DNA of 38,737 nucleotides from NCBI GenBank assembly GCA_964630375.1, contig CAZVRT010000002.1:1-38737 (forward strand), given 5' to 3'. Under the pieces are notes generated by a model. That model searched no databases. It saw only the letters and a list, made by a program, of their open reading frames with translations, and had not been told where the DNA came from. Every line of letters starts with the position of its first letter. Positions within the stretch are counted from its first letter, which is position 1. Of this stretch, positions 1 through 38,737 are shown piece after piece. The DNA comes from an uncultured Candidatus Saccharibacteria bacterium. Lineage in GTDB: Bacteria > Patescibacteriota > Minisyncoccia > Phycocordibacterales > JAACPR01. The position numbers and the translations under genes were made by a program.

Positions 1-205
1 CCTTAGTGAAGCACTTCACGTGCTTCTAGATATATTCACCATTTCTGGTGCTCAAATACTCAGTACCTTTATGATACAAAATGCACCATTTCGCACAAGA
101 TGCAGAGGTGCAAATGGATTGTTCGGATACAGGTATGGGTTTTGGTCAAATCTATTTGCATTTGTTGCACCAAGTTCTTTCAAAAAAGTTATAATGTGAG
201 TACCA

Positions 206-1243
206 ATGAAAGAACTAGACCACAATTCAATTTTTACAAAATTAGGCAATACCATTGATACAAGTGGTAATGTTTCCGCTCGCGAGACATCTACAATGGA
301 GTTTAAAGAAAACTTTAATTGGGGTAGCCGAGACAAGTATGCGAAAAGCTTCGCTGCTTTTTCAAACAACAAGGGCGGTTATTTGGTATTTGGAATTTCC
401 GATAACCCAAGAAAGATCATGGGTCTAACATCCAACAATTTTAATAATCTCGACGAAGCAACGATTACAGCGTATTTGAATGGATTGTTTTCACCAGAAA
501 TACAATACGAAAAATTCATAGTAGATGTAAAAGGTCATACGTTAGGGATAATTTATGTGTATCAATCTGAAGATAGACCAGTGATCGCAATCAAAAACGA
601 TGGTGATGTACAAGAAGCAGTTATTTACTATCGTTATAATGCCCGCAATGACAAGATTAAGTATCCTGAATTAAAATCATTGTTCTTAAAAGCCAAGGAA
701 GATGAAAGAAAGCACTGGATGAGTCTCTTTGAGAGAGTATCAAAAATTGGTCCTTCAAATAGTGCGATATTGGATGTGGTAAATGGAACCATTGAAGGTG
801 GTGCTAACTCGGTGTTAATTGACCAGAAGCTCGTTAAAAAACTCAAGTTCATTAAGGAAGGTAGTTTTTCTCCGAAAGGTAAACCTACACTCAAGTTGAT
901 TGGTGATGTTCGTCCGATTGCTGTTGCAGGATACAAGCCAGGAAAATCAGAATTGAGGATTACAACAGACCCTACTGCACCAGCTGTAAGAGAAGAGACC
1001 ATTTTGAAGAATTATCCATTTGGTTATAAGGATTTGGTGAAGAAGCTGACCGAACGTTATTCTAACTTTAAGACAAATCCGAGATTCCATAGTATCCGAA
1101 AAGGTCTTGTAAAAGATGAAAAATTCTGCAAACCAAGGTATCTAGATCCAAATAATACAAAAGGTACGAAGAAGGATTTTTATAGTGAAGCTATTATCAC
1201 AGAGTTCGATAAGCACTACACAAAGAAGAAATCTAAAAAATAG
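206..1243 (+). CDS. AlbA_2/Schlafen-like putative DNA-binding domain protein
   Basis: 345-aa ATG-started ORF. The N-terminal segment ARETSTMEFKENFNW...NKGGYLVFGISDN resembles the AlbA_2 (PF04326) signature (E-x-x-EFK, GG-x-hydrophobic-x-GV). The C-terminal half is not recognised. Confidence 0.7.
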   Translation: MKELDHNSIFTKLGNTIDTSGNVSARETSTMEFKENFNWGSRDKYAKSFAAFSNNKGGYLVFGISDNPRKIMGLTSNNFNNLDEATITAYLNGLFSPEIQYEKFIVDVKGHTLGIIYVYQSEDRPVIAIKNDGDVQEAVIYYRYNARNDKIKYPELKSLFLKAKEDERKHWMSLFERVSKIGPSNSAILDVVNGTIEGGANSVLIDQKLVKKLKFIKEGSFSPKGKPTLKLIGDVRPIAVAGYKPGKSELRITTDPTAPAVREETILKNYPFGYKDLVKKLTERYSNFKTNPRFHSIRKGLVKDEKFCKPRYLDPNNTKGTKKDFYSEAIITEFDKHYTKKKSKK

Positions 1244-1390
1244 CCAGCTTTTTACGTGTGTCGCATTGTCGCATTTACCACTCTCAAATCGACCTGTCCG
1301 CGTCCCGATCCCATTTGAAAAGTAGCTCAAAAACCCTTACAAGGTCTTGGTCCACAATGTTCTGAACTCGTCTGGGGAGCCCCAGTGATG

Positions 1391-1421
1391 AAACCTCACA
1401 AATTGTGAGGTTTTGTCTTTT
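1391..1421 (+). terminator. Intrinsic terminator-like hairpin (CCTCACA-AAT-TGTGAGG followed by TTTTGTCTTTT)
   Basis: 7-bp stem at 1394-1400/1404-1410 followed by a T-rich run on the plus strand only. It lies about 150 nt after the stop of the 206..1243 gene. Confidence 0.5.
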
Positions 1422-1511
1422 ATTGCTTGATACTTTGGACGGCTTTTTACCATTTTTGCGTGAATTTATGCTAAAAGTCACTCAAATTCACGGTGTTTCG
1501 AGTCGGTTATA

Positions 1512-1540
1512 TTGACATATATAGTTATCTGTGCTAATAT
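1512..1540 (+). promoter_or_regulatory. Sigma70-like promoter TTGACA-17 nt-TAATAT for the 1592..2020 gene
   Basis: TTGACA at 1512-1517, a 17-nt spacer, and TAATAT at 1535-1540. A 9-bp perfect inverted repeat (CGTGAATTT 1459-1467 / AAATTCACG 1484-1492) sits just upstream. An AGGAG Shine-Dalgarno motif lies at 1578-1582. Confidence 0.55.
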
Positions 1541-1591
1541 ACCAACAGTTTCGAAAATCACTTCAACCTCAAACCACAGGAGACTACCACC

Positions 1592-2020
1592 ATGAAAGAA
1601 ATCACCACCGAGGAGAAGGAGCAGTTCTTTTTCTTCTGGATGACCCAACGCCAAGCCATCGAAGGCCACGTGTCCGAACAGACGATGTATTGGTTCAACA
1701 CCTACACCGCCAAGGACAACGTCGGCTACGAGTTCGGGCAACTTCGCCCAGGCAAACTCGGTCAGTGGGACCTTTACCACTGGCTCACCGATCTCGAAAT
1801 TCACTGCGACGAGAACGAGGCGCTCATTGCCTCGGGCCTCACAATAGCGGAAGTCGCCGAGGAAAAACGCCGTGAACACTACCGTGAGAACTGCGTCAAT
1901 CCCGACGACCAGCTCGAAATCGCGATATTCGAACGACTTCAAGGCATGAGCCTTGAGCAGCTAAACGCCGTGATCGACCGCTGGGAAGCACGCCTGGAGC
2001 TAACAGGTCACACCGCTTGA
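1592..2020 (+). CDS. Hypothetical Trp-rich acidic protein in a GC-rich cassette, no family recognised
   Basis: 142-aa ORF with a consensus promoter, an AGGAG motif 9 nt upstream of the ATG, and a strong terminator downstream. Its G+C is far above the flanking genes. The antisense ORFs 1478..1942 and 1531..1875 are judged artefacts of the GC-rich composition. Confidence 0.7.
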   Translation: MKEITTEEKEQFFFFWMTQRQAIEGHVSEQTMYWFNTYTAKDNVGYEFGQLRPGKLGQWDLYHWLTDLEIHCDENEALIASGLTIAEVAEEKRREHYRENCVNPDDQLEIAIFERLQGMSLEQLNAVIDRWEARLELTGHTA

Positions 2021-2044
2021 AGAAATGAGCTTTAGGCTCACACA

Positions 2045-2080
2045 ACGCCGACCCTACCAAGGGTCGGCGTTCTTCTTTTC
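2045..2080 (+). terminator. Intrinsic terminator of the GC-rich cassette
   Basis: Perfect 10-bp stem ACGCCGACCC (2045-2054) / GGGTCGGCGT (2061-2070) with a 6-nt loop, followed by TCTTCTTTTC. Confidence 0.8.
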
Positions 2081-2450
2081 AATCTAAAATAAAAACAACC
2101 CTGACAAATAAATGCCAGAGCTGATAGGTTTTTTATGATTTTATCCAACGAGTTTCCAAGGAAGCTCTGAACCTCCTCCAAAAACTTGAACAGTTGAAGC
2201 CTCCACATGCGAAGCATAAACTACTTCCGGAACTTCCCAACTCTTCCGTTCGATGGTCATCATTTCCGAACTGACTTTCATGCCGTAAAGGTCAAGAAAA
2301 TTTTCGGAAAGAAATGGACCGAGATGCTCAAGAGCGTTGTCTTCGTCAAAAGTACTAAAAACAAAAAGAGCATGAGCTCCGAGTTTGAGAAGATTATCTT
2401 GTAATAAAAAAATCTTCTACTCTTAATAAAGGTCATTAAGAGTACGCTCC

Positions 2451-2478
2451 AGTTGGTTTTGTGACCAACTTTTTTTTA
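2451..2478 (+). terminator. Intrinsic terminator-like hairpin
   Basis: AGTTGGT (2451-2457) / ACCAACT (2464-2470) followed by T7 (2471-2477). It is oriented for the plus strand, and the transcript it ends is unclear (see rejected items). Confidence 0.5.
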
Positions 2479-2561
2479 TTTATTGATTCTGCATAAATTC
2501 ACAAACGAAAAATTATCATAAAAATAACTGCTATAATAAATATGTTTAATTTAAAAAACAT

Positions 2562-3146
2562 ATGAAAAAATATATTGCAGAATTTTTTGGAACAGCACTT
2601 TTGACATTAGGAGTTTTACTTTCTTTGTCAGGCAACTTCCCTGTCTCAACTCCTGTTCTAGCAGCTTTGATTGTAGGTTTATTAGTTTACACAATGGGAC
2701 ATCTTTCTGGAACACACATCAATCCCGCAGTTACAATTGCAGCATTTTCTCTAAAGAAAATGTCAGCCAAAGATGCAGGATTTTATATAGTAGCGCAATT
2801 TATTGGAGCGTTAGTTGGATTACAAATTGCAAAATTTTTCACACAAACTCCATTAATAACAGTAGAAAATAGTTCGACAGTTTTTATGGCAGAAGCAATC
2901 GGAACTTTTGTTCTTATGTTTGCAATCGCTTCAGTTATACATAGTCACATAAAAAAATCTATGTTCGGAATTGTAATCGGTTCAGCACTTCTTATCGGAA
3001 TATCAATGGCAGCACTTGGAGGTTCAAATGCAATTTTAAATCCGGCAGTCGCACTTGGTTTGGGTTCATTCAATCTGACATATTTAATTTCTCCGATTGT
3101 AGGAGCTGTGGCAGGTGCATGGTTTTACAAAAAAGTATTTGCATAA
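2562..3146 (+). CDS. MIP-family channel (aquaporin/glycerol-facilitator-like), short form
   Basis: 194-aa hydrophobic ORF with the two canonical NPA boxes (SGTHINPAVTI and AILNPAVALG) and an N-terminal AEFFGT motif. Confidence 0.9.
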   Translation: MKKYIAEFFGTALLTLGVLLSLSGNFPVSTPVLAALIVGLLVYTMGHLSGTHINPAVTIAAFSLKKMSAKDAGFYIVAQFIGALVGLQIAKFFTQTPLITVENSSTVFMAEAIGTFVLMFAIASVIHSHIKKSMFGIVIGSALLIGISMAALGGSNAILNPAVALGLGSFNLTYLISPIVGAVAGAWFYKKVFA

Positions 3147-3161
3147 AATAACTAAAAATTT

Positions 3162-3632
3162 ATGAATAATATTTTTAAATTTATTATTGCCATAGTTGTT
3201 TCTCAACTTGCAGGAATTATTGGATCTGTTTTTACCACGCCAGCAATTCCGGAATGGTACGCAACACTTGCAAAACCTGAGTTCGCTCCATCAAATTGGG
3301 TTTTTGCTCCCGTTTGGACAACACTTTTTGTAATGATGGGTATTGCCGCTTTTCTGGTTTGGAAAAAAGGTTTAAATCACAAAGATGTAAAAATTGCACT
3401 TAGTATTTTTATCGTTCAACTAATCTTAAATACTTTCTGGTCAATAATTTTCTTCGGACTTAAATCCCCCGGAGTAGCTTTTGTAGAAATTATTTTCCTA
3501 TGGATTGCGATCCTGGCGACAATAATTACTTTCGCCAAAATCTCAAAACCAGCTTCTTGGCTTCTTGTTCCCTACATTCTTTGGGTAACTTTTGCAGGCT
3601 TTCTAAACTACTCAATTTGGATTCTTAATTAA
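3162..3632 (+). CDS. tspO: TspO/MBR family tryptophan-rich sensory protein
   Basis: 156 aa with five hydrophobic segments. WYATLAKPEFAPSNWVFAPVWTTLF and the C-terminal LLVPYILWVTFAGFLN are typical of TspO. Confidence 0.9.
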   Translation: MNNIFKFIIAIVVSQLAGIIGSVFTTPAIPEWYATLAKPEFAPSNWVFAPVWTTLFVMMGIAAFLVWKKGLNHKDVKIALSIFIVQLILNTFWSIIFFGLKSPGVAFVEIIFLWIAILATIITFAKISKPASWLLVPYILWVTFAGFLNYSIWILN

Positions 3633-4394
3633 TTTATCTCTATAAATCAAAGAAACCAGCGCGAAACTTAAAATTAACAAAAGAAACCACGAGCCCATCT
3701 TCCCCATTGAAACCAAATTCCAGTTTTCTAATTGATTTGGGTACAACCAAATTCTCGTAAATGTTCCAATGTTCTCAGCAATCCACACGAAAAAAGAAGT
3801 CAGAACAACTGTTATAAGAAAAGGAATATTCCGTTCTTTTTTATAAACTTTGAAATAAACTTTTGTTTTGTAAAAAACTAGCAAAATATAAGCAAATAAA
3901 ATATATCTGATATCAAAATAAAAATGATGAGTGAAAAAATTTACATAAATTAAAATTGCAATAATCCAAAGATGAAAATATGCCGGAAAATTTTCATATC
4001 GAAGTTTTAGAAAAATAAAAGCTCTTGAAATATAACTTCCTATTGCTGAATAAAGAAATCCTGTAAATAAAGGTACTGTACCGATGACAAAAATTGCAGA
4101 TTTAACATCAGGATAAACCCAAGAACCAATAGAGGGATTGGTTTTAAATAATTCCATTCCTGTTGCCAAAATATGAAAAATAATAATTACTAAAAATTCC
4201 CTAGGGGTTTCCGCTTTAAATATCAGCATGCAAATTTGAAAAAGAACTGCTGAAAGAAAAATAAAATCATACCGACCTATAAAAGGAATTGTGACAATCT
4301 CAGTCAGTAAAAATATAGTTAATAAAAAAGCACCAAAATAACTCGCTCTTAAACTAGCAATAAAGAAATACCATAATTCAGTCAGAGCTTTCAT
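3612..4394 (-). CDS. Polytopic membrane protein, DUF817-like
   Basis: The ORF is open to 4550, but the Met at 4394 (MKALTELWYFF...) gives about 260 aa and removes the overlap with the divergent gene at 4495. RYDFIFLSAVLFQ...HILATGMELFKT...GSWVYPD resembles DUF817 as I remember it. Confidence 0.65.
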   Translation of the reverse strand: MKALTELWYFFIASLRASYFGAFLLTIFLLTEIVTIPFIGRYDFIFLSAVLFQICMLIFKAETPREFLVIIIFHILATGMELFKTNPSIGSWVYPDVKSAIFVIGTVPLFTGFLYSAIGSYISRAFIFLKLRYENFPAYFHLWIIAILIYVNFFTHHFYFDIRYILFAYILLVFYKTKVYFKVYKKERNIPFLITVVLTSFFVWIAENIGTFTRIWLYPNQLENWNLVSMGKMGSWFLLLILSFALVSLIYRDKLIKNPN

Positions 4395-4494
4395 ATTAGT
4401 TGATTTAAACAATAGCAAATTAGTGAGTTTAGTAAACGAGGTTTGACATAATTTAAATGTTGGTAAAATATACAAACGAAAGATCCTTCCTAAA

Positions 4495-4935
4495 ATGAAA
4501 ACGATTATCAGACCAGAAGAAAGGGGTTGGGATATAAGAGAGGTAAACAAAAAAGTTATTAAGCTAATGCAATTTGGCGCTCGTGTTATGAGAATGACAC
4601 GAAATATTGGTGCATTTGACTATCATTTAGTCTTTGAGCCCGAAAGAGATGTTTACGTTGTGATTTTCATGTCAATCGGGGATTGGCAAAGCGAATATAA
4701 TTTGATCATTACGGATATGATGGTCATACCAATAGAATACCGACGCAAAGGTTATGGCACTACAGCTATTTCAATTTTAGCTCATTGGTGCTCTGAAAAT
4801 GATTTCACTGAGATTGTTGCGACTCAAGTTTCTGATCCAAATTCAATCAAGTTTTGGGAGAAAAATGGTTTTGTTCGACTTCCCGAACCGAACCAGACTA
4901 GCGACTACATTCGCCAAATCTCCCCCACGATCTGA
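4495..4935 (+). CDS. GNAT-family N-acetyltransferase (small)
   Basis: 146 aa. YRRKGYGTTAI...KFWEKNGF matches the GNAT acetyl-CoA-binding motif A (R/Q-x-x-G-x-G/A) and the C-terminal beta-strand motif. Confidence 0.7.
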   Translation: MKTIIRPEERGWDIREVNKKVIKLMQFGARVMRMTRNIGAFDYHLVFEPERDVYVVIFMSIGDWQSEYNLIITDMMVIPIEYRRKGYGTTAISILAHWCSENDFTEIVATQVSDPNSIKFWEKNGFVRLPEPNQTSDYIRQISPTI

Positions 4936-4993
4936 TTTCATTTCAAGCTCTCCAAAAGAGCTTTTTATTTTTAAAATCTGATAATATATAAAT

Positions 4994-5473
4994 ATGAGAA
5001 AAATAATTGATATCTTAATAATTTTATTTTTAATAGCAGGAATTGTGGTAGCTTATCTTTGCTTTTTTCAAAATAAAAAATCAGAAGTAAATATTTCTTC
5101 AAACTCAAAACCGACAGAATTAGAAATTGATAAACTTCCTGCAACAAAATATGTTACAGCGGTAGATTGGCCTGCGAGTATTCAAATAATTGACGAACCA
5201 TACAGTTGTACTGAAGCCGGAGATGAATTTCAGAGAGCAGGAATAACTGAAGAAAAAACAATTGGAAATAAAACTTATTGCGTTACAAAAGTTTCAGAAG
5301 GTGCAGCTGGAAGTGTTTACACTCAATATGCATATGCTCGAGCAGAAGAAGATAAAACTCGAATCGCAACTTTTAGCTTCAGATTTGTGCAATGCGTGAA
5401 TTATGACGAACCTCAACAATCAGAATGTAAAATTGAACAAGAAAACTTCAATTCTGATTTGTTGGTAAATTAG
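4994..5473 (+). CDS. Hypothetical membrane-anchored/secreted protein
   Basis: 159 aa with an N-terminal hydrophobic helix (IIDILIILFLIAGIVVAYLCFF) and four Cys in the soluble part. No family recognised. Confidence 0.6.
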   Translation: MRKIIDILIILFLIAGIVVAYLCFFQNKKSEVNISSNSKPTELEIDKLPATKYVTAVDWPASIQIIDEPYSCTEAGDEFQRAGITEEKTIGNKTYCVTKVSEGAAGSVYTQYAYARAEEDKTRIATFSFRFVQCVNYDEPQQSECKIEQENFNSDLLVN

Positions 5474-5487
5474 TTTTTAAATATTTT

Positions 5488-5521
5488 AAAAAAGCCGCGG
5501 ACGAAGTCCGCGGCTAAAAAC
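5488..5521 (-). terminator. Intrinsic terminator between convergent genes (best for the desaturase)
   Basis: 10-bp GC-rich stem AGCCGCGGAC (5493-5502) / GTCCGCGGCT (5506-5515) with a GAA loop. The minus-strand reading is followed by TTTTTT. The plus-strand reading has the A-tract before the stem, so it may also act bidirectionally. Confidence 0.75.
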
Positions 5522-5540
5522 CCAAAACACCACAACCACC

Positions 5541-6392
5541 TTAGATCATATTCGTCGGTTCTCTAACATCCCACACCAAACCAAACAATTTCATCAACCG
5601 AATCGTCCAGTATGTTGAGTCATATTCAAACCAACGCATTCCATGCGAAGCCGAGCATTGATCAGCATGATGATTGTTGTGCCAACCTTCTCCAAAAGTG
5701 ATCAGAGCAACCCACCAAAGATTTCGAGAATTATCTCTTGTATCTTTGAAGTTTTGATAACCCCAAGTGTGAGTAGCAGAATTCACAAACCAAGTCGCGT
5801 GAAAAACTGCAATTGTCCTCAAGCCAATTCCCCAGACAACCCAAGAAACAGCATGATTCATTCCACCAAAAACAAAACCTGTGATAAAAAGAAAAATTGC
5901 CAAAACAATCTGCGGCACCCACCAGTATCGATGGAACCACAACATCATTTTTTCTTTCTTTAAATCCAATGCTCTGTCTGTCGCACAAAAATCCTCAGGC
6001 ACTTTACTCAAAACCCAAGTTATATGCGCCCAAGAAAATCCATGCAAAGGAGAATGAGGATCATGTTCTTTATCCGAATGTTTATGATGAGAACGATGTG
6101 TTCCAACCCAAACCAACGGAGAACCTTGCCATGCCAAACACCCACATCCGGTTAAGATAAATCTCAGCCACTTCGATGTTTTGAAGGATTTGTGAGTTAG
6201 CAATCTGTGATAACAAAGCGTAACTCCAAGTCCTCCACTCACCCAATACAAAACACAAAACCACGCAACACCACTCCAGCTAAAGAACTGAGGCAGCAAA
6301 GCAAGTCCTGCGAGCAAATGCAAAAGAATCATTCCAATGGTCACCGATTTGTCAGCACGATGTTGCCACCATTCACGAGAAATGTTTTTCAT
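5541..6392 (-). CDS. Membrane fatty-acid (acyl-CoA/acyl-lipid delta-9-type) desaturase
   Basis: 283 aa with the three histidine boxes in the order typical of delta-9 desaturases: HRLLTHKSF, HRSHHKHSD and HNNHHA. Hydrophobic N-terminal and central segments are present. Confidence 0.9.
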   Translation of the reverse strand: MKNISREWWQHRADKSVTIGMILLHLLAGLALLPQFFSWSGVAWFCVLYWVSGGLGVTLCYHRLLTHKSFKTSKWLRFILTGCGCLAWQGSPLVWVGTHRSHHKHSDKEHDPHSPLHGFSWAHITWVLSKVPEDFCATDRALDLKKEKMMLWFHRYWWVPQIVLAIFLFITGFVFGGMNHAVSWVVWGIGLRTIAVFHATWFVNSATHTWGYQNFKDTRDNSRNLWWVALITFGEGWHNNHHADQCSASHGMRWFEYDSTYWTIRLMKLFGLVWDVREPTNMI

Positions 6393-6540
6393 TTTGGATT
6401 CCTTTCTGTTAATTTTTTAAGAACTTCTTGTCCTAAATTTTATCATTTTTAAAAAAAGTTTTTATTTGACAAAAATTAAATTTTAATGTTAATTAGAAAT
6501 GACTTTTGAACCTTCCACCTTGAAAAATTAAGAGAATTAA

Positions 6541-6849
6541 ATGAGCATAGAAAAATGGTCAAACACTTTGGAAATTGAGATTCCCAACATTCCAGGAGAA
6601 GTAACAGTGAGGATTCCTGAATCAGTTTTTGCGTTGTTTCATCCCAGAAAAAATGGAAGCTTCTTAACTCTGGGGTACGGACCAGTAGAACCTGGTTCAC
6701 CGATTGTTAGTCGAAAAATTTTCTTCAGATCAAGAGATCAGAAACCTCCTGAAAATGCAGAGCTTCAGTCAGATGCTCAAGAAACTAGATATCGGACAAA
6801 AGCCCGAATTTATCTAGAAAAGACATCCGCCCCACTCAACTTTCGTTGA
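6541..6849 (+). CDS. Hypothetical protein
   Basis: 102-aa ATG ORF in an otherwise empty interval. No family recognised and coding status is uncertain. Confidence 0.35.
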   Translation: MSIEKWSNTLEIEIPNIPGEVTVRIPESVFALFHPRKNGSFLTLGYGPVEPGSPIVSRKIFFRSRDQKPPENAELQSDAQETRYRTKARIYLEKTSAPLNFR

Positions 6850-6858
6850 GTTTTTATT

Positions 6859-7149
6859 TTACGCAGCCATTTTTTCAAAAGAATCTTCTTGATACAATTC
6901 GTTTTCTAATTCTTGTAAAATTTTTTCTCTTAATTCTGGATTTTCCAAATCAGTCCACAAATTTGGATTTTCTGAAAATTTTGTAACAATTAATTCTCTG
7001 AACTTGCCACTATAATTCCCCACCCAATCAGCCAAATCATAATCTGTTAACTCTTTTCCAAAATCTTTTCTTTCGGCTAGTTCAACTTGAAGAGTATTAT
7101 TGATCTCCAAATGTTGCCCTGGTTCATTTATAGATTCAAAATTGTTCAT
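6859..7149 (-). CDS. Hypothetical small acidic protein
   Basis: 96-aa ORF with plausible globular, acidic composition. No motif recognised. Confidence 0.5.
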   Translation of the reverse strand: MNNFESINEPGQHLEINNTLQVELAERKDFGKELTDYDLADWVGNYSGKFRELIVTKFSENPNLWTDLENPELREKILQELENELYQEDSFEKMAA

Positions 7150-7234
7150 ACTTAAATTTTAGCATAAGTCTTTAAAAAATATTTGAGTTGCAAAAATATA
7201 CTAAAATGCTAGATTCAAATGGAACTCAACCCAT

Positions 7235-7558
7235 TTGAACATTATGAAAATTAGCGACAAGACCTTGCTCCAAATCATGGAGCTCATTGGGGACTCTTTT
7301 GAAATTATACAAGAAACTTCCAATATACTGGAAGCCACGGGCATGAGGCCCGATCTTCTTGAAAAGATCGAAGCTGTTCAATCCAAAGCCACTGAAACTG
7401 CAAACAAGATTGCCTGCGAATCTGGAACGCTGAGCATCTCCTCTGGAGGAAGAGGTTTTACGGTAATCGACTTTTTCAAAAAGTACTCCGCCATCCAAGA
7501 ACTCCAAGAACATTCAGACCAAATGCATCAAGCTGCGTTGGACAACGGACTAATCTGA
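7235..7558 (+). CDS. Hypothetical protein
   Basis: 107-aa ORF followed by a plus-oriented terminator. The overlapping antisense ORF 7226..7513 looks less protein-like. Confidence 0.5.
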   Translation: MNIMKISDKTLLQIMELIGDSFEIIQETSNILEATGMRPDLLEKIEAVQSKATETANKIACESGTLSISSGGRGFTVIDFFKKYSAIQELQEHSDQMHQAALDNGLI

Positions 7559-7568
7559 CTCTTCAACA

Positions 7569-7606
7569 CTCATACCAAAATAAAAACGGTATGAGAATTT
7601 TTATTT
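7569..7606 (+). terminator. Intrinsic terminator
   Basis: CTCATACC (7569-7576) / GGTATGAG (7588-7595) followed by AATTTTTATTT. Confidence 0.6.
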
Positions 7607-7611
7607 CAAAA

Positions 7612-9303
7612 CTACAAGAAAATCTTCGCAAACTTTATTTCTTCAAAAGAATATTTTTTGTTCAATGCAGTAAAAATTGGAGTCAACTTATCAGTATCAA
7701 TCTTTTTTAAAACCTCACCAACTTCCTTCATGGTTTGCTTAAACTCTTTTGTTTTTGGTTTCAAATATTCAATATCTTTTTTTGAAATAACTTTTTCATC
7801 TAGAAGTTTTTCAATGTGATTAATAATCGTTGGTGTTTTCACCCCCTTTTCTTCAGCCATTTCTTCCAAAGTTTTTCCTTCTTTAATCATTTTATGAGTA
7901 ATTTCATAAGTGCTTAATTTTTCGCCAACTTCATCTTTTACTTTATATTTTTTTGCACCAACTTTTTCAAAAAAATCTTGATGTTGAGACTGAAATTCTT
8001 CAGCACTCATTTTATTTATTTTTATTTTATTTTGTGAAGAATCTTCTTTTAATTTTTTATCTAAATCTAAAATTTCATCATGGACACTTACCGCCATTTT
8101 ATTGAAGCCTTTCAAAAATAAACCATCCAAAGTTTTTACTCGAGAAAGCGCCACATATCCTTGCCCTTCAATAAAAGAATTCGACAAATCAATCACAGCT
8201 TTGTCTAAAGTCATTCCCTGACTTTTGTGTATTGTCACAGCCCAAGCCAACTTTAAAGGCACTTGAGAAATTTCCGCCAAAACTTTATCACCTTCTTCAA
8301 TAGACCAACTTTGTGGCGAAGCAATAAATCTTTCACCATTTTTTGTCGCAACAACCGGATATCCTTCTTCAAAATCAACAACCTCACCCACAGTTCCGTT
8401 TATGTACCCAGCAACAGGATTATTTTTCACAAACATCACTAACGCACCTTTTTTCAAAACCAATCTTTCCGAAACCAGACAACCTCGCTTCAAAGAATCT
8501 ATCAACGGAACTTTTCCTCTACTTGCCATCAAGTATTCTCTTTCATCAGATTTTATAGCTTGGAGTTTTTGATAATTAAAACTATCGACATTTATATTAT
8601 GCGTATAAAGTTTTGTAATCTCCGGATTGTCTTCTTTAATAATTCTTTTGTTTAAAATTTCCAAAGACTTTTCAGAAAGTTCCCCATCTCGAATTTCACA
8701 AAGCAAGTTCATTAAAGCATTATCCTCTTGTCTAAATTGTTCAGAAAGATAACAAGTGTGCAAATCACATTCTTTCCAAGCTTTAGATTTAAAAGCAAAA
8801 GGAGTTCGAGAAACTTCTTCTTCGTCCATAAAAATAGTCTGTTCATCATGAAATTGTTTCCTTTCAATTGGCGGAAGTTGAAAAAAATCTCCAGAAAAAA
8901 TTACTTGCAATCCACCAAAAGGTTCATCGTTTCTTTTGAAAAGTTTACAAACCCGATCAATCGCGTCTAAAGTATTTGCACTCAACATTGAAATTTCATC
9001 AATAATCAAAACTTTTGTTTTTTCAAAACGCTTCCACAAATATTGTTTTTGCTCCAAATTATCCAAATCATAATCAGTCAAAAAATCTTTTATCCCAATC
9101 CCTGCCCAAGAATGAATCGTAACTCCTTTGAGGTGTGTCGCTGCAATTCCAGTAGAAGCAGTAATCGCCACATCAACTCCATATTCGCGCAAAAAATTCA
9201 CATATTCATTCAAAACAAAAGTCTTTCCCGAACCAGCCGGACCAGTCAAAAACACATTTTTTCCTGTTTTCAAGACTTTTAAAGCCTCTTGTTGAGTCAT
9301 CAT
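7612..9303 (-). CDS. Pif1/RecD-family SF1B DNA helicase with C-terminal helix-turn-helix tail
   Basis: 563 aa with Walker A GPAGSGKTF, Walker B LIIDEISM, QLPPI, and helicase C-terminal motifs (TIHKSQGMT, YVALSRV). A C-terminal HTH-like segment (GVKTPTIINHIEKLL) is present, as seen in bacterial Pif1-like proteins. Confidence 0.9.
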   Translation of the reverse strand: MMTQQEALKVLKTGKNVFLTGPAGSGKTFVLNEYVNFLREYGVDVAITASTGIAATHLKGVTIHSWAGIGIKDFLTDYDLDNLEQKQYLWKRFEKTKVLIIDEISMLSANTLDAIDRVCKLFKRNDEPFGGLQVIFSGDFFQLPPIERKQFHDEQTIFMDEEEVSRTPFAFKSKAWKECDLHTCYLSEQFRQEDNALMNLLCEIRDGELSEKSLEILNKRIIKEDNPEITKLYTHNINVDSFNYQKLQAIKSDEREYLMASRGKVPLIDSLKRGCLVSERLVLKKGALVMFVKNNPVAGYINGTVGEVVDFEEGYPVVATKNGERFIASPQSWSIEEGDKVLAEISQVPLKLAWAVTIHKSQGMTLDKAVIDLSNSFIEGQGYVALSRVKTLDGLFLKGFNKMAVSVHDEILDLDKKLKEDSSQNKIKINKMSAEEFQSQHQDFFEKVGAKKYKVKDEVGEKLSTYEITHKMIKEGKTLEEMAEEKGVKTPTIINHIEKLLDEKVISKKDIEYLKPKTKEFKQTMKEVGEVLKKIDTDKLTPIFTALNKKYSFEEIKFAKIFL

Positions 9304-9567
9304 TGCTTAGATGATTTTAGCATATCAGATGGATTATGTGGTTTTGGTAAAAATAAAATAAATTCTGATTAAAAAATTGTGGTTGGATTTTTGGTTGACG
9401 AAAATTTAAAAATGTATTACTTTTTATTTGTTATGTCATATAGCAAAACACAATCACATAGCTCAAGAATGAACCCACAAACAGTGGCGGTTATTATTGA
9501 TGCCCAAAAACTTGTGTTTAGCTATATTTCCTTTACTTAAAAATCTCCAATCAAAATAAAGTAGAGC

Positions 9568-9600
9568 AACTCTAGCTGAACGGAAGCTAGAGTTTTTCCG
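9568..9600 (+). terminator. Intrinsic terminator-like hairpin
   Basis: AACTCTAGCT (9568-9577) / AGCTAGAGTT (9585-9594) followed by TTTCCGTTT. It lies downstream of a 35-codon ORF (9433..9540). Confidence 0.5.
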
Positions 9601-9639
9601 TTTAGTAAATAAAAACAATAAAAAAGTACATTGAATAAA

Positions 9640-10218
9640 ATGAAAACAAAACCTGAATTAACGTTTCGTGTTGGTAAAAGAGTTCGTATTCGTCTTCTTT
9701 GTGAAGATGACGCACAGATTCTTACCCAATGGATGAACGACCCAGAAGTTACTCAATATATTTTGCAGTATCTTCCAAAAAGTATCAAAGCCGAGAAAGA
9801 ATGGCTGGAAAAAATTGAGCCTAATTCTCATGATTTTGTTTTCGGTATAGAAACCGAAGATGAAACTATGATTGGTGTAATGGGTCTTCATAAAGTGAAT
9901 TATATTCACGGCACGGCAACAACTGGTGCGTTTATTGGTAACAAAGATTATTGGAGTAAAGGATATGGAAGTGAAGCAAAAATGCTTTTGCTGCAATATG
10001 CGTTTGATACATTGGGGCTTCGTAAAATTTGTGCCAGCGTTATCGACTTCAATAAAAGATCTCTTCGTTACCAAGAGAAATGCGGTTATAAAGTTGAAGG
10101 TAGGCTAAAAAATCAGCTTTTCAAAGACGGTCAGTACTGGGACGAGGTTCTTTTGGCTGTTTATAAAGAAGATTGGTTGCCTGTTTGGGAGCAATATCAG
10201 ATAGATGGAAAAATTTGA
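9640..10218 (+). CDS. GNAT N-acetyltransferase, RimJ/RimL-like (Acetyltransf_3 type)
   Basis: About 192 aa from the ATG at 9640; the supplied ORF track starts at a TTG at 9631. W-x-NDPEV, the WSKGYGSEA motif A and the YQEKCGYKVEGRLK motif are typical of RimJ/RimL-type GNATs. Confidence 0.85.
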   Translation: MKTKPELTFRVGKRVRIRLLCEDDAQILTQWMNDPEVTQYILQYLPKSIKAEKEWLEKIEPNSHDFVFGIETEDETMIGVMGLHKVNYIHGTATTGAFIGNKDYWSKGYGSEAKMLLLQYAFDTLGLRKICASVIDFNKRSLRYQEKCGYKVEGRLKNQLFKDGQYWDEVLLAVYKEDWLPVWEQYQIDGKI

Positions 10219-10242
10219 CAAAAACAAGTTTTGATTTATACT
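10215..10242 (+). promoter_or_regulatory. Near-consensus sigma70-like promoter TTGACA-16 nt-TATACT
   Basis: TTGACA at 10215-10220 overlaps the GNAT stop codon. A 16-nt spacer separates it from TATACT at 10237-10242. It points into the GC-rich hairpin cluster. Confidence 0.5.
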
Positions 10243-10249
10243 ATTGCTC

Positions 10250-10500
10250 AACCTGAACAAAGTTCTTTCTAACAACTGGCGTCGTTTGCCTAGAGAGAGC
10301 TTTGTTTTTACCGAAAAAATCATGAAGACCAAAAACTTCTTTGATAGCAACCCCATTCTCACCGGCACCATCGTCTGCGAAGACGGCGACGACGGAGGCG
10401 GCGACGGCGAGGAGTGATTTCCACTCCTCGCGCCCGCCACAAAACCCCAAAGCCCCGGTGCGCTTGCGCGTCGGGGCTTTCCTTCTTTTATTTTTCTTTT
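10250..10500 (+). ncRNA. Candidate about 250-nt structured small RNA or micro-ORF transcript, class unknown
   Basis: The locus is bounded by the promoter above and a strong terminator. It contains three consecutive GC-rich hairpins: 10372-10385 with a GCGA loop, 10397-10438 with about 16 bp, and 10449-10479 with a CUUG loop. It also contains a 31-codon ORF at 10322..10417. No plus-strand gene lies downstream. Confidence 0.35.
10449..10500 (+). terminator. Strong intrinsic terminator (possibly bidirectional, also behind gpmI)
   Basis: 14-bp stem AAAGCCCCGGTGCG / CGCGTCGGGGCTTT (two G-U pairs) with a CTTG loop, followed by a long T-rich run. The minus-strand reading is followed by a weaker TTTGGGGTTTTG. 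Confidence 0.75.
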
Positions 10501-10532
10501 TTAAAATTTCCTTAAATCTTTTACAACACCTT

Positions 10533-12020
10533 TTAATCAAACAAAACCTCTCCTGTCATACACGCAGGTTTATTCATATCAAACAAAGCCAATATTGTCG
10601 GAGCAATATCTTTCAGCGAACCGTCTTTCATTGCTATTCCGTCTTTTGTAATTATTGCAGGCACTTTATTCAATGTGTGCGCAGTATGTTTTTCATTCTT
10701 ATCAGAATCAAAATTCACTTCTGCATTTCCGTGATCAGCTGTTACAAAAGCCACTCCGCCTCGCGCGTGCAAAACATCCAAAACTCTTTTCAATTCTCTA
10801 TCAACCGTTTCAACAGCCGTTACAATCGCAGGAACGTTTGCAGTGTGTCCAACCATATCAGGATTCGCAAAGTTTATGAAAATAAAATTCACTCCTTGCT
10901 CAATTCTTTTTATCGCTTCATCTGCAATAGCTTCAGCTCGCATCTCAGGTGCTTCATCATGAGTTTTCACATCTTTTCGACTTGCCAACATTACATGCTC
11001 TTCACCATCATGTGGTTCTTCTTTTCCACCATTTAAGAAATAAGTAGCATGCGGAAATTTCTCAGTCTCAGCGATGTGAGCTTGAGTCAGACCAGCAAGC
11101 GCAACTTCATTTGCAATAGTTGTCTCAATTGCAATCGGTGGAAATGCTACGGCACACTCATAATTTTTTGAATATTCAGTCAGAGTTGCGAAAAACAAAT
11201 TCATTTCATCCTTTCTAGCCAAGATTCTTTCGGTCAACATTCTTGCCCTATCAGCACGATAATTAAAGAAGAAAACCGCATCATCTTTTTGAATTGCTTT
11301 TTCATAAACAATAAAAGGATCAATATGCTCATCTGTTTTTCCAGAAGCATGCTGTGCTGAAATTTCTTCTTCTGGAGTCACCTGACAAATATTTCCCTCA
11401 CAGTGAAAAATAATTTTCTCAACTTTTTCAACTCGATCCCAGTTATTGTCACGATCCATCGCAAAATATCTTCCGGAAATACTACAAATTTGCCCTATGC
11501 CTGCATCAGCAATAACTTCTTTTATTTCTGAAATATCTTTTACAGATTCATAAGGCGAAGCGTCTCGCCCATCTGTAAAGAGATGCAAATAAACTTGCGA
11601 AATTTCTTTTTGCTTACAAACTTTCAAAAATTCCAAAAGATGATCTTGATGAGAATGCACTCCGCCTTTTCCAATCAACCCGACAATATGCAGATTTGAA
11701 TTATTAGCAGAAACATGAGCAAACATTTGATTGAAAACTTCATTGTCTCCAAACGAACCGCCTGAAATCGCTTTGTTTATTCTCACCAAATCAGTATCAA
11801 TAACCTTTCCAGCACCAATAGTCGTGTGACCTATTTCACTATTTCCAATTTGCCCATCAGGCAACCCAACATGCAAACCAGAAGCTTCGAGCAAGCTGTG
11901 AGGATATTTATCCCAAAGAGAATCAAAGAAAGGAGTTTTTGCAGCTGCAACGGCATTATGCTCCAAGTCTTCTCTGTAACCCCATCCGTCTAAAACAATT
12001 AGTGCTACTTGCTTGCTCAT
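10533..12020 (-). CDS. gpmI: 2,3-bisphosphoglycerate-independent phosphoglycerate mutase
   Basis: 495 aa with LIVLDGWG at the N-terminus, the catalytic-Ser region GNSEIGHTTIGAG, and the C-terminal VTADHGNAE motif. It sits adjacent to eno. Confidence 0.95.
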   Translation of the reverse strand: MSKQVALIVLDGWGYREDLEHNAVAAAKTPFFDSLWDKYPHSLLEASGLHVGLPDGQIGNSEIGHTTIGAGKVIDTDLVRINKAISGGSFGDNEVFNQMFAHVSANNSNLHIVGLIGKGGVHSHQDHLLEFLKVCKQKEISQVYLHLFTDGRDASPYESVKDISEIKEVIADAGIGQICSISGRYFAMDRDNNWDRVEKVEKIIFHCEGNICQVTPEEEISAQHASGKTDEHIDPFIVYEKAIQKDDAVFFFNYRADRARMLTERILARKDEMNLFFATLTEYSKNYECAVAFPPIAIETTIANEVALAGLTQAHIAETEKFPHATYFLNGGKEEPHDGEEHVMLASRKDVKTHDEAPEMRAEAIADEAIKRIEQGVNFIFINFANPDMVGHTANVPAIVTAVETVDRELKRVLDVLHARGGVAFVTADHGNAEVNFDSDKNEKHTAHTLNKVPAIITKDGIAMKDGSLKDIAPTILALFDMNKPACMTGEVLFD

Positions 12021-12029
12021 ATAATTTTA

Positions 12030-13349
<1,320 letters not shown>

Positions 13350-13382
13350 TTATTAAACTAATATTTTTAGACAGGTATTATA

Positions 13383-14030
13383 TCACAATAAGTTTTGCGG
13401 TGGTCTAAAGAATATTCTTTCCAAAATTCTGTTTTTCTTTTCTTTTTTGATATTGTTGGCAAACTTTCGGCCTTTTTCTGTAGCTTTTGCCAAGATTTTT
13501 TTATTTTCAAATGTTTTCACATCTCCACTATAAAAAGCTCCCAGAACCTGAGCACTGTAATACAAGAAAACTCCACGAAGCCAAAAAGGAGGAAATGCAA
13601 AAAATAGAAGTTTTTGTGCCCAAACAGGAGTTCCTCCAGAAACCAAGAAATACATTCTCAAATGAGAAAGTTTTCCCACTGGTTGCTTTAAGAAATTTCT
13701 CCTATCCATATCAAGAGCAAAAAATCTGATTCGATCTATGAAATTTTTTAAATGAGCTGGAACTGAAAAATTGTAAGTTGGAGTTGCAATCACAAGTGCG
13801 TTTGCATTTTTAATTTTTTCAACCAGTTCTGCAAAATCTGATTCTTGTTCAGTTGTGCCTAATCTATTATCAAATTTATAATTTTCAATATAAATATCGT
13901 TCAAATAAATTTTCTCATAATCGACATCTTCTACCAAAGAAACTCCTGCCAAAAAAGCATCGAGCATTTTATCTGAGTTGAAACCTTTAGATGGTGAGCA
14001 AGCCAGAGCTATAATTTTATATTTTCCCAT
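13383..14030 (-). CDS. Flavodoxin-like fold NAD(P)H-dependent FMN oxidoreductase
   Basis: The ORF is open to 14072, but the likely start is MGKYKIIAL at 14030. IIALACSPSKG...ALVIATPTYNFSVPAHLKNFIDR is the typical FMN_red/flavodoxin_2 pattern. Confidence 0.8.
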   Translation of the reverse strand: MGKYKIIALACSPSKGFNSDKMLDAFLAGVSLVEDVDYEKIYLNDIYIENYKFDNRLGTTEQESDFAELVEKIKNANALVIATPTYNFSVPAHLKNFIDRIRFFALDMDRRNFLKQPVGKLSHLRMYFLVSGGTPVWAQKLLFFAFPPFWLRGVFLYYSAQVLGAFYSGDVKTFENKKILAKATEKGRKFANNIKKEKKNRILERIFFRPPQNLL

Positions 14031-14075
14031 ATCCAAAAATTGTATCATAAGGCTGTAATATTCCACATACAAAAT

Positions 14076-14104
14076 TTGACATAATCGCTTTTTATACCTA
14101 TTAT
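14076..14104 (+). promoter_or_regulatory. Sigma70-like promoter TTGACA-17 nt-TATTAT for the cold-shock gene
   Basis: TTGACA at 14076-14081 and TATTAT at 14099-14104. This predicts a 5' UTR of about 80-90 nt, as is common for csp genes. Confidence 0.5.
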
Positions 14105-14193
14105 ATGAGAGTCAAATCTTTGCTGTAGGAACACGAGGTCAGGTGACAAAGCTCAGTATGGTATTTGAAGTTAGTAGAAGTAAAAAACACAAA

Positions 14194-14394
14194 ATGGAAA
14201 CAGGAGTAATCGTACGAGTAAATCCAAAAGGTTTCGGTTTCATTAAGCGAGAAGGGGCTGACAAAGATCTTTTCTTTCACGCAAATGAACTAGTTGGAGT
14301 AGCATTCAACGACCTACAGGAAGGAGACAATGTGGAATTTGAAGTTACAGAAGGACAAAAAGGTCCTCAGGCTTCAAAAGTAAGCAGAATCTAA
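14194..14394 (+). CDS. Cold-shock domain protein (CspA family)
   Basis: 66 aa from the ATG at 14194; the supplied ORF track starts at an upstream GTG at 14143. It has the RNP1-like KGFGFI and RNP2-like LFFHANEL motifs. Confidence 0.9.
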   Translation: METGVIVRVNPKGFGFIKREGADKDLFFHANELVGVAFNDLQEGDNVEFEVTEGQKGPQASKVSRI

Positions 14395-14403
14395 ACCAAA
14401 AAT

Positions 14404-14476
14404 AAAATACCCCGAAATTTTGCCAGTCCTCGGCTCACGCCTGCGGAAGCAAAATTTCGGGGTATTTTATTTTTGT
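14404..14476 (+). terminator. Intrinsic terminator with an unusually long 20-bp stem
   Basis: AAAATACCCCGAAATTTTGC (14404-14423) pairs perfectly with GCAAAATTTCGGGGTATTTT (14449-14468), then TATTTTTG follows. The 25-nt loop is GC-rich. Confidence 0.75.
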
Positions 14477-14520
14477 ATTAATATATCCCAACTTAAGATC
14501 CATGTTAAAATAATTGAATT

Positions 14521-14898
14521 ATGGCTCAAAAGACAATGGTGCTGGTTTCAAAACTTATAGACGCAAAGCCGTTCTTGCCTATTTTTGAAAAGCAAAATAT
14601 TAAGGTTTATCAAACTGAAAGTTTCAGAGAAGCTTTACAAGTTTCAAAAGAATGGCTGCCAGGAGCAATTGTTTTTCTGGTTCCGGTTTATTGGGAATCG
14701 ATTGTTGATTTTGTAAAAGAAATTAGAAATATTCCTGAAATGGAAAAAACTGGAATCCTTTACATTGGAAAACTTATTGAAGGAGCTGAACTAACTTTCC
14801 TTCAACAACACGGAGTTAAAACTATGGCACTAGGACCAGTTCCAGTAGAAGAAATTGCTAGATTTGTAACAGATATGTTGGGAGAGTTTTATTATTAA
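14521..14898 (+). CDS. Hypothetical protein, possibly CheY-like pseudo-receiver fold
   Basis: 125 aa with an alternating beta-alpha pattern (VLVS..., AIVFLVP..., GILYIG...). No clear phospho-acceptor Asp pocket is recognisable, so the fold call is weak. Confidence 0.55.
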   Translation: MAQKTMVLVSKLIDAKPFLPIFEKQNIKVYQTESFREALQVSKEWLPGAIVFLVPVYWESIVDFVKEIRNIPEMEKTGILYIGKLIEGAELTFLQQHGVKTMALGPVPVEEIARFVTDMLGEFYY

Positions 14899-14902
14899 AA
14901 CT

Positions 14903-15136
14903 TTAAGAACAACACTTATTTGAACAAGTACAGTTTTTACACTTTCCTTTTTTGGTTTTATGAGTAAACAAAATTACAAGAGCAGAAATACCAACGAGAA
15001 GATAAATTAAACGACTTGCTGTGGTCATATTTCCAAAAATTCTTTCTACCAAATCGTATCTGAAAAGTCCTACAAGTCCCCAATTTAATGATCCTACTAT
15101 TACTAAAATGTGAGCAATTTTATTTATACACTTCAT
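14903..15136 (-). CDS. DUF378 family small membrane protein with Cys-rich C-terminal tail
   Basis: 77 aa. VIVGSLNWGLVGLFRYDLVERIFG is the DUF378 signature. The C-terminus KGKCKNCTCSNKCCS carries five Cys. Confidence 0.8.
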   Translation of the reverse strand: MKCINKIAHILVIVGSLNWGLVGLFRYDLVERIFGNMTTASRLIYLLVGISALVILFTHKTKKGKCKNCTCSNKCCS

Positions 15137-15406
15137 AACAAAAAATTATTTTATAATTTATTTATAAAGATAATTGTATCACAAGTTTAGTAAACAAATT
15201 TTAAAACATTGTTAACTTAAAAGACGATGATGCTTTCAAAGCTACAGTTACTTTGTTTAAAAAAGTTTTTCTTTTTTGTAATCTATTTTTTCTAGTTTGA
15301 AAATCGCGAACCATAATTTTTAAATTATTTTTTAATTATGATTTTATGATATTCTGGTTTTAAAGTTTGTCAACTTTTCTAGATTTAAATTTATGTGGAT
15401 AACTTT

Positions 15407-15435
15407 TTTACTTTTTTCTAGAATTTCTCTATAAT
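15407..15435 (+). promoter_or_regulatory. Putative lexA promoter (TTTACT-17 nt-TATAAT) with palindrome TTCTAGAA in the spacer
   Basis: TATAAT at 15430-15435, TTTACT at 15407-15412, and the palindrome TTCTAGAA at 15416-15423. The octamer TTTTCTAG also occurs at 15288-15295 and 15376-15383. Confidence 0.35.
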
Positions 15436-15468
15436 GTAAATATATAAGTATTTAATTTTGAGAGAATT

Positions 15469-16104
15469 ATGCATCCAATACAAGAAAAAATATTACAGAA
15501 AATTAATCATGACGGACTAAGAGGTCTTACCCTTCGACAGATTGGTGAGCTTGTTGGTGAAAAATTTCCACAAAAAATAAAGCACCATTTAAATCAACTT
15601 GAGAAAAAAGGTTTAATAAAAGTTGATAAAGATTCTAAAACAATTTCTAGAGTAACTTCTGGAACAAACAGAAACACAGGACTTGTGTCAGTCCCTATTG
15701 TTGGAACAGCAAACTGTGGTCCGGCAACAATCTTTGCAACTGAAAATATTCAAGGCTACATAAAAATCTCAAAAAATATTCTAAAAAAATGCCAAAACAT
15801 TTTTGCTATTCGAGCTCAAGGACTATCTATGAACAAAGCCGTTGTAAATGGAAATACAATTGAAGATGGTGATTATTTAATTATTGATACGGAAAGAAAA
15901 AATCCAAAAAATGGAGAAATTGTTTTGTCTGTAATTGATGATATGGCAAACGTTAAAAGATATATTTGGGACGAAAAAAATAATCAGGTTGTTTTAGCTT
16001 CAGATTCAACACAAAGCATTCCTCCAATTTTTATACACGAAGACGATAGTTTTATGATCAATGGAACTGTTATTCAAGTAATCAAATCGCCAAAATTCGC
16101 CTAA
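15469..16104 (+). CDS. lexA: LexA-like repressor (winged-helix N-domain plus S24 peptidase domain)
   Basis: 211 aa. The N-terminal HTH region is LTLRQIGELVG...HHLNQLEKKGLI. The hinge VPIVGTANCGPA resembles the LexA cleavage-site region. The Ser/Lys dyad context is AQGLSMNKA and VKRY. Confidence 0.85.
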   Translation: MHPIQEKILQKINHDGLRGLTLRQIGELVGEKFPQKIKHHLNQLEKKGLIKVDKDSKTISRVTSGTNRNTGLVSVPIVGTANCGPATIFATENIQGYIKISKNILKKCQNIFAIRAQGLSMNKAVVNGNTIEDGDYLIIDTERKNPKNGEIVLSVIDDMANVKRYIWDEKNNQVVLASDSTQSIPPIFIHEDDSFMINGTVIQVIKSPKFA

Positions 16105-16124
16105 TCTGCTAATATCAACAAGTT

Positions 16125-16568
16125 ATGGAAAAAGCAGTAAATACGTTAAAAAAAGGTACGAAAATTATAGATGAATTTAAAAGTTTTGTAGCAAAAGGTA
16201 ATGCAGTTGATCTGGCTGTTGGAGTTGTAATCGGTACAGCCTTTGGAAAAATTGTTACTTCATTAGTTGAAGATTTAATTAATCCAATTATTGGCTTGCT
16301 GACAGGCGGAATTGATTTCTCAGATAAAGTAATCAGACTTCGAGAAACTACTGAGACACAAGCTGCGCTTACAATAAATTATGGCGCTTTTGTTACAGTG
16401 CTTATCAACTTTATCATCGTTGCTTGGGCAATCTTTTTGGTTGTAAAAGCTATCAATAAGCTTCGTGACACGGTAGACAAAAAAGATGAGTGTGATCCAG
16501 CAAAACCAAAAGAACCATCAGAAGATATTTTGCTTCTTCGAGAAATTAGAGATAGTTTGAAAAGATAA
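16125..16568 (+). CDS. mscL: Large-conductance mechanosensitive channel
   Basis: 147 aa. [40 protein letters not shown] is the canonical MscL TM1 region, and a second TM helix follows. Confidence 0.95.
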
Positions 16569-17528
16569 TTATCCTAATTTAACTTTAAAATTTTCAATAT
16601 CAGGGACTGATTGAGGATCAGTTCCTTTTATTTTTGCAATCTCTAAAGCTGTCCAATCTGCAATTAGCAAACTACTAAATAACTTCTCAATATTATTTTC
16701 ACCAGATAAATAAAGGTTTGTAACAACATAACCTTTTTCTTCTAAAATCTGGCTTGTCACTTGCATTCTTCTTTCAATTCTCGGACTATCAACGGCATCA
16801 TGCAAAACAATGAAGTGAAATTTATCAGAACTTTCTGGAGAACCAGCGAAACCTTGCATTTCATTATGATTCAATTCCGGAAACAAATTATAGAAAGCTG
16901 GTGTCTTCGCTGTTTCATTGAATTTAATTTTCCAATTGTACGCAATTGTCAGGTTTGAATTTGAAGTATAAATCACTGGAATTTTTGAACCAATTTCCTT
17001 TGCAAGATTCTTCCCTTCTTCCATAAAACCTGCTGGATCAATTTTTGATCCTGTTTCTTTTAGTTGGTTCAACAATTGGTCTTCTCTCAAAATTTTTGCC
17101 AGAGCAATCGTAGAAAATCCAATCGCCAATCTTGGCTCAATATCATCATCAGGAATCAAAACATGTGGCAATTGATTATCTACTGCAATATCAAAAAGTT
17201 TTCCTCCGGTAGTCAAAATTAAAACATCCAAATTCTTCTCCATCGCAATTTTCAGAAAATCTAAAACCTCTTCTGTATTTCCAGAATGAGAACTAGCAAT
17301 CAAAAGACTTTCTTGCAAAAACTCATCGTCATAAGGCGGTAAATCATAATCTCTGTGAACATATAATTCAATTCCAGGTTTTAGAACTTTAATTATTCCA
17401 GCAGCCAAATGTGATCCGCCCATTCCACACAAAACAAAATGTTTGTAATCTGCTTTTAACTTTTCTTCGTTTCTTATTATTGGATCGTATTCAAATTGTT
17501 TATTAAAGTTTATGATTGATTGCTCCAT
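16569..17528 (-). CDS. Bifunctional phosphoglucose/phosphomannose isomerase (SIS-domain, archaeal-type PGI/PMI)
   Basis: The likely start is MEQSIINF at 17528, although the ORF is open to 17603 and would then overlap the upstream gene. It has the SIS motif CGMGGSHLAA, SHSGNTEE, and a C-terminal PELNHNE motif typical of this family. Confidence 0.85.
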   Translation of the reverse strand: MEQSIINFNKQFEYDPIIRNEEKLKADYKHFVLCGMGGSHLAAGIIKVLKPGIELYVHRDYDLPPYDDEFLQESLLIASSHSGNTEEVLDFLKIAMEKNLDVLILTTGGKLFDIAVDNQLPHVLIPDDDIEPRLAIGFSTIALAKILREDQLLNQLKETGSKIDPAGFMEEGKNLAKEIGSKIPVIYTSNSNLTIAYNWKIKFNETAKTPAFYNLFPELNHNEMQGFAGSPESSDKFHFIVLHDAVDSPRIERRMQVTSQILEEKGYVVTNLYLSGENNIEKLFSSLLIADWTALEIAKIKGTDPQSVPDIENFKVKLG

Positions 17529-17533
17529 ATTTT

Positions 17534-18175
17534 TTAATTTAATTCTCTTAAAATAATTCTTGCCGGACCACCTTCGACTCCGATGAATTTCAAAGGTAAA
17601 CAAATTATCTCATATTTTCCAGCCTGAACATCTTTTAAATTTATTCCTTCAATAATCGGAATGTTATTTGCCAATAAAGAAGTATGCGGTCTTTGATCCG
17701 AAGAACCTCTTTGTTTGATTGAAAGATAATCAATTCCAACAAGTTGAACTTTTTTCTCAACCAACCAGTCAGCAGCATCGCCATCTAAATACACATAATC
17801 ATCATAAAAATTCTCAAAACCTCGCAAAGAATTTGAAGTTTTTATCAGCAATCTTTCTCCTTCTGCAACATCTCCAAAATCTTCTATTTTGACAGCCTCG
17901 CCACCTTGTCTGTGAGATGCGTCTATTACACGGCATTCACCAATAAAAGTTTCTAGTGGAATTTGATCAAGTGTATTTGCATTCATCACAGCGTGCATTG
18001 GTGCATCAATGTGAGTTCCTGTATGTGTTCCCATTGTTATTTTAGACAAATGAGTTGTTGCTTCAGGCATTTCTGCGTGAGTTTCAATATTTAAAGGAAC
18101 ATTATTTGGATAAACAATTGTTTGATTAGTTAAAGGTAAAGAAATATCAATTATCTTTTTTTCTGAATTACTCAT
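17534..18175 (-). CDS. Cyclase-family metal-dependent hydrolase (kynurenine formamidase-like, PF04199)
   Basis: 213 aa with the signature HTGTHIDAPMH, a downstream D-x-H-like metal-ligand context, and GVEGGPARII at the C-terminus. Confidence 0.85.
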   Translation of the reverse strand: MSNSEKKIIDISLPLTNQTIVYPNNVPLNIETHAEMPEATTHLSKITMGTHTGTHIDAPMHAVMNANTLDQIPLETFIGECRVIDASHRQGGEAVKIEDFGDVAEGERLLIKTSNSLRGFENFYDDYVYLDGDAADWLVEKKVQLVGIDYLSIKQRGSSDQRPHTSLLANNIPIIEGINLKDVQAGKYEIICLPLKFIGVEGGPARIILRELN

Positions 18176-18177
18176 GA

Positions 18178-19566
18178 CTAAATCGTACTAATTATTTCTT
18201 TTGGGTCAATGCCTTTTTGATATTTAAAAATAGGAGTGTTTTCCCAAGATTTTATAACTTTTTCGACAAATAACCATTGAGCTAGGATTTCTTTTGTGGA
18301 AATAAACATTGTTTGATCGCCTCTTATTGCATCAAATAAAACTTTTTCATAAGCATCCGGGATTCGTGATTTTTCATTTAGATAATCAAAGCTTAATTCT
18401 TGTGATTCAACTTTGTAATCAAATCCTGGTTTTTTAGACCAAAATTGGATTTTGATTTCTTGTTTTGGTTGCAATTTAAAAGTCACAATGTTTTTGTATT
18501 CTCTTTTGTCATCAGGCGGACAAACACTTGTAAATTTTTCTTTAAAAATCACAGTAATTTGAGCATAGGACTCGTTTAAAGCTTTTCCGCTGATAAGATT
18601 TATTTTTGTGCCTTTCCAGCGTAGATTATTGATTTTTGCTTTCACTGAAAAAAAAGTTTCTGTTTCAGATTGAGGGTTTATGCCGGGAATTTGGTTGTAA
18701 GAGATGTATTGCGCGCGCGGGTGATCAATTAACCTCTGAGGTTCTTTTACTTGCATGTTTTCAATATCCACTTCAAGTGCAGACAAAGCATCCGCGCGCG
18801 CCTTTCTAATATCAGCAACATTCAAAGATTTCGGATCCTCCATCACAACCAAAGACAACATCTGCAAAACATGATTCTGCCCAACGTCCCTCAATGCACC
18901 AACCGAATCATAGAAAGCACCCCGAGTATCAACATCTATACTTTCATTCATCTCTACAATAATTTCCTCTATCGAATCAGAATTCCAAATCTGTTCAAAA
19001 ATTGAATTTGCAAATCTAAAAGTCAAAATATTTTGCAAAGTCTCTTTTCCCAGATAATGATCAATTCTAAAAATCTGATCTTCTTTAAATAATTTTCCAA
19101 GCAAAGCGTCCAGATATATCGCATGTTCAGAATCATTTCCAAACGGTTTCTCTACCAAAATTCTATCCCAACCATTATTCGGATTCATCAAACCACTAGT
19201 CGCAATATTATTGAAGGCATTTTCATAAAGATTCGGAGAAATCGCTAGATAATAAAGATTATTTCCATTTTGTTCATTTAATTTTTTCGCCAAACTGCTC
19301 AAAGTTTCTTTATTGGAAATATCTGCTGAAAAATACCCGCATTTTTCAACAAAATCTTTTTTACCATCAAATTCTCCGAGCGCACCATTAACCCAATCTT
19401 GAAATTCTTCATCAGAAAGATTTTTTCTTGAAACACCAATAATCTCAAAATTTTCCTGCAAAAATTTATTTTTATACAATTCAAAAATAGACGGGATTAT
19501 TTTCTTCCGCACCAAATCTCCTGTTCCTCCAAAAATTACAAATCTCAACGGTAAATTTTCAATCAT
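18178..19566 (-). CDS. zwf: Glucose-6-phosphate 1-dehydrogenase
   Basis: 462 aa with the N-terminal NADP motif FGGTGDLVRKKIIPS, EKPFG, and the active-site signature RIDHYLGKE. Confidence 0.95.
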   Translation of the reverse strand: MIENLPLRFVIFGGTGDLVRKKIIPSIFELYKNKFLQENFEIIGVSRKNLSDEEFQDWVNGALGEFDGKKDFVEKCGYFSADISNKETLSSLAKKLNEQNGNNLYYLAISPNLYENAFNNIATSGLMNPNNGWDRILVEKPFGNDSEHAIYLDALLGKLFKEDQIFRIDHYLGKETLQNILTFRFANSIFEQIWNSDSIEEIIVEMNESIDVDTRGAFYDSVGALRDVGQNHVLQMLSLVVMEDPKSLNVADIRKARADALSALEVDIENMQVKEPQRLIDHPRAQYISYNQIPGINPQSETETFFSVKAKINNLRWKGTKINLISGKALNESYAQITVIFKEKFTSVCPPDDKREYKNIVTFKLQPKQEIKIQFWSKKPGFDYKVESQELSFDYLNEKSRIPDAYEKVLFDAIRGDQTMFISTKEILAQWLFVEKVIKSWENTPIFKYQKGIDPKEIISTI

Positions 19567-19574
19567 ATATCTTA

Positions 19575-20363
19575 CTATTTTAGAGTTCTTTCAAGTTCTT
19601 TAATTTTTTGCTCTATCTTTTGCTTTTCGTTTTGAAGAGCAGGAGAACTCTTTGCTGTCCCAGTTTCTCTACTTTTAATATCTTCGTATTGTTTTTGTTT
19701 TCTTAACAAGTTCTTTTGATCTATTGAGAAACGAGTTTTAAATTGATTTAAAACGGTTTCTTCAGATCTTAAATTCTGCAAAATTTTAGCAATTTCAAAC
19801 TCAACTTGTTTTGCTTGAAATTCTGTTTTTGATTGCTTATCTTGAGATTGTTTCAACTTCTGTTGGCTTCTAGTCATATCAGAAATAACTCTTCGGCGCT
19901 TCAGATTTAATTGTTCAATTTCTCTGTCTATTGTTTTTAATTCATCTTGTAATCTCTCGGTTTCTCTTTGAGCTGTTTCTGCACCAAAATCTGTTCGAGT
20001 AGAACCTCGGCTCAATAAAGATTTTTTTGAATTCAAAGCATTCTGCAATTCTCTAACTTTATCAGAATGACGAGCCAACTCTTTGGTTAATTCTGCAACA
20101 TTTCTTGCTTCATTTTTAAATTCTTGTTCAGCTCTAGTTTCTTCTCCTTTATATCTTCTCTCTGAAACAGAAATCCTCTGAATTTCACGATCTACAACAT
20201 GCAATCTTGCTCTTAGGGCGCTTATTTCTCGCTCTGTTTGTTTTCTCTTTAATTCATTTTTTCGTTTGTCCTGTGCTTGTTTTTTAGATTCCAACATACT
20301 AAGAGCACGCGGATCTAAACCACGACCTTTCGCTAGATTGTTACTATACCCATCAAAAGCCAT
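19575..20363 (-). CDS. Hypothetical charged coiled-coil protein
   Basis: 262 aa, very rich in E/K/R/Q with heptad-like character. It lies 8 nt upstream of zwf and 24 nt downstream of the nuclease gene. Confidence 0.7.
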   Translation of the reverse strand: MAFDGYSNNLAKGRGLDPRALSMLESKKQAQDKRKNELKRKQTEREISALRARLHVVDREIQRISVSERRYKGEETRAEQEFKNEARNVAELTKELARHSDKVRELQNALNSKKSLLSRGSTRTDFGAETAQRETERLQDELKTIDREIEQLNLKRRRVISDMTRSQQKLKQSQDKQSKTEFQAKQVEFEIAKILQNLRSEETVLNQFKTRFSIDQKNLLRKQKQYEDIKSRETGTAKSSPALQNEKQKIEQKIKELERTLK

Positions 20364-20387
20364 ATTAGGCTTATTATATCACAACCA

Positions 20388-21149
20388 CTAATTTAGATTT
20401 TCGGCTGAAACACGGCTATAACAATACTGACAATGTTCACAATCAGGATTAGGCTCAGGAATTTCATTTCCATCTAAAGTTTCTTTTATCCTAAAAATAG
20501 TATCTTCAACCCATCTCGGATCTCCTTCATATGGAATTAAAGTAACTTCAAATTCTAGTTTTCCATCAAAAGATTTTGCATCAGTTTTTCCGTTTGCATA
20601 AACAAAATAACCTAAATCAGAAACATTGAAATTTAATTTTCTCAAAAGCCATTGATAAACTTCCATTTGTCTCTTATATCCATCTTTCCATTTATCATCT
20701 AAAGTAATTTCTTCATCTTTACTTGTAGATTTATAATCCACAACAATCAAAGAATTATCTGGCTTCACCCAAATATCATCAACAGCACCAGAAATAACCA
20801 TTCCGGTTTCTTCGTGTAAATACTGAATTCCTTCAAAGTTTTCTCGCCAAGTATCCATTTGCGGATGAGCCAAAGGCACAGCATCAACTCCATAACTTTC
20901 CATTAAAGGATGCGGCGAACCATTTGCTCTATGTATATCGAATTCTTTTTTGAATAAAGCATCGACAGCAGAGTTTAAAAGAAATGCCGGAAATTTTGGC
21001 CGAGCAAAACCAAACTTATTATCAATATAAAAACATCTTGGGCACTCTATAAACAAATCAATTTTTGATCGAGACAATTTCCAGTTCGGTCCACCGTAAT
21101 TCCATCGACTATCTCTTTTTTTCTTTTGCGGTAAATTTTTCAAATCCAT
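20388..21149 (-). CDS. PD-(D/E)XK nuclease superfamily protein, Cas4-like with four-Cys cluster
   Basis: 253 aa. A single-Cys pair CPRCFY sits near the N-terminus and CEHCQYC near the C-terminus, which is the Cas4/AddB-type Fe-S arrangement. The core is D-x(n)-VVDYKS. Confidence 0.75.
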   Translation of the reverse strand: MDLKNLPQKKKRDSRWNYGGPNWKLSRSKIDLFIECPRCFYIDNKFGFARPKFPAFLLNSAVDALFKKEFDIHRANGSPHPLMESYGVDAVPLAHPQMDTWRENFEGIQYLHEETGMVISGAVDDIWVKPDNSLIVVDYKSTSKDEEITLDDKWKDGYKRQMEVYQWLLRKLNFNVSDLGYFVYANGKTDAKSFDGKLEFEVTLIPYEGDPRWVEDTIFRIKETLDGNEIPEPNPDCEHCQYCYSRVSAENLN

Positions 21150-21187
21150 TTCTTTATTTTATCAATTTTAAACTCATGAATAAAGCT

Positions 21188-21211
21188 AAAATAAAAAGGG
21201 CTAAAAAGCCC
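21188..21211 (-). terminator. Intrinsic terminator of the 21216..21665 gene
   Basis: The minus-strand reading is GGGCT-TTTT-AGCCC followed by TTTTTATTTT. The stem is short (5 bp). Confidence 0.5.
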
Positions 21212-21215
21212 AAGG

Positions 21216-21665
21216 TTAAGCGGCAGAAACAATATTTTGTGGATATGCCAGAATATTTTTAGCAGCACAAAGTTCTTCAAGAACCGCTGTGGCAAAAATT
21301 TCTGGAATTTTGTTCCATTGCAAACCTTCCAATCTGACAACTCTACAACCCGCTTCACGCAAAGAAGTAGAAACATCCAAATCATCATTGTTTGCAAACA
21401 AAATAGTTCTCATGGAACGAGTATAGATAATTTCTCTCATTTGATTGAGTTTGTCTCTATATTCCTCACTCCATTCCGCCGTTTCCCTCCCAAAATCAGT
21501 AATCAAGAAAATTTCATACTGATCGATAAAAAGCGACTCACGTTCTGTGTATTCAAACACAGAAACGCAATCACAAATTTGAGATTTTCTAATCAACTCA
21601 ACAGTTTTTGAAGCCCATTTTTGACCAAAAACTCCGACGCTTGGATTGTCTTTTAATGTTCTCAT
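21216..21665 (-). CDS. Hypothetical protein (very weak LabA/NYN-like motif resemblance)
   Basis: 149-aa ORF with its own terminator and slightly higher G+C than its neighbours. LFIDQYE and ILFANNDDLD...LREAGCRVVRLEG faintly recall NYN/LabA motifs. This is not a confident assignment. Confidence 0.6.
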   Translation of the reverse strand: MRTLKDNPSVGVFGQKWASKTVELIRKSQICDCVSVFEYTERESLFIDQYEIFLITDFGRETAEWSEEYRDKLNQMREIIYTRSMRTILFANNDDLDVSTSLREAGCRVVRLEGLQWNKIPEIFATAVLEELCAAKNILAYPQNIVSAA

Positions 21666-21732
21666 CTGCGAAAAAGTATCTCACAAACACTCTAAAATTA
21701 TTTTAAAGAAAAACTCTTAGCAAAATAAAATT

Positions 21733-23319
21733 TTATTTTCCCAACATTCTTATCAGTTTTTTTGACCGCTTCTCCATTTCAGCCACATAAATATCAAAAT
21801 TATTTAATCTTTGTATACCATTTTCAGATACAATATAAATTTCATCAAAATCTACATTTTTCACAAAATTTCTATCATGAGACACTGCAATCACAGTTCC
21901 TTTAAAATCCTTAATTGACTCTTCAAGCGCCATTTCTGCTTCAATATCAAGATGGTTTGTCGGTTCATCCAAAATCAAAGTATTCACGTTTGTCGCCACA
22001 AAATACGCAAAAAGCAATCGAGCTCTTCCACCTGGACTCAAAAATTTTATTTGAGATTTTATATCTTCTTCAGTAAAACCAAATTTAATCAAATGATTGT
22101 GAATCAATTCTTTTTCAACACCCAAATGATCTTTAAAAAATTTCAAAAGAGTTTTGTTTGGTGGAAGATTTTCATGTTCTTGCATAAAGTTTCCAAAATG
22201 AACTCCACTATCAACTTCAACAAGACCACTAATATTTTTCAACATTCCTGTAATTGTTTTCAAAATTGTTGTTTTTCCAACGCCGTTTGGACCAACAATA
22301 CAAATTCGATTTCCATAAACAATATCAAAATTTACTGGACCGATAATAAAATCACCCTTATATCTAGTCACAACATCTTTCAAAGAAATATTTAAAGCCG
22401 GAGAATCTGTTTGTGAGTCAATTTTTAAAGACAATTCTTTTCTCTCTTTTGGTTTTTCAACAAAATCCATTCGCTTGATTCTGTTCATTGTAACTTTTGC
22501 ACTTTTAAAAGATCTCGCCGCACGGTTTTGTTTAAAGCCAGTCAACATTTTGTCGTTATCGGGACTTTTCCATTTTTGACCTTTCAAACCTTTTTCTTGT
22601 TGAGCTACAGCAACACCTTTCAAACGTACAACCTCGTCTTGTTGCTGATGGTGTACTTGATTCAAACGATTAAATTCAAGTTGCCTTTCAATTAAATAAT
22701 TAGAATATTTTGCATTTGAAATTCTAAGAGAGTGATCGCTCCAATCTATTTCAAAAATTTTGTTTGTGACATTATCCAAAAAAGTTTTATCATGCGACAC
22801 AACAATCAAAGCACCTTTAAAATTTTGCAGATAATCTTCAAGCCAAATTAAAGCGGGCAAATCTAAATTGTTTGTCGGCTCATCCAATAAAAGCAAATCG
22901 ACATCTTGCAGCAAAATATTTGTTAAAAAAACTTTTGTCTTTTGACCACTACTCAGATCGCCAATCTTTTTTTGCTTCACATTTTCTGGCAACAAAAAAC
23001 CAGCAAACATAATATCAATCTTTCTCAAAAATTCGCTTTTTTCTGTATTACCTTGATTTTTTAAAAGAAAATCCAAAACCTTTATTTTATTGAAACCACT
23101 TGGATCTTGAGGTACAAAGCCTCTTTTTACCTTGTCATTCATTTCAAAAGTTCCGTTTGAATAACTTTCTTCTCCAGCCAAAATTCTCAATAAAGTTGTT
23201 TTTCCTGCACCATTAAAACCAGTCAATGCAATTTTATTTCCTTTTTCAACATTAAAAGAAATTCTGTCCAAAACAGTTTTATCATCAAAATATTTTGAAA
23301 GATTTTTAATTTTTATCAT
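21733..23319 (-). CDS. ABC-F family ATPase (two tandem ABC domains, no TM domain)
   Basis: 528 aa with two Walker A motifs (GFNGAGKTT, GPNGVGKTT), two LSGGQ-like signatures (LSSGQK, LSPGGR), two Walker B motifs (LLLLDEPTN, LILDEPTN), and a charged inter-domain linker. Confidence 0.9.
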   Translation of the reverse strand: MIKIKNLSKYFDDKTVLDRISFNVEKGNKIALTGFNGAGKTTLLRILAGEESYSNGTFEMNDKVKRGFVPQDPSGFNKIKVLDFLLKNQGNTEKSEFLRKIDIMFAGFLLPENVKQKKIGDLSSGQKTKVFLTNILLQDVDLLLLDEPTNNLDLPALIWLEDYLQNFKGALIVVSHDKTFLDNVTNKIFEIDWSDHSLRISNAKYSNYLIERQLEFNRLNQVHHQQQDEVVRLKGVAVAQQEKGLKGQKWKSPDNDKMLTGFKQNRAARSFKSAKVTMNRIKRMDFVEKPKERKELSLKIDSQTDSPALNISLKDVVTRYKGDFIIGPVNFDIVYGNRICIVGPNGVGKTTILKTITGMLKNISGLVEVDSGVHFGNFMQEHENLPPNKTLLKFFKDHLGVEKELIHNHLIKFGFTEEDIKSQIKFLSPGGRARLLFAYFVATNVNTLILDEPTNHLDIEAEMALEESIKDFKGTVIAVSHDRNFVKNVDFDEIYIVSENGIQRLNNFDIYVAEMEKRSKKLIRMLGK

Positions 23320-23569
23320 CGTTTTTATTTCCCCACTGCCACTTTGGTTTTTCTCCTTTCTTATAAGCGATTTTTATAAAAGCGATTGTCAGTAATGTCA
23401 CCGGCAACAAAAATGTGAAAAATATTTCTCTCACAGGAGAATTTTCGTCAATTGTTTTTGCAAAAACTACAATCAAAATTATGTAAATTAAAGTCACAAT
23501 CCAACCTTGCCATGTCGCAGGATACCAACCCCAACCATAATGTTTCCTTTTAAACCAAAGTTTTTTCAT
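23306..23569 (-). CDS. Small membrane protein
   Basis: 87 aa with KHYGWGWYPATWQGW followed by two hydrophobic helices. It overlaps the ABC-F start by 14 nt, which implies an operon. Confidence 0.65.
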   Translation of the reverse strand: MKKLWFKRKHYGWGWYPATWQGWIVTLIYIILIVVFAKTIDENSPVREIFFTFLLPVTLLTIAFIKIAYKKGEKPKWQWGNKNDDKN

Positions 23570-23596
23570 ACTTTAAATATAGCAACAAACAAGGTT

Positions 23597-24922
23597 TTAA
23601 GCACTCTTGGCTTCAGAATAAGTTTTTGAAAGCAATTTATATGATTTAGATTTGAAAGCTAGCAAAGTCACCAATAAACCGACAATTCCACAAATTGTAA
23701 ACAAAAGTGCAATTCCTCTCGCTTCACCAACTCCAAACCAAGAACCAATCAAATCAACTCCTTTTCCGGTTGTCATAAAAGGAATAAAAATAAATTGCGC
23801 GATTGGACCAATTAAAAATGTTGTTATAGGAGTTGCGGCTGATTCAACACTTTGTGAAAAACCAAAAACCCGACCTTGTTGCTCATAAGGCACAACATTT
23901 TGTATTACTGTTTGCTCCGAAGCTTCTGCAAACGGACCAATAGACATCCAGATAAAAATTCCTATTGCCAACAAAATTACTGATGGTTGAATTGTAAAGA
24001 AAATACAACTTGTCCAAGCAATTACATTTGCTAACAAAAGATTTCTCAAAGGATTTTTTCCCAAACCAAATTTTGCGATAAAAGTATTTCCAGCAATAAA
24101 TCCAAAACTTAAAATCGCAAACATAATTCCCCATGTTTGAACTGAAACAAGTGAAAGTCCATAAGCGTCCATCAATGCCATGAACACTCCTCCTAAAAAG
24201 TTATTGAAAGTTGCAAAGAATATCAATCCAAACAAACCTCTAATAGAAGAAATAATCGCAATATTTTCTTTAAAACTAAAATGATTTGTTTCTTTTTTCA
24301 CTTCATCTTCTTTGACTTCGACTTTTCCTTCATTAAAATTTATAAAAATTAAATGAATCAAAGATATTACAGAACTTATAATTGCGATGACAATTGCAAT
24401 TTTCATTGAGAAAAATCCGATTACCAATCCACTGAAAACAGAAGTCAGAGAAAAACTAATTCCATTAACCGCGCCAACCATTCCATTCGCTTTATCTCTA
24501 TTGTCTTTAAAAAGAAGAGTTACCACAGTTGAAAGTGCGATCATTCTTAAATTTCCGGCAACTGTTCCAATCATCAATAAAACAATCAAAGACCATAGTG
24601 CAAAAGAAAATTGATTGCTAAAAACTTCATTTGGAAATGAAAACAAAATAATGCCTCCTAAAATATAGAAAGAAAGAGAAACAATATTTGAAACTAGCAT
24701 TGCTGTTCGTTTTTTGTGTTTGTCGACAATTCCTCCAAAAAAGAAAGCTGAAAGCATGTGTGCAACCGCAAAAATTCCGGCAATCATCGAAGTCACAAGA
24801 ACAGACTTTGTAGAAAGAAACGCCCAAAAAGTCAAAGCAAACCAAACGAAAGTGTTTGTCACAGACGAGATCAAAGTATTAGCCAAAAGGTTGTAGAAAA
24901 TCTTTTTGTTATCTTTAAACAT
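23597..24922 (-). CDS. MFS transporter, DHA3 (Mef/EntS-like) type
   Basis: 441 aa with about 12 hydrophobic segments. The loop 2-3 motif GGIVDKHKKRTAML resembles the G-x-x-x-D-R/K-x-x-R-K motif of the DHA3 macrolide-efflux/enterobactin-exporter group. Confidence 0.85.
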   Translation of the reverse strand: MFKDNKKIFYNLLANTLISSVTNTFVWFALTFWAFLSTKSVLVTSMIAGIFAVAHMLSAFFFGGIVDKHKKRTAMLVSNIVSLSFYILGGIILFSFPNEVFSNQFSFALWSLIVLLMIGTVAGNLRMIALSTVVTLLFKDNRDKANGMVGAVNGISFSLTSVFSGLVIGFFSMKIAIVIAIISSVISLIHLIFINFNEGKVEVKEDEVKKETNHFSFKENIAIISSIRGLFGLIFFATFNNFLGGVFMALMDAYGLSLVSVQTWGIMFAILSFGFIAGNTFIAKFGLGKNPLRNLLLANVIAWTSCIFFTIQPSVILLAIGIFIWMSIGPFAEASEQTVIQNVVPYEQQGRVFGFSQSVESAATPITTFLIGPIAQFIFIPFMTTGKGVDLIGSWFGVGEARGIALLFTICGIVGLLVTLLAFKSKSYKLLSKTYSEAKSA

Positions 24923-24988
24923 AAGAGATTAAATTTACACTGTTTTTGATTAAAAAACAAATAAAATATAGGTCAAATTAGCCTATTT

Positions 24989-26245
24989 ATGCTAACATAC
25001 CCAAATATGAAGGATAAATTTTGGGATGTAATAGTAATTGGCGGTGGTCCATCAGGAATGATGGCTGCTGGTCGTGCAGCTGAAATCGGCAAATCTGTTT
25101 TGCTTATCGAAAAAAATGATACTCTCGGCAAAAAACTTCTTATCACTGGCGGTGGACGTTGTAATGTCACAAACGCCGAACTGGACAATCGAAAACTGCT
25201 TTCAAAATTTAAAGATAGTAGTAAATTTTTATTTTCTCCATTTTCAGAGTGGAATGTTCAAAATACTTTAGACTTTTTTCACTTGAGGAAAATGCCGACA
25301 AAAATAGAAAAAGAATTGAGAGTTTTTCCTGTTTCTGACAAAGCTGAATCTGTTTGGAAAGTTTTAGTTGAAAATATGCGAAAACATAAAGTAGAAATTC
25401 TTTCTGATAGCCCCGTTTCTGGTTTTGTTATTGAAGATAAAAAAATCATTGGTGTAAAAATTAAAAAACAAATCATCAAAGGTAAATCTTTTATTTTGGC
25501 GACTGGTGGAACTTCGCGTCCCGAAACAGGCTCAACTGGAGATGGTTTCAAATGGCTAAAAGAAATTGGTCACAATGTTATAGAACCCAGACCATCACTT
25601 GTTCCTTTAGCGACAAAAGATTCTTGGATAAAAAAATTAGCAGGTGTTTCTTTAACAGATATTAAATTAACAGTTTTGCAAAACAAACAAAAGCAAGAAG
25701 TCGCACATGGAAAAATTCTTTTCACACATGTTGGTGTCAGCGGTCCAACAATTTTAAACATGAGCAAAGATATCGGCGAATTATTGAAATACGGAGAAGT
25801 TGAAATTCTTTTAGACTTACTTCCAAAATTTGATCACGCAAAACTAAACTCGACTCTTCAAGAAATTTTTAAAGAAAATGATAAAAAGAAATTTAAAAAT
25901 TCTCTTTCTGATTTAATACCATCAGCAATGATTCCATTAATTGTTGAGCTTTCAAAAATTAATCCGGAAAAACAATGTAACAGCATCACCCGAGAAGAAA
26001 GAATGAATTTAATTTCCGCAATTAAAAGTATTCCAATTCATGTGAAAAAATTACTTGGCTCTGACAAAGCAATTATTTCAAGCGGCGGAATTTCTCTTGA
26101 TGAAGTTGATTTTAAAACAATGCAATCAAAACTTTTTCCAAATCTTTATTTAGTCGGAGACATTTTAAATATAGATCGACCTTCTGGCGGATACAGTCTT
26201 CAGCTTTGTTGGACAACTGGTTTTGTCGCAGGAAATAATGCTTAA
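24989..26245 (+). CDS. HI0933-like NAD(P)/FAD-dependent flavoprotein (BaiN/aminoacetone-oxidase family)
   Basis: 418 aa with the dinucleotide motif DVIVIGGGPSGMMAA, the family signature ITGGGRCNVTN, and a C-terminal GGYSLQ...TGFVAG motif. Confidence 0.9.
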   Translation: MLTYPNMKDKFWDVIVIGGGPSGMMAAGRAAEIGKSVLLIEKNDTLGKKLLITGGGRCNVTNAELDNRKLLSKFKDSSKFLFSPFSEWNVQNTLDFFHLRKMPTKIEKELRVFPVSDKAESVWKVLVENMRKHKVEILSDSPVSGFVIEDKKIIGVKIKKQIIKGKSFILATGGTSRPETGSTGDGFKWLKEIGHNVIEPRPSLVPLATKDSWIKKLAGVSLTDIKLTVLQNKQKQEVAHGKILFTHVGVSGPTILNMSKDIGELLKYGEVEILLDLLPKFDHAKLNSTLQEIFKENDKKKFKNSLSDLIPSAMIPLIVELSKINPEKQCNSITREERMNLISAIKSIPIHVKKLLGSDKAIISSGGISLDEVDFKTMQSKLFPNLYLVGDILNIDRPSGGYSLQLCWTTGFVAGNNA

Positions 26246-26282
26246 TAAATAAAAACACAGACCTCGCACGAGATCTGTGTGT
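26246..26282 (-). terminator. Intrinsic terminator behind leuA (between convergent genes)
   Basis: ACACAGA (26255-26261) / TCTGTGT (26274-26280) plus inner pairs. The minus-strand reading is followed by TTTTTATTTATT. Confidence 0.6.
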
Positions 26283-26298
26283 AAACTCCAAAAAACAA

Positions 26299-27939
26299 TT
26301 AGTAATAACGATTGATTGCACTGAGTACGGCGTTTACAGAAGCAATTTGAATACTGCTATTCACACCAACTCCCCAACGTGTTTGTCCAGTAGCAAATTG
26401 AACAAGAACAAACGCTATGGCATCAGATTCAGAACCTGAGCTAAGTGAATGTTCAGATTGTTCAATAATATTGATAATTTCAATATTTGAGTTGCGCAAA
26501 CTTTGTACGAACGCATCAATTGGACCATTGCCTTCGCCAGAAATATTTTTAACATAATCGTTGCAAATAATCCCAGCTTCACACGAACAAACTCCATCAT
26601 GCTCAGTTGAATTAAAATATTTGAGACTGTATGGATTGGTAAGATTGACATATTCTTTCCAAAACATTTCTCTCAAATCTCTTGCGTCAACTTCTCGGTT
26701 GAGTGAATCAATTTTTTTTCCGGCGATTTGACCAAATTCTTTAATCAAATCTTTTGGCAGAAAAATGCCACACTCGCTTTCGAGAATGTATGCAATTCCA
26801 CCTTTGCCGGACTGACCATTTACACGAATGACTTCATTGTACTGACGTCCGATATCTTTGGGATCTATTACGAGATACGGCACATCCCAAAACTCTCTTT
26901 TGGCATTCAATCCTTTTCTGATTGCATCTTGATGAGAACCAGAAAAAGCTGTAAACACCAACTCTCCGCTATATGGATGTCTTTCGTAAACTCGCATTCC
27001 TGTACACTTTTCATAAACTTTACGAATCAACTCAAGATTAGAAAAATCCAATTTAGAATCAATTCCTTGAGTATACATGTTAAGTGCAACAGTAATGATA
27101 TCCAGATTTCCGGTCCGCTCCCCGTTTCCAAAAAGCGTTCCTTCAACTCTGTCGGCACCAGCAAGAATTCCAAGCTCAGTAGCCGCAACACCAGTTCCTC
27201 TGTCATTGTGAGTATGAATACTCACAACAATCAGATCACGCTTAGAAATACTTTTGCAAAACCATTCTATTTGATCTGCATAAATATTTGGCATCGCAAC
27301 CTCAACCGTACAAGGAAGATTTATTATCATCTTTTTGCTTGGTGTGGGATTCCATTCACAAATCACAGTTTCACAAATTTCCACAGCAAACTCAATTTCC
27401 GTAGCGGAAAAACTTTCTGGAGAATATTGCAAAATAATTTCAGTTTCACTCAAATTCTCAGAATGTTTTTTAATCCACCTAACTCCCTGAATAGCCAAAT
27501 CAACGACTTGAGATTTTGTCATTCCGAAAACAATTTCTCGTTGAGCAGGAGAAGTAGAATTGTACAAATGAACAATTGCTTTCTTTGCACCTGCGAGTGA
27601 TTCGACAGTTCTCATAATCAAATCTTCTCGAGCTTGGACAAGAACTTGAATTGTCACATCATCTGGAATCAAATTTTCTTCAATCAAAAATCGAACAAAA
27701 TCAAATTCAGTTTGTGACGCTGCCGGAAAACCGACTTCAATTTCTTTGAAACCGCACCTGACCAAAGTTTTGAAAAACTCAACTTTTTTATCAATGTCCA
27801 TCGGGACAGCCAATGCTTGGTTTCCATCTCGCAAATCAACACTACACCAAATTGGAGCTTTGGTAATTTGCTTATTTGGCCATTCACGATTATTCATTTG
27901 AATAACAGGAAACGACTTGTATTTGTTTTTTGGATTCAT
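26299..27939 (-). CDS. leuA: 2-isopropylmalate synthase, long (type 2, actinobacterial/yeast-like) form
   Basis: 546 aa with WCSVDLRDGNQA, the metal-site HTHNDRGTG, and a C-terminal LeuA dimer/regulatory domain. Confidence 0.92.
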   Translation of the reverse strand: MNPKNKYKSFPVIQMNNREWPNKQITKAPIWCSVDLRDGNQALAVPMDIDKKVEFFKTLVRCGFKEIEVGFPAASQTEFDFVRFLIEENLIPDDVTIQVLVQAREDLIMRTVESLAGAKKAIVHLYNSTSPAQREIVFGMTKSQVVDLAIQGVRWIKKHSENLSETEIILQYSPESFSATEIEFAVEICETVICEWNPTPSKKMIINLPCTVEVAMPNIYADQIEWFCKSISKRDLIVVSIHTHNDRGTGVAATELGILAGADRVEGTLFGNGERTGNLDIITVALNMYTQGIDSKLDFSNLELIRKVYEKCTGMRVYERHPYSGELVFTAFSGSHQDAIRKGLNAKREFWDVPYLVIDPKDIGRQYNEVIRVNGQSGKGGIAYILESECGIFLPKDLIKEFGQIAGKKIDSLNREVDARDLREMFWKEYVNLTNPYSLKYFNSTEHDGVCSCEAGIICNDYVKNISGEGNGPIDAFVQSLRNSNIEIINIIEQSEHSLSSGSESDAIAFVLVQFATGQTRWGVGVNSSIQIASVNAVLSAINRYY

Positions 27940-27966
27940 TTTTTATTTGGGTTTGAAAGAACAACT

Positions 27967-27996
27967 AAAAAACCAGCTCTTCTGGTGAAGAGCTGG
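27967..27996 (-). terminator. Leader terminator (candidate attenuator) 27 nt upstream of the leuA start
   Basis: On the minus strand: CCAGCTCTTC (27996-27987), loop ACCA, GAAGAGCTGG (27982-27973), then T6 (27972-27967). The 10-bp stem is perfect. Confidence 0.8.
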
Positions 27997-28021
27997 CTGG
28001 TACCTACCTACTTTAAATTAG

Positions 28022-28093
28022 TTAAACACAAGCAAAATCTCCACCTTTTTCAAGATTCAAGAGTGCCAGCAAATTTTGTGCTTGTGTATTCAT
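28022..28093 (-). CDS. Candidate Leu-rich leader peptide MNTQAQNLLALLNLEKGGDFACV
   Basis: 23-codon ATG ORF with five Leu among codons 8-14. It lies between the upstream gene's stop codon and the leader terminator. It is below the 60-aa cutoff of the supplied ORF track and was read by hand. Confidence 0.45.
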   Translation of the reverse strand: MNTQAQNLLALLNLEKGGDFACV

Positions 28094-28132
28094 TATTTTT
28101 TACAGATTAATAGATTTTGATATAAAGTCAAA

Positions 28133-28639
28133 TTAAAACTCAACTGTAATTGGGAAAGACATTGATGCGTCATTTTCTGGCATGTCAGATGGATTGTCTC
28201 GTTTGAAAATCAAGATTGCAGGACCAACAAAAGCAGATGGTGTTTGCATTTCAGCTGTGAAGTTTACAAAATCTTCTGTCATCCATTCTCCTTCAGCAGT
28301 TGCAATTCCTCCTCCCAAAATATTTCCATTCATTGCACGAAGTTCTATAGGAAATGATCCTTCAAAAAACCAGTATCCTCTCGCCTTTCCAATAATTGTA
28401 AATTCTTTTCCTGTTACAGCACCTGGATAAGGAAGCTCAACTTGAATCAAATCAGCTGAAGCATTTTCGTATGTTGGTTCAATAACCGGTTCTTGATTTT
28501 GATCAAAATCATTTGGTGAATTGTTTTCGTCTACAATCACATCATTTTGAACTTCATCTCGATTCGAATACATATAATATGAAGCTCCGATAACTACCAA
28601 AATTATGATAATAAATGTAACTTTTGCGTATGTTTTCAT
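28133..28639 (-). CDS. Secreted/membrane-anchored Gmad2 immunoglobulin-like domain protein
   Basis: 168 aa with an N-terminal TM/signal anchor. The C-terminal PYPGAVTGKEFTIIGKARGYWFFEGSFPIELR...GEWMTEDFVNF matches the Gmad2 Ig-like domain pattern. Confidence 0.8.
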   Translation of the reverse strand: MKTYAKVTFIIIILVVIGASYYMYSNRDEVQNDVIVDENNSPNDFDQNQEPVIEPTYENASADLIQVELPYPGAVTGKEFTIIGKARGYWFFEGSFPIELRAMNGNILGGGIATAEGEWMTEDFVNFTAEMQTPSAFVGPAILIFKRDNPSDMPENDASMSFPITVEF

Positions 28640-28662
28640 GCTCTCTATTATAGCATTACAAA

Positions 28663-29229
28663 CTAAACCTCTTGAAACTGTATTCCTGCCGGCAATTCAA
28701 ACACTGAATTATCAACATTCCAATCCACACAATTATAATCACCAATCAATTGATCATTCCAGCTATAACTTCCTCCATTATCAACAACTCCATTTGAAGC
28801 ACCAGTTTCCCCTTCTGCATCAACTTTCATTTTTCTTCCAACCGGCGACATTGAAGTCCAAGTATATGTGAAATCATCTTTAACAATCAAACTTGTTTTT
28901 AGATTCATACCTTGAACCGCAATATCAAAATCGCCACGAATTTTTCCATCACTCAAAAATACTGTTCCTGTTGTTTTTTGAGAATAACCAGAATCAAGGT
29001 ACTGATCAACTTCACATTTGTAAGAACCTTTTTGTTTTACAAACTGACTAAAAGCCATCTTCTTTGAATTCGGCTGAACATTATTTTCTTGATCTGAAAT
29101 TTCTTCAGAAACATTTTCAGTTTCAGAATTTTGATTTTGTTCCGGATTTTGCATAGATTGTAAAAGATACAAACCTCCTACAAAAATTCCAAGACAAATT
29201 AAAATTATAATTAAAGTTTTTTTCGTCAT
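28663..29229 (-). CDS. Hypothetical secreted/membrane-anchored protein
   Basis: 188 aa with an N-terminal hydrophobic anchor and a low-complexity N/Q/E linker, followed by a globular domain. No family recognised. Confidence 0.7.
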   Translation of the reverse strand: MTKKTLIIILICLGIFVGGLYLLQSMQNPEQNQNSETENVSEEISDQENNVQPNSKKMAFSQFVKQKGSYKCEVDQYLDSGYSQKTTGTVFLSDGKIRGDFDIAVQGMNLKTSLIVKDDFTYTWTSMSPVGRKMKVDAEGETGASNGVVDNGGSYSWNDQLIGDYNCVDWNVDNSVFELPAGIQFQEV

Positions 29230-29230
29230 A

Positions 29231-29782
29231 TTAGTCCATGAAAACTGTGTATGTTAACATTTTTCCATCTTCAGAAACCAAAACTAGATTTGATCCTGAA
29301 AGTGAGAATGTCATTCCATCAGCCATACCTTTTCCAAATGTGTCTTCAATTTTCATCAAATTATCTGGTGAACCACAATACATCATAGTTGAGATCATTT
29401 GTTCTGATTTCAATACTCCATTTTGTAATGTATAAGCTCCACCCATGTTGTTACAAATCTTTGCAGAAATTCTTCCATCACTAAAAGTAAGTGTGTAATT
29501 TGAACCTCTTGGAATTTCCTCTCCATCAAATGAAGTCATTCTAAAAGTTGTTCCTTCCAAATTTACATTGCTAACTACTGGTTCATTTCTATTTTCTACA
29601 ACTGTTGTGTTTGTTTCTGTTCGTGTTGTATTGTTTGTTGTTTGTGTATCTTCTTCAACAGTCTCAGTTTCTTCAGAAACTTTCGGTGTATTGACTGGAT
29701 CAGATGATTTATAAATATACGCTGCGGTTGCTAAAATAATTACGATTAAAATTAATGTGAATACTGTTTTTTTCATATTCAA
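29231..29782 (-). CDS. META domain (HslJ-like) protein with N-terminal anchor
   Basis: 183 aa. LEGTTFRMTSFDG...YTLTFSDGRISAKICNNMGGAYTL...STMMYC is the META-domain pattern. Confidence 0.85.
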   Translation of the reverse strand: MNMKKTVFTLILIVIILATAAYIYKSSDPVNTPKVSEETETVEEDTQTTNNTTRTETNTTVVENRNEPVVSNVNLEGTTFRMTSFDGEEIPRGSNYTLTFSDGRISAKICNNMGGAYTLQNGVLKSEQMISTMMYCGSPDNLMKIEDTFGKGMADGMTFSLSGSNLVLVSEDGKMLTYTVFMD

Positions 29783-29835
29783 TAATTATACACTACCAAA
29801 AGTTGAGGTTTTGAGAGTTTTGCAATTACGATTTA

Positions 29836-29872
29836 AAACAAAAAACACTTGCACGAAGCAAGTGTTTTTTGT
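29836..29872 (-). terminator. Symmetric (bidirectional-type) intrinsic terminator
   Basis: AACACTTGC (29844-29852) / GCAAGTGTT (29858-29866) is flanked by an A6 run and a T6 run. It lies downstream of the minus-strand ORF 29885..30073. Confidence 0.7.
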
Positions 29873-29884
29873 TTATAGATTTTA

Positions 29885-30073
29885 TTATCTTAAGGCTTGC
29901 GACAACAACTCACTGTGTCTGATAAGAAATAATCCAAGACCAGTTCCTACCATAAACAAGAACCAACCGATTCCTATTCCCACCGGTGAGCCCCAACTAT
30001 ACCAAGAACCCCAACTTTTCCAATGACGCAAAAACACAGGGTCTTTGCCTTTATTATCCGTAGATTCGTTCAT
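29885..30073 (-). CDS. Hypothetical small Trp/Gly-rich membrane protein
   Basis: 62-aa ORF with one clear hydrophobic helix (VGIGIGWFLFMVGTGLGLFLI), followed by a terminator. Coding status is uncertain. Confidence 0.4.
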   Translation of the reverse strand: MNESTDNKGKDPVFLRHWKSWGSWYSWGSPVGIGIGWFLFMVGTGLGLFLIRHSELLSQALR

Positions 30074-30260
30074 AAATAATTTACATTATTTTTAATCTTT
30101 TAAACAAACTATCTTTTTTATTTTCAAAATTTTCTGTTACTCCCAATAGTTAAAGGCAGAAATATACAATATATTGTACACTAATTTTCGGATTTCGGAC
30201 ACTGCTTATAAAAAACATAATTAATACATTTTGCGTCCGAAGGTACAGTTTTTTGGATTT

Positions 30261-30617
30261 TTATTTCTTTAGCCTCCACTTGTTTTTAATTTTTTTTAGA
30301 CCTATAGAAATATACTTATTACAAAAGCCACTTGCTGCCATTCCTATAAATACAGCAAATATAGAAAATGCAACAGAAGTAGCATATAAATTATCAAAAA
30401 ATTTATTAACATTATCTTCTGATGAAAATTGAACAACCACAACCATTATTATCAAACCCCAGAAAAAACTAAAGGCAGCGTATTCAAAGTCACTTTCAAT
30501 TTTCTTTCCCCTAAATTTATTGAAAGACCAAACAGCAAAAAATCCTGGCAATGTAAATAAAAGAAGGTTTATCAAGCCAAAATCAGAAACAGATTCCATA
30601 TCTTTGAATTTTATCAT
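30261..30617 (-). CDS. Hypothetical membrane protein (three hydrophobic helices)
   Basis: 118 aa with a basic C-terminal tail. No family confidently recognised. Confidence 0.6.
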   Translation of the reverse strand: MIKFKDMESVSDFGLINLLLFTLPGFFAVWSFNKFRGKKIESDFEYAAFSFFWGLIIMVVVVQFSSEDNVNKFFDNLYATSVAFSIFAVFIGMAASGFCNKYISIGLKKIKNKWRLKK

Positions 30618-30637
30618 AAAACCATATAAAAATTAGG

Positions 30638-31186
30638 TTACTCCGGCTTCCATCTCACAAAATCTGTCTTATCCAAAATCTCGTTAACCAAATTTGTTTT
30701 TCCTGCAACGTAAGTATTTTTACCAGTTGGATCATCCTGTATCAATTTTTGTTTTAATTCCTGATACTGATTTCTTTCTTCAGGATGAGTTCGCAAATAA
30801 TCTCGAAAGGCCAATTGTCTATCCCAAAAACTACCTCGACTTTTATAAGCAATAGAAAGATGAAATTGAGTTGGATTTCCTTTTCTCAAAAGATGTCTTT
30901 CTGTTGATTTGTCAGTATGAGTAGAAGAATTAAAGTTGTAATCCAAAGACTGAAGTACTGGAATAAATTTTTCCGCATTTTCATGAGTCTCAATCAAGAC
31001 CATCATATCTATAATCGGCTTTGCTGAAAGCCCTGGAATTGAAGTGCTTCCAATATGCTCAATTCCCAACAATTCATCTCCAAAAATTTCTTTTATTTTT
31101 TCTGATTCAGATTCATACATTTCTATCCATTCAGGATTGTATTCTAAAACTTGTTCATGCGATGAATCTGTGGGAGCTTTTTCCAT
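30638..31186 (-). CDS. GrpB family (UPF0157) nucleotidyltransferase-fold protein
   Basis: 182 aa. IEHIGSTSIPGLSAKPIIDMMV and FRDYLRTHPEERNQYQELK are GrpB hallmarks. Confidence 0.9.
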   Translation of the reverse strand: MEKAPTDSSHEQVLEYNPEWIEMYESESEKIKEIFGDELLGIEHIGSTSIPGLSAKPIIDMMVLIETHENAEKFIPVLQSLDYNFNSSTHTDKSTERHLLRKGNPTQFHLSIAYKSRGSFWDRQLAFRDYLRTHPEERNQYQELKQKLIQDDPTGKNTYVAGKTNLVNEILDKTDFVRWKPE

Positions 31187-31208
31187 ATATTTTATATATC
31201 ACAAATAA

Positions 31209-31571
31209 TTAACCTCTCAAAACTTTTTCCATCGATTTTCCTTTTGCAATTTCATCCACCAATTTATCCAAATAACGCACCTCTCGCATAAGCGGATCTT
31301 TTATTTCTTCGATTCGAACTCCGCAAATCACACCTGTATTTAAATTTCTTGCAGGATTAAGTTTCGGAGCATCAGCAAAGAAATCTTCCAAACTAACCTG
31401 CTTTTTTATTTGCGATTCCAATTTCTTCTGAGTGTATCCAGTCAACCAACGAATCACCTTATCAAGCTCTTCTTTTGTGCGACCTTTTCTTTCAACTTTA
31501 GTGACATAGTGCGGATAAACATCAGAGAAACTCATTTTGTAAATTCGAGAGTTTGCAGAGTTTGATTTCAT
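31209..31571 (-). CDS. DUF2200 domain protein
   Basis: 120 aa. The sequence [35 protein letters not shown] matches my recollection of DUF2200. Confidence 0.8.
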
Positions 31572-31634
31572 GGGTTTATTTTATATCAATGCAAAATCCA
31601 AATACAGCGGTGAGTGATCTGATACCTCATCTTC

Positions 31635-31808
31635 CTATTCATCCTTATCCTTCTTGATGAAATGGATCCAAGAAGTTGGGATAGTTAGAAGTAAAAGCAC
31701 AACATAAAACCAAGTATTTTCGTAACCGTTTATTGCCCAGATACCAACAAGTGCCAGGTTAGACAAAGCCAAAAGTATCATACCAATTATCCTAACTCGT
31801 TCTTTCAT
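31635..31808 (-). CDS. Hypothetical 57-aa two-helix membrane peptide
   Basis: Hand-translated ORF: MKERVRIIGMILLALSNLALVGIWAINGYENTWFYVVLLLLTIPTSWIHFIKKDKDE. It is below the track cutoff and has two hydrophobic segments. Confidence 0.4.
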   Translation of the reverse strand: MKERVRIIGMILLALSNLALVGIWAINGYENTWFYVVLLLLTIPTSWIHFIKKDKDE

Positions 31809-32039
31809 AATAATTTAATTATATCTAAAGAGTGATAAAAGTGACAGTCTCTTAAGACATAGGTATCGACATGGCTCGGGCTACGTCAATTATTCTTTTA
31901 ACAAGAGAGTCACATCTTCATAACTAGCTTTCTATGCTCTCAGTTGTTTGATCTCGTCTTGGTTCGGAACTTTCGCTACCAAGCCCCACAAGGGTTCCAA
32001 AGATATATTAGCGTACCATTTCGACCCTCCCCGGAATGA

Positions 32040-32915
32040 CTATTTTCTATTAGAACAAAACCATTCTCGAAACCTATCAAATTCCTCTTCTTGCTTTGCG
32101 TTCAAAAACTCACCATTAGGATCACGAAATGAATCATCTAAACTTAATATTTCCTTAGTTCGAACGCCTTTTATAACTTCATTTAAAAAAATATTGGTTT
32201 CATCAATAAATTCATCCATCGATTTCTTTTTCACCTCTCTTGGTATCTCTTTTGAATTTTTATCAATATGAGCAATCAGCTGATTCACAGGAGAACTAAA
32301 ATTTTTCTTCCATTTTTTAAAGAGCTCTCTATGGAGCTTTCTCAATTTTTTATCTCTTACATAAGAAACTAAGTCTGATATCTTATAAGAAGAGATATCG
32401 GTTTCAAAAAACTTTCTTAGGTCAATCAGTTGCCCTCTCACGTAATCCATCGTGTAATATGAAGAAAAGGCATTTTTGTTTACATCATCTTCAACGGCTT
32501 TACCTTTAAGATTTTTCTCGTAAAGCCTAAAAAGAGACCTCCTTCTCAAGATAACTATCATAAGTTCATGAAAAGTTTTTACGTGATCTAATACATTTAT
32601 AGATTCTTTACTATTACCATTCTTTCTTGAGACTACTTTTATCGAATTCATTAAATAACTCTTAAGAACATCGCTGAATGTATTATCCTGATTTCTGAGC
32701 TCATCCAAATTATCAAAAAGGTAGGTAAAAAGACTTCCCGCAAAAAAACTGAGGGAAGCAGAAATGATCAGAACACCAATTATCTTCCAACTAAATTCAG
32801 AAATATACAAATCGTATACTGAACTAGCAGCAAGATTAACAAAGAAACCAACCATCGCTGCCAACATGACAAACAACCAATCTTTTCTTAAATTTCTTTG
32901 CTCTTTATTGTTCAT
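32040..32915 (-). CDS. Hypothetical protein: two N-terminal TM helices plus about 200-aa helical charged cytoplasmic domain
   Basis: 291-aa ORF lying 24 nt downstream of the zinc-ribbon gene. No family recognised. Confidence 0.7.
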   Translation of the reverse strand: MNNKEQRNLRKDWLFVMLAAMVGFFVNLAASSVYDLYISEFSWKIIGVLIISASLSFFAGSLFTYLFDNLDELRNQDNTFSDVLKSYLMNSIKVVSRKNGNSKESINVLDHVKTFHELMIVILRRRSLFRLYEKNLKGKAVEDDVNKNAFSSYYTMDYVRGQLIDLRKFFETDISSYKISDLVSYVRDKKLRKLHRELFKKWKKNFSSPVNQLIAHIDKNSKEIPREVKKKSMDEFIDETNIFLNEVIKGVRTKEILSLDDSFRDPNGEFLNAKQEEEFDRFREWFCSNRK

Positions 32916-32939
32916 AAACTATAAATCTTCTAATTAGCA

Positions 32940-33467
32940 CTACTTTTTACCCCGCTTTTTAATAGAATGACTAATGCCATCTTTAAAAGTTGCTTCTACT
33001 TTTGTAAATATTTCTGTTGGATGAATATCGTTATGATCGAAGGATATTCTCTTAATTTCAGGTTCAACAAAAATCTGAGTTTTATTTTTCTTACCTTTTT
33101 CTCCAGCATATACAACAAGCCTATTACCAACTTTTGATTTTGTAAGAATCGCTTTCACAAAACACCTTTGATCCTCTGATCGAACCTGATCACTGGCAAC
33201 TGGAATTGATTCACCATCGACATTAATAATCATTGCACCCCGTAACTCCTTTGAGCGAAGTTTTCTGAGTACATATTTCTTCTCGTCGTCGATATCTCTT
33301 GGAATATCATAGAATTGATCACACTCTTCACACTTCAACAAATCATAAGTATCTGGATTGCCACCTTTTCTATTCCAAGCATCCATTTCCATCCTATGCT
33401 TCGGACAATGTGGCTGAGCATAATTTGACCATAAAACCCCATCGATTCTAAATAGTTTGTGTTCCAT
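32940..33467 (-). CDS. Hypothetical zinc-ribbon-like protein (CPKH...CEEC) with unknown C-terminal domain
   Basis: 175-aa ORF with Cys/His pairs CPKH and CEEC about 24 residues apart and a basic C-terminus. Its ATG sits exactly at the AT-rich/GC-rich composition boundary. Confidence 0.7.
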   Translation of the reverse strand: MEHKLFRIDGVLWSNYAQPHCPKHRMEMDAWNRKGGNPDTYDLLKCEECDQFYDIPRDIDDEKKYVLRKLRSKELRGAMIINVDGESIPVASDQVRSEDQRCFVKAILTKSKVGNRLVVYAGEKGKKNKTQIFVEPEIKRISFDHNDIHPTEIFTKVEATFKDGISHSIKKRGKK

Positions 33468-33472
33468 GCTGG

Positions 33473-33490
33473 CCGTCTCGGGCCAGAACC
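33473..33490. repeat. 18-nt direct repeat copy 1 (CCGTCTCGGGCCAGAACC)
   Basis: It matches 36184..36201 (CCGTCTCGGTCTAGAACC) at 16 of 18 positions. Both copies lie in the 3' flank of a giant surface-protein gene. Confidence 0.4.
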
Positions 33491-33592
33491 GTGGTCGACC
33501 TTGCCCTGCTTAACGGGTTGACTATATCTTACACGAAGCAAAAGACGGATCCCGGGGCGTACCAAAAAGTAACAGACCAAATCAGGGCTCTC

Positions 33593-36019
33593 TTAGTAAT
33601 CGAACGTTCCTCGGCCATCGAGCTCAACTGCTTCCGTCTTGCAACCGACGAGCAGGTTGAGGAACTTGTTGGTCGTCTTGTACTTATACCCCGTACCGGA
33701 CGTAATCCCCCACGGCTTGAGCATTGTCTCACCGAAGGTCTGTTGGAAGTTTCTGAGTGACGCATCGAGCGACGTATCAAACGTAACATTGATAGGTCCC
33801 TCATAAAAACCGAGTTCCGTGAGAAGCGTTTTGGTCTTTGCCACCTCGGCGGATACGGAGTTCTCGGTCAGGCTGTTATATTCGGTAAACGCCGGGCACG
33901 TGAGGTTTTGATTGCAATAGAAAGAGTTGATCTTCATGAGAGTAGTCCGGTACACGTATCCAGTCGGTTCCGAAAGTCCCCAGACGCCAAGGACTTCGCT
34001 TGCGTATTTTTGCTGAAAGCGCTTTACGGCCTCCATATCTTCCATTGAATACACGCCATCTATCGGGAGCGATTCTCCCTGCTTTTCGTTGAGAAAACGC
34101 TCCAACTTCGCGACTTCTTCCGCATCATTATCGGCTCCATATTTGATATAGGATCCTATGTATGGAGCACAGACGCTGGTTGCGCTCGGTTCGGATCCGT
34201 ATTCACACAATTTCTGATCATGTATTGAAAATTGATTGTAGTTTGACGCACTTGGATCCTTGCAACCGAAGCGAGTTCCTCCTGTGGTCCTTTGCGATAC
34301 GCTTTCTTGAGCCACGGGAACGGCGGGCCCGACTGGGTCCACGATAACGCCATTTACCACGCCATCGGCATCGAGCGGTCCGCCATCAACAAGCTCATAG
34401 ATGAGCGTGGTAACCGGTGTGCCACCGATCGTTTCGATAACAAATACGGCGTCTTGTATGGTTGTATATGCGCCGTTTATATACTTACGCGCCACCCACT
34501 CGCTCGTATCGTAGTCCTGATCATAATAAATAGTGACCGTCGTTGAAGCACCCGACACACACGCCGCATTAAAATGCAACAATCCGACCGGATACGTAAA
34601 GCCACTATCAGCCGGAGCACCACTTATCGAAACACCTGAGAGAGCGCTACAGTCAGCGTCATCTATGGCTAGAGTAAGGTACGCCGTCGAACTAACCTCG
34701 GTATTCTTTAAGGAAGTAACGGTTGCTTGCTCGGAGTCAGGTATGCCGTCGCCGTTTCCATCGCCTCCGTTTGGTGCACCGTTTTCCTCAGCGGCAGAGA
34801 CACCGTCGCCGTCATCAGGGATAGCAGAACCCAAAAGACCGGCAGAGCCGTCCGGAATGCCGCTCTTCTGAGACGTGACTGTTATAGTGGCCGACCCACC
34901 GGCAGGAAGGCCGGTGACAGTTACGACCCCATTCTCATCTATAACCGCTTGTCCCGCGCTGACATCGACAGTCCAAGTAAAACTTGGGTCATGATTGGTG
35001 ATAGACACAACAAATCCATCAGTAGTTGATGTTACTGCGCTAAATACTGGCGTAAGCGGATTACCCGGACCAGGACCTGGGTCTGCCGAAGAAGTGATGA
35101 AAAATTCGGTACCATCAAAATGACCTATGAGATAGTAATTGTCGGTATGGTTATGTGACAGATAGTGCATGTTGCCGAATGGCTTCGCGTATTCACCGGC
35201 ATACACCACCTCTGAAGGTACTCCAGAGGCAAGCTGCCATACCTTAGTGTCCGGATTATAGTCACGCCATTGAATACGGTACAAGAACGTACCATCAGTA
35301 CCGATACCATGTTCATCAGTAGCCCAATTTGAAGAATCATTCATGAGAATGTCCTCAGACCACGTGAGCGTGGCGTTCTTTCCTGTTCCAGCAATAGTAT
35401 AAAGACGAAGTGTTGATTGATAGATACCCCCACCCATGTCCACATATCCTGAAACCTTGCCGATACGTCCATCAGGGAAATTTATTAGATTGCTGTAAGT
35501 AAAGTAACTCCCAGCAGGCAACGGCTTGTCATTCGGCACTTCTATTTCTGTAACCGAATAGTCAGAAACATCAATACAGTAAAGCTCAATCTCTCCTACC
35601 GTATTACTGGAGTTGGTAATAAAGATACACCCCCGGCTATACGCGATACTCAAGGGAGCCACGTTTCCCGGCAACGATGGCGCACCATCGCTACCCCAAC
35701 CTACCGTATGCATGGTTCCAGCAATATTTTGCTGGCTCTGCCCCGGAGTTGGATCTATGGAAGAAAGTGGTACAGAGACAATATTTCCACTTGTATTCAT
35801 TACATACACAGTTGTATCGTCGGTTGTTAAACCACGCATTACAGAACCAAGATTACTGACGCTTACTCGTATACCTGTTGTACTATAAGGATTGGCAACC
35901 TCATCAAGGAGAAGTGCCGCAGGAGGAGAATCCGCAAAGACGGGAGAAGCAATCGTCAATCCAAGCATCAAAACAAGCGAAGATAAAAGTGTTAGCGAAA
36001 AAGGTAAACGTATATTCAT
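33593..36019 (-). CDS. Large secreted surface protein: signal peptide, Ig-like and Asp/Gly calcium-binding-like segments, choice-of-anchor-U-like module, two C-terminal PG_binding_1 domains
   Basis: 808 aa and GC-rich. The signal peptide is MNIRLPFSLTLLSSLVLMLGLTIASPVFA. DGDG...GGDGNGDGIPD is a thrombospondin-type-3-like segment. LVDGGPLDADGVVNGVIVDPVGPA matches the choice-of-anchor U motif from memory. Two repeats of the peptidoglycan-binding pattern (V..L..FL...G....DG.....T..A...FQ) are present. Confidence 0.85.
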   Translation of the reverse strand: MNIRLPFSLTLLSSLVLMLGLTIASPVFADSPPAALLLDEVANPYSTTGIRVSVSNLGSVMRGLTTDDTTVYVMNTSGNIVSVPLSSIDPTPGQSQQNIAGTMHTVGWGSDGAPSLPGNVAPLSIAYSRGCIFITNSSNTVGEIELYCIDVSDYSVTEIEVPNDKPLPAGSYFTYSNLINFPDGRIGKVSGYVDMGGGIYQSTLRLYTIAGTGKNATLTWSEDILMNDSSNWATDEHGIGTDGTFLYRIQWRDYNPDTKVWQLASGVPSEVVYAGEYAKPFGNMHYLSHNHTDNYYLIGHFDGTEFFITSSADPGPGPGNPLTPVFSAVTSTTDGFVVSITNHDPSFTWTVDVSAGQAVIDENGVVTVTGLPAGGSATITVTSQKSGIPDGSAGLLGSAIPDDGDGVSAAEENGAPNGGDGNGDGIPDSEQATVTSLKNTEVSSTAYLTLAIDDADCSALSGVSISGAPADSGFTYPVGLLHFNAACVSGASTTVTIYYDQDYDTSEWVARKYINGAYTTIQDAVFVIETIGGTPVTTLIYELVDGGPLDADGVVNGVIVDPVGPAVPVAQESVSQRTTGGTRFGCKDPSASNYNQFSIHDQKLCEYGSEPSATSVCAPYIGSYIKYGADNDAEEVAKLERFLNEKQGESLPIDGVYSMEDMEAVKRFQQKYASEVLGVWGLSEPTGYVYRTTLMKINSFYCNQNLTCPAFTEYNSLTENSVSAEVAKTKTLLTELGFYEGPINVTFDTSLDASLRNFQQTFGETMLKPWGITSGTGYKYKTTNKFLNLLVGCKTEAVELDGRGTFDY

Positions 36020-36160
36020 ACCAGGAAATTATACCAGGAGTCAGTTATCAATTTCAATGTGTATCATATGATAACTTTCAGTATGTTATATAAATAAAAT
36101 GAGCAAGACCTAGACTAACGTCCAAACGGCACGTTTTGTGAACAATAACTTATTATGAGT

Positions 36161-36185
36161 TGGCTGCCGCACCAGGATTCGAACC
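36161..36185 (-). other. tRNA 3'-end-like fragment (T-loop to CCA), not an intact tRNA
   Basis: The minus strand reads GGTTCGAATCCTGGTGCGGCAGCCA, which is a T-loop consensus, a 3' T-stem, a 7-nt acceptor strand, a discriminator G and CCA. The upstream sequence cannot form the T-stem 5' strand or a matching acceptor 5' strand. Confidence 0.5.
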
Positions 36186-36201
36186 GTCTCGGTCTAGAAC
36201 C
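36184..36201. repeat. 18-nt direct repeat copy 2 (CCGTCTCGGTCTAGAACC)
   Basis: See 33473..33490. This copy abuts and slightly overlaps the tRNA-like fragment. Confidence 0.4.
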
Positions 36202-36235
36202 AAAATATGGTTTAGGATATTAGTTTTACAATTCT

Positions 36236-38737
36236 TTACCACCACAACCCACTCAACCCTGCAGCTTTCATCTGCGTCCTTGTCTTCACTCCGAAATATC
36301 CTGCAGATGGAGTAATACCAAACTTCGCTTGATATGCAGCGAGTGCATCTCGCGTCTGCGTAGCGAAGAATCCGGTAGCCCCTGCTGGAATTGCATATCC
36401 TTGTGCGATGAGGAAATTCTGAAGCTGTCGCACATCATTGCCTGACATACCCATGTCGAGATCTCGAACAGCCTGAGAAACTGCTGGTGTTTCCGTGGAA
36501 ACAACTGAAGGAGCCAATATCGGAGTAGTTGCATCCATATTCGCAATGAACGTACGGGTCATGGGGCCGAAGTATCCAGCCGCAGGAACAATGCCATTTG
36601 CTGACTGAAATCGCGCAAGAGCCGCCTTTGTTGCGTTACCAAACATATCAGTTTCGTTTCCAAGAGAACCGGGTCCAACCTGCGCAACGGTAAACCCGCG
36701 AGAATTGAGGAACCTCTGCAGGTCCTTCACGTCAGAACCAGTCATGCCAACATCGAGGTTGCGAGTGAATGAGGTTGGCGATGTTTGGATAGCGGGAGCT
36801 GTTTGCTGAGCTATTGACTGAGTCGAGTTCTGTGTCGAAGATCGGCGAGAACCTCCACTTCTCCCACTTGATGAAGAATTATTACCCTCCTCTTCTTCGT
36901 CCACTTCCTCTTCAGGCTCTTCTTCATTTTCCCACTCGGTACCCCAGAGAAGATACGGTAGACCGCCATTGATCTCTTCATGAAATCCCCATACACCACC
37001 AAAATCCCACGAGTCCTCGCCATCGAGATACATGGGCGCGAGTTCACCACCATACCCGTTGTACTCGAACTCATCAAAGGTGCCGATGTCGTACCCAAAG
37101 TTACAAGGCGCAGTACTCATGAGCAAATCAAGCGGACCATTAAGACCACAGGTACTGCCCCCGTCTACAAATCCAACCGCATCTTTACCGATTTCTCGAA
37201 GCCATGCGCTGTTTCGAACCTCACCAGCGTAGATAGAGCCCATGAACCCACCCACTTCTCCATTTCCTTCCACCTCCGCAGCAATTGAGAATGAATTCGC
37301 AATAACTGCATCTTCGCTATTTACCTCACCAACGAATCCTCCTGCCGGAGTGGTGGACGCAAACACCGAACCGGTTGAGTACGAACGCATAACAAGACCT
37401 CCTCCAAGCTCACCTACAAATCCCGCCGCAGTGCTGTAGTATTGCCCACGTGTATATACGTTACCGGTGGAATAAGAATCACGTATCCAGGTTGATTCTG
37501 GCGTACCGTTCATTGCACCAACAAGTCCGCCGCCGCCACTCACGACACGCACATCTCCAGTTGCATATGACTGGTCGATACCTCCACCGTTCATATATCC
37601 GACAAGTCCACCGAAAGAAAAGACGTCATTACCCTCACTCAACACATCCGCATTTGAACTTGAACGATAGACACGCGAAGTATCCGACATAGCCCCTACC
37701 AATCCACCAACATTGCTACACGCCGAGGAAGTACACTCCACCGTAATTGACCCTGACGTGTGCACATTCTCGACATATGATTGCCCTTCCATTCTTCCAG
37801 TCAAAATACCGATATCACTCTCTGAATAGTCATAGTGGATGACAGTATCAATCAAGAGATTTTGCACTACCGCATCATCTTGAAGGCGACCAAACAACGA
37901 TCTGTCATTCCCTGTTATCGTATGATTGCGCCCGTCAAATACTCCTGAGAAGTTGCCAATATACCCTTCTTCCTCGCCAAGAGTAATATCTGCACCTAGT
38001 GCAAAGTAGATACCTTCCGCATAATCAGGAAAATCTTCTATACCTTCAAATCGATCAACGGTATCAACAATGAATGGATTATTCTCTGAGCCGTCACCCT
38101 CTGCGTACGCAAGCGCTGGATCTGGCTCAAGCCAGAAGTTATGGGTCTCTGCAAAGTCGAATGACGACGCACCCATGTCGTTGCCCGTCACCTCTTCGAT
38201 GGTGTACGCATCCGAAAGATACCCGTATTTTGAAACTGTTATGATGACACTAAAGTAGTCTGAGTAATAACATGCAGCGTTGCTAATAGCACCGGTGAAT
38301 TGCAACTGGCTAATGCTGTATGCGCCATTTGCATCAGTAGTGCTGTCTAGTGTTCGAGTTTCACCCTCACACGTGAGTGTGAAGGTTGCACCTTCAATAG
38401 GTTCATCATCATAGTCGAGCACCGTACCACTCCATCCTGGCGGAAGCTTCTCAATCACAAAATCTTGGGTTCGAAGTGTCGCGAAATACCAATCCGTCCA
38501 TTCAATCAAATTTGTTGCACCGGCCGCAGCATAATCAATGGTCACCAATGGCATTTCAGCCGAATTCATATAACCTTCTTTTACAGCTCGAACCTTCAAC
38601 ACCTCACCATCACCGGGACCTTCACAGCCAAGGTTGCCGTCATAGATACCAAGACGTTCGTATTCACCCGAGCTATTTGTCTGCGCAATATCCGGCCAAT
38701 AATCCAACTCATCCTTGCAAGAACATGGTATAGACAC
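36236..38737 (-). CDS. Large surface protein (N-terminus outside the window): carboxypeptidase-regulatory-like domain, GLUG-motif repeats, acidic/Ser linker, two C-terminal PG_binding_1 domains
   Basis: More than 833 aa, GC-rich, and open to the window edge. It has repeated GGLVG/GGFVG motifs (GGLVGAM, GGLVGYMNGG, GGGLVGAMNG, AGFVGELGGG, GGFVGEVN, GGFMGS) typical of the GLUG motif, a linker EEEPEEEVDEEEEGNNSSSSGRSGGS, and two peptidoglycan-binding repeats (GSDVKDLQRFLNSRGF..., GNDVRQLQNFLIAQGY...). Confidence 0.85.
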   Translation of the reverse strand: MSIPCSCKDELDYWPDIAQTNSSGEYERLGIYDGNLGCEGPGDGEVLKVRAVKEGYMNSAEMPLVTIDYAAAGATNLIEWTDWYFATLRTQDFVIEKLPPGWSGTVLDYDDEPIEGATFTLTCEGETRTLDSTTDANGAYSISQLQFTGAISNAACYYSDYFSVIITVSKYGYLSDAYTIEEVTGNDMGASSFDFAETHNFWLEPDPALAYAEGDGSENNPFIVDTVDRFEGIEDFPDYAEGIYFALGADITLGEEEGYIGNFSGVFDGRNHTITGNDRSLFGRLQDDAVVQNLLIDTVIHYDYSESDIGILTGRMEGQSYVENVHTSGSITVECTSSACSNVGGLVGAMSDTSRVYRSSSNADVLSEGNDVFSFGGLVGYMNGGGIDQSYATGDVRVVSGGGGLVGAMNGTPESTWIRDSYSTGNVYTRGQYYSTAAGFVGELGGGLVMRSYSTGSVFASTTPAGGFVGEVNSEDAVIANSFSIAAEVEGNGEVGGFMGSIYAGEVRNSAWLREIGKDAVGFVDGGSTCGLNGPLDLLMSTAPCNFGYDIGTFDEFEYNGYGGELAPMYLDGEDSWDFGGVWGFHEEINGGLPYLLWGTEWENEEEPEEEVDEEEEGNNSSSSGRSGGSRRSSTQNSTQSIAQQTAPAIQTSPTSFTRNLDVGMTGSDVKDLQRFLNSRGFTVAQVGPGSLGNETDMFGNATKAALARFQSANGIVPAAGYFGPMTRTFIANMDATTPILAPSVVSTETPAVSQAVRDLDMGMSGNDVRQLQNFLIAQGYAIPAGATGFFATQTRDALAAYQAKFGITPSAGYFGVKTRTQMKAAGLSGLWW

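Follow-up and report, generated by a model that had tools for sequence, protein, structure and literature searches.

Attenuation of the leuL/trpL kind relies on a leader ORF with a run of regulatory codons, on RNA segments that pair as 1:2, 2:3 and 3:4, on a stop codon that lets the ribosome cover segment 2, and on a terminator before the first biosynthetic gene. T-boxes, by comparison, act by direct binding of uncharged tRNA; they are untranslated and depend on a Stem I of about 100 nt. Much of bacterial diversity belongs to the Patescibacteria (CPR), which have almost no cultured members and are regarded as poor in biosynthetic pathways and regulators. In Corynebacterium glutamicum, leader peptides precede leuA, ilvB, trpE and aroF (PMC3890552), and the actinobacterial LEU element is, in its published description, a pseudoknot with a base stem between the Leu codon run and the leuA Shine-Dalgarno sequence (SD), with no obvious terminator (PMC1262725). 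The first-pass annotation of the DNA studied here was aware of no attenuator in a CPR-like lineage, and our literature search likewise found no paper on attenuators in CPR.

The window, meaning the whole stretch of 38,737 nucleotides analysed here, had been taken for part of a CPR-like, SD-less genome, which agrees with an enolase 89% identical to that of a Parcubacteria MAG and with a core SD in 1 of 30 long ORFs, that is, an SD-poor genome. On the minus strand a spacer of 193 nt separates an upstream gene from leuA, and the layout first described, from the upstream stop at 28133 to the leuA ATG at 27939, is confirmed in the sequence. The leuA product carries the Pfam domains HMGL-like, IPMS_D2 and LeuA_dimer; the gene lacks an SD (caaacccaaataaaaaATG) and is monocistronic, having its own terminator on its 3' side (26280..26255), which is followed by a convergent gene. 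This spacer is very probably a ribosome-mediated leader-peptide transcription attenuator that senses charged tRNA-Leu and belongs to a scaffold family of Patescibacteria. Its features and those of its surroundings are the following:

28133..28639, minus strand: upstream gene, whose stop codon ends at 28133.
28126..28131, minus strand: putative -35 box TTGACT, directly past the stop codon of the upstream gene.
28104..28109, minus strand: putative -10 box TAATCT, after a 16-nt spacer, ending 10 nt ahead of the mini-ORF ATG.
28022..28093, minus strand: leader-peptide ORF of 23 codons plus stop, MNTQAQNLLALLNLEKGGDFACV, read from the sequence and kept in 41 of 41 family copies.
28064..28088, minus strand: segment 1, with the core ACACAAGCA (28087..28079) and AAAUUU (28076..28071), the partner of segment 2; it overlaps the first Leu codon.
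28052..28072, minus strand: regulatory Leu codons 8, 9, 11, 12 and 14 (UUG CUG .. CUC UUG .. CUU), as read from the sequence.
28026..28045, minus strand: segment 2, GGUGGAGAUUUUGCUUGUGU, the switch strand, which pairs with segment 1 or 3 and ends at the leader stop codon.
27984..28004, minus strand: segment 3, GGUACCAGCCAGCUCUUCACC, forming the antiterminator with segment 2 and the terminator with segment 4.
27967..27996, minus strand: intrinsic terminator, made of CCAGCUCUUC (27996..27987), the loop ACCA, GAAGAGCUGG (27982..27973, segment 4) and U6 (27972..27967).
27956..27962, minus strand: conserved GUUCUUU box, located 3' of the terminator and 5' of the leuA start codon, able to pair with segment 4; 35 of 41 copies have such a box.
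26299..27939, minus strand: leuA, a long-form 2-isopropylmalate synthase of 546 aa (NF002991, 812 bits; TIGR00970, 718 bits, cutoff 697).

The mini-ORF is present exactly as it had been annotated, with Leu at five of seven consecutive codons (UUG CUG GCA CUC UUG AAU CUU, 28072..28052), and its UAA (28024..28022) adjoins segment 2 directly, placed for a terminating ribosome to cover that segment. Likewise, the perfect 10-bp hairpin (27996..27973) does begin 25 nt past the ORF stop, and its U6 does lie 27 nt ahead of the leuA ATG. Two competing pairings had been pointed out, and both are there: the segment 1 core is complementary to UGCUUGUGU (28034..28026), and GGUGGAGA (28045..28038) forms 7 Watson-Crick pairs and 1 G-U pair with UCUUCACC (27991..27984). 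The latter helix, 2:3, had been judged short and the weakest part of the model. It is in fact about 17 bp rather than 8 bp long, as GGUGGAGA and the nucleotides on through UUUUGCUUGUGU pair with segment 3 (28004..27984) at 16 of 19 positions and about -18 kcal/mol, which resolves the worry in favour of the attenuator model. The 1:2 helix is also longer than first described, with AAAUUU (28076..28071) pairing with AGAUUU; this extension makes it share segment 2 nucleotides (28043..28026) with 2:3 and touch the first Leu codon. As a duplex it reaches -17.5 kcal/mol (z = -2.63, p = 0.015 against shuffles) and it belongs to the minimum free energy (MFE) fold. Segment 3, for its part, is common to the antiterminator and the terminator, so that 2:3 and 3:4 are mutually exclusive; the terminator hairpin folds on its own at -16.7 kcal/mol.

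Folding the leader with a ribosome set at varied positions gave the expected switch. With the ribosome on Leu codons 8-12, the MFE structure of the nascent RNA is the antiterminator (-18.2 kcal/mol); at codon 14, the last of the Leu codons, a stalled ribosome would already sit over the beginning of segment 2. In the folds of the full leader at equilibrium, the terminator is always preferred, so antitermination must be kinetic, as is usual for attenuators.

The inferred promoter lies immediately upstream of the mini-ORF. The window -10 box is a weak consensus match that the automatic scan omitted, and the scoring script favoured another pair; the same TAATCT is the best -10 box in four related loci (L192, L242, L258 and L200). 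Furthermore, nearly all of the 41 family copies have a TTGAC(A/T/C/G) box at a conserved distance 5' of the mini-ORF, 38 contain a -35/-10 pair with a score of 8 or more out of 12, and in 31 the -10 box ends 6-9 nt ahead of the leader start codon. The 5' UTR of the leader ORF would thus be only about 3 nt, and the ORF appears leaderless or nearly so, which fits an SD-poor, Parcubacteria-like genome. A leaderless leuA promoter on the 3' side of the terminator was also considered and rejected, as no plausible -10/-35 pair is visible by eye in those 27 nt and the scan lists none.

From these elements we infer where transcription starts, that the mini-ORF is translated, and that ribosomes stall and transcription terminates in vivo, as follows. 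The RNA probably begins only a few nucleotides from the mini-ORF ATG, which would make it leaderless or nearly so; a ribosome would load on it and trail the polymerase. When leucine is scarce, the ribosome would stall on the Leu codons, of which 8-12 are best placed, cover segment 1 and leave segment 2 (28045..28026) free to pair with segment 3 (28004..27984) once this has been made. The resulting antiterminator of about 17 bp would hold the 5' arm of the terminator, and the polymerase would continue into leuA. With ample leucine, the ribosome would instead reach the UAA past segment 2 and cover this segment; segments 3 and 4 would then form the 10-bp hairpin with its U6, and transcription would halt 27 nt ahead of leuA. 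If the leader were not translated at all, 1:2 would pair and the terminator would again form. The model predicts that changing GGUGGAGA to CCUGGAGA would break 2:3 and cause constitutive termination.

The proposal of a leuL/trpL-type leucine attenuator made by the first-pass annotation finds strong support in the comparison with related genomes. An exact-protein look-up with the window LeuA matched no contig, and the nearest relatives (L253, L255, L001, L006 and L082) share just 63-67% protein identity with it; as no LeuA relative exceeds 67%, a nucleotide-level alignment of leaders among close strains is impossible. Upstream of leuA in these five loci, the mini-ORF and its Leu run are kept, the leader peptide of L253 being, for instance, MIRYAQNLLALLNLRKKGGDFACV. 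Beyond them, the scaffold GGUGGAGAUUUUGCUUGUG ... ACAAGCCAGCUCUUCACC ... GAAGAGCUGG plus U-run was found in 41 copies, in MAGs labelled almost exclusively as Patescibacteria. Part of the conservation within this set stems from its collection, since two search patterns fixed many columns. Many matches of the first DNA pattern were due to chance and lay within long ORFs of genomes with high GC content (Aeromonas, Vicinamibacterales and others); they were dropped after checking mini-ORF, terminator tail and context, and two matches of the second pattern (L262 and L265) turned out to be plain terminators at gene ends and were dropped as well. A covariance model (R1), built from 39 related leaders with the window excluded, matches 27967..28049 on the minus strand over its full length (86 bits, E = 2.2e-24), well beyond chance expectation, and this is its only real match within the window.

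All 41 copies carry an ORF with a start codon, a run of 4-7 identical codons and a stop at or just past segment 2. The run most commonly begins at codon 8 (nt 22; 19 copies), segment 2 begins between nt 49 and nt 61 in 38 of the 41, and the stop codon ends 13-46 nt after the start of segment 2 across the whole set; in 17 copies it stands directly past segment 2 and ends 24 nt after its start.

The terminator and the antiterminator are both kept in the relatives, with compensatory changes. Across the copies, the 17 pairs of the antiterminator are 94.3% paired, compared to 35-47% in shifted registers, with pair-table anchors that were picked by maximising pairs, and four pairs are altered on both sides, which 0 of 500 shuffles equalled. 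In the 19 copies not gathered through the base-fixing pattern, the antiterminator core is 94.7% paired versus 43-61%. The terminator helix 3:4 reaches 92.1% versus 33-52% in shifted registers, and in 4 of 39 aligned sequences one of its U-A pairs has become C-G (5 of 41 copies in another count). This covariation rests on few events, as much of the scaffold is nearly invariant; they include L241, in which C13 of segment 2 is replaced by U and matched by G to A in segment 1 as well as in segment 3, L163, where a segment 2 change is likewise matched in both partners, and L189#2 and L270, with U-A to C-G in the core. The 1:2 helix was judged by duplex energies against shuffles, since MAFFT loses the structural register of segment 1. 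By this measure it has p <= 0.05 in 15 of 41 copies; in many copies of the Ile type the helix is weak. Segment 1 extends at its 3' end as far as the codon run in 40 of the 41.

The identity of the codon run tracks the pathway of the downstream gene across copies. Leu runs precede LeuA, in its long and short forms, in 18 copies, and Ile runs precede IlvA (526 bits), CimA (citramalate synthase; 691 and 670 bits) or a CimA C-terminal-domain protein in 7, giving a 2x2 table of 18/0/0/7 (Fisher p = 2e-6). Furthermore, a single copy has a Phe run before a DAHP synthase (497 bits) and a mixed Ile/Leu/Val run precedes IlvE (381 bits), while the downstream genes of 7 Leu-type and 6 Ile-type copies are unclassified.

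Among the rival explanations, the one that fares best accepts that the leader peptide senses leucine through stalling and changes the output: in place of, or in addition to, intrinsic termination, control would act on translation or mRNA stability through pairing of the GUUCUUU box with segment 4, or through Rho-type termination. The widespread box, placed between terminator and gene start and able to pair with the 3' arm of the terminator, speaks for this; the 4:5 duplex has -7.1 kcal/mol in the window (p = 0.1) and a median of -6.8 kcal/mol, and it is better than shuffles in 19 of the 35 box-bearing copies. In addition, several copies have poor U-tracts (CUUUCGUU, UAUUGUUU), among which the strength of termination may vary, and the actinobacterial leuA proposal combines a leader peptide with SD sequestration and does without a terminator (PMC1262725). 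Yet the window terminator is canonical, its perfect 10-bp stem being GC-rich and followed by U6, leuA itself is closed by a terminator of the same kind, and the 3:4 helix and the U-run are conserved, all of which makes a different output very improbable. SD sequestration by the GUUCUUU box, which would have meant dual control of transcription and translation, was rejected, as a box:SD hairpin at -3 kcal/mol was obtained in only 1 of 14 SD-bearing copies and no SD is present in the window.

A leader that resembles a riboswitch or T-box, or one targeted by an RNA-binding protein, would sense tRNA, a metabolite or a protein directly, with a real switch and an incidental mini-ORF. Segments 2-4 are indeed conserved far more than the N-terminus of the peptide, the segment 2 block being nearly invariant, and the constraint acts at the RNA level independently of the reading frame; in addition, GGUGG in segment 2 and the CACCA loop bear a superficial resemblance to the pairing of a T-box with the tRNA end. 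Against such a leader, the Rfam search of the whole window at gathering thresholds matched no family, neither T-box nor Leu_leader nor any riboswitch, and a permissive search of 27800..28300 (E <= 10) gave sub-threshold noise only (rli38, 26 bits; Trp_leader, 16.8 bits), with T-box and Leu_leader absent even there. A leader of about 128 nt has no space for a Stem I or a specifier domain, its variable part is exactly the ORF with start, 4-7 identical codons and stop in 41 of 41 copies, and the spacing from the promoter sets the start codon at the RNA 5' end. Finally, the match between run and pathway is not predicted by ligand- or protein-sensing, and direct sensing is most unlikely.

One could also suppose that the mini-ORF encodes a functional small peptide, with GGDFACV as its C-terminus, which acts in trans, the RNA pairings being of secondary importance. 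The reading frame encoding GG(D/G)(F/L)(A/T)(C/R)(V/A) is kept in 34 of 41 copies, and the Sinorhizobium peTrpL (PMC7298713) is a trans-acting attenuator leader peptide. The remaining 7 copies, however, read the same nucleotides in another frame (frame 2 instead of frame 0; VENSLVS..., LVEILSVSS), so that segment 2 is conserved as RNA and not as peptide. Moreover, the segment 2 variants GGUGGAGG, AGUGGAGA, GAUGGAGA and GCGAAGAG with a compensating segment 3 change are non-synonymous and keep the pairing, and invariant synonymous third positions point to RNA constraint. We therefore rejected GGDFACV as a conserved peptide; the peptides have no signal or other recognisable features, their N-termini vary with the target gene, and an action in trans can be given only a very slight chance.

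The weakest rival, a mere terminator of the upstream gene (28133..28639) beside a chance Leu-rich ORF in an AT-rich spacer, could invoke an upstream gene with no other terminator ahead of the hairpin, the six codons of Leu and the frequency of short ORFs in AT-rich DNA, and a modest MFE z-score of the whole spacer alone (-1.68), but it has virtually no probability and is already contradicted by the comparative data: the ORF, the run and all four segments are kept where LeuA is just 63-67% identical and upstream neighbours differ, the upstream gene of L253 has its own terminator ahead of the leader promoter, model R1 matches at E = 2e-24, 24 of 135 regions upstream of leuA contain a Leu-run mini-ORF, versus 1 on the antisense strand and 0.35 in shuffles, and a terminator 27 nt before the ATG, with the sole promoter-like site on its 5' side, implies regulated read-through. 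Because the spacer z-score is only -1.68, it is this cross-genome comparison, and not folding energy, that supports the attenuator.

Building on the attenuator reading, we tentatively suggest, as something possible rather than probable, a programmable platform: one ancestral scaffold, made of segments 2-4 and the GUUCUUU box, would have been duplicated in Patescibacteria and re-aimed by swapping the codon run and re-tuning segment 1, working on leaderless RNA with 4:5 as a second layer of control. Its targets would include both forms of leuA, ilvA, cimA, stand-alone LeuA_dimer-domain proteins, ilvE, DAHP synthase and several unknown small proteins. If this holds, ribosomes would bind straight to the 5' end of transcripts still being made, in organisms from which SDs are largely absent, and a single platform with Leu, Ile, Phe or mixed runs would show that attenuator specificity can evolve by swapping a codon cassette. 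A conserved attenuator sensing amino acids would also imply that Patescibacteria couple transcription tightly to translation, use intrinsic termination and probably initiate on leaderless RNAs. For annotation, it would provide a new cis-regulatory RNA family that has no match in Rfam, and the codon run would offer a sequence-only readout of the controlling amino acid, separating LeuA from CimA paralogues and flagging unknown small proteins and stand-alone LeuA_dimer-domain proteins preceded by Ile runs as isoleucine-regulated. As far as our searches show, the scaffold family and its occurrence in this lineage are new and the mechanism is classical; with a textbook mechanism, the surprise is moderate.

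With respect to the systems named at the outset, the window leader has the same ORF, four-segment, stop and terminator anatomy as enterobacterial leuL (RF00512) and trpL (RF00513). It shows, however, no detectable homology to them (no match to Leu_leader; Trp_leader at 16.8 bits and E = 1, with a gathering score of 41), its ORF lacks an SD and appears leaderless, its host belongs to Patescibacteria, segment 1 lies mostly 5' and not 3' of the codon run, and the scaffold is common to leaders for different amino acids. Leu-run mini-ORFs followed by a terminator also precede long-form leuA in other phyla (Treponema, Desulfobulbaceae, Azospirillum, Verrucomicrobiota and other MAGs), as in L053 (MNKTLLLLLLSGFSR) and L060 (MTNANSLLLLLLVDS...). 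Their assignment to the same family was rejected, as model R1 matches only Patescibacteria loci among L001-L100; two Staskawiczbacteria-like loci (L016 and L096) have a Leu leader with a different terminator sequence that R1 does not detect.

Actinobacteria, including C. glutamicum, similarly have Leu-run ORFs ahead of the same long-form type of leuA (PMC3890552; PMC1262725), and the aromatic and branched-chain runs before aroF and ilvB in C. glutamicum give a target set like the one described here (leuA, DAHP synthase and ilv genes). Unlike the LEU element, the window has a canonical terminator, no SD and another conserved sequence, which places it outside the definition of LEU. Ribosome-mediated attenuation by branched-chain codon runs is found outside Proteobacteria, as seen in the Leu-rich attenuator peptide of Staphylococcus aureus ilv-leu (PMC5794164) and in Firmicutes leader peptides (PMC2965389). 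These leaders differ from ours in phylum and sequence, have SD-dependent ORFs and lie ahead of operons of several genes with additional control by CodY or a T-box; a scaffold common to several operons is not reported for them. The T-box (RF00230) is set apart by the lack of a model match in the window and by a leader of about 128 nt from putative start to U-run, most of it ORF, which is too short for it. It resembles the Patescibacteria scaffold in another respect: both are terminator/antiterminator platforms that are re-set for a given amino acid by a small codon element, a single specifier codon in the T-box and a codon run within an ORF in the scaffold.

The minus-strand spacer upstream of leuA contains every feature on which the first-pass annotation had built a candidate leucine attenuator, including two complementarities, ACACAAGCA with UGCUUGUGU and GGUGGAGA with UCUUCACC. 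By segment, 1:2 denotes the helix predicted without a ribosome, 2:3 the antiterminator and 3:4 the terminator.

Features of the leader (all minus strand)
28133 to 27939: spacer, from the stop codon of a Gmad2-domain gene (28133) to the leuA ATG (27939)
28131..28126 and 28109..28104: putative promoter, -35 TTGACT, 16-nt spacer, -10 TAATCT, then 10 nt to the ATG
28093..28022: mini-ORF of 23 codons, encoding MNTQAQNLLALLNLEKGGDFACV and a stop
28072..28052: Leu run, five of seven consecutive codons
27996..27973: perfect 10-bp hairpin
27972..27967: U6 after the hairpin, ending 27 nt before the leuA ATG
27962..27956: GUUCUUU box

The downstream gene encodes a long-form 2-isopropylmalate synthase (TIGR00970, 718 bits; NF002991, 812 bits) and is monocistronic, closed by its own intrinsic terminator. 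Helix 1:2 and the terminator already appear in the minimum free energy fold of the spacer; its z-score is only -1.68, and folding energy by itself would not suffice to decide the nature of the leader.

No close relative of the window LeuA was found, the best matches being 63-67% identical proteins from Paceibacterota, Minisyncoccia and Saccharibacteria MAGs. Nearly the same mini-ORF nevertheless precedes leuA in these relatives, as in the related loci L253 (MIRYAQNLLALLNLRKKGGDFACV), L255 (MNGHGINKLNLLNLLKNGGDFACV...) and L001 (...NNLLALLALRKNGGDFACV), which L006 and L082 resemble, and two DNA blocks, GGTGGAGATYTTGCTYGTG and ACAAGCCAGCTCTTCACC, are almost invariant. Two DNA pattern scans (one genome per species, chance hits discarded), supplemented with extra copies from loci already collected, yielded 41 copies of the scaffold, that is, segments 2-4 with the U-run. 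Almost all belong to Patescibacteria (Saccharibacteria, Paceibacterota, Parcubacteria, Taylorbacteria, Minisyncoccia, Peribacteria); a few come from bins labelled Izimaplasma (L207), Dehalococcoidales (L192) and Bdellovibrionales (L232), which may reflect transfer or mis-binning of Patescibacteria contigs. The leuA behind the Leu-run leader of L207 is split (608-1057 and 1060-2274, plus strand; 149 and 404 aa), so that it could be a pseudogene or the result of a frameshift or an assembly error. Several contigs carry two copies (L272, L180, L187, L189, L200, L258). Those of L272 lie on opposite strands, 4205-4369(-) and 4500-4644(+). In the minus-strand copy the ORF is short and contains Phe (MFQSGFGTGFIFHILEI), the terminator is a variant that lacks the CACC element, and the downstream gene (355 aa) is unclassified.

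No Rfam family reached its gathering score in the whole window, and a permissive search of 27800..28300 returned only noise (rli38, 26 bits; Trp_leader, 16.8 bits, E = 1), with no match to T-box or Leu_leader, the two models named in the first-pass annotation. A covariance model built from 39 other scaffold members, the window excluded, matched 27967..28049(-) with 86 bits (E = 2e-24) and gave no other real hit there; of 100 leuA loci drawn from many phyla, it picked out those of Patescibacteria only.

The decisive result for the predicted ribosome sensing is that leaders of different regulated genes carry different codon runs.

Codon run of the leader, downstream gene, and copies
Leu run; LeuA, long or short form; 18 copies
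Ile run (e.g. MEFRINSIIIGIIITKSNGGDLTRASF); threonine ammonia-lyase IlvA (526 bits, cutoff 421); L180, second copy
Ile run; citramalate synthase (691 and 670 bits, cutoff 450); L192, L242
Ile run; stand-alone protein of 186-209 aa, equivalent to the citramalate synthase C-terminal regulatory domain; L205, L258, L259, L260
Phe run (MNIVSRLKNFFFFFYF...); DAHP synthase (497 bits, cutoff 343); L270
Mixed Ile/Leu/Val run; IlvE (381 bits, cutoff 307); L264, and the L272 plus-strand copy by similarity

For Leu and Ile runs the two-by-two table reads 18/0/0/7 (Fisher p = 2e-6), with 13 Leu- or Ile-type copies and one ambiguous copy outside it, as their downstream genes were not classifiable. This association is not expected of an RNA that senses a ligand or a protein, but it is expected of a ribosome-sensing leader. 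The stand-alone proteins (L259:707-1267(+), L260:4662-5261(+), L258:766-1395(-), L205:374-955(-)) each lie directly 3' of an Ile-run leader and match only the C-terminal allosteric LeuA_dimer domain of citramalate synthase (PF08502; positions about 350-518 of TIGR00977); they may act as a regulatory subunit or a separately made sensor. In addition, small proteins of 84-151 aa directly follow Ile-run leaders and, in one case, a Leu-run leader (L200:1316-1666(-), L268:5978-6331(+), L189:1858-2220(-), L187:2561-2959(+), L269:2012-2467(+), L200:2075-2329(-)). None matches Pfam or NCBIfam, and two share the N-terminal motif AE(I/V)xxWSVxxY; the next genes are gatC and gatA in L189 and a NifS-like cysteine desulfurase in L267 and L268.

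With a ribosome placed on the codon run and the RNA folded only up to segment 3, all folded members form the same long antiterminator (-18 to -32 kcal/mol), GGUGGAGA-U-UU-U-GCUUGUG : CAAGC-C-AG-C-UCUUCACC. The predicted 2:3 pairing spans about 17 bp, far more than the 8 first proposed; of 19 positions in the window, 16 are paired (-18 kcal/mol), and the terminator hairpin by itself reaches -16.7 kcal/mol. In a MAFFT alignment of 39 leaders, pairing amounts to 94.3% in the antiterminator versus 35-47% in shifted registers, with four pairs changing on both sides (0 of 500 shuffles reach that), and to 92.1% versus 33-52% in the terminator, where U-A is replaced by C-G in four sequences. Because the search patterns themselves fixed many counted columns, the core helix was recounted in the 19 copies not collected through the pattern fixing it, giving 94.7% versus 43-61%.

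Compensating changes occur in 2:3, in 3:4 and across segments 1-3. L189#2 (the second copy in L189) and L270 replace U-A with C-G between segment 2 (GCGAAGAG) and segment 3 (CUCUUCGC). In L259, L267 and L268, a segment 3 U to C change converts a G.U with segment 2 into G-C, and segment 4 carries the corresponding A to G. L241 combines C to U in segment 2 with compensating G to A changes in segments 1 and 3, and L163 shows a similar pattern. Compensation of one strand in two different partners is the hallmark of a switch. The reading frame of segment 2 gives GG(D/G)... in 34 copies and differs in seven (...VENSLVS, ...LVEILSVSS), its natural variants altering amino acids and keeping the pairing; judged from these frames and variants, the constraint acts on the RNA, not the peptide.

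The window 1:2 helix (-17.5 kcal/mol, z = -2.6, p = 0.015) takes up those segment 2 nucleotides that also form 2:3. The 3' end of this helix extends to the codon run in 40 of 41 copies, and many Ile-type copies have a weaker helix. Folding the window leader by ribosome position gave the expected alternation: 1:2 plus terminator without a ribosome, the antiterminator with the A-site on Leu codons 8-12 and RNA made to nt 110, and the terminator with the A-site on the stop codon and segment 2 covered. A ribosome held on the Leu codons would accordingly let the antiterminator form in the nascent RNA, and one at the stop codon would cover segment 2 and release the terminator. In the full leader the terminator is always favoured at equilibrium; read-through would therefore have to be decided kinetically, as in classical attenuators.

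Between terminator and start codon, the GUUCUUU box is conserved in 35 of 41 copies; it is similar in sequence to the terminator 5' arm and is able to base-pair with the 3' arm (median -6.8 kcal/mol). Hiding of a Shine-Dalgarno (SD) sequence by this box was tested and found unsupported. Most relatives have an extra hairpin right after the terminator (e.g. L173:2160-2195, L223, L232, L239, L253:1427-1460), pairing the U-tract with a downstream A-rich run (GGUUUUGUUUUAC...GUAAGACAAAAGAAAG), which would sit inside the segment 4:box helix; the window lacks it, U6 leading almost directly into the box.

Across the 41 copies, the codon run begins most frequently at codon 8; the start of segment 2 falls at nt 49-61 in 38, and the stop codon lies directly 3' of segment 2 in 17. 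In 31 of them, 6-9 nt separate the end of a good -35/-10 pair from the leader start codon, and the leader ORF would thus probably be leaderless or nearly so. Many window genes likewise have a TATAAT-like box ending about 6-10 nt before the start codon (e.g. starts 28639, 20363, 36019, 29782, 206), which suggests that this genome has many leaderless mRNAs. The earlier remark on an SD-less, CPR-like host holds because a core SD precedes only 1 of 30 long ORFs (25 nt upstream examined) and enolase (12030..13331) is 89% identical to that of a Parcubacteria MAG (JBEBBG010000007) in the species-level genome collection. For leuA (26299..27939) the best LeuA match anywhere is 67%, versus 89% for enolase, and leuB, leuC and leuD are absent from the window; within this lineage, leuA may have a patchy distribution or be a lateral acquisition.

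Leader-peptide systems are familiar from Proteobacteria. They have also been reported in Actinobacteria (PMC1262725), including leaders upstream of leuA and aroF (PMC3890552), and in Firmicutes (PMC2965389, PMC5794164). The full-text literature searched, whose coverage is incomplete, held no description of such attenuation in Patescibacteria, the Candidate Phyla Radiation or Saccharibacteria, in line with the first-pass annotation, and "undescribed" is a limited statement for the scaffold family to that extent. Leu-run mini-ORFs with terminators also commonly precede long-form leuA elsewhere, in 24 of 135 unique upstream regions versus 1 antisense and 0.35 in shuffles. They occur in Treponema, Desulfobulbaceae, Anaerovoracaceae, Azospirillum and other MAGs (L053, L054, L058-L061, L065, L066, L071, L144-L154 and others), and these leaders of other phyla are analogous, not homologous, to the window scaffold. 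We rate the window leader as part of a new family in a new lineage: what sets it apart is a single scaffold whose target is changed through exchange of the codon run, together with a probably leaderless leader ORF, and its predicted mechanism is that of the textbook leuL/trpL type.
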